64,000 nt of DNA, taken from assembly GCA_963824165.1 (NCBI GenBank), contig CAWGOM010000017.1:153278-217277 (forward strand), given 5' to 3'. The first letter of the stretch is position 1; each line of letters begins with the position of its first letter. The position numbers and the translations under genes were made by a program. The notes beneath the pieces were generated by a model. The model was not told the origin of the DNA and ran no database searches. It saw only the letters and a program-made list of their open reading frames with translations. The stretch is from an uncultured Acidobacteriota bacterium. Lineage in GTDB: Bacteria; Acidobacteriota; Thermoanaerobaculia; UBA5066; Gp7-AA6. Shown piece after piece: positions 1 to 64,000 of this stretch.

Positions 1-457
1 TCCGGTACGCCAGGCCCCGTTCCCACATCCGCAGGAACAGCCACTGGTTCCACCGGTAGTACGCCGGGTCGCACGAGGCGAGCTCCTTGGACCAGTCGTA
101 CAGGCATCCCAGGCTGTAGAGCTGCTCCTTCATGCGGCCGATGTTGGCGAGCGTGTGCTCCCGCGGGTGGACGCCGCTCTGGATGGCCGCGTTCTCGGCC
201 GGCAGGCCGAAGGCGTCCCAGCCCATGGGGTTCAGGGCCTTGCGGCCGGCCATGCGCTCCCGGCGATAGAGCGCGTCCCCGAGAATGTAGTTGCGCCCGT
301 GTCCCACGTGCAGGCGGCTGCCCGACGGATACGGGTACATGTTGAGCATGTAGAACTCGTCGCCGGGCACGGACGTGTCCACGTAGGCCACGCGCGCCTC
401 GGCCCAGCGCTTCTGCCACTGGCCCTCGATCTCGCCGGGAGCGTATTTCTCCGCCAT
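1..457 (-). CDS. leuS: Leucine--tRNA ligase, N-terminal part (runs off the window)
   Basis: Manual translation from ATG 457: MAEKYAPGEIEGQWQKRW...YMLNMYPYPSGSRLHVGHGRNY (HIGH-type motif)...NPMGWDAFGLPAENAAI, characteristic of LeuRS. Confidence 0.95.
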   Translation of the reverse strand, partial: MAEKYAPGEIEGQWQKRWAEARVAYVDTSVPGDEFYMLNMYPYPSGSRLHVGHGRNYILGDALYRRERMAGRKALNPMGWDAFGLPAENAAIQSGVHPREHTLANIGRMKEQLYSLGCLYDWSKELASCDPAYYRWNQWLFLRMWERGLAYR

Positions 458-513
458 CGGAGCGGGCAATATACCCGAACGCTCACGCGCCGGCGGTCGC
501 GTGTGCTGGTACC

Positions 514-623
514 GAAGTCTCGATGGCGGCGCCAAGGTGAGCCATCCGCAAAACGGCTCCTGGCCCTGTCGCCAGGCGACACCGACGCGCCAGGCCGTCG
601 ATCAGACCCGGTTCCGAGACGTT
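514..623. ncRNA. Putative structured non-coding RNA or palindromic element of unknown family
   Basis: Intergenic. Closing stem GTCTCG(517-522)/CGAGAC(615-620); hairpin GATGGC/GCCATC; stem CGG-CCTGGC/GCCAGG-CCG with apical TGTCGC-CAG-GCGACA. No family recognised. Confidence 0.3.
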
Positions 624-1404
624 AGTTCGAGCCGCCCGCGGGCCGCACGCGGAGCGTCGCCTCGGGCAACCGCCGCACCGGAAAGTTGAGCTGGCCCGAG
701 CTCTCGACCGACGTGAGCGTCAGGTCGCGCGGCCGCTCGAAGGCCCGGCGGCCGAACGCGACGTACCGTGCGTCGACGGCGTTGATCGAGGAGAAGGGGT
801 CCGAGAAGACGAACCCGCGGTCCGGGTAGTAGATCTCGATCCAGCGGTGGTACACGCCACCGATGCGGGCGTCGTAGCCGTCGCTGCCCGGCTTCGTCCG
901 CAGGATGCCCTGGACCGTGCGCGCCAGTATCCCGACCCGGCGGAGCAGATCGACGGCGAGCTCGGAGAAGCCCACGCAGTGCGCACGGCGCGACGCGAAG
1001 ACCGAGGCCGGGTCCTGGCGCCGGCTCCGGTCCGCATCGTATCGGACGAACGACGCCATCCCCGAGAGGACGCGCTCCACGGCCTCGGCCTGGAAAGCCG
1101 AGTCGGCGGCCAGGCTGCGCGAGAACGCGTCCCGTTCCGGCGAGGGCGTGAGGGCGGCGTCGCGCGCGGCGCCCGTCGGGAAAGGAGCGCGGCTCGAGAG
1201 CGGCCCGTCGGCCACGCGGACCGTCAGGTCGAGACCGCCGTCGCTGCGCGGAGATACCGCCAGGGAGTAGCCGTCGTTGTCGTACTGGTCGAAGAGGCGC
1301 GCGTCCGGCCCGGCCGCCCGGTAGACCGCGAGCTCGTCCGCGCCGGCCCCGGGGGGGGCCAGGAGCGCCGCCGCGAGCAGAAGCGCCGCGTGCGCGCGCC
1401 TCAC
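622..1404 (-). CDS. Secreted transglutaminase-like (Cys-His-Asp) domain protein
   Basis: GTG start overlaps nusB stop (GTGA); signal-like N-terminus (AALLLAAALLAPPGAGA); motifs AHCVGFSEL, YHRWIEIY, SDP. Confidence 0.75.
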   Translation of the reverse strand: MRRAHAALLLAAALLAPPGAGADELAVYRAAGPDARLFDQYDNDGYSLAVSPRSDGGLDLTVRVADGPLSSRAPFPTGAARDAALTPSPERDAFSRSLAADSAFQAEAVERVLSGMASFVRYDADRSRRQDPASVFASRRAHCVGFSELAVDLLRRVGILARTVQGILRTKPGSDGYDARIGGVYHRWIEIYYPDRGFVFSDPFSSINAVDARYVAFGRRAFERPRDLTLTSVESSGQLNFPVRRLPEATLRVRPAGGSN

Positions 1405-1823
1405 GAGGACGGGACCTCGCCGCGGCGTCCCTTGAGGACCCCGTCGAGAATGCCGTTGATGAACTGCGAGGACTTGGGGGTGGAGAACCGCTTCGCGATC
1501 TCGAGGGCCTCGTCGATCACGACCGGCCGCGGCGTCTCCGGCTCGTGGAGGAGCTCGAAGAGGGCCAGGCGCAGGATGTTCCGGTCGACGACGGGCATCC
1601 GAGCCAGCCGCCAGTGGTCGGCCTGCCGCGAGATCAGCGCGTCGAGGTCCTCGCGGTGGAGAAGCGTGCCCGCGACCAGCCGGCGGGTGAAGTCCGCGAT
1701 CCCCTCGGAGGCCTTCTTCAGGTCGTCGGACCGTCGGAACATCTCCTGCGGCTCCGTCCCGGAGACGTCGTGCTCGTAGAGCATCTGGAGCGCGAGCTCC
1801 CGCGCCTTGCGCCTCGCCCCCAC
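1401..1823 (-). CDS. nusB: Transcription antitermination factor NusB
   Basis: RRKARELALQMLY...DRNILRLALFEL...VVIDEALEIAKRFS...FINGILD; follows ribH. Confidence 0.95.
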   Translation of the reverse strand: MGARRKARELALQMLYEHDVSGTEPQEMFRRSDDLKKASEGIADFTRRLVAGTLLHREDLDALISRQADHWRLARMPVVDRNILRLALFELLHEPETPRPVVIDEALEIAKRFSTPKSSQFINGILDGVLKGRRGEVPSS

Positions 1824-2315
1824 CTACTTGACCTTCAGTTGCCGGCGCAGGTTCGCCATCTCGACGGCGGCCTCGGCCGCCTCGATGCCCTTGTCCGTGC
1901 GGCTGCGGGCCTGTTCCATCGTGTCGCACGTCAGGATGCCGAACCCGACGGGCACGCCCGCCTCGAGCGAGAGCGAGGCGAGGGCGGATGCGACGGCGTG
2001 CCCGAGGACCTCGTGGTGGGTCGTCTCCCCGCGGATGATGGCCGCGAGCGCGACCAGAGCGTGGGGCTTGACGGAATCGAGGAGCGCCCGCGCCCCGGCC
2101 GCGACCTCGAACGCCCCCGGCACCCGAGCGACCGAGACGTCCTCGGCCTTCGCGCCGCGGCGGCGCAGGGTGTCGAGCGCGGCCGTCAGGAGCGCGTCGG
2201 TGACCGTGGGGTTCCAGCGCGCGCAAACGACGCCGACGCGCAGTCCCGAGGCGTCGAGGCTTCCCTCGTACTGCTTCGGCGAAAAAGACACCGCCACGCG
2301 GCGCGGAACGCGCAT
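1824..2315 (-). CDS. ribH: 6,7-dimethyl-8-ribityllumazine synthase (start uncertain; GTG 2297 is an alternative)
   Basis: GLRVGVVCARWN...VPGAFEV...IIRGETTHHEV...PVGFGILTCDTMEQA; ribH-nusB synteny. Confidence 0.93.
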   Translation of the reverse strand: MRVPRRVAVSFSPKQYEGSLDASGLRVGVVCARWNPTVTDALLTAALDTLRRRGAKAEDVSVARVPGAFEVAAGARALLDSVKPHALVALAAIIRGETTHHEVLGHAVASALASLSLEAGVPVGFGILTCDTMEQARSRTDKGIEAAEAAVEMANLRRQLKVK

Positions 2316-2347
2316 GCTCAAAGGACCATCCTCGTTGAAGAAAGGGA

Positions 2348-2353
2348 ATTGTA
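2348..2353 (-). promoter_or_regulatory. Putative -10 box (TACAAT) for ribH-nusB
   Basis: TACAAT on the minus strand within a short AT-rich intergenic stretch upstream of ribH. Confidence 0.45.
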
Positions 2354-2368
2354 ACCCGGGCGGCCGGG

Positions 2369-3358
2369 TCAGGAGAACAGCCGGGCGAGCTCCGGCGTGT
2401 CGCCGAAGTTGCGGCGGTAGCGCTCGAGGAACTCGGCCGGCGTGTATCGAGGCGGCTGGGGCCCCAGCGCCTCGAGACCGAAGACCGCGTTGACGCTGCC
2501 GATCCGGCCGGCCACCGGCCAGGGCGCCCCGATCCGGAGGCCCCGCAGGAGACCGGCCCGGTACATGTCGCCCACCCCGGTGGGGTCGACGGCCTCGCCT
2601 TCGACCCGCGCCGGCGGGATCGCGTGCGCGGCCCGGCCGCCCGCGGACTCGGCGACGTGGATCGTCGAGCCGTCGGCCCCGCTCGTCACGATCACGGTCG
2701 GCACGCGCTCGAGCATCTGCTCGCGCGTCAGGCCGGTCTTGTGGGTGAGGATGCCGAACTCGTACTCGTTCACGATCAGGATCGCGGCGCCGCGGAATCC
2801 CTCCGCCATCTCCTCCCCCGACAGCCGCGTGACCTGCTGGCTCGGGTCGTAGAGGAAAGGGATGCGGTGCCGCCGGCAGGCCTCGGCGTAGGCGGCCATC
2901 GCCGGCGGGTCGTTGGGCGAGATCACGACGAAGGCGATCGACGCCGGGTCGAGCGACTCGAGCGGAAGCTCGCGCGCCCGCGCCATCGCGCCGGTGTAGA
3001 ACGAGGCGAGCTGGTTCTGGTCCTGGTCCGTCGAGACGAAGAACGAGGCCGTGAACAGGTCGCTCTCCAGCCGCAGACCCTCGACGTCGACGCCCTCCTG
3101 GGCCAGCCGCTCGCGGTAGTCGGCGGCGTCGGCGCCGGCCGTGGCCAGCAGGGCCGGACGTTCGCCCAGGAGCGACAGCCCGTAGGCGATGTTGGGGCCG
3201 CAGCCGCCGGGCACCCGCCGCATCTCGTCGACGAGGAACGACACGGACAGGCGCGACATCCGATCGGGAATCAGGTGCTCGGTGAACCGGCCCGGAAACG
3301 TCATCAGGTAGTCGAACGCCACCGAACCCGTCACCACGATGCGGCCCTCGGTCTTCAC
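2369..3358 (-). CDS. PfkB-family carbohydrate/nucleoside kinase, adenosine kinase-like
   Basis: IVVTGSVAFDYLMTFPGRF...GGCGPNIAY and VDPTGVGDMYRAG PfkB signatures; resembles mycobacterial AdoK; GTG overlaps mtnP stop. Confidence 0.85.
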   Translation of the reverse strand: MKTEGRIVVTGSVAFDYLMTFPGRFTEHLIPDRMSRLSVSFLVDEMRRVPGGCGPNIAYGLSLLGERPALLATAGADAADYRERLAQEGVDVEGLRLESDLFTASFFVSTDQDQNQLASFYTGAMARARELPLESLDPASIAFVVISPNDPPAMAAYAEACRRHRIPFLYDPSQQVTRLSGEEMAEGFRGAAILIVNEYEFGILTHKTGLTREQMLERVPTVIVTSGADGSTIHVAESAGGRAAHAIPPARVEGEAVDPTGVGDMYRAGLLRGLRIGAPWPVAGRIGSVNAVFGLEALGPQPPRYTPAEFLERYRRNFGDTPELARLFS

Positions 3359-4218
3359 AGGTATCTCCCCACGATCGGCCGGAGCCGCCGTCTTGCCGTC
3401 TCCGGGATCGCCTCCCGGTCGGTGATGATCGCGAAGCGCATCGCATCGCGGCAGCCGCAGGCGCGGGCCGGGTCGACGCGCGACACCGCCTCTGCCAGCG
3501 ACCGCCGGGCGGCCAGGGCGTTCTCCGCGAGGACCGCGAGGATGGCCTCGACCGTCACGTCCTCCTCGGCCTCGTGCCAGCAGTCGTAGTCGGTCACGAG
3601 CGCGAGGCTCGCGTAGCAGAGCTCCGCCTCGCGGGCGAGCCGCGCCTCCGTCAGGTTGGTCATCCCGATGACGTCGGCGCCCCACGCCCGGTAGAGCAGC
3701 GACTCCGCGCGCGTCGAGAACTGAGGGCCCTCCATGCAGACGTAGGTGCCTCCCCTGCGCACGGTGAGGCCCCCGTCCCGGGCGCCCGCCTCGAGGGCCT
3801 CCGCCAGCGAGGGGCAGACCGGATCGGCGAGCCCGGCATGGGCGACGGCGCCCTCGCCGAAGAAGGTGTCCGCGCGGTGCCGCGTGCGGTCGATGAACTG
3901 GTCCGGAATCACGGCCTGCCGGGGCGCCAGCTCCTCGCGCAGGCTGCCGCACGCTGAGGCCGAGAGGATCGCGTCGCAGCCGAGCAGCTTGAAGCCGCAG
4001 ACGTTCGCTCGATAGTTGATCTCCGACGGCGAGACCCGGTGGCCCCGGCCGTGGCGCGACAGGAACGCCACCGGGACGCCGGCGAGCGTGCCGGTCATGT
4101 AGGCATCCGACGGGCGGCCGAAGGGCGTGTCGACCGTCTCCTCGCGCAGGCCCTCGATCGCCGAGAGATCGTAGACGCCGCTGCCGCCGATGAGCCCGAT
4201 GCGCGCGCGGTCCGTCAA
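3355..4218 (-). CDS. mtnP: S-methyl-5'-thioadenosine phosphorylase
   Basis: IGLIGGSG, TPFGRPSD, FLSRHGRGH, INYRAN, EGPQFSTRAES, IGMTNLTEARLARE, VTDYDCW. Confidence 0.93.
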   Translation of the reverse strand: MTDRARIGLIGGSGVYDLSAIEGLREETVDTPFGRPSDAYMTGTLAGVPVAFLSRHGRGHRVSPSEINYRANVCGFKLLGCDAILSASACGSLREELAPRQAVIPDQFIDRTRHRADTFFGEGAVAHAGLADPVCPSLAEALEAGARDGGLTVRRGGTYVCMEGPQFSTRAESLLYRAWGADVIGMTNLTEARLAREAELCYASLALVTDYDCWHEAEEDVTVEAILAVLAENALAARRSLAEAVSRVDPARACGCRDAMRFAIITDREAIPETARRRLRPIVGRYL

Positions 4219-5180
4219 GCCGTGGCCCCCGCGAGGCCCGACCGGTGCCGTTCGATCGCCTCGAGCACCCGGTGGGCGAGCACGAGCGCGTCCCGGCCGA
4301 CCTCCCCGGAGACGACCGTGTCCCGCCGCTCGCGCACGGCCCCCGCGAAGTCCGACAGCTCGCGGGCGAGCGGGTCGCCCGGTCCGACCGGCACGTCGAC
4401 GGACACGATCTCCGGTCCCCCGGAGCCGCGCCCGAGCTCCAGGGCGCGGACGGTGCGGGCGTGCATGTCGACCGAGCAGTACAGCGGCGGCGCAAAGACC
4501 CGGAGCCGGCGCATCCGCTCGGAAGACACGCGCGAGGCGGTCAGCGTCGCCACGCAGCCGCCCTCGAACTCGAGCCGCGCGTTGGCGATGTCGATCCGCG
4601 GCGTCACGACGGGCATGCCCACCGCGCGGATCTCGCGCACCGGCCGGCGGACGAGATCCGCGACGATCTGCAGGTCGTGGATCATGAGGTCGAGGACGAC
4701 GTCGACGTCGAGGCTCCGCGGCGTGAAGATGCCGAGGCGGTGGCCCTCGATGTAAACCGGCGTCCGGCCGGTCGCGAGCAGGGCCTCGATGGCGGGGTTG
4801 TACCGCTCGACGTGCCCCACGGCCAGAACGCGCGACTTGCGCCGCGCCAGCTCGACGAGCGCGGAGGCCTCCGCGACCTCCGGGGCCAGCGGCTTCTCCA
4901 TGAGGACGTCGAGGCCGCGGTCGAGGAAGAAGCGGCCCAGTTCGCCGTGGGAGCTCGTCGGCGTCGCGACGACGACGGCCTCCGCGGCCTCGGCCACCTC
5001 CTCGCGGCCCGAGAGGACCCGCAGGCCCCGCTCGCGCGCCACCTCCTCGGCCCGGCCCTCGTGGTGGTCGTGGATGCCGACGAGTGCGATGCCCGGCAGC
5101 TCCCCGGCCACCCGCGCGTGAAGGCGCCCGAGGTGTCCGACGCCGACGACGGCGAGCCGCACCGGAGCGGCGGACGTCAC
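4215..5180 (-). CDS. Gfo/Idh/MocA oxidoreductase, GnnA-like (putative UDP-GlcNAc 3-dehydrogenase)
   Basis: VVGVGHLG Rossmann motif, MEKP, VGHVERYNPA, DVVLDLMIHDL, TLTASRVS; translationally coupled to lpxA. Confidence 0.8.
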   Translation of the reverse strand: MTSAAPVRLAVVGVGHLGRLHARVAGELPGIALVGIHDHHEGRAEEVARERGLRVLSGREEVAEAAEAVVVATPTSSHGELGRFFLDRGLDVLMEKPLAPEVAEASALVELARRKSRVLAVGHVERYNPAIEALLATGRTPVYIEGHRLGIFTPRSLDVDVVLDLMIHDLQIVADLVRRPVREIRAVGMPVVTPRIDIANARLEFEGGCVATLTASRVSSERMRRLRVFAPPLYCSVDMHARTVRALELGRGSGGPEIVSVDVPVGPGDPLARELSDFAGAVRERRDTVVSGEVGRDALVLAHRVLEAIERHRSGLAGATA

Positions 5181-5956
5181 TTGATGAAGCCCCGCTCGCT
5201 CGCCTTGATGAATCGGACGAGCTCCTCGACGTCGGGCTGCCCGGAGAGCTCCTCCGCGATCCGCTCCAGCGCCTGGCTCGTGTTCAGCTTCGACTTGACG
5301 AGGAACCGGTACGCCTTCTGCAGCGCGTCGATGCGCTCGTCGGAGAAGCCGTTGCGCTTCAAGCCGATCGAATTGAGGCCGTACGTGCGGGCGTCCAGGC
5401 CGTCGGTGCGGCAGAACGGGAGCACATCCTGCCGGCAGCCCGTGTACGCCCCGAGAAACGCGTAGGCCCCGACGCGGCAGAACTGGTGGATGGCGTTGAA
5501 GGCCCCGATGATCGCGTGGTTCCCGACCTCCACGTGGCCGGCGAGGACGGCCGAGTTCGCCATGACCACCTTCGAGCCGATGTGGTTGTCGTGCCCGACG
5601 TGGGTGTAGTTCATGAAGTAGTTGTCGTCGCCGATCACGGTCTCGGCATTCCCGCTGGCGGTGCCCCGATGCACGGTCGTGAACTCGCGGAAGACGTTGC
5701 GCGACCCGACCACGAGCCGCGTCCGTTCGCCCCGGTACTTCAGGTCCTGCGGCTCGAACCCCAGCGCGGCGTGCGAGAAGATGCGGTTCTCCTCCCCGAA
5801 GACCGCGGGCCCCTGGACCGAGGCGTGCGCGCCCACGGTGGTCCGTGCGCCGAGCGTGACGCCTTCCCCGATGACCGCGTAGGGACCGACCTCGACGCCC
5901 TCCCCGAGCACCGCCCCGTCGGCCACGACCGCCGTGGGATGGATGGCGGTCGTCAC
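5177..5956 (-). CDS. lpxA: Acyl-ACP--UDP-N-acetylglucosamine O-acyltransferase
   Basis: IHPTAVVA, hexapeptide repeats, [32 protein letters not shown]. Confidence 0.95.
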
Positions 5957-6390
5957 GGGCGGTCCACCAGGACCGACAGCAGCTCCGCCTCCGCGCAGAG
6001 CGCGCCGTCGACGGTGGCCGTCGCCCGGCACTTGCAGACCCGCGTCTTGAGCGACACGATTTCGGCCTCGATCCGCAGCTGGTCGCCCGGAACGACCGGC
6101 CGCCGGAACTTGCAGCGGTCGACACCCGAAAGGTAGAGGAGCTTGCGCTCCTTGTCCGGCACGACCCCGAGCAGGGCGATGCCGGCCACCTGCGCCATGG
6201 CCTCGAGGACGAGCACGCCGGGCATGACCGGGTTGCCCGGGAAGTGTCCCTGGAAGAACTCCTCGTTGAAGGTGACGTTCTTGATGCCGACGACCCGCTT
6301 GCCCGGCTCGAGCTCGAGGATCCGGTCCACCAGCAGGAACGGATACCGGTGGGGCAGGATCTTGAGGATCTCGCCGATCCGAATCTCCAC
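5953..6390 (-). CDS. fabZ: 3-hydroxyacyl-ACP dehydratase
   Basis: [44 protein letters not shown]. Confidence 0.96.
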
Positions 6391-6398
6391 GTCTCCTC

Positions 6399-7472
6399 CT
6401 ATCCCAGCTTCTTCTCGATCGCGGCCAGCCGTTCCAGGGCCCGTTCGAGCCGTCCGAGCAGGGCCGCGCGGCGAAGAAACTCGCGGTGCGGCAGTGCCGG
6501 CATTCCGGAGAGTACCGCGCCCGCCTCGACGCGGCCCTGGCGCGCAATGCCCGCCTGGCCGGTCAGCGTCGCGCCGTCGCCGATCCGCACGTGGTCGGAG
6601 ACGCCGACCTGCCCCGCCAGCGTGACCCCGCGGCCGAGCGTCGAGGAGCCCCCGACGCCCGCCTGGCCGCACAGGATGGAGTGCTCGCCGACGGTCACGT
6701 TGTGGCCGATCTGCACGAGGTTGTCGATCTTGGTCCCCCGCCCGATCCGGGTCTCCCCCAGCGTCGCGCGGTCGACCGCCGCGTTGGCCCCGATCTCCAC
6801 GTCGTCTTCGAGCCGCGCGATCCCCACCTGAGGGACCTTGCGGTGGGCCGAGCCGTCCCACACGTACCCGAAGCCGTCCGACCCGACGACCGCGCCCGCC
6901 TGGAGCACGCAGCGCGATCCGATGACGCAGCCGGCGAGGACCGCGGCGTTGGGGTGGAGGATGCAGTCCTCTCCGAGGACGGCGCTCTCTCCGACGAAGG
7001 CGCCGGCGGCGATGGACGTCCGGGCGCCCACGCGGGCCCCCGCCGAGACCGTCGCGCCCGCGGCGACGGAAACGCCGGGCGCGAGCCGGGCCGATCGGTG
7101 GACGAACGCGCCTCGCGCGACACCCGGCTTCGGCCGCGGAGCCGGGCGAAACACCTCGAGCCAGCGGCCGAGCGCGAGATCGGGGCGCTCGACGACGACG
7201 CAGGGCTTTCCGCCGGCGAGTCTCTCGTCGGGGACGAGGAGAGCCCCGGCGCCGCTTACGGCGGCCTGCCCGGCGCGGCGCTCGTCGGCCACCCACGACA
7301 GGTCCGACGGCCCCGCGGATTCGAGGGGGCCCACTCCGGTCAGGAGCAGCGCCCTGCCGCGCACGCGGCCGCCAACCGCCGCGGCGACGTCGGCCAGGGT
7401 GAAGGCGGTCCGAGGCGCCGCGGGAGGCCGCGGCCTGCCCTTCCCCCGGATCGGGTGCTTCGAGCGGGCCAC
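6399..7472 (-). CDS. lpxD: UDP-3-O-(3-hydroxyacyl)glucosamine N-acyltransferase
   Basis: Hexapeptide repeats, [26 protein letters not shown]. Confidence 0.95.
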
Positions 7473-7494
7473 GGCGCCTCGGTCCCGGCCTGCG

Positions 7495-8133
7495 TTACGG
7501 CTTCTTGGTGGGGGCCGGCGCCGGGGCCGGCTTGGCGCCCGCCGCGGCGGGCTTCGCGGCCGCCGAGGTGTCCGCGGGCTTGGCCGCGGGCATGGCGACG
7601 GTCGTGTTGAAGACCTTCAGGACGTCGTCGGTGATGTCCACCGAATCCTCGGCGTAGACCAGGCCCGACTGAAACTTGTTGAAGACGAGCGTGAAGCCTT
7701 TCTCCTTGCCGACCTGGTTGATGACCGGGAAGACGCGCCGCTCGAGGTCCGCGAGCTCCTTCTTCTGGGCCGTCTCGAGCTCGCGGGTGGCGTCGTCCTG
7801 GAACCGCTTGAAGGCGATCGCCTTCTCCTGGTACGACTTCTGGAGAGCGTCCCGCTTGTCCTCGGCCAGGGCCGCGCCCTGGTCGGCGAGCTTCTGCTCC
7901 AGGTCCCGCAGCTCTTTCTGGAGCTTCTCGCCCTCGTCCTTCTTCTGGTCGTTGAGCTTCTTGACCCGGTTGAACGCCTCTTTACCGAGCGCCGACTCCT
8001 GCACGAGGCGCTCGACGTTGATCACGCCGATCTTCATCGGCGCGCCGCCCGGCGTCACCGCGCCCGTGGACCCCTGAGCACCGGCGACCGCCGCGACGAG
8101 TACGGCCGCCACCGTCAAGACAAAGCGTTTCAT
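7495..8133 (-). CDS. skp: Periplasmic OMP chaperone Skp/OmpH
   Basis: Signal peptide, [11 protein letters not shown], coiled coil, DITDDVLK; lies between bamA and lpxD. Confidence 0.88.
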
Positions 8134-8171
8134 TCCGTCTCCTTCTTCACAATCCTTGGCGAAAGCGCGGA

Positions 8172-8199
8172 AGTGTAGCAAAAACCACCGCTTAGACAA
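8172..8199 (-). promoter_or_regulatory. Putative sigma70 promoter for skp-lpxD
   Basis: TTGTCT, 16-nt spacer, TACACT on the minus strand. Confidence 0.55.
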
Positions 8200-8343
8200 C
8201 AGGGCACCTTTTGGCCCCATTCCAGCCCTTCTGACTCCCCCCGTCACGCCCGCGCCCGGCCCGCGCCCGGCACGCGCCCCCGCCGACCGCCTCTCCCCCT
8301 CCGGGCCGTCGATCCCCGCTCTCGTCGGCGCGTCGAGCGCCGC

Positions 8344-10872
8344 CTAAAACGTCCGGCCGATCGAGAACGTGAAGCCGGAGGGCTTCTCGGTGAGGTAGCC
8401 GATCGGGAACCCGAACTGGTCGACCGGCTGGATCGGATTGAGGTTGAAGGCGTAGATGAAGCGCAGCGGCGCCTGAAAGATCGGAAGAAAGATCCGCAGC
8501 TCCGCACCGGCCGCCGCCCGGACGTTGCCGATGCCGATCGACTGCGTGTCGAAGTAGTTCTGGCCGACGTCGAAGAACGCCAGCAGCTTGGCCGGGCCAA
8601 TCTGGATGAACTGGTATTCGACGTTGAAGACGAAGAACTTGTTGCCGCCCAGGATGCGCCCGAGCGGGTCGGTGAAGACCTCGTAGGTGTCGGGGTTGAC
8701 CGGCACCACGGCGCCCTGCTGGAACCCGCGCAGGCTCTGTTCGCCGCCGAGCTGGAACCGCTCGAAAATCGGGATCTCGATCTGGTTCAGCGCCGCGACG
8801 TAGCCGAGCTCCAGATTGAGGGCGAGCAGGGCGTTGCGCGGAATCCGCACCGGGATGTAGATCGTGCCGCCGCCGATCGCCTTGATGAAGGAGCTCGTGC
8901 CGCCCAGGAACGAGGGCGCGAGCTGGACCGAGGCCGAAAGTCGGAAGCCCCGCGTGGGATCGAACGGGTCGTTCCGGCTGTCGTACCGGTAACCGGGCGT
9001 GAACGACGAGGTCGTGCCCGTCGTCTCCGTGAACTTCTGCGGCGGCGGGGACTGGCCCGGCGGCGTCGGGGCGCTGCGCACGGGGAAGTTGGCCGTGATG
9101 TCCTCGTACGCGTAGAGGAGCGAGACGGAGTCGAAGAGCGACAGGCCCTTGCCGTAGAAGATCGAGCCGCCGGTCCGCTGCTCCTCCTGCGAGAGGTAGT
9201 TGACGTTTCGGCGGAAGAGGGCCGCGCCCACGGACTGGTTCTTGTCCATGAACCAGGGGATCGTGTACGAGACGTCGAAGAAGTTGGACACCTTGCCGAG
9301 CTGGGCGGAGGCCCCGATGATCTCCCCGCGGCCGAGGAAATTGCGCGTCTGGAAGGAGAACTGCCCGAAGAACCCGTCGAAGCCCGAATAGCCGGCTCCG
9401 AACTGGATCTCGTTGCGCGAGGTCTCCTGCCCCTTGATCGTGATGTCCACCTTCTTGTCCTCGGGGCGGACCGCGAACTCGGGCTCCTCGGTCATCTTGA
9501 AGTAGCCGAGCTGCTGGATCTTGGTGACGCTCCTCTTGACGGCGTCCATGTCCATGACGTCGCCTTCGTCGAGGGCGAACTCCCGCCGGATGACCTTGTC
9601 GCGCGTCTGGGTGTTCCCCTGGACCTCGAGCCGGCCGAGGTAGAACTTCTCGCCCTCGAAGATCGCGACCTCGATGTCGACCTTGTGGTCGCCGACCTCC
9701 TTGAACACGGGATTCGGGTACGAGTAGATGTATCCGCGCGACTTGTACATCGATTCGATCGCCATGAGCCCTTCGATGATCCGGTCGCGGTTCAGGACCG
9801 TTCCGGGTTTCAGCTCCCAGAACGGGCCCATGAGCTCGCCGGAGGAGAACACCGTGGGCTGGCCCGATTCGGTCGGCTGCCCGTTCTGCTGCACGGCGAC
9901 GATTCGGATCTCGTTCGTGTAGAAGAGGTCCCCCTCCACGACCGGGATCGTGATCCGCACCCGCCGCTTGAGCTTTTCGGGCTTCGCGTCGGGGTTGGCG
10001 ACGTAGACGTCGAGCGCCGGGTCCTTGACGACGATGTCCTTGTATCCCCGGGCCTGGTAGACGCCCTTGATGCTCTCGACGTCGGCCTCGTAGTTGGCCT
10101 GGCTGTAGGTCGTGTTCTCCGACAGGAACCGCCAGAAGACCGCGACCTTCGTCTTCGTCATCGCGTTGCGCAGGGTCTGCGAGGAGACGTGCGTGTTTCC
10201 GGTGAACTCGATCGACTCGATCTTGACCTTGTCCCCCTCGTCGATGAGGAAGATGACCTTCTTCTCGGTCTTGGAGAGGTCCTCGATCCGGTAGTCGACC
10301 GTGGCGCTGCGAAAGCCCTGGGAGAGATACGCATCGGCGATGGTGGCGCGCGCCCGCGCGATGTCGCGCAGCGACAGCGGCGCGCCCGCCTTGACCTCCG
10401 TCTTGGCCTCCTTCAGGACGTCGCGGATCTGGGTCGAGGTCAACTTCTTGTTCCCGGTGAACTCGACTTCCTTGATGAGCGGCCGCTCTTCGATCGTGAC
10501 CACGAGGGTCACGCCCGCCGGCTCGCGTTCCGCTTCGATCCTCACGTTCTCGAGCAGGCCGACGTCCCAGAGGGCGTGGAAGTTCGCGCGGATCTTCGCC
10601 GGATCGTACGGATCCCCGACCTTGATGCCGAGGTAGTGGGCGATGGTGTCCGGCGACACCGTCTGGTAGCCGACGACGCGGATGCCGAGGATCGGTTCGC
10701 CCGCGACCGCGGCGCCGGGCGGCGGGGTGAGGACCTCGGCGGGAGGCGCGGCCGGGGCTTCGGCCGGGGGTGGAATGGGGATCGGAGGCGGGACCGGCTC
10801 CTGGGCCAGCGCCGCCCCAAGACTCATCGCCGCCGCGGTGAGGACCGCGGCCATCCAAGGCCCCCGACGCAA
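8344..10872 (-). CDS. bamA: Outer membrane protein assembly factor BamA (start may be ATG 10854)
   Basis: POTRA repeats ([19 protein letters not shown]), barrel [13 protein letters not shown]-terminal FSIGRTF. Confidence 0.95.
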
Positions 10873-10876
10873 GCGC

Positions 10877-13312
10877 TCAGCGCCCCTGAGTGATCGGCTC
10901 GTCTTCGCGAGCCGTCACGCGCAACCCCTCGGGCCCGACCCGCACCTCGATCGCCTCGATCCGCCCCTCGCGGGCCGCGATCAGGAGCTCCGACACCGGG
11001 TCCTCGACGTGCTTCTGGATGGCGCGGCGCAGGGGCCGCGCGCCCATGTTCGGGTCCTCGCCGCTCTGGGCGAGAAGCCACTCGATCGCGGCGTCGTCGA
11101 TGTCGATGACGGCGCCCTTCGAGGCGATCGTGGTGTTGACGTCGTCGATGAGGAGCCGGCAGATCTTCGCCAGGTCCGGCCGGGCGAGCGGGTGGAACAC
11201 GATGATGTCGTCGATCCGGTTGATGAACTCCGGCGAGAAGTCGCGCCGCAGCTCCTTCAGGACCAGGTCCTCGATCTCCTTGTTGGTCTGCGTCTCCCGG
11301 CTGCCGCCGAATCCGACGCGCGTCCGGTTGACGAGGTGCTTGGTCCCGATGTTGGACGTCATGATGATCAGCGTGTTCTTGAAGTCCACCACGTTTCCGT
11401 AGGCGTCCGTCAGGATCCCGTCCTCGAGGATCTGAAGCAGCAGGTTGGCGATGTCCGGGTGCGCCTTCTCGATCTCGTCGAAGAGGATCACGCTGTACGG
11501 ATTGCGGCGGATCCGCTCGGTGAGCTGGCCGCCCTCCTCGTGCCCGACGTAACCCGGGGGCGAACCGATCAGCTTCGAGACCGCGTGCTTCTCCATGTAC
11601 TCCGACATGTCGAAGCGAACGAGCGACTTCGGGTTCTCGAACATGAACTCCGCCAGGCGCCGCGCGACCTCCGTCTTCCCGACGCCGGAGGGACCGAGGA
11701 AGATGAAGGAGCCCATCGGGCGATTGGGGTTGTTGACGCCGAGACGCGAGCGCCGGATCGCCTTGGACACGCCGATGATCGCGGCGTCCTGGCCGACGAT
11801 CCGGCGGCGCAGGGCGTCCTCCATGTGGAGGAGCTTCTCGGCCTCCTCCATCTCGAGCGAGGCGACCGGGATCCCCGTCCAGGACGAGATGATCTCCTCG
11901 ATGTCGCGTCGCGTGACTTCCTGCGTGGCCTCGCTCTTCTCCGCCGACTGGGCCTTGGCCCGCTCGATCTCCTCCTTGAGCTCGATCTCGCGCTCGCGGA
12001 GAAAGACCGCCTTCTCGAAATCCTTGTCCGAGATCGCCTTCTTCATCTCCTTGACGATCTGGCGGATCTCGAGCTCGAGCTTGCGCAGGTTCTGCGTGTC
12101 GGCCACGCGCTTCAGCTTCACCTTCGCCCCGGCCTCGTCGAGGATGTCGATCGCCTTGTCCGGGAAGAAGCGGTCGGTGATGTAGCGGTTGGACTGGTAG
12201 ACCGCGGTCTTGATCGCCTCGGCCGAGTACCGGACCTTGTGGAACTGCTCGTACCGGTCCTTGACGCCCTCGAGGATCTCGAAGGTCTCGTTCTCCGGAC
12301 GGCGCCGTGACGTGGATCGCCTGGAACCGGCGCAGGAGGCTGCGGTCCTTCTCGATGTACTTGCGGTACTCCTTGAGCGTCGTCGCGCCGATGCAGGAGA
12401 CCTCGCCGCGCGACAGCGCGGGCTTGAGGATGTTGGCGGCGTCGAGCGACCCCTCGGCCGAGCCCGCGCCGATCAGCGAGTGGATCTCGTCGATGAAGAT
12501 GATGAGGTCCGGGTTCTCGCGCAGCTCCCGGATGATCCCCTTCAGCCGCTCCTCGAACTGGCCGCGGTACTTCGTCCCCGCGACGATGAGCGACAGGTCG
12601 AGGGCGAGGATCTTCTTCGACGAGCAGGAACATCGGCACCGCGCCCTCGACGATCCGGGTCGCGAGACCCTCGACGATCGCGGTCTTGCCGACGCCCGGC
12701 TCGCCGAGGAGGATCGGGTTGTTCTTGGTCCGGCGCGAGAGGATCTGGATGATCCGCTCGACTTCCTTGTCGCGGCCGATCAGCGGGTCGAAGCGTCCCG
12801 GTGCCCGCGAGCTGCGTCAGGTCGCGGCTGTACTCGGCCAGGAACGGGAGCTCCTTCTTCTGCTTGGAGACCTCGCGCTCCTTGATGAGCGAGATCGTCT
12901 CCTCGCGCACCCCGTAGAGGTTGAAGCCGCGGGCGGCGAGCAGCCGCCCCGCCACGCAGCCGTCGACGCGGAGGAGCCCGATCAGCAGGTGCTCGGTGCC
13001 GACGTAGGGGTGCATCATCGACTCGGCCTCGTGCGAGGCGTAGGCGAGGATCTTCTTGGACTCCTCGGACAGGGGCAGCTCGGCCGTCGAGGAGATCCGC
13101 TCGACGAAGATCCGGTCGCCCTCGATCTCCCGGCGGACGTCCTCCGGCTTGACGTTGAACCGGGCGAAGATCTCCTTGATGACGTCCTCGCCCTCGCGGA
13201 GGATCCCGAGGAGCAGGTGCTCGGACTCGATCACCTTGGAGCCGAGCTTGGAGGCCTCGTACCGGGCGAAGAAGAGCGCCCGGCGCGCTTTCTCGTTGTA
13301 CTTCTCAAACAT
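10877..13312 (-). CDS. clpC: ATP-dependent Clp protease ATP-binding subunit, ClpC-like; apparent frameshifts near 12300, 12620 and 12800
   Basis: [20 protein letters not shown] Clp-N domain; GEPGVGKT; [11 protein letters not shown]; [23 protein letters not shown]; pieces in several frames. Confidence 0.88.
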
Positions 13313-13372
13313 GGAAGGAGCCTGTCGCCGAGCGAGTTTTGTGGTGGAAAGCCATCGAGCGAAGTCTCCGGA

Positions 13373-14077
13373 CTAGCCTCGCTCTGGCAAACCGGGCGAC
13401 GGAGTAATTCCTTCCCGGGACATCGTGAAAAGTCTATCACAGCGATTCGCCAGATCCGGGTTGTGCGTGACGAGAACCGTCGTCATTCCCCGCTCGGCGT
13501 GAAGCTCCCGCAGCAGGACGAACACGGTCTGCGCCGACGCCGCGTCCAGATTGCCCGTGGGCTCGTCGGCCAGGAGCAGGCCGGGGCCGCGCGCGAGCGC
13601 GCGGGCGATCGCGACGCGCTGCTGCTCGCCGCCCGAGAGGGCGCGCGCGCCGTGGTCCCGCCGGGCGCCGAGGCCCACGCGCTCGAGGAGCTCGCCGGCC
13701 CGGCGACGCGCCTCCCCTTCCGGGACTCCGGCGATCCGGTGCGGCATCGCGACGTTCTCCTCCGCGGTGAACTCCGGCAGCAGGTGGTGAAACTGGAAGA
13801 CGAACCCCACCTTCGCGTTACGGAACCGGGCGCGCTCGCGCGGCGAGAGCTTCTCGAGCGCCTGGCCGAAGATCTCGACTCTGCCCGGAGTCGGGCCGGT
13901 CGATCCCGCCCACCAGGTGCAGGAGCGTCGACTTGCCGACGCCGGACGGGCCCCATCACCGCGGCGAACGTCCCCGCGGAGAGCTCGAAGGAGAGCCCCG
14001 AGAAGACCGTCACCGGCGCGCCCTTCGCCGGTGTAGGTCTTCGACAGGTTCTCGGCCCGGATCGCGAGCATGCTCAT
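13373..14077 (-). CDS. lolD: Lipoprotein-releasing ABC transporter ATP-binding protein (frameshifted)
   Basis: [46 protein letters not shown]; Walker A region broken by indels. Confidence 0.85.
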
Positions 14078-15253
14078 CGCGAGAGCCGGATCGCCTCGCC
14101 CGGCGCCAGGCGCGCCGCCGCCCGCGCGGGAAGCACCGCCGCGCGCGAGCGCGGTGGCGACGGCGAAGGCGGCGCAGGCGGCGACCTCGCCCGGATGGAT
14201 GGCGAAGGGCACGTGCGAGATCATGTACACGTCGGACGGGAGCGGAACGAGCCGGAACCGGTCCGCGGCCACCGACAGGCCGATGCCGACGGCCACGCCC
14301 GCGGCGGTGCCGACGAGGCCGATGGCCGCCCCGAGCGTCAGGTAGATCCGCACCAGCGCACCCGGCGCGGCCCCCATGGACGTCAGCACGCCGAGGTCCC
14401 GCTTCTTCTCGACGACCGTCAGCGCGATCGACGCCACGATGTTGAGCGCCGCGACCACGATGACGAGGCCGACGGTGACGAAGATGACGGCCTTCTCCAG
14501 GCGCAGCGCGAAGGCGAGCGGGGCGTTCCGGTCCCGCCAGGTCTCGACCCGGTAGCCCGGAGGCAGCGCCGCCCGGACGGCTGCCGCGGCGCCCTCGGCG
14601 CGCGTCGGGTCGGCGAGACGGGCCTCGTAGGCGAAGGCGCCCGGCGCCGACCCCGGACAGGAGGCGCGCCGTATCCGGCGACACCTCGACCTCGGCCGAC
14701 TTCTCGAGGGCGCTCGAGCCGCGGACGCTCGCGACCGCGAGCACGACCGAGACCGGGATCGGGCCGACCGGCGAAAGCCGCGTTCGCGCGGAGGTCACGC
14801 GCATCAGGTCGCCGGCCGCCAGGTGGAGCCGCGCGGCGAGCGGCCGGGCGATGACCGCGCCGGGAAGCTCCTCGGCCTCCGGCCCCGGCGAGGCGCCGTT
14901 GCGGAAGCGGACCGGGTAGCTCGACCCGCCTTCGAGGTCGGAGGCCCAGCCGCGCCCCTCGAGGACGGCGGTGACGCCGGCGGCCCCCGGCGCGGCTTCG
15001 AGCGCGCGCCGCACCGCCTCCGGGTCGGTCAGCAGCGCTCCCCGGTCGGGCGACACGGTCAGGTGGGCCGTGCGCTCCATCATCTGCCTCCGGATGCGGT
15101 CCTGGAACCCGGACAGGAGCGCGAGCGACACGATCAGGGCCGCGACCCCGACCGCGAGGCCCACGATCGAGATCGTCGCGATCAGGGCCACGTGCGCCCG
15201 CCGCCGGGAGGCGGCGAGGTAGCGCAGCGCGACGAACGTCTCGAACCGCGCCG

Positions 15254-15257
<4 letters not shown>
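14074..15257 (-). CDS. Lipoprotein-releasing ABC permease LolC/E family (single gene, frameshifted)
   Basis: [11 protein letters not shown]...[23 protein letters not shown]; [24 protein letters not shown]; lies between lysS and lolD. Confidence 0.85.
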
Positions 15258-16793
<1,536 letters not shown>

Positions 16794-16821
16794 CGGAGCG
16801 GAGTATACGGGGGGCGGGATC

Positions 16822-18339
16822 CTACGGGCGCGGGTCGCGGCGCTCGCTGCGGGGCGAGTCCTGCATGAGCCACAGGTCGGCTGTGGCGCGCAGGAGCCGG
16901 AAGCGCGTGCGGGTCCAGGCGCGGATCTCCTCGGAGGAGCTGACCGCCTCGGCCTCGTCGACGACGCTCGTGAGCGCGGCGTCGAGCAGCGGCACGCGGC
17001 CGAGGGTCGCACGGGCGGCCCGCAGGGTCTCCGCGGGCGGCTCTCCCGGCGCCGAGCCGCGCAGGGACTCCGTCTCCTCTTCGGCCTTCAGGCGCAGGGC
17101 CACCGCGCGCAGCAGCAGTCGGTCCCGGTCGGTGGGCGCCTGCCCTCCGGCCGCGACCGCGCGCCGCGCGGCCTTGAGCTCCCATCGCTCCAGCCGCAGG
17201 TGCTCGAGCCCGGCGATGTCCGTGCGCAGCGCGCCGGTGCCGTCGTCGTAGAGCTCCACGGCGCCGAGCACGCGGTCGACGCACGGTTTCCAGAACGCGT
17301 CGTCGTCGGCGTCGGACTCGACCTCCTCGACGAGGCTCAGGACCTCGTCGATGTCCTCGGCCGCGAGCCCCGTGAGCTCGAACCGCCCGAGCACGTCGCC
17401 GATGGCCGCCTTCAGCTCGACCACCTGGAGCGCCTTGAGGTTCGAGTCGCGCGACTGGCGTTCGTAGCGCTGCCGCGACTCGTGGAACTTCCGGAACTCG
17501 TCGGCCGTGGGCACCTCGAGGCCGCCGCGCGTCAGCTCCTTCTCGAGGTCGCCGATGCGCTCGGTCGCCTCGTCGAGCCGCTGCTCCTCACGCTCGTAGA
17601 GCCGATGGAAGACGGAGCGCGTGCGCAGGTTGCACGAGGCCACGGCCGTGAGCACCTCGGGGTGCGCGAGGCCGCCCCCGACCTGGCGCTTCAGCGTCCG
17701 CACGTTCTGAAGGAGCTTGGCCGTGACGAGGTCCTCGAACTCCTGCGCGCGCGTCATCTCCGAGGCGAGGTCGTCGAAGGCCCGGGCGATCGTCGGCGCC
17801 GTCTCGGGGTCGACCCTCGGCCAGACGGAGGTCGCCGTCGCGGACTCGAGGAACTTCCGCACGTCCGGGCGCGGCCGGTTCGACGAACGGTCGCCTCCCT
17901 GGCCGGCGGCCAGGACGGTCGCCAGGAAGTCCACCTTGTCCACGACGTCCTCGTCGACGTCGGGCTGCGAGAAGTAGAAGCGCAGGAGATGGAAGGCGAT
18001 TTTCTCGTCCTGCGGCTGCACCTTTTCGAAGAAACGCCGAACGTAGGACGGCGAGATGTGCCGGTCGGCCTCGCGGAGCTTGCGTGAGAAGGCGTCGAGC
18101 CGCTCGGCGAGCTCGCGGATGCGCGGGGCGACCTTCTCGGGCGACGTCGTGTCGATCGCTCCGGCCACCGCACGGACGTCGTCGTAGAGCTTCGAAAAGT
18201 CGAGCGCGTAGGCCGGCTCGGAGGCGAAGAAGGTCTTCTGGACGCCACGCATGAACTGGTGGAACGTCCACAACGCCTTGAACCTCTCGGTCAGGCGAAT
18301 GTAGTCTTCGTGAAGAAGCTGGATTCGCTCGACGGACAT
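16822..18339 (-). CDS. Hypothetical helical protein, 505 aa
   Basis: Intact ORF with host-like codon use; -10-like TAGACT upstream; no domain recognised. Confidence 0.75.
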
Positions 18340-18389
18340 CGTCTTGTTTCCGCGGTTCCAGCTAGTCTAGCGCGGAACGGAGGCCCGGG

Positions 18390-18770
18390 ATGAAAACCAT
18401 AGCGACCGAGGGCGCCCCGAAGGCGATCGGCCCGTACGCGCAGGCGGTCGCCGACGGCGGCTTCCTGTTCACGTCCGGGCAGGTTCCCCTGGACCCGGCG
18501 ACGGGAGAGCTGGTGACCGGCGGATTCGAGGCCGGCGTCGAGCGCGTCTTCGACAACCTCGAGGCCGTCCTCCGGGCGGGCGGCGCCACGCTCCAGGACG
18601 TCGTGAAGGCGACCGTCTACCTTCTCCGGATGTCCGACTTCGCCGCGATGAACGCGGTCTACGGGCGCCGGTTCGGTAACCATCGTCCCGCCCGGTCGAC
18701 GGTCGCGGTCGCCGAGCTGCCCAAGGGCGCGGCCGTCGAGATCGACCTCGTGGCCCGCCTGAAGGGCTGA
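18390..18770 (+). CDS. ridA: RidA/YjgF family enamine deaminase
   Basis: APKAIGPYAQAV, FTSGQVPLDP, PARSTVAVAELPKGAAVEID; SD GGAGG. Confidence 0.9.
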   Translation: MKTIATEGAPKAIGPYAQAVADGGFLFTSGQVPLDPATGELVTGGFEAGVERVFDNLEAVLRAGGATLQDVVKATVYLLRMSDFAAMNAVYGRRFGNHRPARSTVAVAELPKGAAVEIDLVARLKG

Positions 18771-18780
18771 CCCGGCGGTC

Positions 18781-19242
18781 CTAGGCCCAGAGGGCCAGGC
18801 CGGCGGACGCCGCCAGCCAGCCCAGGACGAGCACGCGCGTCGAGCGCCGGTGCAGCCGGTCGAAGCGCGCCCGGAACGGATCCCCGGGCGGCGCGGCGTC
18901 GAACGACCCGACCTTCATCCGGAAGTAGTCCATCCGCGGCCGGAGCACCATCGCCAGATAGACGTTCGTGGCGATCGCGACGAAGATCCCGACCGCCCCG
19001 GCCGCCGCCCGGCCGTGCAACACGAGGCCGCGCTCGAGGGCGACGAAGACGCCGATCACCAGCGCCAGCGAGAGGACCTGCTTCACGATCTCGAAACGCC
19101 GCAGGATCTCGCCGAAGACGCCGCCGGCCGCGTCCCGGGATGCGATCTTCCCGAAGACGACCGGAGCCGCGATGACGACGAGGAGGGTCCCGCCAACCCA
19201 CAGGGCCAGCGCGAACCGGACGACGAGAGCGGGCAGATCCAA
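18781..19242 (-). CDS. DUF4149/TMEM205-like membrane protein
   Basis: LWVGGTL..VIAAPVVF, four TM segments, RFDRLHRRST. Confidence 0.7.
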   Translation of the reverse strand: MDLPALVVRFALALWVGGTLLVVIAAPVVFGKIASRDAAGGVFGEILRRFEIVKQVLSLALVIGVFVALERGLVLHGRAAAGAVGIFVAIATNVYLAMVLRPRMDYFRMKVGSFDAAPPGDPFRARFDRLHRRSTRVLVLGWLAASAGLALWA

Positions 19243-19268
19243 GCCGCCGGAGTTTATATGCTGCCCCC

Positions 19269-20723
19269 GTGCCGCGCCCCTTCCGGTGGACCCTCGCCGC
19301 GATCGTCCTCGCCGGCTTCGCGCTCACGCTGCTCCACCTCGGCCGCTTCTCCTACTGGCTCGACGAGGTCCTGCAGACCTTCTGGATCAGCGGCGACTGG
19401 CCGTACTTCTGGAAGTCGCTGCGCTTCGACGCGGTCCACCCGCCGCTCGACTACATCGTCGACAAACTCCTCGAGTCCCTGCATCCGAGCGACGCCGCGC
19501 GCAAGCTCCTGCCCGCGTTCTGGGGCGCGGGCGGCGTGGCCGCGCTCGGCGTCCTGCTCGCCCGCCGCGGCGGGCCGACGCTCGGCCTGACCGGGGCCGC
19601 GCTCCTCGCCTTCGCGCCGTACCACGTCCGGTTCTCACAGGAGCTGCGCCCCTACTCTCTCGCGCTCTTTCTCCTCGTCCTCGCTCTGCTCGCCCTCGAC
19701 CGGTTCCTCGAGAGCCCGGGCGCGGGGCGCATGGCCGCGCTCTACCTCGCCTGCCTCGCGACGGCGTACACGCTCTACGCCGCCGGGGTCGTCCTCGCGA
19801 TCGCGGCGGCGGCCCTGCTCGCGGAGGACGCCCTCTCGGGGGCGCCGCGGCGCCGCCGCCCTGCGCGCCGCTTCCTCGCGTGGAGCCCGCTCTTCGCCGC
19901 CGGGCTCGCGCTCGCGTACCTGCCCTGGTGGCCGGTCGTCCTCACCGCCATGCGCCGGCCGCCGATGGCGCCCCGGGCGCCGGCGACGCTCGAACGGGCG
20001 GACCGGGTGGCGTCCTTCTTCGCCTTCGCCTGGGACGACGGCGCGGCGCTTTCGGCGGGCGGATATTTCTTCCTCCTGCTCGTCGCCTGCGGCGTCTGGA
20101 TCGCGGCGGCGCGTCCGGGCCTGCGTTTCCTGGCCGTCTGGGCGCTCGGCGGCGTGGCCGCGATCGAGGCGCTCTCTCAGCTGCACCCCCACTTCGACGC
20201 GTCGCGGCGGTTCCTTCCGGCCGGACCGGCCATCGCGGCCCTGGCCGCCGCGAGCCTCGCCGCGATGCTGGCGCGGCCCGCCGCGAGGCTGCCCGGGGCT
20301 GCGCTGCTCGCCGCCGTGCTCGTGCTGGACGCGCGCGCGCTGCAGATCTACTTTCGCCAGGGCCGCACGGACTGGCGCCCCGTCGCCGAGTTTCTGCGAC
20401 GCGAGGCCGCGCCCTCCGAGCGCGTCTTCGCCGAGAACCAGCACGCGCAACTCTGCGTCGCGTACTACCTGGTCGGCCCTCGCTGGCTCTACGACGCGAT
20501 GGAGGGTCGTAATCCCCACCGCTCGGTGGTCAGCCTCGGAGGCGATCCCGGGATGCTCGCTCGGGCCTGGCGGCCGGGCGAGCGCGGCTGGCTCGTCCTC
20601 GCGGCGGGACCCGAGGATCCCGCCGTGCGCCGCTGGTCCGCGTCCTTTCCGACGGCAACGTTCTCCAGCGCGGGTGCGGCCATGGTTCGGCGACTCGATC
20701 CCGTCCTTCCCGGAGGGCGCTAA
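19269..20723 (+). CDS. GT-C fold membrane glycosyltransferase (family 39/PMT-like)
   Basis: FSYWLDE, DAVHPPLDY, SQELRPYSL motifs; multi-TM; C-terminal soluble domain. Confidence 0.8.
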   Translation: MPRPFRWTLAAIVLAGFALTLLHLGRFSYWLDEVLQTFWISGDWPYFWKSLRFDAVHPPLDYIVDKLLESLHPSDAARKLLPAFWGAGGVAALGVLLARRGGPTLGLTGAALLAFAPYHVRFSQELRPYSLALFLLVLALLALDRFLESPGAGRMAALYLACLATAYTLYAAGVVLAIAAAALLAEDALSGAPRRRRPARRFLAWSPLFAAGLALAYLPWWPVVLTAMRRPPMAPRAPATLERADRVASFFAFAWDDGAALSAGGYFFLLLVACGVWIAAARPGLRFLAVWALGGVAAIEALSQLHPHFDASRRFLPAGPAIAALAAASLAAMLARPAARLPGAALLAAVLVLDARALQIYFRQGRTDWRPVAEFLRREAAPSERVFAENQHAQLCVAYYLVGPRWLYDAMEGRNPHRSVVSLGGDPGMLARAWRPGERGWLVLAAGPEDPAVRRWSASFPTATFSSAGAAMVRRLDPVLPGGR

Positions 20724-20736
20724 GATCCCGTCTCCC

Positions 20737-21141
20737 ATGGATCCGGAGCTTTCCGCCGCGCTCGACGACCTCGTGCTCGGCCGCGGCGTCGGGCGGGGGC
20801 GCCACGACCTGCGCTGGAAGGGCCGGTCCGTCCGGAGCGAGCTCGAGGAGCGCCTGTCCGCCAACGGCTTCGCCCCGACGACGGTCCGGGACGCCGTGAT
20901 CGAGCCGGGCGAGCGCATCCCGGCCTTCTACCTGCACGGCGACACCGCCGATTTCGGCTGGCTCCGCTGGGAGATCTTCACGCCGCACAGCCGCCGCAGG
21001 CTCTTCGCGTCGGAGTATCGCCGTCCCGACAACCAGGAGTGGGCGGTGCAGCTGCCGCTCGCCTCGCCCGAGACGGTCTGGGCGAACGCCGCCGCGAAGG
21101 AGCGCCACGACGTCGACACCGTCGTGGCCGTGCACCCGTGA
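20737..21141 (+). CDS. Hypothetical protein, 134 aa
   Basis: ATG 20737; stop overlaps MBL start (GTGA); no domain recognised. Confidence 0.6.
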   Translation: MDPELSAALDDLVLGRGVGRGRHDLRWKGRSVRSELEERLSANGFAPTTVRDAVIEPGERIPAFYLHGDTADFGWLRWEIFTPHSRRRLFASEYRRPDNQEWAVQLPLASPETVWANAAAKERHDVDTVVAVHP

Positions 21142-21782
21142 CGGCCCCGCCCATCGTCGAGACCTTCCCCGTCGGTCCGCTGCAGTGCAACTGCACGGTG
21201 CTCGCCGACCCGGTCTCGCGCGAGGCGGTCGTCATCGACCCTGGCGACGAGCCCGGGCGCATCCTGAGGTCGCTCGAATCGATGAAGCTGACCCCCGTCG
21301 CTCTCCTCCACACGCACGCGCACCTCGATCACATCACCGCCTCGCGCGCGGTCAAGGAAGCCACCGGGGCGCCGATCCGCCTTCATCCCCTGGACCGCTC
21401 CCTCTACGACGCGCTGCCGGAACAGGCGGCGTTCTTCGGGCTGCGCGCCGAGAATCCCCTGCCGCCGGACGCGCCGCTCGCCGACGGCGAGATCGTCCGG
21501 TTCGGGCCGTACCGGCTGCGCGCGATCCACACGCCGGGCCACACCCCGGGCTCGACCTGCTTCCTGCTCGAAGGAGACGCGCCGACTCTCTTTTCCGGCG
21601 ACACGCTCTTCCGGCGCTCGATCGGCCGAACCGATCTCTGGGGCGGCGACCCCGATGCGATCCTCGCGTCGATCCGGGGCCGCCTCTTCCCGCTCGACGG
21701 CGACACGCCGGTCGTGTGCGGACACGGGCCGGAAACGACGATCGACGAAGAGAAGCGGCTCAACCCTTTCGCCGGGCTGTGA
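21138..21782 (+). CDS. MBL-fold metallo-hydrolase (glyoxalase II-like)
   Basis: VGPLQCNC, LLHTHAHLDHI, HTPGHTPGS, LFSGDTLF, CGHGPETT. Confidence 0.92.
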   Translation: MTAPPIVETFPVGPLQCNCTVLADPVSREAVVIDPGDEPGRILRSLESMKLTPVALLHTHAHLDHITASRAVKEATGAPIRLHPLDRSLYDALPEQAAFFGLRAENPLPPDAPLADGEIVRFGPYRLRAIHTPGHTPGSTCFLLEGDAPTLFSGDTLFRRSIGRTDLWGGDPDAILASIRGRLFPLDGDTPVVCGHGPETTIDEEKRLNPFAGL

Positions 21783-21803
21783 CCCGTTTATAATCGGCGG
21801 CCG

Positions 21804-22484
21804 ATGAGACTGTCGCTGCCGGAGAAGTCCGCGCTCGTCGCCTCGTTCTGGAAGGACGCCCCGTCGGTCTGCCCGGCGCACGACGTGCCGATGCGGACCT
21901 TCTTCGTGGACCGCGTCTACAAGCCGCAGGTCGTCATGGTGTGTCCGCGCGGCAAGGAGATGCACCGCTTCGCCCAGAAGCCCAAGCAGATCGAGTTCTC
22001 GCGGCCGCACCTGAAGACGATGGTCCGCGACGCCCAGGAGCGGGAGTCGCCGACCTGCCCCCAGGACTTCACCGCCCTCTTCGTCTACCGGACCCCCGCC
22101 GTGTTCCTGCCGCAGGGCTGGGACTACAGCTTCGTCTGCCCGAGCTGCCTGTCCTTCGGTCAGTGGATCGAGACCGGCCGCGAGGAGGACGAGGTCGTGG
22201 CGGCGCCCAAGCCGAAGAAGGAGGCGCCGGCCTTTCACGACGAGACGATCCCGCTGCCGAAACGCATGGAGATGGCGAAGGACGGGAATCTCGCGCTCAA
22301 GCTCTATGCCGCGATGGCGCAGACCGACTGTACCGCCTGCGGGTACGACTGCGAGGGCTACGCGGCGGCGCTCGCCAACGGCAAGGAGAAGGACCCGAAC
22401 CTCTGCGTGCCCGGGAAGGAAGAGACGCTGAAAGCCGTCAAGGACCTTCTCAAGGGCACGGGCCTGCCCGCCGCCTCGGCCTAG
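21804..22484 (+). CDS. Cys-rich protein with C-terminal 4Fe-4S (RnfB/CysJ-type FeS) domain
   Basis: AMAQTDCTACGYDCEGYAAAL...LCVPG = CxxC-x3-C...C; two N-terminal CP...CP motifs; TATAAT 9 nt upstream. Confidence 0.7.
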   Translation: MRLSLPEKSALVASFWKDAPSVCPAHDVPMRTFFVDRVYKPQVVMVCPRGKEMHRFAQKPKQIEFSRPHLKTMVRDAQERESPTCPQDFTALFVYRTPAVFLPQGWDYSFVCPSCLSFGQWIETGREEDEVVAAPKPKKEAPAFHDETIPLPKRMEMAKDGNLALKLYAAMAQTDCTACGYDCEGYAAALANGKEKDPNLCVPGKEETLKAVKDLLKGTGLPAASA

Positions 22485-25159
22485 GAAGCCTCGCCCGCCG
22501 CGTTCGGCTTCTCGGGCACCTCGGACACGGCCGCCGCCGCCCCGGAGTCCGTCGCGCGCCGCTGCGCGCCCCGGATGGGCACCGCGAACGTGAACCGGCT
22601 CCCCTGGCCCACGACGCTCGAGGCCCAGATCGTCCCGCCGTGGAGCTCGACGAGCGAACGCGCGAGGGCGAGGCCGATGCCCATCCCCGCGTGCCCCCGC
22701 GTGGCCGAGCCGTCGACCTGCCGGAACCGCTCGAAGACGTGCGGCAGCTCGCTGTCCGGAATGCCTATGCCGTCGTCCTCGACGCTCACGAGGAACCGCT
22801 CGGGCTCCCGCTCCACCCGGACGACGACGCGGCCGTGCTGCGGCGTGAACTGGATCGCGTTGGCGAGCAGGTTCCAGAGGACCTGCTGGAGCCGCAGGGC
22901 GTCCGCGCGCACGGGGGCCATCGGCTCGGGCATCGGCGCGGCCATGAGCACGACCCCCCGGGCCTCGGCCATCATCCGGACCGTGTCGATCGAACGCTGG
23001 ACCACCTCGGACAGGAATACGGGCTTGAGGTCGAGCGTCAGCGCCCCCCGGTCCAGGCGGGCCAGGTCCAGGAGGTCGTCGATCAGGGCGAGCAGGACCC
23101 TGGCCGACTGGCGGATCTGCCGGACGCCTCGGCGGCGCGTCGGCTCGTCGAGATCCTGCTCTTCGAAGAGGTCGGTCCAACCCACGATCGCCGTCAGCGG
23201 CGTGCGGAGCTCGTGGTTCACGTTCTGCAGGAAGTGGTCCTTGAGGCGGCTCGCGCGGCGAAGCTCGTCGACGGTGCCCGCGAGCGCGGTGTACAGCCGG
23301 GCGTTGCGCAGCAGGAGCGACGCGAGGTCGGCGAACGACGTCACGGCGTCGATCTCCTCCTGGCCGAAGCCCCCCGCGCGGTTGAGGGCCACGGCGACGC
23401 CGAGGGTCTCCTCCTCGGTCTTCAGCGGCACGAAGACGCCGTTGGACGCGCCGACGACATGCCCGAGGTCCCGGCTGGCGTAAGGGTCACGCTCCGCGTC
23501 GTTGGTGCAGTAGGGCTCGCCGGTGCGAAAGACCATGCCCTCGATCGAACGCGCATCCACCGAGACCTTGAGGCGGGAGGCGACTTCTTCGGTGAGGTTG
23601 AAGGCCGGCACCGCCGCCTCCAGGCGATGGGTGTTGCGGTCGTAGAGGTAGAACCAGACGCGCTCGGCGTTGGTGAACGCCGCGATCGCCTGCGCCGAGC
23701 GCGCCAGCACCTCGTTGACGTCGGTCATCCGGTAGGCCGACCGCGAGAACTGGTGCAGCCGGCGCAGGGTCTCGACCCGCCGGGCGACCCGGTGGCTCAT
23801 CGTGTCGATGGCCGCGGCCAGGCGGCCGATTTCGTCGGTTTGGTCGCCGCCGCCGACCTCGACGGCGCGCCCCCGGCCGATGTCCTCGGCCGCGCCCACC
23901 AGCTTCGACACGGGAGCGGAGACGCGCCGCGAGACGATGCCGAGGACGACGAAGGCCGCCGGAAGCAGAAGGAGAAAGAGCACGAGGACGTCTCGCCGCA
24001 GCACCGAAAGCGACGCGGGCGGGAACGCGGCCGACGCCTCGCCCCGGATCGTGTCGAGGGATTCCTGCGACAGGCCCTCGTAGAAGATCCAGCCGGTCGA
24101 ACCGACCCGGGCCGACGCGATCCGCACCTTCCGACCGTCGACGAGGTACTCCTCGCTCGAGCGGGCCGCCCCGCGACCGCGGAGCGCCAGATCCTTCAAT
24201 TCCGGCGAGGGCGCCGACGACAGCGTCGCTCCCCCCGCGCCGCTCCAGCCGAGGACCGCGGCCGCGCGGGGGGTCATGTGGACCACGTGGCCGTCCGAGT
24301 CCGTCGCGAACCAGAAGTCACCGGGCGTCTGCCACGTCTCCATCGCCTCGGCGACGTACCGCCGGGCGTCGACTTCGATCGCGATGCCGGCGAGCAGACG
24401 CCCGGAGGCGTCCCGGACCGGGACGAAGAGGCTGGGAAAGCGCGGGTCGACCCCCTCGGTCGAGGGCGCGGCGTGCGCCTCGGACCAGACGGCCCGCTCG
24501 CCCGCGGCCGGCGGGGCCTCCGGAAAACGGGCGACCCGGTTGAAGACGAAGCGCTCGAGCTCCCCCCCGGACTTCTGGTTGGCGCGATGGAAGTCGACCC
24601 ACGGGGACATGCGCACGACGCCCGAGGCCGTCCACAGGCTCACCGAGCGGACGGTCGGCCGCCTCCGGCGCAGTTCCTCCATCAGCGGCGCGAGCGGTCG
24701 CGTGCGCTCGAGATCCCGCCGGGCGAGCTCCGCGTCCGGGCTGCGCGAGGAGACGAACGCCATCGACTCCTCCTCCGGGATCGCGGTCCAGACGTGGCCG
24801 TGGACGTCGGGCCCCGGGGCACCGGACGCGCCCGCGCTCGATATGCCCCCGACCAGGGCCTCCCGGGCCGCCGCGGCGAGACCCCAGCCCGCCTCCTCGG
24901 CGGCCCGGGCCCTTCGCTCGATCCATTCGCCCCGGAAGGTCGCGTCCTGGGACATCCGGATCGAGGCCTCGGTGACCCGGACGGCCGCCACCTGCTCCCC
25001 GGAGACCGTCTGCAGGGCCGAGAGCTGCCGCTGGACCAGGAACACGAAGACGCTCGCCGGCAGCAGGAACGCGGCGAAGGACGCCAGCAGGAGCCGGGCC
25101 GCCAGGCTCGTCCGCGGGTCGAAGCGCCTCCAGAGACGCTCGAAGGGAAGAGGCTTCAC
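22481..25159 (-). CDS. Membrane sensor histidine kinase (periplasmic Cache-like, HAMP, GAF, HisKA, HATPase)
   Basis: NVNHELRTPL, NLLANAIQF, VEDDGIGI, FERFRQVD, GMGIGLAL; two TM segments. Confidence 0.92.
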   Translation of the reverse strand: MKPLPFERLWRRFDPRTSLAARLLLASFAAFLLPASVFVFLVQRQLSALQTVSGEQVAAVRVTEASIRMSQDATFRGEWIERRARAAEEAGWGLAAAAREALVGGISSAGASGAPGPDVHGHVWTAIPEEESMAFVSSRSPDAELARRDLERTRPLAPLMEELRRRRPTVRSVSLWTASGVVRMSPWVDFHRANQKSGGELERFVFNRVARFPEAPPAAGERAVWSEAHAAPSTEGVDPRFPSLFVPVRDASGRLLAGIAIEVDARRYVAEAMETWQTPGDFWFATDSDGHVVHMTPRAAAVLGWSGAGGATLSSAPSPELKDLALRGRGAARSSEEYLVDGRKVRIASARVGSTGWIFYEGLSQESLDTIRGEASAAFPPASLSVLRRDVLVLFLLLLPAAFVVLGIVSRRVSAPVSKLVGAAEDIGRGRAVEVGGGDQTDEIGRLAAAIDTMSHRVARRVETLRRLHQFSRSAYRMTDVNEVLARSAQAIAAFTNAERVWFYLYDRNTHRLEAAVPAFNLTEEVASRLKVSVDARSIEGMVFRTGEPYCTNDAERDPYASRDLGHVVGASNGVFVPLKTEEETLGVAVALNRAGGFGQEEIDAVTSFADLASLLLRNARLYTALAGTVDELRRASRLKDHFLQNVNHELRTPLTAIVGWTDLFEEQDLDEPTRRRGVRQIRQSARVLLALIDDLLDLARLDRGALTLDLKPVFLSEVVQRSIDTVRMMAEARGVVLMAAPMPEPMAPVRADALRLQQVLWNLLANAIQFTPQHGRVVVRVEREPERFLVSVEDDGIGIPDSELPHVFERFRQVDGSATRGHAGMGIGLALARSLVELHGGTIWASSVVGQGSRFTFAVPIRGAQRRATDSGAAAAVSEVPEKPNAAGEAS

Positions 25160-25183
25160 TGAGGAATTGTAGCGCCGAGGATC

Positions 25184-25261
25184 GGTAGGCAGTAAGCGGT
25201 ATGCAGTCAGCCGGGCCGGGGCAGCCGACGCGCTTACCGCCGACTGCTTACTGCTTACTGG

Positions 25262-25265
<4 letters not shown>
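25184..25265. repeat. Heptamer-repeat palindrome, copy 1 (AGTAAGC-type arm / GCTTACT-type arm)
   Basis: GGTAGGC AGTAAGC GGTATGC AGTCAGC ... GCTTACC GCCGACT GCTTACT GCTTACT. Confidence 0.7.
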
Positions 25266-26479
<1,214 letters not shown>

Positions 26480-26489
26480 CGCGCCCCCC

Positions 26490-27215
26490 TCAGTGCCCCG
26501 GCCGCGCCAGGCGGCGCTCCGTCACGGGGCGGTCCTCGACGACGCGCCCGTCGCGGAACAGGATGATGCGCCGCGCGTACGCGGCGATGTCCGCCTCGTG
26601 CGTGATGACCACCACCGTCTTGCCGTCGTCGTTCAACTTCTGGAAGACGCCCATCACTTCCTCCGAGGTCTTCGTGTCCAGATTGCCCGTGGGCTCGTCG
26701 GCGAGCATCAGCTTCGGGTCGTTGATGAGGGCCCGCGCGATCGCCACCCGCTGCTGCTGTCCGCCGGAGAGCTGACTCGGGCGATGGTCCTCGCGTCCCG
26801 CCAGCCCGACGGCCGCCAGGCAGCGGCGCGCCCGCGCCTCGCGCTCCTTCGCGGCGAGCCCGCCGGTCGAGTAGATGAGCGGCAGCTCGACGTTGTCGAG
26901 GGCCGAGGTCCGCGGCAGCAGGTTGAAGGACTGGAAGACGAACCCGATCTTGCCGTTGCGGATCTCGGCGCGCTCGTCCCGGTCGAGGCCCGAGACGTCG
27001 ACGCCGTCGAGCCGGTATCGGCCCGACGTGGGGCGGTCGAGACAGCCGACGATGTTCATGAAGGTGCTCTTGCCCGAACCCGACGGGCCCATCACCGCCA
27101 CGAACTCGCCGGCCCCGATCGAGAGCGTGACGCCGTCGAGCGCCCGCACTTCCATCTCCCCCATCGGATAGACGCGGACGAGGTCCTCGGTGCGGATGAC
27201 CTCGATCGGCGCCAA
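26490..27215 (-). CDS. MacB/YknY-family ABC ATP-binding protein
   Basis: [33 protein letters not shown]. Confidence 0.93.
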
Positions 27216-27216
27216 C

Positions 27217-28467
27217 TCAGAATCTCCGGCCGCCGCCCGGCCCTCCCGAAGCGCCCATCGGGCTGCGGGCGGCGTCGGCCTTCGCCGTGGCGAGGCCCAC
27301 GATCACCGTCTGCCCCTCTTTCAGCTCCCCGGAGGCGACCTCGGTGTAGCGCCCGTCGGTGATCCCGGCGCGAATCTCGACCGGCTGCGGCCGGGCGGCC
27401 TCGCCCGAACCGAGCGTGTAGACCGTCTGCCCCGGCCTCCGGGGCTTTGCGCCCGCGGCCGAGCGGTCGAACTGCCGGGCCGCGCCCGCCGGCCCCGTGC
27501 CCGCTCCGCGGGCCGCCCGCTCTTCGACCGTGTCTCCGGCCGCCGACGGCGACGCCGCCTCCTCCGGCTTGAAGCGCAGCGCCGCGTTGGGCACCCGGAG
27601 CACGTCGCGCGTCGTCGCCACGTCGATCGACACGTTGGCGGTCATGCTCGGGCGCAGCGCCAGGTCCGGATTGTCCACCTCGATGATCACGGGATACGTG
27701 ACGACGTTCTGGTTGACGGTGGCGTTCAGGCGGATCTGGGCGATCTTGCCCCGAAACGTCTCCTCCGGGTAGGCGTCCACCGTGAACGATACCGGCTGCC
27801 CGACCTTGCACATCCCGATGTCCGACTCCGAGACGTCGGCGGAGACCTGCATCTTGGTCAGGTCCTGGGCGATCGTGAAGATCGTCGGCGCCGTGAACGA
27901 CGCCGCCACCGGCTGCCCGACGTCGTACTGGCGGTCCACGACGACGCCGTCGATCGGAGCCGTGATCCGGCTGTTGCGCAGGTCGGTCTCGGCCTGCGCG
28001 AGCGACGCCTTCGCCTGGTTCACGGCCGCCGCGGCCGAGTCGAAGTTCGCCTGCGCCTGATCGAGGTCCGCCTCCGCGGCGAGCTTCTCGTTCCAGAGCG
28101 CCTTCTGGCGGCGCAGCGAGATCTCCGCATTGCGCTCGTCGACCTTCGCCTTCTCGAGGGCGGCGCGGACCTGGGCGAGACGGTCCTGGAAGGGGGCCGG
28201 ATCGAGCTCGGCGAGAAGGTCGCCCTTGCGGACCTGCTTGTTGAAGTCGGCATGAAGCGCGGCGACGTTGCCGGAGACGACGCTGCCGACCTTGACCGTG
28301 ATGACGGCCGAGAGGGCCCCCGTCGCGGCGACCTTCTGGATGATGTCGCCGCGCTCGACCTTCGCCGTCCGGTATTTCGCTTCCGCCTTGCCCCGGCCCC
28401 CCAGCAGAAGGAACGTGGCCGCGGCGACCGCCAGCGCGGCCGCGGACCACAGCAACCACTTTCTCAT
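27217..28467 (-). CDS. Periplasmic adaptor (MacA/YknX-type membrane fusion protein)
   Basis: N-terminal TM, biotinyl-like [27 protein letters not shown]. Confidence 0.9.
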
Positions 28468-28535
28468 TTCGCTCCCTTAAACCTCCAGCGCCCGGGCCGT
28501 CTTCCCCCGCGGGCTGCGAGGTTACATCGGCCCCC

Positions 28536-28560
28536 AAAGGAAAAGGGCCCGCGAGGGCCC
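28536..28560 (-). terminator. Rho-independent terminator after trxA
   Basis: Minus strand GGGCCC-TCGC-GGGCCC followed by TTTTCCTTT. Confidence 0.7.
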
Positions 28561-28590
28561 CCTTCGGGTGCGAGGGATCGGTCCCGCCCC

Positions 28591-28920
28591 TTACAGGTTG
28601 CGGTCGATCAGCTTGATGAACTCGCTCTTCGGGATCGCGCCGAGGGCGCGGTCGGCGACCTGGCCGTTCTTGAACAGGATGAAGGTCGGGATCGACGTGA
28701 TCTGGTAGCGCATGGCGACCTCCGTCGACTCGTCGACGTTGATCTTGGCCACCTTGATCTTTCCGGCGTACTGGGTCGCCAGGTCGTCCACGATCGGAGC
28801 GACGGAACGGCAGGGACCGCACCACGGCGCCCAGAAATCCACCAGAACGGGCACTTGGCTCTTCAGGATGTCTCCGTCGAAGCTCGCGTCGGAGACCTGG
28901 GATACGTTGGGATTCGACAT
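28591..28920 (-). CDS. trxA: Thioredoxin
   Basis: VLVDFWAPWCGPCR, ITSIPT; SD AAGGAG. Confidence 0.96.
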   Translation of the reverse strand: MSNPNVSQVSDASFDGDILKSQVPVLVDFWAPWCGPCRSVAPIVDDLATQYAGKIKVAKINVDESTEVAMRYQITSIPTFILFKNGQVADRALGAIPKSEFIKLIDRNL

Positions 28921-29010
28921 CGGCAAGAACTCCTTCGGGCAGAAGTATGCGGCCCGGCCGCAATCGGATTCAGGCCGGCCAGTCTACCAGAGCGCAACCC
29001 CGCCCCGTCC

Positions 29011-29673
29011 TCAGTGCAGGTGCGCGTGGACGCGTCCCCGGACGTGCACGAGGCCCTCCCGCAGGAACCACGGGACCATCAGGAGCGAAAGAGCCGGATC
29101 GACCCAGTGCGGCGCGGCGAGGAGCCCGCCGATCATCGCCAGCATCGTCAGGCCCGAGTCGATCGAGCAGGCGATCGACTCCTTCGCCTCCGCGGCCAGC
29201 CCCTTGCTTCCGAGGCTGCGGCTCGTCTTCCACTTGTAATAACCCACGACCGGCATGCCGAACGTGGCGAAGATGGTCAGCAGCAGGCCGAGCACGCTCG
29301 GCTCGACGTGATTGCCCGCGACGAGCTCCCAGACTCCGCGGGTCAGCGTGTAGGCCGCGAGGCCCAGGAACGAGACGCCGATCCAGCGCGCGAGCATCTG
29401 GTCGCGGCGCGCGTGGTCCTCCTCCTCGTCGGCCAGGTGGCGCAGGTGCCGCACGGCGAGGAAGGCCGCCCCCCCCTCGATGACGCTCTCGATCCCGAAG
29501 GCGAGCAGCGCCAGGCTTCCCGTTCGGGCCGCCTCGAACAGGGCCAGCCCGCCTTCGCCGAAGACGTGAACGAAGGTCAGGCCGAGGAGCCAGCGCATGC
29601 GCCGGCTCAGGGCCTCCGAGCCGGCCGGTCCGGCGGACCCGGGCACGGCGAGGGCGTGGGGATCGGAGCTCAC
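29011..29673 (-). CDS. Cation diffusion facilitator-like exporter (TMEM163-like, no C-terminal cytosolic domain)
   Basis: GSLALLAFGIESVIE, AEAKESIAC, WVDP; six TM segments; His-rich tail HVRGRVHAHLH. Confidence 0.75.
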   Translation of the reverse strand: MSSDPHALAVPGSAGPAGSEALSRRMRWLLGLTFVHVFGEGGLALFEAARTGSLALLAFGIESVIEGGAAFLAVRHLRHLADEEEDHARRDQMLARWIGVSFLGLAAYTLTRGVWELVAGNHVEPSVLGLLLTIFATFGMPVVGYYKWKTSRSLGSKGLAAEAKESIACSIDSGLTMLAMIGGLLAAPHWVDPALSLLMVPWFLREGLVHVRGRVHAHLH

Positions 29674-29743
29674 GCGGGCATTCTACGCAGCGGCGGGGGC
29701 CCCGGCGGAATACAATGGGCGCGCGCCCGCTTGGGTAGCTCGA

Positions 29744-30076
29744 ATGCTGCGTCGAATGAGGCTCGCGCCCGCCGTGCGGGCCGCCCTGCTGGCGGCCGGG
29801 GCCCTGGCCCTGCTCGCCGCCTTCGGCCTCCACCCCGAGGGCATCGGCGCCGGCGGCTTCGCCTCGCACCGCGGGATGTCGAGCGCTCACCTGGACGAAG
29901 CGCCCCACGCTTGCCCCGCCTGCCTCACGCACACCGCGGCCCTCGCCTCGCCCCCCGTCGATCCCCTGGCCGCCGACCTCGCCGGAACGCGCGCCGCGTG
30001 GCAGCCCGGGAACTCCGGTGCGTCCCGGTGCGCGGTCCTCGACCTCGCCGGCCGCTCCCCTCCCGTCCACGCGTAG
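29744..30076 (+). CDS. DUF2946-like leader protein (signal/TM segment, HACPAC, C-terminal GRSPP); putative metal-responsive arrest peptide
   Basis: ATG 29744 or 29756; hydrophobic N-terminus; HACPACLTH; RSPP three residues before the stop; TACAAT at 29711-29716. Confidence 0.7.
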   Translation: MLRRMRLAPAVRAALLAAGALALLAAFGLHPEGIGAGGFASHRGMSSAHLDEAPHACPACLTHTAALASPPVDPLAADLAGTRAAWQPGNSGASRCAVLDLAGRSPPVHA

Positions 30077-30125
30077 AGCCCGCGGCCGCATTCCGCGGCC
30101 CCGGTTCCGCGCGCTGACAGGGAGG
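30059..30125 (+). promoter_or_regulatory. SD-sequestering hairpin (translational attenuator)
   Basis: CCTCCC (30059-30064, Pro-Pro codons) pairs with GGGAGG (30120-30125, SD); inner GTC/GAC, CGCG/CGCG, GAGCC/GGTTC and GGCCGC-ATTCC-GCGGCC pairs. Confidence 0.6.
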
Positions 30126-30129
30126 AAAC

Positions 30130-31275
30130 TTGAGAGTCCCAACAGTTCTGGTTTTCGTCACGGCGTTTCTCGCCGGCGGCGCGGCACGGGCGCAGGAAAC
30201 GCCGCCTCCGCCGCCGACACCGACACCGACGGAGGCGCCGGCCTCCGAGCCGACGCCCGTACCCGGGCCCGCCCCGGCCCCCGCGGCGGCCCCGGCCGTC
30301 AATCCGACGTTCTTCAACCCCGCGATCGCCGTCATCGGCAACTTCCTCGTTTCCGCCGGCCGCAATCCCGTCCAGCCGTCGCCGACGTTCCAGGTCCGCG
30401 AGTCGGAGATCTCGCTCCAGGCCGTCGTGGACCCCTACGCCCGCGGCGACTTCTTCCTGTCCTTCAGCAACGAGGGCGTGGAGATCGAAGAGGCTTTCGT
30501 CACGTTCCTGAGCCTGCCCTGGCAGACGCAGGCCAAGGGCGGAAAGTTCAAGATGCAGTTCGGCAAGATCAACACCCTGCATCTCCACATGCTGCCGTGG
30601 GTCGACGAGCCGCTGCCGATCGACAACATCCTGCTGTCCCCGGACACGTGGGCCGGCGAGGGCATCTCCGCGTCGAAGGTGATTGCGCTTCCGGGCGACA
30701 CGTTCTCGGAGTTCTACTTCCAGGTCATCGACGGGACGTCCGGCGAAGGGCTCTTCGTGGCGCCCCAGAAGAGCGACCTGACCTACAACGGCCAGTACCG
30801 CGCCTACCGCGACTTCGGCGACGACCACAACGTCGAGCTCGGGTTCAGCTATGCCTACGGGCACAACGGGACGTCGGAGACGAACACCACCCAGCTCGAG
30901 AACGTGCACTTCGTCTATCGCTGGAAGCCGCTGCAGGGGCAGCCGTACCGGTCCTTCATCCTGCGGAGCGAGTACTTCTGGAGCCAGCGCGAACAGCCCG
31001 ACGGGAGACAGGACGCCCAGGGCTTCTTCGTCGCCGGCGACTACCAGCTCGGACGCCGGTGGTTCACGGGAGCGCGCTACGAATTCGCCGACCGGGCGAC
31101 CGACGCCACCCTTCGCGACAACGGCGTCGCCGCCACCCTCACGTTCATGCCGAGCGAGTTCTCGATGCTGCGCGCCGAGTACCGCTACCGCGAGTACGCC
31201 CCGGGGATCAAGGCCAACGAGGCCTTCCTCCAGATCCAGTTCGCCATCGGCGCCCACGGCGCCCATCCATTTTGA
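30130..31275 (+). CDS. Putative outer-membrane beta-barrel for metal uptake
   Basis: Signal peptide, Pro/Thr-rich linker, alternating beta-strand pattern, HLHMLPW, C-terminal QIQFAIGAHGAHPF; upstream of a Zn/Mn binding protein. Confidence 0.7.
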   Translation: MRVPTVLVFVTAFLAGGAARAQETPPPPPTPTPTEAPASEPTPVPGPAPAPAAAPAVNPTFFNPAIAVIGNFLVSAGRNPVQPSPTFQVRESEISLQAVVDPYARGDFFLSFSNEGVEIEEAFVTFLSLPWQTQAKGGKFKMQFGKINTLHLHMLPWVDEPLPIDNILLSPDTWAGEGISASKVIALPGDTFSEFYFQVIDGTSGEGLFVAPQKSDLTYNGQYRAYRDFGDDHNVELGFSYAYGHNGTSETNTTQLENVHFVYRWKPLQGQPYRSFILRSEYFWSQREQPDGRQDAQGFFVAGDYQLGRRWFTGARYEFADRATDATLRDNGVAATLTFMPSEFSMLRAEYRYREYAPGIKANEAFLQIQFAIGAHGAHPF

Positions 31276-31283
31276 GGTCGCAA

Positions 31284-32207
31284 ATGAAGCGCATCGCAAC
31301 GGCCCTCGTTTCGCTCCTCCTGACGGCATCGCCGGCTCTCGCGGCGGTGCAGATCGTCACGAGCCTCCAGGATCTGGCCTCGATCGCAAGCGCCGTCGGC
31401 GGCAAACGGGTCGAGGCCTTCGCCCTCGCGAAGGGATATCAGGATCCCCACTTCGTGGAGCCCAAGCCCTCGTTCATCCTGAAGCTCTCGCGGGCCGATC
31501 TGCTCATCGTCGCCGGGCTCGAGCTCGAGATCGGCTACCTGCCGCCCCTGATCGACCAGAGCCGCAACGAGAAGATCCGCCCGGGCGGGCCCGGTTACCT
31601 CGACGCCTCCGCCGGCTGCGACATCCTCGAACGCCCCACCGGGGTCGTGACCCGGGCCATGGGCGACGTCCACCCCTTCGGCAACCCGCACTACTGGCTC
31701 GACCCGGAGAACGGCCGCGTCATCGCGCGGTCGATCGCGGCGCGCCTTTCGAAGCTCGATCCGGCCGGCGCGGCCGACTACGCGGCGAACCTCGCCGCCT
31801 TCGAGACGAAGCTGACGGAGGGCCAGAAGCGCTGGGAGGCGGCGCTCGGGCCCTACGCCGGAACGGAGGTCGTCACCTACCACAACTCCTGGCCGAACTT
31901 CCTGAAGCGCTTCAAGCTCGTCGCGGCCGGGTACGTCGAGCCCAAGCCGGGCGTGCCGCCCTCGCCGGCGCACACGGTCGAGCTCATCGACATGATGCGG
32001 GCGAAGAAGATCCCGGTCATCCTGATGGAGCCGTACTTCGACCGGAAGACCTCCGCCCAGATCGCCGAGAAGACGGGGGCGGCGCTCCTCGTCTTCATTC
32101 CGTCGGTGGGCGGCGTCCCCGAGGCGAAGGACTACTTCGGCCTCTTCGACTACGACGTCAAGTTGCTGGCCGATGCCCTGGCGGCGAAGAAGGGAGGCCC
32201 CCGTTGA
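31284..32207 (+). CDS. Zn/Mn ABC substrate-binding protein (ZnuA/TroA family)
   Basis: QDPHFVEPKPS, GLELEIGYL, DVHPFGNPHYWLDP, TYHNSW, EPKPGVPPSPAH. Confidence 0.92.
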   Translation: MKRIATALVSLLLTASPALAAVQIVTSLQDLASIASAVGGKRVEAFALAKGYQDPHFVEPKPSFILKLSRADLLIVAGLELEIGYLPPLIDQSRNEKIRPGGPGYLDASAGCDILERPTGVVTRAMGDVHPFGNPHYWLDPENGRVIARSIAARLSKLDPAGAADYAANLAAFETKLTEGQKRWEAALGPYAGTEVVTYHNSWPNFLKRFKLVAAGYVEPKPGVPPSPAHTVELIDMMRAKKIPVILMEPYFDRKTSAQIAEKTGAALLVFIPSVGGVPEAKDYFGLFDYDVKLLADALAAKKGGPR

Positions 32208-33037
32208 CCGTTCTCGAAGTCCTCCTGCCGGCGTTCGTCGCGGGCCTCATCCTCACCGGCATCCACGCGTACCTCGGCGTGCACGTCGTCGAGCGCGGGG
32301 TCATCTTCGTCGACCTGTCGCTCGCGCAGATCGCCGCGCTCGGAACGACCGTCGCGTTCCTCGCCGGCTTCGAGGCCCACTCGGAGCTCGGCCACCTCTT
32401 CGCCCTCGCCTTCACGCTCGTGGGCGCCGCCATCTTCGCGTTCGTCCGCCCCCACAACCGGACGCGCGTGCCGCAGGAGGCGGTCATCGGGATCGTGTAC
32501 GCGGTCGCCGCCGCGGCCTCGATCCTGGTGATGTCCAAGTCGACCCGGGAGACCGAGCACCTCAAGGACATGCTCGTCGGCAACATCCTGTCCGTATCGT
32601 GGGCGGAGCTGCGGCACACCGCCGTCCTCTACGCGCTCATCGGCCTCTTTCACTTCTTCCTGCGGCGGCGTTTCCTGCTGATCTCCATGAACGAGCCCGA
32701 AGCCGTCCGGCAGAGCGTCCACGTTCGGTTCTGGGACTTTCTCTTCTACGTGTCCTTCGGCGTGGTCGTGACCTCATCGGTGCCGATCGCGGGCGTGCTC
32801 CTGGTGTTCTGCTACCTGATCGTGCCCTCGGTCACCGCGATGCTCTTCGCCGACCGCCTCGGTCCGCGGCTGGCGATCGGCTGGTCGATGGGGGCCGTCG
32901 TCTCGGCGACCGGGGTCGGGCTTTCGTACCTTCTCGACCTGCCGACCGGGGCGACGATCGTCGCCACCTTCGGCGCGGTGCTCGTGCTCCTGGCCGCGGT
33001 TCGCTGGGCCGTGCGGCCCCGGGCGGCGGCCGCCTAG
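32204..33037 (+). CDS. Zn/Mn ABC permease (ZnuB family)
   Basis: HAYLGVHVVERGVIFVDLSLAQIAALG; multi-TM; TTG overlaps the upstream stop. Confidence 0.88.
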   Translation: MTVLEVLLPAFVAGLILTGIHAYLGVHVVERGVIFVDLSLAQIAALGTTVAFLAGFEAHSELGHLFALAFTLVGAAIFAFVRPHNRTRVPQEAVIGIVYAVAAAASILVMSKSTRETEHLKDMLVGNILSVSWAELRHTAVLYALIGLFHFFLRRRFLLISMNEPEAVRQSVHVRFWDFLFYVSFGVVVTSSVPIAGVLLVFCYLIVPSVTAMLFADRLGPRLAIGWSMGAVVSATGVGLSYLLDLPTGATIVATFGAVLVLLAAVRWAVRPRAAAA

Positions 33038-33972
33038 CCGCGGCCCGCGAAGTACTCCCGCGTCGACGCGATGTCGCGCTGGATCTGCGCCTTCAGCTCC
33101 ATCACCGACGGAAACTTGCGTTCCTCCCTCAGGCGATCGAGGAAGAAGAGCCGCACCTTCTCCCCGTAGACGTCGGAGGAGAAGTCGAGGACGAAGGTCT
33201 CGATCGTCGTCCGGTACTCCTCGTAGAGCGTGGGACGGCGGCCGATGTTCGTCACGCTGGGGAACCGGCGGCCGAAGGAGCGGATCTCGATCTCCGTCAC
33301 GTAGACGCCGTCCGACGGCGAGAGCTCGTTCTCGGGCTCGAGGTTGATGGTCGGCACGCCGATCTGGTGGCCCACCCGGTCGCCCCGGGACACGAGGCCG
33401 TCGAGCTCGTAGCTGCGGCCGAGCATCGCGTTGGCCTCCGGGATGGCGCCGCGTTCGAGCGCCCGGCGCACGCGGGTCGACGAGACGGGTTCCCCGTCGT
33501 GGAGGACCTCGGGCACCGCCGAGGCGGCGAACCCGCACTCGGCGCCGAGACGCGAGAGCAGCGCCAGGTCGCCCCGCTTGCCGCGCCCGAAGGCGAAGTG
33601 GGCGCCGATGTAGAGCTCCGCGGCGCCGAGGCGCCGCGCGAGCAGCGTGCGCACGAAGTCCTCGGGCTCGGTCAACGAGAAGTCCCGGGTGAACGGAATG
33701 ACGAGCAGCGTGTCGATCCCGATCGCCTCGATCGTCTCTTCCTTCTGGCGCAGCGTCTGGATCCGCCGGGGCGCGCGGTCGGGCCGCAGGACGACCATGG
33801 GATGGGGCTCGAACGTGATCGCGAAGGAGGAACGCCCGGTCTCGCGGGCCCGCGCGACCACGGTCTCCAGGATCTTCCGGTGGCCGAGGTGGACGCCGTC
33901 GAAGTTGCCGATCGTGCCCACGCCGCCGCGCGGCAGGTCCGTCTGGCGGAGGGGGTCGCGAATGACCTGCAT
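33034..33972 (-). CDS. ribF: Bifunctional riboflavin kinase/FAD synthetase
   Basis: IGNFDGVHLGH, TFEPHP, VSSTRVR, IGVPTINL, TNIGRRPT, LREERKF. Confidence 0.95.
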   Translation of the reverse strand: MQVIRDPLRQTDLPRGGVGTIGNFDGVHLGHRKILETVVARARETGRSSFAITFEPHPMVVLRPDRAPRRIQTLRQKEETIEAIGIDTLLVIPFTRDFSLTEPEDFVRTLLARRLGAAELYIGAHFAFGRGKRGDLALLSRLGAECGFAASAVPEVLHDGEPVSSTRVRRALERGAIPEANAMLGRSYELDGLVSRGDRVGHQIGVPTINLEPENELSPSDGVYVTEIEIRSFGRRFPSVTNIGRRPTLYEEYRTTIETFVLDFSSDVYGEKVRLFFLDRLREERKFPSVMELKAQIQRDIASTREYFAGRG

Positions 33973-34000
33973 CGAGGAAGTCAACGGCCGACGGTCCGCT

Positions 34001-35350
34001 TCATCCGACGACGGCGCCCGTCACGTCGTAGTCGAACGTCTTCTCGATCCTCACCCGCACGATGTCGCCCGGGAAGAGCGTCCGGCCTCCGGTGTCCGTG
34101 ATCAGCAGTCGCCCGTCGATCTCGGGGGCCTGGGAACGCAGGCGGCCGTCGAGGAGGTACTCGTGCTCCTCCGACGGGCCTTCCACGATCGCCTCGACCT
34201 CCTGCCCCCGAAGCGCGCGCAGCTTGCCCCGGGCGATCGGCTGCTGGAGAGAGAGGAGAAAGTCCTTCCGGCGCTCCTTCTCTTCCACGGGCACCGGGTC
34301 GCCGAGGGACTCGGAGCCCGAGCCCGGCTCGGGCGAGTAGGTGAAGGCCCCGAGGTTGTCGAACAGGGCCTCTCGCACGAACTGGCAGAGCTCTTCGAAC
34401 TCCGCTTCCCCTTCCCCGGGAAAGCCCAGGATGAAGGTCGTCCGGATGGCGATCTCCGGCGTCTTCTCGCGCATCCGCTCGATCATGCGCAGATAAGACT
34501 TCGAGTCTCCTCCCCGGCGCATCGCCGACAGGATCGGCCGCGCCACGTGCTGGAGCGGGATGTCGACGTAGGGCAGGAACCGCGGCTCACCCGCCATGAC
34601 GTCCAGGATCGAATCGTCGAGGGTCTTCGGGTACGCGTACAGGAACCGGATCCACGGGAAGCCCGTTCCGGCCGCGAGAGCCTCCACGAGTCGCGCCAGT
34701 CCCGCTCGCCCCATCCCGAGATCCTCGCCGTAGCGAGTCGTGTCCTGCGAGATCAGGACGAGCTCCGAGACCCCCTGAGCCTCGAGCGACTTCGCCTCGG
34801 CCACGAGCGACTCGACCGTGCGGCTCCTCTGAAGGCCGCGCATCTGCGGAATCGTGCAGAACGTGCAGGGATTGTCGCAGCCCTCCCCGACCTTGAGATA
34901 CGCATAGCCGCGCCGGCGCGACAGCACCCGCGGCGCGAGCTCGTCGTAGAGCCGGGTCGCGAGCGGCTTCTCGGTAAAGCGCGGCAGCGTCGCGAGGCCT
35001 GCGGCCGCCGCTGGAGCGTTCTCGAGCTCGTCCAGGCCGACGAAGGCGTCGACCTCGGGAATCTCCGAGGAGAGCTCGCGGCCGTACTTCTGCACCATGC
35101 ACCCCGCGACGATCACCCGGTCGATCTCGCCCTTCTTCTTGCGCTCGACCTGCTCGAGGATCGTCTCGACGGACTCTTCCTTGGCGCGGTCGATGAAGCC
35201 GCAGGTGTTCACCAGGACGACCCGGGCCTCCCCGTCCGGCACGATCGCGTGGCCCGCCCGCTGCAGGTGCCCGAGCATGACCTCGGTGTCGACGAGGTTC
35301 TTCGGGCAGCCGAGCGAGACGACGCCGACCGAGGGCAGCGCCTTCGTCAC
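34001..35350 (-). CDS. rimO: Ribosomal protein S12 methylthiotransferase
   Basis: SLGCPKNLVD, VNTCGFIDRAKEES, GEGCDNPCTFCTIP radical SAM motif, YVDIPLQH, TRAM domain with APEIDG. Confidence 0.95.
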   Translation of the reverse strand: MTKALPSVGVVSLGCPKNLVDTEVMLGHLQRAGHAIVPDGEARVVLVNTCGFIDRAKEESVETILEQVERKKKGEIDRVIVAGCMVQKYGRELSSEIPEVDAFVGLDELENAPAAAAGLATLPRFTEKPLATRLYDELAPRVLSRRRGYAYLKVGEGCDNPCTFCTIPQMRGLQRSRTVESLVAEAKSLEAQGVSELVLISQDTTRYGEDLGMGRAGLARLVEALAAGTGFPWIRFLYAYPKTLDDSILDVMAGEPRFLPYVDIPLQHVARPILSAMRRGGDSKSYLRMIERMREKTPEIAIRTTFILGFPGEGEAEFEELCQFVREALFDNLGAFTYSPEPGSGSESLGDPVPVEEKERRKDFLLSLQQPIARGKLRALRGQEVEAIVEGPSEEHEYLLDGRLRSQAPEIDGRLLITDTGGRTLFPGDIVRVRIEKTFDYDVTGAVVG

Positions 35351-35754
35351 TCGGGCTCCACGAGCTTCAGGCCGTCGAAGTAGCTCCGGTAAAAGCCACG
35401 GTCGCGCGTCAGAAGGCGGTCCGCCTGAAGACGCGCATGGGCTCCGATCAGGAAATCCGCCAGAGGCCTCCTTGTCCGGCGGGCCACGCGCGCATCCTGG
35501 CGCGCCTGCAGCCGGCCGGCCTCGACCGCCGCCTCCTCGCGGATCGGATCGTACTGGATGCCGACGTTCCGGACCCACGCCGCCGGGTCGCGGGACGGCT
35601 CGAACCCTCGCGTCAGCTCCGCCAGGACGACGTCGCAGATGACGAGGTCTCCCTTGGCGCCGAACTCATCGAGCGCTCGCGCAGCGCCGCGGGCCCGGTC
35701 GAGGTCTCCGGCTCCGAGATCGATGAGAACGTTGGCGTCGACGGCCGTGATCAC
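35347..35754 (-). CDS. PIN-domain (VapC-family) toxin
   Basis: VDANVLID, VVLAEL, LADFLIGAHA, LLTRDRGFY; coupled to the antitoxin and to rimO by GTGA overlaps. Confidence 0.88.
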   Translation of the reverse strand: MITAVDANVLIDLGAGDLDRARGAARALDEFGAKGDLVICDVVLAELTRGFEPSRDPAAWVRNVGIQYDPIREEAAVEAGRLQARQDARVARRTRRPLADFLIGAHARLQADRLLTRDRGFYRSYFDGLKLVEPE

Positions 35755-36104
35755 CGCCTCCGCCTGTTCGGTTTCGCCGGCGGCCGCCGTCCTTCGATCT
35801 CCTCGTACGAGCCGCCTCGAACGTAGTCGATGTATGCGTCGACCGTCTTCGGAATGCCCTTCGGCCAGCGCCACACGCCCTTGAGGGAGCCGATCGCGTC
35901 CCAGACCGGATGCCGCTCGGGCCGGCGCCGGCGCATCAGGGCCTCGCCCTCCCTCACCTCGAACTCCACCTTCGTGCCGGGAAGGAGGCCGCACCTCTCC
36001 CGAACGCTCTTCGGGATCGTGATCTGCCCCTTGGACGAGACCGTGCCCCCGGCCGCGCCGTAGGGCGCGCCGGTCTCCCGGATCCCGGTCGTCCGCTTCT
36101 TCAT
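35751..36104 (-). CDS. AbrB/MazE/SpoVT-family antitoxin
   Basis: TVSSKGQITIPKSVRERCGLLPGTKVEFEV. Confidence 0.88.
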   Translation of the reverse strand: MKKRTTGIRETGAPYGAAGGTVSSKGQITIPKSVRERCGLLPGTKVEFEVREGEALMRRRRPERHPVWDAIGSLKGVWRWPKGIPKTVDAYIDYVRGGSYEEIEGRRPPAKPNRRRR

Positions 36105-36141
36105 ACCGGCAGGGTAAAGAAGTAAAGCGTGAAAGTAAAGC

Positions 36142-37434
36142 CTAGGGATAGATCCGCTTGAGCGTGCGCGGGTACGGAATCGCCTCGCGCAGGTGATGGA
36201 TCCCGCACACCCAGGCGACCAGGCGCTCGAGGCCCATGCCGAAGCCCGCGTGCGGGAAGGTGCCGTAGCGCCGCACGTCGAGGTACCACTCGTACGCCTC
36301 GCGCGGCAGCTTGTGCTCCTCGAGGCGCTTCTCGAGGAGGGCGAGATCGTGGATGCGTTGCGAGCCGCCGATGATCTCGCCGTAGCCCTCGGGGGCGAGC
36401 ATGTCGAGGCCGAGCACGACCTCCGGATCCTGCGGGTCGGGCTGCATGTAGAACGACTTGATGGCGACCGGAAAGCGCGAAACGATGAGCGGCTTCTCCG
36501 AGTCGGCGCAGAGGGCCGTCTCCTCGTCGGCGCCGAGGTCGTCGCCGAACTTCACCGGGAAGCCCTTGCCCTGGAGGGCCGCGATCCCGTCGCGATAGGT
36601 GATCCGCGGGAAGGGCTTCACGATCTTCTCGAGCTTCGCCGTGTCGCGCTCCAGGCGCTTCAGGTCCTCGCGCGAGCGGTCGAGCGCCCGCCCGACGAGG
36701 TAGACGATGAAGTCCTCGGCCAGCTCGCAGAGGCCCTCGAACTCCAGGAACGCGACCTCCGGCTCGACCATCCAGAACTCGGTCAGGTGCCGCCGCGTCT
36801 TCGACTTCTCGGCCCGAAACGTCGGCCCGAAACAGTAGACCTTGCCGAAGGCCGCGGCCGCCGGCTCGAGGTACAGCTGCCCCGACTGCGACAGGTACGC
36901 CTTGTCGCCGAAGTAGTCCGTCTCGAAGAGCGTCGAGGTCCCCTCGACCGAGGAGCCCGTCAGGATCGGCGAGTCGATGCGGACGTACTCGCGCTCGTAG
37001 AAGAAGTCGGCGATCCCCTGCTCCATCTCCGAGCGCACCCGCAACACCGCGTGCTGCTGCGAGGAGCGCATCCAGAGGTGGCGCAGGTTCATCAGGAAGT
37101 CGACGCCGTGCTCCTTGGGCGAGATCGGATAATCGGGCGAGGCGCCGAGGATGACGACCCGCGAACCCGACATCTCGTAGCCGCCGGGCGCGCGTTTCTC
37201 TTCCCGCACCGCGCCCTCGACCTCGAGGGAGCACTCCTGGGTCGCCTTCTCCGCGGCCTCCCAGACCTCCGCCGGGACGTCGGCCTTCGGCACGACCACC
37301 TGGACGTAACCGGTCCCGTCGCGCACGATCAGGAACTGGAGCTTGCCGGAGGAGCGCTTGTTGTAGAGCCAGCCCTTCACGACGGCCGTGCCGCCGGCCT
37401 TCGAGCCGAGCTTCGAGATCGAGGTCGCTTCCAT
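36142..37434 (-). CDS. asnS: Asparagine--tRNA ligase
   Basis: GWLYNKRSSGKLQF..RDGTG, RHLWMRS, YLSQSGQLY, FGPTFRAEKSKTRRHLTEFWMVEPE, PHAGFGMGLER. Confidence 0.95.
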   Translation of the reverse strand: MEATSISKLGSKAGGTAVVKGWLYNKRSSGKLQFLIVRDGTGYVQVVVPKADVPAEVWEAAEKATQECSLEVEGAVREEKRAPGGYEMSGSRVVILGASPDYPISPKEHGVDFLMNLRHLWMRSSQQHAVLRVRSEMEQGIADFFYEREYVRIDSPILTGSSVEGTSTLFETDYFGDKAYLSQSGQLYLEPAAAAFGKVYCFGPTFRAEKSKTRRHLTEFWMVEPEVAFLEFEGLCELAEDFIVYLVGRALDRSREDLKRLERDTAKLEKIVKPFPRITYRDGIAALQGKGFPVKFGDDLGADEETALCADSEKPLIVSRFPVAIKSFYMQPDPQDPEVVLGLDMLAPEGYGEIIGGSQRIHDLALLEKRLEEHKLPREAYEWYLDVRRYGTFPHAGFGMGLERLVAWVCGIHHLREAIPYPRTLKRIYP

Positions 37435-37496
37435 GCGGGCGCGGATTATACGGGCAAAGCAGACGCCGTCCGCGAACCGTATACTCCCCGCCAAAC

Positions 37497-39176
37497 ATGC
37501 GCTGGTTGCCTCGGCTCTTCTGGGCGGCGGCCTTCGCCATTCCCCTCGCCGTCTTCGCGATCAAGCCCCGCTACGTGGGCAGCGGCGACACGGTCCCCGC
37601 GGAGCAACTCCCGATCTCGCTGCTCGAGGACGGGACGTTGACGTTTCGCCAAAACCTCCAGAGGGCGTGGCTGCCGTACTGGTTTCACTCGACCGACCGG
37701 GGCATCGTGTCCAGCTACCCGATTCTTCCCGGCCTGCTCAACGTGCCGGCGTTCGCGGCGGCGAGGCTCGCCGGCCGCGACCTCACGGCCCATCGCTTTG
37801 AGCTCTCGCACGCGACCGCCGCGGTCGTCGCGGCGCTCTCGGTCGCGTTCGTGTACGGCATCCTCCTGCATCTGCTGGGCTCGCGGTGGCGCGCGCTCGC
37901 CTTCGCTTTCCTCTACGCGTTCGCCACCGAAGTCTGGAGCGTGGCCAGCCGAGGGCTCTATCAGCACGGGCCGGCGCTGATGTTTCTGTCCGCCGGCCTG
38001 TACTTTCTTCTGCGCGGCGGGACGCGGTCCACGTTGCTCGCGGGTGTGACCCTCGCGCTGGCCGCCTTCGCGCGGCCGACGGCTGCCGGCCTCGTGATCC
38101 CCCTGGTCTTCTACGCGGTCGTCCGAGACCGGCGCGCGGTCTGGAAGCTCGCCGCGGGCGCGGCCCTCCCGGCGATGCTGCACGGAGCGTACGCGTGGCG
38201 GTTCTGGGGAACCCCGTTCTCCACGGCGCAGCCGCTGGGGCCCGCGAATTTCTCCGGGCACTTCTTCCAGGGGCTCGCGGGGATCCTCGTGAGCCCCTCG
38301 CGAGGTCTGCTGGTGTTCAGCCCGGTCTTTTTCCTGGCGCTTCCCGCCCTGGTGAGCGCCTTCGGCCCGGCCGCGCGTCCTCCCCGCGCGCTGACCCGGG
38401 CGCTCGCCTGGGGCGTTCTCCTGACGCTGCTCGTCTATGCCCGGTGGCCGATCTGGTGGGGAGGCCACTCGTTCGGATACCGCCTCCTGCTGGAGCTGAG
38501 CCTGCCGCTCACGCTCCTGCTCGCGCTGGACTGGGATCGGATCCGCGCCAGCCGCGTGGCCAGCGCGGTGTTCGCCGTTACCCTGCCGCTTTCGGTCGGC
38601 ATCCAGGCGCTGGGCTCGTACGCCTATCCGACGAGTTTCAACAGCACCGTCGACCAGGACTCGGCCCGCCTCTGGGACGCCGCGGACTCCGAGCTCGTGC
38701 TCTGCTTCCGGAAGATGTTCGGAATCCGCGCCGTGCGCCCCGACTCCGCGCTCGCGACGCAGCTTCGCAGCGTTTCGACCCCCGCCCCGCTGTGGTGGTC
38801 CGGCGTCACCGACAGCGGAGGCCTCCCCGGTTCGCTGGACATTCCCGCCCCGCAGGCCGTGATCCGCGGGCCGCTGACCGTCCTCGGCTGGGCCAAACCG
38901 GGGTTCGACGACCCCGGCGAGATCGTCGTGTCGCTCAACCCGGGAGCGCGGCGGCTCTTCCCGGATCGCTTCGCGCGGCCCGACGTGGGCGCGGCGGCGC
39001 CCCATCTGGGCGACGTGTCCGCGGCCGGCTTCGGCCTGCGCGTGGAGCCGCCCGCCCGGCTGGAAGCCGGTTCGCTCCTCGTCGAAGTCCGCGACCGGCG
39101 CGGAAAAGTCAGCCGAATGGGCCCGGTGAGCTTCGTCTGGGGCCCGCCGCGGACGACGGCGGGCGCGCTCCCCTAG
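37497..39176 (+). CDS. Multi-TM GT-C-like membrane protein with extracytoplasmic C-terminal domain
   Basis: About 10 TM segments; GDT..E luminal motif; ASRGLYQHG, PSRGLLVFSP, WWGGHSFGYR; Ig-like tail with RPDV. Confidence 0.65.
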   Translation: MRWLPRLFWAAAFAIPLAVFAIKPRYVGSGDTVPAEQLPISLLEDGTLTFRQNLQRAWLPYWFHSTDRGIVSSYPILPGLLNVPAFAAARLAGRDLTAHRFELSHATAAVVAALSVAFVYGILLHLLGSRWRALAFAFLYAFATEVWSVASRGLYQHGPALMFLSAGLYFLLRGGTRSTLLAGVTLALAAFARPTAAGLVIPLVFYAVVRDRRAVWKLAAGAALPAMLHGAYAWRFWGTPFSTAQPLGPANFSGHFFQGLAGILVSPSRGLLVFSPVFFLALPALVSAFGPAARPPRALTRALAWGVLLTLLVYARWPIWWGGHSFGYRLLLELSLPLTLLLALDWDRIRASRVASAVFAVTLPLSVGIQALGSYAYPTSFNSTVDQDSARLWDAADSELVLCFRKMFGIRAVRPDSALATQLRSVSTPAPLWWSGVTDSGGLPGSLDIPAPQAVIRGPLTVLGWAKPGFDDPGEIVVSLNPGARRLFPDRFARPDVGAAAPHLGDVSAAGFGLRVEPPARLEAGSLLVEVRDRRGKVSRMGPVSFVWGPPRTTAGALP

Positions 39177-39190
39177 CGGTGCCCCGGGGC

Positions 39191-39457
39191 TCAGCGCAGC
39201 CGCTGTCGGGCGCCGTTGGCGATCGTCAGCGCCTGCTGGAGCCGCTGCATCCGCCGGTGCCGCTTCTGCGTCGCCTCGACGTCTCCGGTCGGGGGCACGT
39301 TCCCGCGGATCTCGCGCAAGAGCTTGTCCGCCTCGACGCCGAAGGCCTGGAAGTCGCCCATCTGGAACTTCCGAAACGTCAGCTCCGTCGCGATGACGTA
39401 CCCGTCGGCGACGTCGCGGACCATGGCGTACGCGGACCCGCCGAGAAACGCGCTCAT
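39191..39457 (-). CDS. Small hypothetical protein, 88 aa
   Basis: Intact ORF; TACACT -10 box 9 nt upstream. Confidence 0.65.
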   Translation of the reverse strand: MSAFLGGSAYAMVRDVADGYVIATELTFRKFQMGDFQAFGVEADKLLREIRGNVPPTGDVEATQKRHRRMQRLQQALTIANGARQRLR

Positions 39458-39558
39458 GCCGGCGAAAGTGTAACCCCGACAGGACGCGGGCGCCGAGCGC
39501 CGCTTCCCCGGAGGGGGCCTGCCGGGATAGGATTTCGCCCTTTGCGGGAGGGCTCAAC

Positions 39559-40750
39559 TTGGCTTCGCACGCGGACTATCTCGATTTCGACGGCCTCCTG
39601 ACCGAGGACCAGCGCCTCGTCCGGGACACCGTGGGCTCCTGGGTCGACGACAAGGTCCTCCCCATCATCGAAGAGGCCGCCTGGGAAGGGCGCTTCCCGC
39701 GGGAGCTCGTCCCGGAGATGGCCGCGATGAGCCTCTTCGGCTCGACGATCGCCGAGTACGGGCTGCCCGGTCTCGACAACGTCGCCTACGGCCTGATCAT
39801 GCAGGAGCTCGAGCGCGGCGACTCGGGCCTGCGCTCGTTCGTGTCGGTGCAGTCGGGCCTGGTGATGTACCCGATCTACGCCTTCGGCTCGAAGGCGCAG
39901 AAGGACAAGCTGGATCCCGCAGCTCGCCAAGGCCGAGGCGATCGGCTGCTTCGGCCTCACCGAGCCCGACTTCGGGTCGAACCCGGGCGGCATGCGCACG
40001 ACCGCGCCGAACGCGACGGCGACGCCTACGTCCTGAACGGCGCCAAGGCCTGGATCACCAACGGCTCGATCGCCGACGTCGCCGTCGTGTGGGCCGAACG
40101 CTCGACGGCGTCGTGCGCGGCTTCCTCGTCGAGAAGGGCAGCGAAGGGCTTCTCGACGGTCGAGCACAAGGGCAAGTATCTCGCTGCGCGCGTCGATCAC
40201 CTCGCAGCTCGTCTTCGAGGACTGCCGCATTCCGGCCGAGAACATGCTGCCCGGCGTCGAGGGCCTGAAGGGCCCGCTGCTCGTGCCTGACCCAGGCGCG
40301 CTACGGCATCGCGTGGGGCGCGCTCGGCGCGGCGATGGCCAGCTTACGACTGCCGCCCTCGACTACGCCAAGAGCCGCGATCCAGTTCAAGGACCGGCCG
40401 ATCGCCGCGCACCAGCTCGTCGCAGGAGCAAGCTGGTCTGGATGATCACGGAGATCACGCAAGGGCGCAGCTGCTGGCCTGCGCCTCGGCCGCCTGAAGG
40501 ACGACAGGACGAGTGAAGCCGCACGCAGGTCTCGCTGGCCAAGCGCAACAACGTCTGGGTCGCGCGCGAGTGCGCCAGGCTCGCGCGCGAGATCCTCGGC
40601 GCCAACGGCGTCGTCAACGAGTACCCGGTCATCCGGCACCTGCTGAACCTCGAGACCGTCTACACGTACGAGGGCACCCACGACATCCACACGCTGATCA
40701 TCGGCGAGGCCGTCACGGGCGTGGCGTCGTACAACCCGCCGATGGAATGA
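39559..40750 (+). CDS. Acyl-CoA dehydrogenase, glutaryl-CoA dehydrogenase-like (several frameshifts)
   Basis: [66 protein letters not shown] in shifting frames. Confidence 0.85.
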
Positions 40751-40753
40751 ATC

Positions 40754-40826
40754 AGTAAGCGGTAAGCCGTGAGCGACGGCGCGCCCGCCAGCCGGGCTTA
40801 CTGCTTACTGCTCACTGCTGACTGCC
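40754..40826. repeat. Heptamer-repeat palindrome, copy 2
   Basis: AGTAAGC GGTAAGC CGTGAGC ... GCTTACT GCTTACT GCTCACT GCTGACT. Confidence 0.75.
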
Positions 40827-40897
40827 CCTTCGGACCCGGCCGGAAATTACTGACTCCCAGTCTCTTGCGGTAAAATACCCAACTCGAGACACCGCCG

Positions 40898-42025
40898 TTG
40901 GGAATCACAGGCAACATCAAAACGATGCAGCTGGGAGAGCTGTTTCAGTGGCTCTCCCTCGGCTCGAAGACCGGCACGCTCCTGATCGACGGCCACGGCG
41001 TCGAGAAGCGCATCTACTTCCAGGACGGCCGCATCGCTTCGACTTCCTCCTCGGACCAGCGCGAGTACCTGGGCCACTTCCTCGTCTCGCACGGTTTCAT
41101 CACCGAGGAGGAGCTCAAGATGGCGATGGAGGTCCAGGAGGAGTCGCAGATCCTCCTGGGCAAGATCCTCGTGATGATCAACGCGATCGCCGAGGCCGAC
41201 CTGCTCCGTCTCATGCGCAAGAAGGCCGAGGAATCGATCTATGACGTCTTCCTCTGGACCGAGGGCAACTTCGAGTTCGTCGACGGCGACATGCCGGATC
41301 AGAAGATGGTGCCCCTCTCCCTCGACGTCACGGGGATCATCATGGAAGGGATGCGCCGCTACGACGAGTGGCAGCTCATCCGCCAGCGGGTCCCGGACTC
41401 GAGCGTCGTGCCGGACATCATCCGGCCCCTCGACATGGATTCGGTGGGTGACCGGGAGAAGCTGATCGTTCCCTACATCGACGGCCAGCGCTCGATCGAG
41501 GAGATCGCGCTGCAGACGCACAACGCCGAGTTCGTCGTCTCCAAGCTCGTCTCGGAGGGCCTGCGCACGGGGACGATGCGTCTGGCGGAGAAGCGGACGC
41601 AGCGGGCCGAGACTCCGGCGTTCGCGGCCGGCGCGAGCGAGGTCGACCACTTTCTCCAGCGGGGCCGTGCCCAGCTGAAGAACGATCCGCATGCCGCCTA
41701 CCGCATGTTCAAGGCGGCCCACGAGCTCGACCAGAGCGACGGCCGCACCACCGAGGCGCTCCGGGAGGCCGAGCGCGCGATCAAGGCCGCGCTCGACAAG
41801 GACGGCGTGTCCGTCGAGAAGGTGCCCGAGCTCGCCGTCCCGCTGGCGTCGCTGACGAAGCGCTCGTTCTCGCCCCACGAGGGCTTCGTGCTGTCGCGGA
41901 TCAACGGCCAGTGGGACGTCAAGTCGATCATGAAGATCTCGCCGATGAAGGAGCTCGAGGTCCTCGTCATCTTTCAGAAGCTCCTGAAGGACGGCGTGAT
42001 CCGCTGGAAGGGGAAGGCCGCGTGA
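40898..42025 (+). CDS. DUF4388 (PATAN-like) domain protein
   Basis: ITGNIKTMQLGELFQWL...KTGTL...RIYFQDGRI; YLGHFLV; LLGKILV; WTEGNFEF; C-terminal EGFVLSRING. Confidence 0.8.
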   Translation: MGITGNIKTMQLGELFQWLSLGSKTGTLLIDGHGVEKRIYFQDGRIASTSSSDQREYLGHFLVSHGFITEEELKMAMEVQEESQILLGKILVMINAIAEADLLRLMRKKAEESIYDVFLWTEGNFEFVDGDMPDQKMVPLSLDVTGIIMEGMRRYDEWQLIRQRVPDSSVVPDIIRPLDMDSVGDREKLIVPYIDGQRSIEEIALQTHNAEFVVSKLVSEGLRTGTMRLAEKRTQRAETPAFAAGASEVDHFLQRGRAQLKNDPHAAYRMFKAAHELDQSDGRTTEALREAERAIKAALDKDGVSVEKVPELAVPLASLTKRSFSPHEGFVLSRINGQWDVKSIMKISPMKELEVLVIFQKLLKDGVIRWKGKAA

Positions 42026-44325
42026 CGAGCGCGACGGCGCGCCCGGTCCCCGCCGGCGCCTTCCGGACGCTGCAGGTCGCGGTCTGCGCCGGGGCCGCCG
42101 TGATCCTCGCGGCGCTGGCCCCGACGATCCCCTGGGCCCGCTGGCCGGAGCTCCTCTTCTTCACCGCCCTCGCGGTGCTGGCGTTTCGCCTGCGCGTACG
42201 CTACGCCGAAAACTACGTCGGCCTGGAGGCCGCCGCCCTGGTTCCCGCCATCCTCCTGCTCGACTCCCCCGGCGCGGCGATGCTCGTCTGCGTCGTCGCG
42301 GACGCCATCTCCAAGCTCCTCGCCCGGCCCGGGCGCCTCTCCCTCTCCAACGCCTTCGACGTCGCCCAGCTTTCGCTCGCCTACGGGACGGCCGCCCTCT
42401 TCTGCCGCGCCCTCCACGCCGCCGGCAGCTCCTGGGTCACCGTCGCGGCCCTGGCGACCGGCGTCCTCCTCGTCTTCTACTTCGTCAACACGGCTCTCGT
42501 CTTCGCCTACCTCGAGCTCGGCGGCATGGCTTCGCGGGCGCGCCTGCTCGAGATCGCCCTCTTCCAGCTCGCCGCCCTGCTGCTGCTGGCGCCGATCGTG
42601 ATCCTCGAGGTCCTCGTCTACGCGCCCTACGGCGTCGCCGGGACGCTCCTCGCGTTCTTCCCCGTCGTGCTGGCCTCTTTCGTCGTCCGCACCCTTTCAT
42701 CCATGGAACGGCGGGTGGCCGAAGTCTCGCGGCAGAACCGCGAGCTCGACGTCATGCGCGAGATCTCGACGACCTTCGGCGTCAGCGCCCGGGTCGACCG
42801 GTACGAGCGCGTCTTCGCCGCCGTCGCCCGCCTGCTTCCGGTCGAGGCCGTCGCCGTCATCGAATGGCCGGGCAGCGAAGGCGAAGACCTCGCGGTGCAC
42901 GTATCGGAGAGGGCGACGGCGACCCGGCGCGAGATCCTGGCGTGGGCCCGCCGGAGCCGGCTCGACGAGCGCCGCGTCGAGCGCGGGAGCGCTCCCGAGG
43001 AGCTCTCCGTGGGCGAGGCGCGGGAGATCCGCCTGGCGCCCGGGACGCACTATCAGGTCCGCATCCGCCTCTCGACCTTCGAGCTGCACTCGGGGCTCCT
43101 CGTCCTCGAGGGAGGCGACCCGGCCCTCCACGCTCCCGAGACGGTCGCATCGCTCCGGACGATCGCCGAGCACATCGCCCTCGTCCTCCAGGACCGGGCC
43201 ATCCGCGCCCAGATCGAGTCGCTCTCCGAACGCAACCGCGAGCGCGCCGAGACGCTCAACCAGATCCTCGAGATCTCGAACGACCTCAAGAAGAACCACA
43301 CGCTCGACGACCTTCTCCCCTCGATCGTCTCGGCCGTGGCCAAGAGCCTCGGCTTCCAGCAGGTCGTCCTGTCGCTCTACGATCGCGAACGCAATTTCTT
43401 CTCGCCCCGGGCGCAACATGGCCTCGCCGACCGCTGGCCCGCGATCCGGGAGCACGACGTTCCCGCCGAGGAGATCACGCGCCACTGGACCGAAAAGAAC
43501 CGCGTCTCGAAGTCGTTTCACGTGCGCGACCGCTCGGCCCGGGGCCCGTTGCCCGCCGTTTCCGCGTCGCGGCGGGTCGTCGCGGCCGGCGACGACGGCT
43601 GGCATGCGAACGAGCTGCTCTGGATCCCGCTGTATGCCGAGGACCGGCTGCTCGGGTGCCTGTCCGTGGACGATCCCCGCAACGGCGAGTCGCCGTCGCT
43701 CGAGACCATCCGGTCGCTCGAGATCTTCGCCAACCAGGCCGTTTCGGCCATCGAGAACGCCCGGTCCTACGGCGAGGCCCGCGAGCAGTCGATTCGCGAC
43801 TCGCTGACCGGCGCGTACAACCACCGGCACTTCCAGGAGGTCCTCCAGCGGGAGCTCGGCCGCGCCGAGCGTCTCGGCCGGCCGCTGACGGTCGTGATGC
43901 TCGACATCGACGACTTCAAGGCGATCAACGACCGCTACGGACACCCCGTCGGCGACGCCATCCTGCAGGGCATCGTCGCCGAGGTCCGGAACGAGGTCCG
44001 TGGCGACATGGACCTGCTCGCCCGCTACGGCGGAGACGAGTTCGCGCTCGTGCTGCCGGAGACGCCGGTCAGCGAGGCTCTCCTCGTCGCCGAACGCGTC
44101 CGGCGACGCGTCGACGAAAGGCTCTTCCGCATGCCCGACTCGCGCGAGATCCTCCGCGCGACGGTGTCGATCGGCCTCGCCACGTATCCCGAGGACGCCA
44201 CGGAGAAGGCGCACCTCGTCGAAAAGGCCGATGCGGCCCTGTACCGCGCCAAGCACGGCGGCAAGAACGCGGTGGTGGCGACCTCGGAGCCGGGGTCGGG
44301 ACAGCTCCCACTGCTTCCCCACTAG
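42022..44325 (+). CDS. Membrane-anchored GAF-GAF-GGDEF diguanylate cyclase
   Basis: N-terminal TM bundle, two GAF-like regions, DSLTGAYN, DIDDFKAIND..GH..GD, RYGGDEF, AD.ALY.AK. Confidence 0.92.
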   Translation: MTSATARPVPAGAFRTLQVAVCAGAAVILAALAPTIPWARWPELLFFTALAVLAFRLRVRYAENYVGLEAAALVPAILLLDSPGAAMLVCVVADAISKLLARPGRLSLSNAFDVAQLSLAYGTAALFCRALHAAGSSWVTVAALATGVLLVFYFVNTALVFAYLELGGMASRARLLEIALFQLAALLLLAPIVILEVLVYAPYGVAGTLLAFFPVVLASFVVRTLSSMERRVAEVSRQNRELDVMREISTTFGVSARVDRYERVFAAVARLLPVEAVAVIEWPGSEGEDLAVHVSERATATRREILAWARRSRLDERRVERGSAPEELSVGEAREIRLAPGTHYQVRIRLSTFELHSGLLVLEGGDPALHAPETVASLRTIAEHIALVLQDRAIRAQIESLSERNRERAETLNQILEISNDLKKNHTLDDLLPSIVSAVAKSLGFQQVVLSLYDRERNFFSPRAQHGLADRWPAIREHDVPAEEITRHWTEKNRVSKSFHVRDRSARGPLPAVSASRRVVAAGDDGWHANELLWIPLYAEDRLLGCLSVDDPRNGESPSLETIRSLEIFANQAVSAIENARSYGEAREQSIRDSLTGAYNHRHFQEVLQRELGRAERLGRPLTVVMLDIDDFKAINDRYGHPVGDAILQGIVAEVRNEVRGDMDLLARYGGDEFALVLPETPVSEALLVAERVRRRVDERLFRMPDSREILRATVSIGLATYPEDATEKAHLVEKADAALYRAKHGGKNAVVATSEPGSGQLPLLPH

Positions 44326-44457
44326 ACGTCGCTCCGCGCTGCGTTCCGGGCCTGCGCCTTTGGCGCACCGGCCTGCGGCTCGCGGACGGCGCTCGACCGC
44401 AGGCCTGACCCTTCACTTCGCGCTTCGCTCCCGCGGCGCGGACCTCGCCTCAGACTC

Positions 44458-45132
44458 TCAGCGGCCCGCTTCGCGGGCCAACCGACGAGAGAGGGGAAGT
44501 CGCTTCCACCCCCTCTCCCTCAGAATCGAGACCGCGTCCGAATCCGGGTCGAAGAAGCGCAGGGGCCAGTGCCTGGCGTCGCCGGCATAGTCGATGCCGA
44601 TGCGGGGCGAAATGCCGAGGCGACGACGGGCGCGGCGCAAAGGGACGAGGATCCGCACGGTGCCGCCCAGCAGATCCCGTCCGCTGTCCCGCGCGCTGAT
44701 CCCGAGCGCGGCGCAGAGCTTGCCGGGGCCGGCGAGCAGGCGCGCCGGAGCGGCCTCGGGTCCTTCGGCCGCGCGAAGCAGCACGGCCTCGGCGATTCCC
44801 TCGCGCCGGGTGACGACGTTGGCGCAGTGGTGCATGCCGTAGACGAGGAAGACGTACAGGTGGCCGCCGTCGGCGTACATCGGCTCGATCCGCGCCGTGC
44901 GCCTCCCGCCCCAGGAGTGCGCGGCGCGGTCCCCGGGACCCAGATACGCCTCGGTCTCGACGATCCGCGCGCCGTACCAGCTGCCCCGCCAGCGCCGCGC
45001 GATCCAGGCGCCGACGAGATCCCGCGCCACGCGGGTCGTGTCGCGCCGAAAGAACGCGCGCGGCGGCTCCCGCAGGCCGAGGGCGCGCGGATCGATCGCG
45101 AGGCGGGGATCGGGGCGCGGGTTCGCTATCAT
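44458..45132 (-). CDS. mpg: DNA-3-methyladenine glycosylase (AAG/MPG family)
   Basis: RIVETEAY, DRAAHS, YVFLVYGMHHCANVV, AVLLRA, GPGKLC, RIGI, WPLRF. Confidence 0.92.
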   Translation of the reverse strand: MIANPRPDPRLAIDPRALGLREPPRAFFRRDTTRVARDLVGAWIARRWRGSWYGARIVETEAYLGPGDRAAHSWGGRRTARIEPMYADGGHLYVFLVYGMHHCANVVTRREGIAEAVLLRAAEGPEAAPARLLAGPGKLCAALGISARDSGRDLLGGTVRILVPLRRARRRLGISPRIGIDYAGDARHWPLRFFDPDSDAVSILRERGWKRLPLSRRLAREAGR

Positions 45133-45161
45133 GCCGGCATCCGAAAGGACCGACGCATTCT

Positions 45162-46093
45162 ATGAACATCCTCGTGACCGGCGGAGCGGGCTTCATCGGC
45201 TCGCACATGGCGAAGCGGCACCTCGCGGACGGCCACCGGCGTGGTGATCGTCGACGACCTCTCCTCCGGCCGGCGCGAGCGTCTGCCGGAGAACGCGCGG
45301 TTCGTCCAGGCGGACATCGCCTTCGACCGACCTCGAGCCCCTCCTTCGCGAGGAGAAGATCGGGTTCGTCTCCCACCATGCCGCGCAGATCGACCTGCGG
45401 CACAGCGTCGCGGACCCGATCGGCGACGCGCGGGTCAACATCATCGGCAGCCTCATGCTCTTCGAGGCGATGCGCCGCGCGGGCGTGCGGCATGTCCTCT
45501 TCTCCTCGACGGGCGGCGCGATCTACGGCGAGCCTGAGGGTGGCCGACCGGCGCCCGAGTCCCACCCGACCAACCCGGTCTCCCCCTACGGCTGCGCCAA
45601 GCTCTCGATCGAGAAGTACATGCACTACTACCGCGTCGTGCACGGCTTCCAGACGCAGGTCTTCCGCTACGCCAACGTCTACGGGCCCTGGCAGGATGGG
45701 ACGGGCGAGGCGGGCGTGGTCGCGATCTTCTCGGAGGCGATGCTCGGATCACGCCCGCTCAAGATCAACGGCGACGGCGAGCAGACGCGCGACTACGTCT
45801 ACGTCGGCGATCTGGTCCAGGCGGCCGCGGCCGCGACGAAGAGCGACAAGAGCGGCGTCTGGAACCTCGGCGCCGGGATCGAGACCTCGGTCAACCGGCT
45901 CTTCGCGCTGCTCGCGAAGGCGTACGCCTACACCGCGACGCCGCCCCACGTTCCCGCTCCCGCCGGCGAGCAGATGCGCAGCGTCCTCGACGGCTCACTC
46001 GTGCGCAAGGACTTCGCACTGCCGGCCTGGACGAGCCTCGAAGACGGCCTGAAGGAGACCGCCGAGTTCTTCCGGAGCCGCCACAAAGCCTGA
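45162..46093 (+). CDS. NAD-dependent epimerase/dehydratase, UDP-glucose 4-epimerase-like (frameshifted)
   Basis: ILVTGGAGFIGSH, SSTGGAIYG, SPYGCAKL, RYANVYGP, GDGEQTRDYVYV. Confidence 0.88.
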
Positions 46094-46188
46094 CGCCTGG
46101 TGAATCCCGGCCCAATGGTGACGCTCCCGGCAAGGAGCCGCCTCGTCCCCCGCGAGATCCATCGGCCGGGTGGCCCTGGGATGTGGAT

Positions 46189-46214
46189 TAGAATAGCTAT
46201 GTCAATCGACATAG
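46189..46214 (+). promoter_or_regulatory. TA promoter -10 (TAGAAT) with perfect inverted-repeat operator
   Basis: TAGAAT 46189-46194; CTATGTC-AATC-GACATAG 46197-46214, overlapping the start of SD GGAG. Confidence 0.65.
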
Positions 46215-46224
46215 GAGCATCGCC

Positions 46225-46458
46225 GTGAAGACCGTCCAAATGACCCTCGACGAAGACCTGGTTTCCGCCGTCGACCGCGCCGCCCGCGAGCTCGGCACGA
46301 GCCGTTCGGCGTTCACGCGGGCCGCCCTGAAAGAGGCGCTCGAGCGCGTCCGCGCCCGCGCGCTGGAGCAGAGACATCGGGAAGGGTACAGGCGCCGTCC
46401 CGTCCGGCGCCGGGAGTTCAGCATCTGGGAAGCCGAGCAGGCATGGACCGAGCCGTGA
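46225..46458 (+). CDS. Ribbon-helix-helix antitoxin
   Basis: MKTVQMTLDEDLVSAVDRAARELGTSRSAFTRAAL. Confidence 0.85.
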   Translation: MKTVQMTLDEDLVSAVDRAARELGTSRSAFTRAALKEALERVRARALEQRHREGYRRRPVRRREFSIWEAEQAWTEP

Positions 46459-46766
46459 GGCGGGGCGAGGTTCGGTGGTACCGATTCGCCTCCCCCGACA
46501 AGCGCCGCCCGGTGGTCATCCTCACCCGCAACTCGATCCTGGAGTATCTCGGCGAAGTCACGGTCGCGCCCATCACGTCGACGGTTCGCGACATTCCGTC
46601 GGAGGTCGCCCTCACGAGAGAGGACGGAGTTCCGAAGGATTGCGCCGTCAATCTGGATCACGTTCAGACTGTTCCCAAGATCAAGATCGGAGCGCTCATC
46701 ACGACACTGCGAGCCGACCGGCTCCGGCAGGTTCGGAACGCCCTGCTGTTCGCGCTGGACTTCTGA
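46455..46766 (+). CDS. PemK/MazF-family endoribonuclease toxin
   Basis: RRGEVRW, DKRRPVVILT, VTVAPITST, VNLDHVQT. Confidence 0.9.
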   Translation: MRRGEVRWYRFASPDKRRPVVILTRNSILEYLGEVTVAPITSTVRDIPSEVALTREDGVPKDCAVNLDHVQTVPKIKIGALITTLRADRLRQVRNALLFALDF

Positions 46767-46807
46767 AGCCGGTGGCGAACGAACCGCTCGGCCGCAACCC
46801 GTAGGCC

Positions 46808-48070
46808 CTACGCCGGGACTTTCGGCACCGGGTAGGTCCCCGAGCCCGGCCGGGCGTCGCCGCCCGGCGCCGGCCCGAAGTGGCGCTTCAGGACGACGAC
46901 GGTGCGATCGTCTTCGGGCTCGCCGCCGCCGGACCACTCGGTGACCCGCTTGATGAGCTCCCGGGCGATCTCGTCGCAGGGACGCTCGCGCAGCTCCAGG
47001 AAGGCCCGCGTCAGCCGGCCGGGACCGTACTCCTCGCCGTTGTCGTCGTGCGCCTCGACCATGCCGTCGGTGTACAGGAGCAGCGCGTCGCCCGGCTCGA
47101 TGCGGCGAAACCCGCGGCTGTAGGTGGCGTTGGAGGTCGGACCGAGCACCAGGCCGGTCTGCACCAGCGGCGTGACGCTCATGCCGTGGAAGTGGAGCGG
47201 GTGCGGATGTCCGGCGTTGACGTACATGAGGTTCCCGTCGTCCTCGATCTCGCCGTAGAAGAGCGACACGAAGCGGGTCGTCAGTCGCGACTCGTGGATG
47301 ATGCGGTTCAGCCGCTCGACCGTGCGGACGATCTTGAAGTCCCGTTCGACCGCCATGCGCAGGCCCGTGTAGACGTCGCGCACCTGGAGGGCCGCCGGCA
47401 GGCCGTGGCCCGAGGCGTCGGCGATGGCGATCCCGAGGATGCGGTCGGAGACCGAGATGAAATCGAAGTAGTCGCCGCCGACGAGCTCGGCGGGCGTCGT
47501 GAATCCGGCGACCTCGATCGACCCGCGGCGCAGAGCGCGCTTGGGCAGGATCGACATCTGGATCCGGCGGGCCTCCTGGAGCGCGGAGACGTAGCGGTCC
47601 TGCCGCAGCTTCTGGTCGACCGCGAGGCGCAGGATGCCGAGCGAGGAGAGCAGGTCGTCCTCGGGCGCCGCCGGATCGACCGTGAAGGACAGGATGTACT
47701 CGTCGTCGCCGACGGCGATCGCCGCGAAGCGCTCGGCGCCCAGGCGCCGCTCGAGCTCCGCGTCGACGCCGGGCGCCGAGAGGTCCATGACCAGCACGCC
47801 CTCGTCGACCACCCGCTCGATCGGAACGTAGTCTTCCGGGATGAAGAGGCCGGGCGGGACGGCCGGGACGTTCCCGAAGGTCTTGACGAGCTCGTAGCCG
47901 CCGTCGCGGTGCACGTAGAGACGCCCGCCGCGCACGCCGAGCACCTCCGAGAACTGCTCGATGACGGCCGTGGCGGTCTGCATGATCGTCGCGGAGGCAT
48001 CCGCCGTCCGCTCGATCGCCTGGATCGCCTTCTCGACCTTGCGAAAGAGGAACTTCCCGGTTTCAGCCAT
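46808..48070 (-). CDS. GAF plus PP2C (SpoIIE/RsbU) serine phosphatase
   Basis: ARRIQMSILP, VGGDYFDF, IADASGHGLPAAL, NAGHP, LYTDGMVE, DDRT. Confidence 0.92.
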   Translation of the reverse strand: MAETGKFLFRKVEKAIQAIERTADASATIMQTATAVIEQFSEVLGVRGGRLYVHRDGGYELVKTFGNVPAVPPGLFIPEDYVPIERVVDEGVLVMDLSAPGVDAELERRLGAERFAAIAVGDDEYILSFTVDPAAPEDDLLSSLGILRLAVDQKLRQDRYVSALQEARRIQMSILPKRALRRGSIEVAGFTTPAELVGGDYFDFISVSDRILGIAIADASGHGLPAALQVRDVYTGLRMAVERDFKIVRTVERLNRIIHESRLTTRFVSLFYGEIEDDGNLMYVNAGHPHPLHFHGMSVTPLVQTGLVLGPTSNATYSRGFRRIEPGDALLLYTDGMVEAHDDNGEEYGPGRLTRAFLELRERPCDEIARELIKRVTEWSGGGEPEDDRTVVVLKRHFGPAPGGDARPGSGTYPVPKVPA

Positions 48071-48711
48071 GGGGCGCGGATTCTAACCCGGGACCGCGGC
48101 GACGGGCCGGACGCTGCCACGGAAGCCGCCCGCGGCCGTCGTTGCGCTCGTTGAGCGCGGAGAGCGCGCCCTCGAGCTCGCGTCCGTCCGGCCTCCGGCG
48201 AGAGGGTGGTCAGGGCGGGCCGCAGGCGCGCCGCCCACCGGTCCCAGGACTCGAGGACCTTGGCGTGGCGGCCACTCGCGGTGTGCTCCTGCTCGCCCCG
48301 CGCCAGGAGCCGCGTCTCGAGCTCCCGGGCGACGCTTCCGGTGGCGCGGGCCTGACCGTCGCGATCCACGGCCGCCAGGAGCGCGCGCGCCTCGGTCGAC
48401 AGGCCCCCGGTCTGCCAGGGCTCGCGCGCCCGCGCGACCGCGTAGAGCGCCGGCCAGAGGCGCCGGTGGATCCAGGTGGCCTTGCCGGAGACGAGCTTGG
48501 AGAGGAGGACGTCGCGATGGGCGAACAGGGCCTCGCCGGTCGCGAAGATCGTGTGCCCGAGCGGGTGTCCCCACCAGGATCCGCGCACGGGCCCCCCGGC
48601 CACCAGGGCGACCAGGCTCGGCAGCTTCGGGTCCGTCTCGAGCAGGAGGCCGCAGCGCTCGAGCTCGCGAAAGACCCGCTCGGCCTGCCGTTCGACGTTG
48701 CCCGTCGCCAC
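48064..48711 (-). CDS. Hypothetical protein (possible winged-helix; frameshift near the C-terminus, end approximate)
   Basis: LPSLVALVAGGPVRGSWWGHP...KLVSGKATWIHRRLWPAL; TAGGCT -10-like box 6 nt upstream of GTG. Confidence 0.55.
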
Positions 48712-48743
48712 GTGAGCAGCCTAACAGCATAGAATCCGCCGCC

Positions 48744-50713
48744 GTGAGGCATCCCTCGCGGGCGGCGCTCGTTCTCGCGGCCGTCGCCGGACTGGCCCTC
48801 CTCGCGTTCGCCTGCGGCCGGAGCGACAAGGCCGGCCGCGTGATCGTGCTCGGGCTCGACGGCGCCGATCCGGCCACGCTCGACCTCCTGATGTCCGAGG
48901 GCAAGCTTCCGAACTTCGCGAAGCTCCGCCGCGAGGGCGCCTACGCGCCGCTCCTGTCGCAGAAGCCGCTGCTCTCCCCCGTCATCTGGACGACGATCGC
49001 GACCGGCAAGACGCCCGACCGTCACCGGATCGGCCACTTCGTCGCCGTCAACCCGACGACCGGCGAGCAGCTCCCGGTGACCAGCCAGATGCGCCGCGCC
49101 CAGGCCCTCTGGAACATGCTGTCGGCGAACGACCGGTCGGTCGACGTCGTCGGCTGGTGGGCGACCTGGCCGGCCGAGAGCGTCAAGGGCGCGATCGTCT
49201 CGGACCACTTCGCCTATCACTTCCTGATGGAGGAGGGGGCGGCGGGGGCGGCCGGCGGCGCGGGCAAGGTCTCGCCGCCGGAGCTCGAAAAGCGCATCGC
49301 CCGGGCCCTCAAGAAGCCGCAGGACGTCACCCCCGAGGAGCTGGCGCCCTTCGTTTCCGTGACGCCGGAGGATGCCGCGCGCCCGTTCGACTTCGACGAC
49401 GCGCTCTCGCACTTCAAGTGGGCCTACGCGACGGCCGAGACCTACACGTCGATCGGGCTGCAGCTCTGGAAGGAGGACCGGCCGGAGAACCTGCTTGCTC
49501 TACATCGAAGGGCTCGACTCGACCTCGCACCTCTTCGGCCACCTCTTCCGCGCGCAGGATCTCTCGGGAGAGCTGGCCGCGCAGCAGGCGAAGTACGGGC
49601 GGGCGGTCGAGGAGATGTACATCTACGCCGACCGTCTCCTCGGCCGCGTGCTCGACGCGATGGACCGGCGCACGACGCTTGCTCGTCCTCTCGGACCACG
49701 GCTTCGAGCTCGGACGGCTCCAGGACGACCCGTCGAAGACCCGGGACATGCGGCGGGTCAGCGAGACGTTCCACCGGATCGAAGGGATCCTCTACCTCTA
49801 CGGGAACCGCGTGAAGCCCCGGACGCGGCTCAACCGGCCGACGATCCTCGACGTCGCGCCGACGGTCCTCGCCTTGAACGGCCTCGGCCGCGGCGCCGAC
49901 ATGCCCGGGCGCGTCCTCGCAGAGGCCCTCGACCTCACGATCCCCGCGCCCGTCCCGACGTACGAGACGGCCGCGGCGCCGGCCGCGGCCGGCGAGACCC
50001 CGGCCGACTCGCAGGTCGATCCGGAGATCGTCAAGAAGCTGCAGAGCCTCGGCTACATCGGCGCGAAATCGGCGACCGGCGACCGCAACCTCGCCGCCGT
50101 GGCGTTCGAGGCCGGGCGATTCGAGGAGGCCGCCGGCGAGTACGCCAAGCTCGTCGCCGACAAACCCGACGACGGGGCGCTCCGAGCGAGCTACGCCGGC
50201 GCGCTCGGCGCCCTCGGCAACTACGACGCGGCGCTCGTCGAGCTCACGAAGGCGATCGAGCTCGAGCCCCTGAACGTCGAGGCGTACCACAACCGGGCGG
50301 TCGTCCACGAGCGGCGCGGCGAGAAGGCCGCGGCGATCGCCGACTACCAGACAGCGGTCAAGTACAACCCGCAGTACGAGCCCTCGCGCAACGCCCTCCA
50401 GCGCCTCGGCGCCCCGCTGCCGCAGCAGCCCCGGTCGGATGCGGAGAAGCGCGCCGTCGCCCTCGCCGAGGAGGCCGCCGGCGCGGCCCGGCGCGGCGAT
50501 TACGCCGAGGCCCGCCGAAAGCTCGACGAGGCCGGGAGGGTCGCGCCGAAGCTGCCGCTCCTGTACCAGTACCGGGCCAACGTCGCGTATCTGCAGGGCG
50601 ACACGGCCGGCGCGATCGCGGCCCTCGAGGAGGGGCTGAAGGTCGACCCGGGCAACGCCCTCTTCGCCGAGAACCTGAAGCGCCTCCGGCAGCCGACGCC
50701 TCCCTCGCGCTGA
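48744..50713 (+). CDS. Alkaline-phosphatase-superfamily (type I phosphodiesterase) lipoprotein with C-terminal TPRs (frameshifts near 49495 and 49680)
   Basis: LAFAC lipobox-like, VLGLDGAD, LLSPVIWTTIATG, VLSDHGF, LQSLGYIG, TPR repeats. Confidence 0.8.
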
Positions 50714-50727
50714 GGCCCGGCGGCGCC

Positions 50728-52662
50728 GTGACGAGGATCTCCCGCAGCGAGACGTGGCGGACCCTCGGCGTGGCCGCCGTTCCACTCGCGGTCTACGCGG
50801 CCGGCGCCTGCCGCACGGCCTACGTCGGCGACAGCGGCGACCTGCTGACGGCGATCGCCGTGCTCGGCATTCCGCATCCGTCCGGCTATCCGCTGTACGT
50901 CCTGCTCGCGAAGGCCTGGTCGCTCGTGTTCTTCTTCCTGCCGCTGCCCTGGAGCGTGAGCCTGTTCTCGGCCGCATGCGCGGCCGGCGCCTGCGCCGTG
51001 CTGTACCGGGCCGCGCGCGAGTCCGGCGCCGGCGCCGCCGCCTCCGCGGGCGCTGCGTGGCTTCTCGCCTTCGCTCCGAGCTTCTGGGCGGAGGCGAACA
51101 TCCAGCGCGTCTACGCGTTGAACGCGCTCTTCCTCGCGCTCGCGCTCCTCCTCGCGCTGCGCTGGCACCGGGGTCGCGCGCGGCCGGGACCTCGTCGCCG
51201 CGGCGTTCGTCTGCGGCCTCGGCGCGTCCAACCACCTCGAGATGGGCGTGACGGGTGTCGCGATCGGAATCTTCGTCGTGGCCCGCGAGCCGGCGATCCT
51301 CAAGCGCGGACGGCTGGTCCTCGGCTGCGTGCTGCGCCGGCGTCACCGGGCTGCTTCCCTACCTCTACCTTCCGCTGCGCGCCCGGGCCCACCCGCTGCT
51401 GGACTGGGGACACCCGGTCACGCCTTCGAGCTTCGCCTCCGTCGTCCTGCGGTCCGACTTCTGGGGCCGCGCCTGGATCCGCGGGCCCGAGGATCTCGTC
51501 CCGATACTTCGAGACTACGGGTCGAGCCTGCTCTCCGAATCGGCGTGGGCCGGCGCCGGCCTCGCTCTCCTCGCGATCGTGGCCGCGAGACGGCGCGGCT
51601 GGCCGGTCCTGCTGCCCCTTCTCGTCATGCTCGCCAACTGCCGCCACGATGGCGCTCCACGGCTCGCGGAGCGACCTCTTCATCTGGCACCGCTACTACA
51701 TTCCGTCGTACATCGCGCTCGCCCTGATGGCGGCGTGGGGATGGCAGACGATTTCCGAAAGGACGCGCCCCCGGCTCGCGGCCCTGGCGCTGCTGCCGCC
51801 GCTCGCTCTCGCCTCGACCGGCTGGCGCGACAACGACCGCAGCCGCTACCGCATCGGCGAGGACTACTCGCGAACCCTGCTCTCGACCCTGCCCCCCGGC
51901 GCGCACCTGATTGCCTCGGACGACAACGTCCTCTTCATCCTGATGTACCTGAACCTCGGCGAGGGACTGCGGCCGGACGTCGACCTCATCCTCGAGGGCG
52001 TCGGCGGCGCGAACCTGCCGCCGCTTGCCTTCAATCCCGACGTGGACCCCGTCTACACGACGCACCATCCCAACTGGAGGGTCGCGGAGCTCGAGGCCGT
52101 GCCGGTCGGAATGGCCTTCCGCGCGTGGCGCGTCGGGCGGCCCTGGCCGCCGGTGACACCGGTCAAGGGCCGGCTCGACGGCGAGCTCGACCCGCGGGTG
52201 CCGAAGGACTACCTGACGCAGAACCTGATCGGCAACTTCCACCAGATGCTCGGCATGACCTGGGAGACACGGGACTGGCCGCGGGCGGCGCGCGAGCTCG
52301 CCGAGGCCGCGAAGGCCGCGCCCGAGAACGACGTGCTCTTCTACAACCTGGGCCTGATCTACCGCCGCAACGGCCTCCTGGAGGAGGCCCTGGCCGCCTT
52401 CCGGCGCTCCGACGAGATCAATCCCCGCGAGATCGCCAGCGTCACCAGGCCCCGGGCGGCCGAGCGGGCGCGGGAGGTGGAGGCGGAGATCGGCGAGAGG
52501 GACCGGCTGATGGCGGCGCTTGCAAGTGATCCGGCTCTTTCCGGAATCGTGCCCGCCTCGGGAGAGTGGCGGCGCGAGATCGCCGCTCGACTCGAGGCCC
52601 GGGGCCAGCGGACGTGGGCTCGCGGCGAGCGGCTGCGGACGATCGCCCCTGAGGGGCCCTGA
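50728..52662 (+). CDS. DUF2723/TMEM260-like GT-C protein O-mannosyltransferase with C-terminal TPR (frameshifted)
   Basis: GDSGDLLTAIAVLGIPHPSGYPLY, YLYLPLRA...LDWG, DDNVLFILMY. Confidence 0.8.
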   Translation: MTRISRSETWRTLGVAAVPLAVYAAGACRTAYVGDSGDLLTAIAVLGIPHPSGYPLYVLLAKAWSLVFFFLPLPWSVSLFSAACAAGACAVLYRAARESGAGAAASAGAAWLLAFAPSFWAEANIQRVYALNALFLALALLLALRWHRGRARPGPRRRGVRLRPRRVQPPRDGRDGCRDRNLRRGPRAGDPQARTAGPRLRAAPASPGCFPTSTFRCAPGPTRCWTGDTRSRLRASPPSSCGPTSGAAPGSAGPRISSRYFETTGRACSPNRRGPAPASLSSRSWPRDGAAGRSCCPFSSCSPTAATMALHGSRSDLFIWHRYYIPSYIALALMAAWGWQTISERTRPRLAALALLPPLALASTGWRDNDRSRYRIGEDYSRTLLSTLPPGAHLIASDDNVLFILMYLNLGEGLRPDVDLILEGVGGANLPPLAFNPDVDPVYTTHHPNWRVAELEAVPVGMAFRAWRVGRPWPPVTPVKGRLDGELDPRVPKDYLTQNLIGNFHQMLGMTWETRDWPRAARELAEAAKAAPENDVLFYNLGLIYRRNGLLEEALAAFRRSDEINPREIASVTRPRAAERAREVEAEIGERDRLMAALASDPALSGIVPASGEWRREIAARLEARGQRTWARGERLRTIAPEGP

Positions 52663-52717
52663 GCCCGGGGTCGCGGCGATATGCTCCCGAGGGGCTTCCG
52701 GACATAGGAGCGCCGTC

Positions 52718-54814
52718 ATGCGGACCTCGATCGCAGCTTGCGTTCTCTCGACATCGGCGGCTTTTCTCAACGCACAGTCGCCGCCGCTGGGCGAGGAGTT
52801 CCAGGTCAACACCTACACGACCGCGGGACAGTATCGCCCCGGCGTGGCTTCGATTCCCGCCGGGGACTTCATGGTCGTCTGGGAGAGCGGGCCGAACCCC
52901 ACGATGGTCATCCGAGGGCAGAGGTTCGACGCGGCGGGAGCGGCCCAGGGAGGCGAGATCCCGGTTTCCGCCGGGGCCGGGTTCCGTCCGGCCGCGGCCG
53001 CGAGCGCCGCCGGTTTCGTCGTGGTCTGGGGCGACGCGGCGACGGAGGCCGTCCGTGCGCAGCGCTTCGACGCCGACGGCGTTCCCCAGGGGGGCGAGTT
53101 CCCCGTCAGCTCCTCCACGTCCCTCCAGCAGTTCGAGCCCCGGGTCGCGATGGGCGCCGCCGGCGACTTCGTCGTCGTCTGGAGCACCTACGGCGGCGGA
53201 GCGGACGACGTGTGGGGGCGGCGATTCGGCCCGTCGGGGACTCCGCTCGGAGACGACTTCCAGGTCAACACCGTCACCGACGACTACCAGTTCGGCGCCG
53301 ACGTCGCCCTCGACGACTCCGGCGCGTTCGTGGTCGTGTGGGAGGACGAGCAGTACGAGGGCGACCTGCGCGTCTACGCACGGCGGTACGACGGCTCGGG
53401 AGCGCCGCTGGGTGGGCAGTTCGCGCTCAACCCCGGCGTCGAGTCGGCGTGTCCGGCCGTGGGACGCGACGCTGCCGGCGGATTCGTCGCCGTCTGGAAC
53501 GGCTTCGACGGGGACGACGCCGGCAACTTCGGGAGGCGATTCGACGCCGCGGGGAACCCCCTCGAGCCCGCGTTTCAAATCAACACCTATACGACCAACG
53601 AGCAGGAGTGCCCCCGAATCGCGATGAGCGGTTCCGGCGAGTTCGTGGTGACCTGGGAAAGCAGCGGCCAGGATGCGCCCGGCCCCGGAGGCGGGGTCTT
53701 CGCGCAGCGTTACGACAGCGCGGGGCGCCGCGTCGGCGCCGAGTTCCTCGTCAACACGTACACGACGAGCGGTCAGGGCGCTCCGTCGATCGCCCTCGAC
53801 GGTCGGGGAGGGTTCGTTGCGGCGTGGCAGAGCTTCCAGGACGGCTCGGGCTTCGGCATCTATGCAAAGCGCGGAGGTTTCCCCGACGGCCGGCCCATGA
53901 AAGTCGACGAGCGCGCGAGCGGCGGCTCCTCCGACGTCAACGGCGTGCTCGAGTCCGGGGAGCGGGTGACGGTGGATCCGGCGTGGCTGAACTCCAGCGG
54001 CCTTCCCCAGTCGCTGTCGGGCACGGCGGCCGACCTCTCCGGCCCGCCGGGACCCTCCTACACCCTTCACGACGCCTCGGCCGACTACGGGACCATCGCC
54101 GCGGACACGGCGAATGACTGCTTCACCGCGACGGCCGATTGCCTCGAGGTCGAAGTCTCCGGCACGCGCCCCGTCGTCCACTGGGACGCGACCTTCGAGG
54201 AGACCCTCTCGACCCTCGTGTCGAAGACCTGGTCGCTGCACGTCGGCGAGAGCTTCACCGACGTGCCGAGAACGAACCCCTTCTACCGGCAGATCGAGGC
54301 CCTCTTTCACAACCTCGTGACGGTCGGCTGCGGTGGCACCGACTATTGCCCCGCGTCGACCGTGAACCGGCAGCAAATGGCGGTCTTCCTCCTGCGCTCG
54401 AAGTACGGGCTCAACTTCGTTCCGCCGCCCGCCACGGGAACCGTCTTCCTGGACGTGCCCCTCGCCAATCCGTTCGTCGCGTGGATCGAGCTGCTGGCCG
54501 CCGAGGGCATCACCGGGGGATGCGGCGGCGGGAATTACTGTCCCATGGCCGCGGTCACCCGCCGGCAGATGGCCGTTTTCCTCCTCAAGGCAAAGCTGGG
54601 CTCGTCTCACCTGCCCCCCGCGACGACCGGGATCTTCGGCGACGTCCCGGCCGACGACCCGTTCGCGCCCTGGATCGAGGAGCTCTACGGGCTAGGGATC
54701 ACCGGGGGCTGCAGCGCGTCCCCCCTGCTCTTCTGTCCGGGCTCGTCCGTCACGCGGGGACAGATGGCCGCCTTCCTGGTCAATACGTTTCTTCTCGCGC
54801 TCTACGGGCCGTAG
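52718..54814 (+). CDS. Secreted surface protein 1: seven propeller-like repeats, Ig-like domain, three SLH-like repeats
   Basis: Repeats EFQVNTYTT..Q..P.VA....FVVVW x7; NGVLESGE; F.DVP..NPF...IE.L...GIT.GC; ends ALYGP. Confidence 0.8.
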   Translation: MRTSIAACVLSTSAAFLNAQSPPLGEEFQVNTYTTAGQYRPGVASIPAGDFMVVWESGPNPTMVIRGQRFDAAGAAQGGEIPVSAGAGFRPAAAASAAGFVVVWGDAATEAVRAQRFDADGVPQGGEFPVSSSTSLQQFEPRVAMGAAGDFVVVWSTYGGGADDVWGRRFGPSGTPLGDDFQVNTVTDDYQFGADVALDDSGAFVVVWEDEQYEGDLRVYARRYDGSGAPLGGQFALNPGVESACPAVGRDAAGGFVAVWNGFDGDDAGNFGRRFDAAGNPLEPAFQINTYTTNEQECPRIAMSGSGEFVVTWESSGQDAPGPGGGVFAQRYDSAGRRVGAEFLVNTYTTSGQGAPSIALDGRGGFVAAWQSFQDGSGFGIYAKRGGFPDGRPMKVDERASGGSSDVNGVLESGERVTVDPAWLNSSGLPQSLSGTAADLSGPPGPSYTLHDASADYGTIAADTANDCFTATADCLEVEVSGTRPVVHWDATFEETLSTLVSKTWSLHVGESFTDVPRTNPFYRQIEALFHNLVTVGCGGTDYCPASTVNRQQMAVFLLRSKYGLNFVPPPATGTVFLDVPLANPFVAWIELLAAEGITGGCGGGNYCPMAAVTRRQMAVFLLKAKLGSSHLPPATTGIFGDVPADDPFAPWIEELYGLGITGGCSASPLLFCPGSSVTRGQMAAFLVNTFLLALYGP

Positions 54815-54849
54815 GCAGAGCGACCCGGCGGCGGACCTTTTTCCCGGCC

Positions 54850-54882
54850 TTGACCCCCTGTCCTCCGGGACAGGTATATGCT
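54850..54882 (+). promoter_or_regulatory. Putative promoter with a dyad between the -35 and -10 boxes
   Basis: TTGACC (54850-54855); CCTGTCC-TCCG-GGACAGG (54857-54874); TATATGCT (54875-54882). Confidence 0.4.
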
Positions 54883-54991
54883 GCGCGCCAACGAGGTCGT
54901 AGCGCTCAAACAGACCGGCTTCCGCGAGGCTCGAGCCCGCGGCCCGACGAACGGACCCCCTCGAGCTTCGCGCGATGCGGAGGAGGGGAAG

Positions 54992-57207
54992 ATGCGTGGA
55001 AAGCTCATCGGCATCTCGTCGGCTCTTCTGATCTCTCTCGCGTCGACCGCCGGCGCGCAGACCCAGACCCCGGGGCCCACGACCACGACACGGTGCCCAC
55101 CCCCACCGTGGGGCCGCCACCGACCCCGACGCCGCCGGCGCCGATCTATCTGTCGGATCCGTCGATCGTCAACACGTACACCACGGGCAATCAGCGGCGC
55201 GCTTCGGTGGCAATCGGCGCCGACGACAACTACCTCATCGTCTGGAACAGCGATGCCGCGCAGGCCGGCTTCTACGACATCAAGGGCCAGCTCTTCACGC
55301 GCGACGGTGTGAAGATCGGCAGCGAGTTCCAGGTCGACCAGGCGGGCGCCAACCGCCTCGAGTACACGCCGAACGTCGCATCCGACGGCGGCGGCAATTA
55401 CGTCGTCGTCTGGGCGGACTTCAACCAGACAGTGACCGACTCCGAGATCTGGGTGCGACGCTTCGACGGCGCCGCCAACCCCCTCGGCGACGCCGTTCAG
55501 GTCAACACCTACACGACCGCGCGGCAGCGCCTCCCGCGCGTCGCCGCCGATTCCATCGGCCAGTTCGTCGTCGTCTGGGAGAGCGAGGGCCAGGACGGCA
55601 GCGGGCTCGGGGTCTTCGGCCAGCAGTTCGACGAGACGGGCGCGCCGGTCGGCTCGGAGTTCGCTGGTCAACAACACCACCACGACCGGCGATCAGGACC
55701 GGCCGGCGGTGGACATGGACGACCAGGGCTTCACCGTGGCATTCGGAGACGGGAGCGGAGGCATCGCGGCGCGGGAGTTCGGCACCTTTCGCCACCGAGG
55801 GATCGAGCCAGTTTCCCATCTTCGGGCCGAATCACCGGTTCGCGGACGTCGCCCGCCTCGACGGCGACCGACCAAGCACCTTTTTCGTCGCCGAGAACAC
55901 CGCCACGCGGAGCGATCGACGGCATCCGCATGTCGAGAACGGTGTCGCCCAAGTCTCCGTTCACGACGGTTCCGAGCGGCTTCAACCCCCGCCTGGCCCG
56001 GCACGCGCGCCATCACGCCGCTTCCGGCGCAGCCAACCGGGATCCCCCCGAGGCCGAGGCGGCCTGGCTCGCCTGGGAGAAGGACTTCCTCGTCTACTGC
56101 CAGCGGTACGGCTTCGATCCGGGCATTCGCGTGTACGAGGAGTTCTACTTCCCGTGGATTCTCGCGAACGATTCCCGACATCGACGCTGGCCCGAACGGG
56201 CCGTCGCGGTGGCGACGCAAACGAGACAACGCCCCGGGTACGGACGTCGATGGAGCGCACGGTGCCGTGCCTCGATCCCCTCGCCCTTCCGCTCTTCGAC
56301 GACAACGCGAATGGCGTCCTCGAGCCCAATGAGTCGGCCGATTTCTCCGCGTTCGAGGAGTACTGGGAGGCGAACTCCGCGTCTCACCCTCAACGGGCTT
56401 ATTGGTAGCTCGGCCAGCGGCCTCGCTCCCGAGGCCCTCACGATCGACGATCCGACCGCAGACTACGGCACCATCCCTCCAGGCAGCACGGCCGACTGCC
56501 AGGCGACGGGAGATTGCTACGGCATCACGGTCTCGGGTGCTCGCCCCGGAGTTCACTGGGACGAGTCGGTCGTCGAGACGCTTTCAATCGGCGTCCACAA
56601 GACCTGGCTCCTCCACATCGGCCAGAGCTTCGCCGACGTGCCGACGACGAACCTCTTCTACGCCTTCATCGAGAACCTTCTCCACAACGGCGTCACCGCC
56701 GGTGGCGCGTGCGGCGGCTACTGCCCGACCGACGGCGTCAAGCGCCAGCAGATGGCGGTCTTCCTCCTGAAGGCACGCTTCGGACCGTCCTTCACTCCCC
56801 CGCCGGCGACCGGGACGATCTTCACGGACGTCACGCTCGCCAACCCCTTCGCCGCCTGGATCGAGGCGCTGTACCTCCTCGGCATCACCGGCGGCTGCTC
56901 GGGAGGTCCTCCTCCGGCGCCGACCCAGTTCTGCCCGGACGCGATCGTGAACCGGCAGCAGATGGCGGTCTTCCTGCTGAAGACGCTCGAGGGCTCGGCC
57001 TACGTGCCGCCGGACGCCACCGGGATCTTCCAGGACGTGCCGCTCACGAACCCGTTCGTGAAGTGGATCGAGGAGCTCTACGCGAGGCAGGTCACCGGGG
57101 GCTGCGTCGTCAGTCCGCTCCAGTACTGCCCGGCGAACCCGACCAACCGCCAGCAGATGGCGGCGTTTCTCGTGAAGACGTTCGGTCTGTTGCTCTACGG
57201 ACCCTGA
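54992..57207 (+). CDS. Secreted surface protein 2, paralog with Pro/Thr-rich linker (multiple frameshifts)
   Basis: MRGKLIGISSALL signal, PPPTPTPPAP linker, VNTYTT repeats, NGVLEPNE, SLH-like repeats, ends LLYGP. Confidence 0.75.
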
Positions 57208-57231
57208 GACCCAACCTTCGAGGAGGCCACG

Positions 57232-59400
57232 ATGCGTTTCCGGTCCCTGCTCGTGCTCGCGACACTCGCTCGCGACGGCGACGGCCCTCGCCCAGTCTCC
57301 CGGCATCGGCCCGTTCTTCACGCTGAACTCCTACACGACGCAGAACCAGCTCCAGCCCTCGCTGGCTCCGGACGGAGCGGGCGGGTTCGTCGCCGTCTGG
57401 GAGAGCTTCGGCCAGGACGGCTCGGGTCGAGGGGTCTTCGGCCGGCGTTTCGACACGCTCGGGGCCCCGGTCGGCGACGAGTTCCAGGCGAATTCCTACA
57501 CCTTCGGGGACCAGCGCCTTCCGCAGGTCGCCGCCGACAGCTCGGGTAACTTCGTCGTCGTCTGGGAGGGCAGCGCGGGAAAGCGACACCCAGGGAATCG
57601 CTCGTCGGCTCTTCGACAACACCGGAACGCCGATCACCCCGGCCGAACAGGCGGTGGGCCCCGACACGCTGGATCCGGAGACGCTCCCGCGGGTCGCCCG
57701 CAACGACAACGGATTCGTCGTCGTCTGGCACCACACCGCCCCGATCGTCGGCAACGAGCTGCGCGGCCAGCGGTTCGAATCCGACGGCGACACCATCGGA
57801 GGGGACTTCCAGGTCGCCGCGTTCACCACGGGCTCGATCTCCCATCCGGCCGTGGCCATGGACACCGCGGGCAATTTCGTCGTCGCCTGGCAGTCGTATG
57901 ACGACGGGGCCGCCACCGGGATTCGCGCCCGCGCCTACGACTCCACCGGCAGCCCGATCACCGGCGAGTTCAACGCCAACAGCTACACCACCGGATTCCA
58001 GATGCTGCCGTCGGTCGCCATGGACGGCACCGGCGGCTTCGTGATCGCCTGGGACAACGGGGAGACGCCTCCCTGGCCGATCCACGCGCAGAAGTTCGAC
58101 TCGACCGGCGCTCCGGTCGGCGGCAACGTCCAGCTCGGGGACGGGGATCGGCGTCGTGATCGCGCGGCGGGAGCTCGGAGGTTACGGCGCGATCTGGGTT
58201 CCCTCTCCGGCGGCAGCGTGCTCGGCGCCCTGATCAAGGGCGCGCCGCTTCGACGACAACCTCGCGCCGGTGGGCTCGGTCTTCGAGTTGCACGACGTCA
58301 ACGTCACGCGTGCAGGCCTTCGCCCGGACGATGGCCGCGAACATCGGCCGGCACTTCGTCTTCGCCTGGCAGGACTTCACCACGAGCGGAACCATCGACA
58401 TCGTCGCGAGACGCGGCGGTTTCCCGGACGGGGCGCCGTTCCAGGTCGACGCGCGCGCGGGCGGCTCCACCACCGGCAACCTGAACGGCGTCCTCGAGGT
58501 CGGGCGAGCGCGTCCTCGTCGATCAGGCCTACCAGAACCTCTCCGGCGCGCCCTATCCGCTCGCAGGCACGGCCTCGAACTTCACGGGCCCGGCGGGCCT
58601 GTCGTTCACGATCCACGACCCGGCCGCGGACTACGGCACGATCTCCGGGAGCGCGCCGCAGGGCGACGCCCCGGCCGGCTCGACGACCGCCGACTGCTTC
58701 ACGGCCACGGCCAACTGCTTCGAGTTCGAGCTCACCGGAACCCGCACACCCGGCCTCCACTGGGACACGACCTACGACGAGGCGCTCTCCGAGGACGTCT
58801 CGGTCACGCGCACGCTGCACGTCGGCGGCAGCTTCACCGGACGTGCCGAGCGTCGAATCAGTTCTATCGCTTCATCGAGACGCTGCTTCACACCGGCGTG
58901 ACCGGCGGCTGCGGAGGCAACCAGTACTGCCCGACGAGACCCCGTGACCCGCGGCCAGATGGCGGTCTTCCTCCTGAAGTCGAAGTTCGGCGCAGACGTT
59001 CGTTCCTCCCCAGCCGACCGGGACCGTCTTCACGGACGTCCCGATCTCTCATCCCTTCGCGGCCTGGATCGAGCACCTGGCCGCGCTCGGCATCACGGGC
59101 GGATGCGGCGCCGCAACCTCTACTGCCCCGAAAACAGCGTCAACCGGCAGCAGATGGCGACCTTCCTGCTTGAAGACTCTCGAGGGATCCGCCTACCTGC
59201 CGCCGACCGCCGCGGGGATCTTCGCCGACGTCCCGCTCTCCAACCAGTTCGTCGCGTGGGTCGAGGAGCTCTACAACCGCCAGGTCACGGGAGGCTGCTC
59301 GGCGGCGCCGCTGCTGTACTGCCCCACCAACTCGGTCACGCGCGGGCAGATGTCGGCCTTCCTGACGAAGACCTTCCTGCTGGCGCTCTACGGGCCGTAG
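57232..59400 (+). CDS. Secreted surface protein 3, paralog (multiple frameshifts)
   Basis: NSYTT repeats, [17 protein letters not shown]-like repeats, ends ALYGP. Confidence 0.75.
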
Positions 59401-59412
59401 AGCCGGAGTCGC

Positions 59413-60136
59413 CTAGACGGCCGCGGGCGCTTCGCGCCGGAGCGCGGAGCGCTTGCGGTCGTTGACCTGGTCGTCGCGGACCTTGCCGTCCTTCAGCCGC
59501 ACGATGCGCCGCGCGTGCGCGGCGATGTCTTCCTCGTGCGTGACGACGACGATGGTGTTGCCGCGGGCGTTCAACTCGTCGAAGAGGGCCATGATCTCGG
59601 CGCCCGTCTGGGAGTCGAGGTTGCCCGGTCGGCTCGTCGGCGAGCAGGATCGACGGATCGTTGATGAGCGCGCGGGCGACGGCGACGCGCTGGCGCTGGC
59701 CGCCCGACATCTCGTTGGGCGTGTGGTTCATGCGGTCGCCGAGGCCGACGGCCTTCAGCGACTTGATCGCGCGCTCGCGCCGCTCCTTGCGCGGCAGGCC
59801 GGCGTAGACGAGCGGCAGCTCGACCTGCTGGATGGCGGAGGTGCGCGGCAGCAGGTTGAAGGTCTGGAACACGAAGCCGATCTCCTGGTTGCGGATGGCC
59901 GCGAGCTCGTCGTCGGTCATCCGGGCGACTTCCTTGCCGTTGAGGACGTAGGAGCCGGAGCTCGGCGTGTCGAGGCAGCCGATCAGGTTCATCAGGGTCG
60001 ACTTGCCGGAGCCCGACGGGCCCATGATGGCGACGTACTCGCCCCGCTCGACGCCGAGCGAGACCCCGGAGAGGGCGTGGACCTTCTCCTCGCCCATCTC
60101 GTAGACCTTCGTGATGTCCCGAATGTCGATCAGCAT
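59413..60136 (-). CDS. MacB/YknY-type ABC ATP-binding protein (frameshift near 59630)
   Basis: [31 protein letters not shown]. Confidence 0.88.
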
Positions 60137-60199
60137 CAGGCGGAGCCCTCTCTGTCTGTCTATACGGATTTCCGGGCGTCCTGTTTCGGGGACGACCCC

Positions 60200-60935
60200 T
60201 CAGCCCATCAGGGCGCTCGCGCCCGCCTTCCCGAGGACGTAGAGCGCCCAGAGGGTCACGACCAGGGCCGCCACGCGCCCCCGGGGGGCCCTGGCGGCCG
60301 CCGACAGCCCCAGGACGAGGAGCGCCATGGTCCAGAAGGAAAAGAGGTCGACCGAGGCGAGCAGCCCGTGGGTCACGTCGTCGACCCGGCCCGCGAAGAA
60401 GTGGCCGAGGTTCGTCGGGAGAACGTCGCCGATCTTCTGCGGGTCGACCGTCGTCCGGTTCCACAGGGCCGCCAGCAGGCCGAGCGCCGTCAGGACGCCC
60501 GGAAGGAACGCGTGCGAGGTCACGCCGAGCGACTGGGGAAACCGGACCTCCCAGGCGAAGGCGTTGCAGGCGCCCCAGAGCACCGCGGCGACGATGAAGA
60601 GGACCACGATCGGCGCCAGCGACCGCGATGACGTCCCAGAGCCAGGAGATCCGCTGCGCCTGCTCGACGGCCTGATCGATCTGCGCCTCGGAGAGCCGGC
60701 GCTCCGACTTCGCCATCTGGGCCGAGACGACGGCCCGCCAGTCGGTCTTCGACAGGATCAGCTCCGAGACGGGAAGCGAGAGCCCCGCCGAGATGGCGAC
60801 CGGCAGGATCCACGTCGGCCTCGCCGCGATCGCGGCGAACGTGCGGACCGGAGACACGAAGACTCCGACGAGCCGCCCGAGGGCGGAGTCGGGGCCGTCG
60901 CTCCCCGTCGGAGCCGCCGCGGCGGCGTCGGTCAT
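60200..60935 (-). CDS. YIP1-family membrane protein, YknW-like (frameshift near 60620)
   Basis: LVGVFVSPVRTFAAIAARP.W; IGPTNLG-like LPTNLGHF; VDLFSFW. Confidence 0.75.
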
Positions 60936-62653
60936 CCGGCTACGGCGCGCCCGCCGGCGACTCCGAAGCCGAGCGCCCTCTCGACGAACGCGGCGCGCGC
61001 CTCGACCGTCGCGGGCGGGACCATGTCGCGGACATGCCCGTCGATCTTGACGTTCTTCCAGTCGAGGATGTCCGCGATCGCGTTGTGGTACGCCGCAACG
61101 GCCTTGCGGTAGAGCGCGAGCGCGTTCAGGTACTTCGACTGCGGCGTCGGAGAGCTGGTTCTGGATCTGCGAGACCTCGAAGGAGGTCGTCATGCCGTTG
61201 TCGTACTTCTTGCGCGCGGCGTCGAGGTTGCGCTCGGCGAGCTCCTGCCCCTTGGCGGCGGCGTCGATCTGCCGGCTCGCCGGTCTCGATCGCGCGGTGC
61301 GCGTTGCGCACGTTGAGGACGACGTCCTGCTCGAGCACCGTGAGGTTGGCCCGCGACGTCTCGAGGTTGTACTGAGCGACGCCCCGCGCGCCCCTGGCGC
61401 GTGCGATTGAGGATCGGATACGAGAACACGAGACCGACCCTCCAGTCCTTGAAGTTCTCGGTGAACATCTGGTCGGCCGCGTCCCACCAGTTGCTGCGGG
61501 CGATGACCTGGCCGTTCTGCGGGTCGTAGAAGGTGCCGCCGAGGCCGTTCTTGCCGTAGCCCGCGACGAGGTCGAGCTGCGGCATCGTCTGGTTCTTCCA
61601 GTACTCGTAGCGCAGCGACGTTCGAGGCCACGGCGTAGTTCTGGGCGACGATCTCGGGCCGGCGCGCGAGGGCGGTCCGCACGCCCTCCCCGAGGTCGAA
61701 GGGCTGCCGCTCGACGCTCAGCTCGTCCGTCGGGACGATCCGGGTGGTCGTGGGGGTCTCGGCCTCGTAGTTCAGGTCCCGCCGAAGCTGGTCCTCGGCC
61801 AGGCCGACGACGGCGTCGGCGTTGATGATGTCCTGTTCGGCGGTGGCGATGCCGACCTCGGTCTGCACGATGTCGATCGGCGCGAGCGATCCGACGTCGA
61901 TCTTGATCTTCGTGATGCGGTTGAGCTCCTTCGCGATGTCGCGCGCCTCGAGCTTCACCTTCAGGTTCGCCCGCGCGTAGACGAGGTCCCAGTACGACTG
62001 CTCGACCGAGTTGATGACGGCCTGCACGCTGCGGATGAACGTCTGGTACGACGCGTCCCGCGTGTTGCGCGAGGTCTCGATGCCGATCTCCGTCGGGAGC
62101 CTGCCGAAGTTGCGCAGCAGCGGCTGGGAGACGCCGAGCGACAGACCGGACGTGATCGCCGGGTTGACGTCGGTGAAGGTCGAGTTCGTCAGGTTGTACG
62201 GACTCCGACCAGCCCGAAGTCCACGGTCCCGCCCCACGGCGTCAGCTGCGAGAGGCCGATGCCGCCGTCCCAGGAGTCGTTCTTCAGGACGTCGGCGCCC
62301 GCGAGCTGCGAGGAGGTCGGCGTGTCGGTGTGCGACGCGGGACGTTCGTGCGTCAGCGAGCGGGTCGTAGATGCCCGTGTTCTGGAAGAGGAAGAACTGC
62401 GTCGCCTCGGCCGCGTTGACCGAGACGTTCAGGTCCTGGTTGTTCGCCAGCGCGAGACGGATCGCCTGGTCGAGCGACAGGCGGCAGGCCGTCCGCCCCG
62501 GGCGCCGGGCACGCGCCAGCGGCGCCTGCGCTGGCCGGGCTCGGCGCTGACGACGGCGCCGGCCGTCTGCGCCGGCAGCGCTCCGGTCGTCGCGATGAGG
62601 AGACCGGCGGCCGCGGCCGCACCCGCTCCCCGGAACCTCAACGAGCTCTTCAT
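60932..62653 (-). CDS. TolC-family outer membrane efflux protein (multiple frameshifts)
   Basis: Signal peptide, QPLLRNFG, VEQSYWDLVYA, ITKIKIDVGSLAPIDIVQTE, ARKKYDNGMTT. Confidence 0.85.
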
Positions 62654-62719
62654 GCCATGACTCCTTATGTCACCCCAAATTACGCAGCGGGCCGGCGAAT
62701 GTTTCGGTAAGTCCTCATA

Positions 62720-63698
<979 letters not shown>

Positions 63699-63702
<4 letters not shown>

Positions 63703-64000
63703 GGGCCCGCCGCGCCCCGGGGGCCGGTCTCGTGGAGGAAGCAGCGCGCCTCGCCCGGTCGGCGTCGCGTAGAGCTCCGGTTCGCGGGCCTCGCACGGCT
63801 CGAAGCGCTCGGCGCAGCGCGGCGCGAAGGCGCAGCCCGACGTCCCGCGCTCCGCCAGGTCCGGCAGGGCGCCCGGAATCGCGTCGTAGCGCTCGCCCAC
63901 GAGCCGGGCCGCCGCCGCGCAGGTGCGGCACCGACCGCAGCAGGCCCGCGCGTGTAGGGGTGCTGCGGGCGCCGCGAACAGCGCCCGCGTCGGCGCCTCC
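63699..64000 (-). CDS. Oligopeptide ABC ATP-binding protein OppD-type, C-terminal fragment
   Basis: QHPYT, AIPG..PDL, GCAFAPRC, ARCFL; stop overlaps the OppF start. Confidence 0.75.

Follow-up and report, generated by a model that had tools for sequence, protein, structure and literature searches.

A short leader peptide encoded upstream of a porin–ZnuA–ABC-3 operon in an uncultured acidobacterial genome probably acts as a metal-responsive arrest-peptide switch, in which a ribosome stalled at the end of the leader would free the porin gene's Shine–Dalgarno (SD) sequence; we hold this reading with moderate confidence. The arrangement exceeds chance: peptide motifs, operon context and an SD:anti-SD helix come back in every related locus that was examined. 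The stall itself, its dependence on metal, the identity of the metal and the polarity of the response are what we infer. Positions below refer to the whole 64,000-nucleotide stretch of DNA that was analysed, which we call the window.

A conserved leader heads a metal-uptake operon

The locus comprises the following elements.

29707 to 29716, plus strand: GGAATA[C/G]AAT, containing the -10-like TACAAT, probable operon promoter, found in 17 of 17 aligned loci
29744 to 30076, plus strand: leader ORF, a candidate arrest-peptide uORF of 110 aa by translation
30130 to 31275, plus strand: outer-membrane porin-type beta-barrel of 381 aa with a TTG start, assigned from a weak BBP2 match, AF2 and Foldseek
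31284 to 32207, plus strand: ZnuA-family substrate-binding protein with a predicted Zn-type site (PF01297, 6e-53)
32204 to 33037, plus strand: ABC-3 (ZnuB-type) permease (PF00950, 1e-36), which closes the operon and is convergent with ribF
29011 to 29673, minus strand: divergent CDF-like membrane protein, assigned from weak Cation_efflux/CDF matches

The sequence-only reading of this DNA had described a leader ORF with a signal or transmembrane segment, the motif HACPACLTH and a GRSPP close to the stop, and this description was correct in both content and position. Translation may begin at ATG 29744 (110 aa) or at the in-frame ATG 29756 (106 aa), and the leader has no obvious SD sequence of its own. 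Its GC content at the three codon positions (0.79/0.64/0.92) resembles that of the genes next to it. We found 17 homologs of about 110 aa, and in a representative library the family amounts to roughly 105 clusters at 50% identity, all unannotated; the family is new in that it is absent from protein-family databases. Within the acidobacterial GTDB family to which the genome belongs, 74 of 81 genomes carry a single copy. A scan of the whole genome for small ORFs with an R[AGS]PP end returned 16 matches; the leader was the sole exception among them, the other 15 resembling non-coding frames.

The gene order leader, porin, ZnuA, ABC-3 permease, with the leader at the head, is syntenic in all loci. 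Outside the conserved motifs the leaders diverge to 24–30% identity, and the linkage is strict, holding at this level of divergence and also in a sister family. The putative promoter element lies 27 nt 5′ of the leader ATG and is invariant in 17 of 17 loci amid variable flanks with indels; a strict consensus scan found no sigma-70 promoter at this site. The leader and porin genes are separated by 47–67 nt across loci, a G+C-rich and strongly structured interval, and the ZnuA-type and permease genes are closely spaced or overlapping.

The porin has a weak Pfam match to BBP2, and its AF2 model is all-beta (pLDDT 72, pTM 0.67), with OprP 2o4v (E 3e-11) and OprO/OmpT-type porins as the top Foldseek matches; it also carries the conserved His motifs HLHxLPW and GAHGAHPF. 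The ZnuA-family protein, whose top NCBIfam match is AztC, contains DPH, NPH and YHNSW, which line up with the three motifs that carry His in Synechocystis ZnuA (2ov1/1pq4). We take these to be ligand positions, with the Asp of FDR as the fourth, from the structures of ZnuA, AztC and PsaA; the predicted site is a His3Asp site of the Zn type. A search for the ABC ATPase in this 68%-complete genome recovered generic ABC ATPases only, scoring at most 88 bits against a cut-off of 306. The CDF-like gene adjoins the leader in most loci that reach upstream (L051 being the exception), has a TAGAAT on the minus strand 6 nt ahead of its GTG, and probably belongs to the same metal-homeostasis locus. A downstream porin, Zn-type ZnuA and ABC-3 permease together point away from copper. 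The metal sensed would probably be zinc, the sole basis for this assignment being the ligand pattern of the downstream substrate-binding protein.

A fixed-length spacer between a Cys/His site and an RAPP-like motif

Five elements of the peptide are of relevance here.

29747 to 29827, plus strand: N-terminal membrane/signal helix, residues 2–28, after the basic MLRRMR (AF2)
29822 to 29839, plus strand: FGLHPE, residues 27–32, at the helix's outer end (conservation)
29906 to 29932, plus strand: HACPACLTH, residues 55–63, of the form H-x-C-x-x-C-L-x-H, candidate metal site (conservation)
29924 to 30052, plus strand: spacer from CxxC to R-S-P-P, residues 61–103, 43 aa, variable in sequence and fixed in length
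30050 to 30064, plus strand: G-R-S-P-P, RAPP-like arrest motif, residues 103–107 (GGC CGC UCC CCU CCC), identified from motif counts

The N-terminal hydrophobic helix is kept in all family members. It is also the sole confident element of the AF2 model (residues 2–28, pLDDT 86–93; remainder 53–66), in which no folded domain is predicted past it, and because the membrane helix alone is confident the geometry of the metal site cannot be read from this model. Across 29 sequences F27, G28, H30, P31 and E32 of FGLHPE are invariant, as are H55, C57, C60 and L61 of HACPACLTH, and H63 is conserved in at least 90%. Among 82 representatives, C57 and C60 remain invariant, and G28, L29, H30, E32 and P33 are conserved at 90% or more. 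The distance from GLH to CxxC ranges over 24–34 residues, with a single outlier at 42; the spacer from CxxC to the arginine of the terminal motif is 43 aa in 79 of the 82 representatives and 42 aa in the other 3. That motif is RAPP in 57 representatives, RSPP in 23 and LSPP in 2; in 73 of 82 a G stands before the R, and in 69 of 82 the PP is followed by three residues, which in the window are VHA, then TAG. It had been proposed that the leader was an RSPP instance placed before an ABC-type system: the ZnuA/ABC-3 context does recur, but the family is mostly RAPP, and comparison of its sequences identifies RSPP as a clade variant.

RSPP permits arrest in ApdA and ApdP, emerged from selection in stalling screens of random libraries, and is under-represented in proteomes (PMC12992588); it is also among the accepted query motifs for RAPP-like arrest peptides (PMC10987492). 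Nevertheless, not all sequence contexts allow RAPP-like motifs to stall the ribosome (PMC10987492).

Likeness to characterised arrest peptides

The closest characterised relative is CruR (Bp2923) of Bordetella pertussis, which has an export signal, a CXXC, a 45-residue spacing (± 1–2) and an RAPP three residues from its C-terminus, and whose arrest is relieved by copper (Roy et al. 2022, PMC9426467); the arrest has been demonstrated in vitro (PMC12992588). The sequence-only reading described CruR, CutF and RAPP motifs as copper-related control elements and arrest sequences, in agreement with the literature. Both CruR and the leader are the first gene of a metal-uptake operon, with an N-terminal export signal, an invariant CxxC, a length-conserved spacer from CxxC to R-x-P-P (45 aa in CruR, 43 in the leader) and a predicted unstructured peptide; arrest keeps the downstream genes on in CruR, and we propose the same for the leader. 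The two also differ. The leader clade has RSPP (RAPP in most of the family) together with an additional FGLHPE and flanking His; CruR controls a copper TonB-dependent transporter, whereas the leader precedes a porin and a Zn-type ZnuA/ABC-3 importer; the intergenic region is about 55 nt and structured, as opposed to 162 nt and Rho-dependent in CruR; and the RAPP codons are frequent ones in CruR, whereas in the leader family the motif doubles as the anti-SD through its rare codons.

CruR belongs to DUF2946, and an HMM search with PF11162 had been suggested as a check on the leader; the family misses the threshold (gathering score 23.7 bits). The window peptide has no match at E ≤ 1 in a Pfam scan, and a six-frame PF11162 search of its own genome did not pick it up. 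Among 18 close members, 12 gave weak matches (lowest E 0.014), as did 13 of the 82 representatives (lowest E 7.9e-4). Comparison of the family profile with four acidobacterial DUF2946 proteins in hhalign gave a probability of 41% (E 2.8e-4) over 17 columns, around the CxxC only. Bona fide PF11162-positive acidobacterial proteins have CxxC-to-motif spacers of 43–44. The relationship to DUF2946 is one of matching architecture with sub-threshold similarity.

Other systems resemble the leader in part. CutF, upstream of cutO in Rhodobacter capsulatus, relies on a CxxxC and an EF-P-dependent PPP (PMC9973294, bioRxiv 10.1101/2025.02.05.636593), whereas the leader has CxxC with RSPP or RAPP; with neither a CxxxC nor a C-terminal PPP but just two prolines, it falls outside the CutF type. 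CutF turns on a detoxifying oxidase at high copper, the metal inducing the stall; as the leader would control an uptake operon, the opposite polarity would be expected. The leader does have the form of the RAPP class, namely R-[A/G/S]-P-P near the C-terminus, a localisation signal and a co-directional downstream gene. SecM–secA, ApdA/ApdP and RQH (PMC7897499, PMC10987492, PMC10951233) share with it this core, placed towards the C-terminal end of an exported small protein, and in these systems arrest exposes a downstream SD that is otherwise in a hairpin with the 3′ region of the uORF; the leader has the same anatomy in silico. They monitor Sec or YidC and control secA, secDF or yidC, whereas the leader precedes metal-uptake genes and, unlike them, carries a Cys/His site that is conserved and whose distance is fixed. 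SLIV_16130 and SLIV_18480 of Streptomyces lividans are similar in having RAPP or RGPP and conserved Cys/His and in lying upstream of metal-related genes, and are proposed metal sensors (PMC12992588); their downstream genes are copper-related (copper resistance, YcnI), however, and they belong to another phylum and have no sequence relation to the leader. The survey of Fujiwara et al. 2025 considered RAPP and RGPP only and dropped uORFs whose downstream gene had an unknown annotation (PMC12992588); the leader family would be missed by it, given the hypothetical porin that follows and the RSPP of this clade.

The candidate arrest codons form the anti-SD strand

Three further features describe the RNA.

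30059 to 30067, plus strand: anti-SD strand CCUCCCGUC, the codons of Pro106, Pro107 and Val108, predicted to pair with 30116–30118 and 30120–30125 in the MFE structure
30059 to 30125, plus strand: predicted SD-sequestering hairpin, with a conserved closing helix and a clade-specific interior
30120 to 30132, plus strand: SD GGGAGG (30120–30125) of the barrel gene, with its TTG start at 30130, from the sequence

The codons of the motif are not those that the genome would ordinarily supply. The first proline is encoded by CCU in 32 of 33 loci against a background of 7%, Ser by UCU in 19 of 26 (background 5%) and Ala by GCU in all 7 cases (background 4.5%), and CCG is shunned for the second proline (3 of 33, background 49%). 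The Gly and Arg codons vary synonymously (GGC/GGG/GGA; CGC/CGG/CGT/CGA) while those of Ser/Ala and the two prolines are restricted; as the G and R residues stay while their codons differ, selection there appears to act on the peptide. The anti-SD is thus built from rare synonymous codons, a pattern that indicates codon-level selection for the anti-SD. In two loci (L047 and L062) the RAPP codons are not the anti-SD; there the SD's partner is a run of pyrimidines lying between PP and the stop, still within the footprint of an arrested ribosome.

The complementarity of CCT CCC (30059–30064) to the SD GGGAGG (30120–30125), pointed out in the sequence-only reading, is realised in the MFE fold of 30040–30140, which pairs 30059–30064 with 30125–30120 and GUC 30065–30067 with GAC 30116–30118. 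This fold has an MFE of -51.6 kcal/mol, compared with -38.3 ± 3.6 for shuffled sequences (z = -3.7), and none of 200 shuffles was as stable. CCUCC:GGAGG is kept in 27–28 of 28 aligned loci as the sole conserved long-range helix; RNAalifold on these loci recovers it, and in 22 of the 28 MFE folds all five SD bases are paired with the S/A-P-P codons. The suggested comparison of orthologs therefore confirmed that the pairing is kept, by way of rare synonymous codons, but gave zero covariation signal in RNAalifold over the 28 loci, since the core helix is invariant. Similarly, of the single long imperfect hairpin that had been described, the inner stems do occur in the window fold, but the interior is not conserved: some clades have one long hairpin and others several stems. 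The long hairpin as a conserved unit can be discarded, as the closing helix alone is kept.

In the free mRNA, the modelled probability that the SD is unpaired is 0.001 in the window, with a median of 0.003 over 27 orthologous loci; for 250 other genes of the same genome with a GGAGG SD the median is 0.23, and about 6% fall below 0.003. By this model the SD is much less accessible than the SDs of other genes in this genome. It had been proposed that blocking the arrest site would free the SD, and this was borne out: placing a modelled ribosome on the arrest site raised the unpaired probability from 0.001 to 0.545 in the window and the median from 0.003 to 0.17 across loci, whereas 30 nt upstream of the arrest site it gave a median of 0.002. 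In five loci (L016, L018, L024, L029 and L040) the footprint leaves the SD paired because other C-rich tracts take over. Duplexes of cognate strands were weakly better than those of non-cognate strands (mean -2.1 kcal/mol, 15 of 25 loci), a difference to which we give little weight. The switch is thermodynamically plausible.

An intrinsic terminator scan found no U-tract or terminator-like site at the hairpin, which rules out a classical terminator attenuator, and an Rfam scan of 29400–30400 gave just two chance-level matches (E 0.09 and 0.29), which rules out a known riboswitch or leader RNA.

Proposed mechanism and alternative explanations

Under the arrest-peptide switch that we favour, the leader would be inserted or exported co-translationally via its N-terminal helix. 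With R104-S105-P106 in the P site and Pro107-tRNA in the A site, peptide-bond formation would stall in an RAPP-like manner, and the stalled ribosome would sit over the S-P-P codons as far as the stop, covering the nucleotides otherwise paired with the porin SD 55 nt downstream. Covering the arrest-site codons would thereby expose the SD and allow translation of the porin and, presumably, of ZnuA and the permease, given their close spacing or overlap. With only a brief arrest, or none at all, the ribosome would terminate, the helix re-form and the operon be translationally off. The duration of arrest may be set by the nascent H-x-C-x-x-C(-L-x-H) site, possibly with His30/Glu32, kept 43 residues from the arrest motif; metal binding (most likely of zinc) and/or pulling by export would relieve the arrest and shut off the operon. 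This polarity is proposed by analogy with CruR and from the logic of an uptake system.

A more specific version, which we put forward tentatively, is that the family would be a nascent-peptide sensor responsive to zinc, the first of its kind. His55, Cys57 and Cys60, with His63 and/or His30, would make up a Cys2His2-like site, 43 residues from the arrest point, that might bind zinc during translation, on emerging from the ribosome or translocon; the force of folding might then release the RSPP/RAPP arrest. Zinc status would then be read by the translating ribosome itself, independently of Zur; as the arrest codons are the anti-SD, initiation on the porin–ZnuAB operon would follow A- and P-site occupancy one-to-one.

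One may postulate an alternative scenario of plain translational coupling, in which translation and termination of the leader open the SD helix with no programmed arrest, the peptide being a small membrane or periplasmic metal-binding protein (e.g., one that chaperones or helps to assemble the porin/ZnuA system) whose conserved C-terminus serves the protein rather than the ribosome. The stop lies just three codons past PP, so a terminating ribosome would cover the anti-SD too, and coupling therefore leads one to expect a largely similar anatomy; moreover, FGLHPE and HxCxxC, both invariant, could form the metal site of a mature protein. We nevertheless consider this unlikely. The C-terminal motif is an RAPP/RSPP arrest core with a fixed spacer of the CruR type and a three-residue tail, and such motifs are strongly depleted in ordinary proteins (PMC12992588). 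The AF2 prediction has no folded domain, and the spacer is fixed in length while its sequence varies, which fits a ruler from sensor to peptidyl transferase better than a folded protein.

A second scenario, which appears quite improbable, is transcriptional attenuation as in CruR, where a stalled ribosome shields the nascent mRNA from Rho and its release leads to termination before the porin; the hairpin would then be a pause or secondary element and not the main switch. This mechanism has the merit of being demonstrated for CruR itself (PMC9426467), and a C>G bubble within the leader at 29858–30013 (GC skew -0.29 to -0.41) is reminiscent of the cruR rut region, although C>G skew is commonplace on coding strands in a 70% G+C genome. 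The intergenic region, at 47–67 nt compared with 162 nt in B. pertussis, is short, G+C-rich and strongly structured, which disfavours downstream Rho loading, and the codon-level selection aims specifically at the anti-SD. Attenuation and a translational switch could also coexist as two layers.

Least probable, and in our view very unlikely, is that what the leader monitors is not metal but export or the redox state of the periplasm, released by Sec/YidC pulling or a Cys57–Cys60 disulfide so that the operon answers secretion stress or oxidative folding capacity: the export helix is conserved, the RAPP-type ApdA, ApdP and SecM serve as monitoring substrates released by force (PMC7897499, PMC10987492), disulfide formation is proposed in CutF release (bioRxiv 10.1101/2025.02.05.636593) and RAPP uORFs also precede DsbA and thioredoxin genes (PMC12992588), but the genes regulated here encode a porin and an ABC importer of the Zn type and not Sec, YidC or Dsb components, the divergent flanking gene is a CDF-like metal transporter, and H-x-C-x-x-C-L-x-H with His30 resembles a metal site.

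Implications

Zinc uptake is classically regulated at the level of transcription, by Zur. To our knowledge, control by metal through nascent-peptide arrest has been shown experimentally for copper only, in CruR and CutF. The family described here places a CruR-like candidate sensor and arrest module before an ABC importer of the Zn type that has a porin of its own, and its home is an uncultured and little-studied acidobacterial lineage. Surveys of RAPP uORFs by motif plus annotation overlook such families, in which the next gene is unannotated. The use of the stall codons as the anti-SD would be a compact natural design that is easily tested with reporters and potentially offers a small metal-responsive translational switch. 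If confirmed, the arrest-peptide switch would mean that metal control by nascent-peptide arrest reaches a further metal, transporter class and phylum.

Genomic context of the leader

Features of the leader locus in the window
29011-29673, minus strand: CDF-like membrane protein, upstream of the leader and divergent from it
29744-30076, plus strand: leader ORF, 110 aa, candidate arrest-peptide uORF
30050-30064, plus strand: codons GGC CGC UCC CCU CCC of G-R-S-P-P, followed by GUC CAC GCG UAG (from sequence)
30120-30125, plus strand: Shine-Dalgarno sequence (SD) GGGAGG (from sequence)
30130, plus strand: TTG start of the barrel gene (from sequence)
30130-31275, plus strand: beta-barrel (porin) gene, 381 aa, weak Pfam BBP2 match
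31284-32207, plus strand: ZnuA-family binding protein (PF01297, 6e-53)
32204-33037, plus strand: ABC-3 permease

The leader ORF (translation MLRRMRLAPAVRAALLAAGALALLAAFGLHPEGIGAGGFASHRGMSSAHLDEAPHACPACLTHTAALASPPVDPLAADLAGTRAAWQPGNSGASRCAVLDLAGRSPPVHA) looks coding, as its GC per codon position (0.79/0.64/0.92) is distributed as in the three genes that follow; G+C of the window is 70%. The AF2 model of the first of these genes (pLDDT 72) is an all-beta barrel with the porins OprP, OprO and OmpT as top PDB matches, and the top NCBIfam match of the ZnuA-family protein is the zinc protein AztC. The DPH, NPH and YHNSW motifs of the latter align with His-bearing motifs of Synechocystis ZnuA, which we take to be the His3(+Asp) zinc-type pattern and not the His2-Glu-Asp manganese type. 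ZnuA starts 9 nt past the porin stop, the permease gene overlaps ZnuA by 4 nt, and the operon end is convergent with ribF. An ABC ATPase gene is absent from the porin-ZnuA-permease operon in every locus examined, and no recognisable ATPase for it was found elsewhere in the window's genome (68% complete), in which the best matches to the ZnuC model are generic ABC ATPases of at most 88 bits against a cut-off of 306.

Two His-containing motifs are invariant in the barrel, N-T-L-H-L-H-x-L-P-W-V-D-E-P-L-P at about residues 148-163 and the C-terminal I-G-A-H-G-A-H-P-F; residues 147-164 form a low-confidence loop in the AF2 model, and the motifs may contribute a metal-selective constriction or plug. 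On the other side of the leader, a minus-strand TAGAAT (plus-strand motif GCATTCTACGCAG) lies 6 nt ahead of the GTG of the CDF-like gene (29674-29700) and is kept in most aligned loci, while its spacer to the leader's -10 box varies by tens of nucleotides; this divergent gene looks leaderless.

Distribution and conservation of the leader family

A word-indexed search returned 17 leader relatives, all of about 110 aa, and searching 1.84 billion representative proteins with a profile gave 105 leader clusters at ≤50% identity, nearly all of them 105-126 aa long and aligned end to end. In six-frame searches, 74 of 81 genomes in the GTDB family of the window (at least nine genera) carry one copy of the leader each; weaker copies appear in a sister GTDB family, and the leader is essentially absent from the rest of the phylum. 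The records that bear a name are MAGs of Acidobacteriota/Thermoanaerobaculia. The first 40 loci retrieved all share the order thioredoxin (minus), CDF-like (minus), leader (plus), barrel, ZnuA and permease (plus), and ribF (minus). Leaders only 24-30% identical to the window's peptide still precede the barrel-ZnuA(-ABC-3) operon, and a sister-family leader (FGHVDG...HACAAC...SGRSPP) likewise heads it. In comparisons that give 65-95% identity for the neighbouring genes, the leader reaches 40-80%, and it is therefore fast-evolving except for a few conserved islands.

Among the sister-family loci (L067-L074), the divergent leader stands before a barrel-ZnuA pair where downstream matches were found; FGHVDG replaces FGLHPE, followed by a His-rich PDHPxHAPF, EHACAAC and SGRSPP plus three residues, and UCN-CCU-CCN again lies opposite a GGAG-type SD. 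In three MAG loci (L012, L013 and L015) leader, barrel, ZnuA and permease are split across frames into many short tblastn pieces, which looks like long-read assembly indel errors, not real pseudogenes.

The conserved islands comprise F27, G28, H30, P31 and E32, then H55, C57, C60 and L61, and finally G103, R104, P106 and P107, all invariant in 29 sequences. Across a second set of 82 representatives at ≤50% identity, C57, C60, P106 and P107 remain invariant; the candidate arrest motif is RAPP in 57, RSPP in 23 and LSPP in 2, with Gly before its Arg in 73/82 and exactly three residues after Pro-Pro in 69/82. The spacer from CxxC to this Arg is 43 residues in 79/82 (42 in the other three) and nearly without sequence conservation, while the GLH-to-CxxC linker ranges over 24-34 residues with a single outlier of 42. 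AF2, given the 82-sequence alignment, predicted an N-terminal helix (residues 2-28) and no confident structure beyond. A spacer fixed in length and free in sequence would be expected of a ruler between sensor and peptidyl-transferase centre, not of a folded domain.

Predicted pairing of the candidate arrest codons with the porin SD

The sequence-only reading had the Pro-Pro codons exactly complementary to the porin SD across one long hairpin. This holds in the window, where RNA 30040-30140 folds at -51.6 kcal/mol, compared with -38.3 +/- 3.6 for dinucleotide shuffles (z -3.7; 0/200 equally stable), and pairs 30059-30064 with 30125-30120 and 30065-30067 with 30118-30116. The single hairpin is kept in the window's clade, but in the RAPP clade the interior forms two or three stems. 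RNAalifold on 28 loci retains one long-range helix, CCUCC:GGAGG, in 27-28/28, and all five SD bases are paired with the S/A-P-P codons in 22/28 single-sequence MFE folds. The covariation of anti-SD and SD that the same reading had proposed to look for in orthologs was not seen because the helix core is invariant; a cognate versus non-cognate duplex test was weakly positive.

Codon choice was compared with neighbouring genes as background in 33 non-identical loci. The first Pro codon is CCU in 32/33 (background 7%), Ser is UCU in 19/26 (5%) and Ala is GCU in 7/7 (4.5%), and CCG serves as second Pro codon in only 3/33 (49%), while the adjoining Gly and Arg codons drift over three to four synonymous forms. 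The resulting string [U/G]CU-CCU-CC[C/U] is the complement of GGAGGAG, and one locus (L016) has a perfect 12-mer match, GCUCCUCCUGCC/GGCAGGAGGAGC. Rare S/A-P-P codons beside drifting Gly and Arg codons thus point to two layers of selection, on amino acids and on the anti-SD string. In two loci, L047 (CGU GCA CCG CCG) and L062 (AGG GCU CCC CCG), the RAPP codons are not pyrimidine-rich and the partner of the SD is a tract (CCCUCU or UUUCCUCCU) located after Pro-Pro and before the stop, within the ~15 nt protected by a ribosome that holds Pro106 in the P site. The case for a putative anti-SD rests on rare-codon choice, recurrence across differing interiors and this relocation.

We then modelled SD accessibility by partition function in 27 loci, blocking the stretch from -12 to +15 about the first Pro codon. 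The probability that the SD is unpaired has a median of 0.003 in free mRNA (window, 0.001), 0.17 with the arrest site blocked (window, 0.545) and 0.002 with an equal-size block 30 nt upstream (window, 0.001), so that the opening anticipated for a blocked arrest site is reproduced in the window; in five loci the model has the SD recaptured by other C-rich tracts. The porin SD is unusually and consistently masked, given that 250 other GGAGG-SD genes of the window's genome have a median of 0.23 and fall below 0.003 in only 6%.

Relation to known arrest-peptide leaders

CruR of B. pertussis (DUF2946) combines an export signal, a CXXC and RAPP three residues from its C-terminus; RAPP is required for keeping the downstream TonB-dependent transporter on, copper acting via the CXXC relieves arrest so that Rho terminates transcription, and adding five residues to the spacer abolishes regulation (PMC9426467). 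Arrest by CruR was later demonstrated in vitro (PMC12992588). For CruR, sensing has been proposed to take place on the cytoplasmic side, where the chain leaves the tunnel; for CutF, it is placed in the periplasm after translocation. The present leader may use either site. Substitution to RSPP is permissive for arrest in ApdA/ApdP; the motif also emerged from random screens for stalling and ranks among the tetrapeptides most depleted from bacterial proteomes. RAPP/RGPP, for their part, cluster close to the C-terminus in small exported proteins that are encoded ahead of a variety of genes, copper genes among them (PMC12992588, PMC10987492). The leader family shares with CruR the CxxC and an R-x-P-P three residues from the end, but its target is a porin and zinc-type ABC importer in place of a TonB-dependent transporter. 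Among the open-access papers searched, none connects a leader of this kind with a ZnuA-type operon. The survey in PMC12992588 covered RAPP/RGPP only and dropped uORFs whose next gene was annotated as unknown, which may explain the absence of a family with an unannotated porin next to it and, in one clade, RSPP.

Membership in DUF2946, for which a PF11162 search had been suggested, is not established by sequence: the window's peptide has no match at E≤1, sub-threshold matches occur in 12/18 and 13/82 leader members (best E 7.9e-4), and profile-profile comparison with four acidobacterial PF11162 proteins gives 41% probability over the CxxC region only. We therefore call the family CruR-like by its architecture, and it probably represents either a very divergent DUF2946 branch or a convergent analogue. 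Those four PF11162-matching proteins (L043-L046, from other Acidobacteriota; three over the cut-off) have HCxxC, spacers of 43-44 and RGPP or RAPP, upstream of genes beginning like TonB-dependent receptors; the classical CruR layout thus also occurs in Acidobacteriota, separate from the ZnuA-linked family.

Proposed mechanism

We consider it reasonably likely that the core mechanism is an arrest-peptide leader whose stall codons are the anti-SD. The metal-sensing attenuator put forward in the sequence-only reading is supported in silico by its anatomy, conservation, codon-level selection and a thermodynamically plausible SD switch; the stall and the metal sensing we infer. By the behaviour of RAPP-type motifs, the ribosome would stall while the P-site tRNA carries R-S-P and Pro-tRNA occupies the A site, and from the geometry it would then occupy the anti-SD, making porin initiation possible; ZnuA and the permease would follow by coupling, given the 9-nt gap and 4-nt overlap. 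HxCxxC(LxH), possibly with His30/Glu32, would sense metal on the nascent chain and change the lifetime of the arrest, as suggested by the CruR analogy and the fixed 43-residue ruler. In the arrested state, 46 residues would separate Cys60 from the residue in the P site, which places this cysteine just outside the ribosomal tunnel. Physiology suggests that the metal would be Zn, shortening the arrest and turning the uptake operon off when metal is replete.

Several alternatives may be postulated. A CruR-like Rho layer is compatible with the C>G bubble in the second half of the leader ORF (29858-30013, GC skew down to -0.41), a feature that resembles the rut region of cruR; no terminator-like site, U-tract or Rfam family was found in the window's leader region. 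Neither this layer, nor plain translational coupling from a leader that encodes a functional small protein, nor monitoring of secretion or redox state accounts as economically for the joint presence of a RAPP-type motif, a fixed ruler and an anti-SD at the arrest site.

The in silico evidence supports an arrest-peptide leader from a new family of CruR/CutF-like leaders that is unannotated and lineage-specific, distinguished by a target of porin plus zinc-type ABC importer and by proposed stall codons that double as the anti-SD. If zinc sensing holds true, the family would represent a new variant of arrest-peptide regulation.
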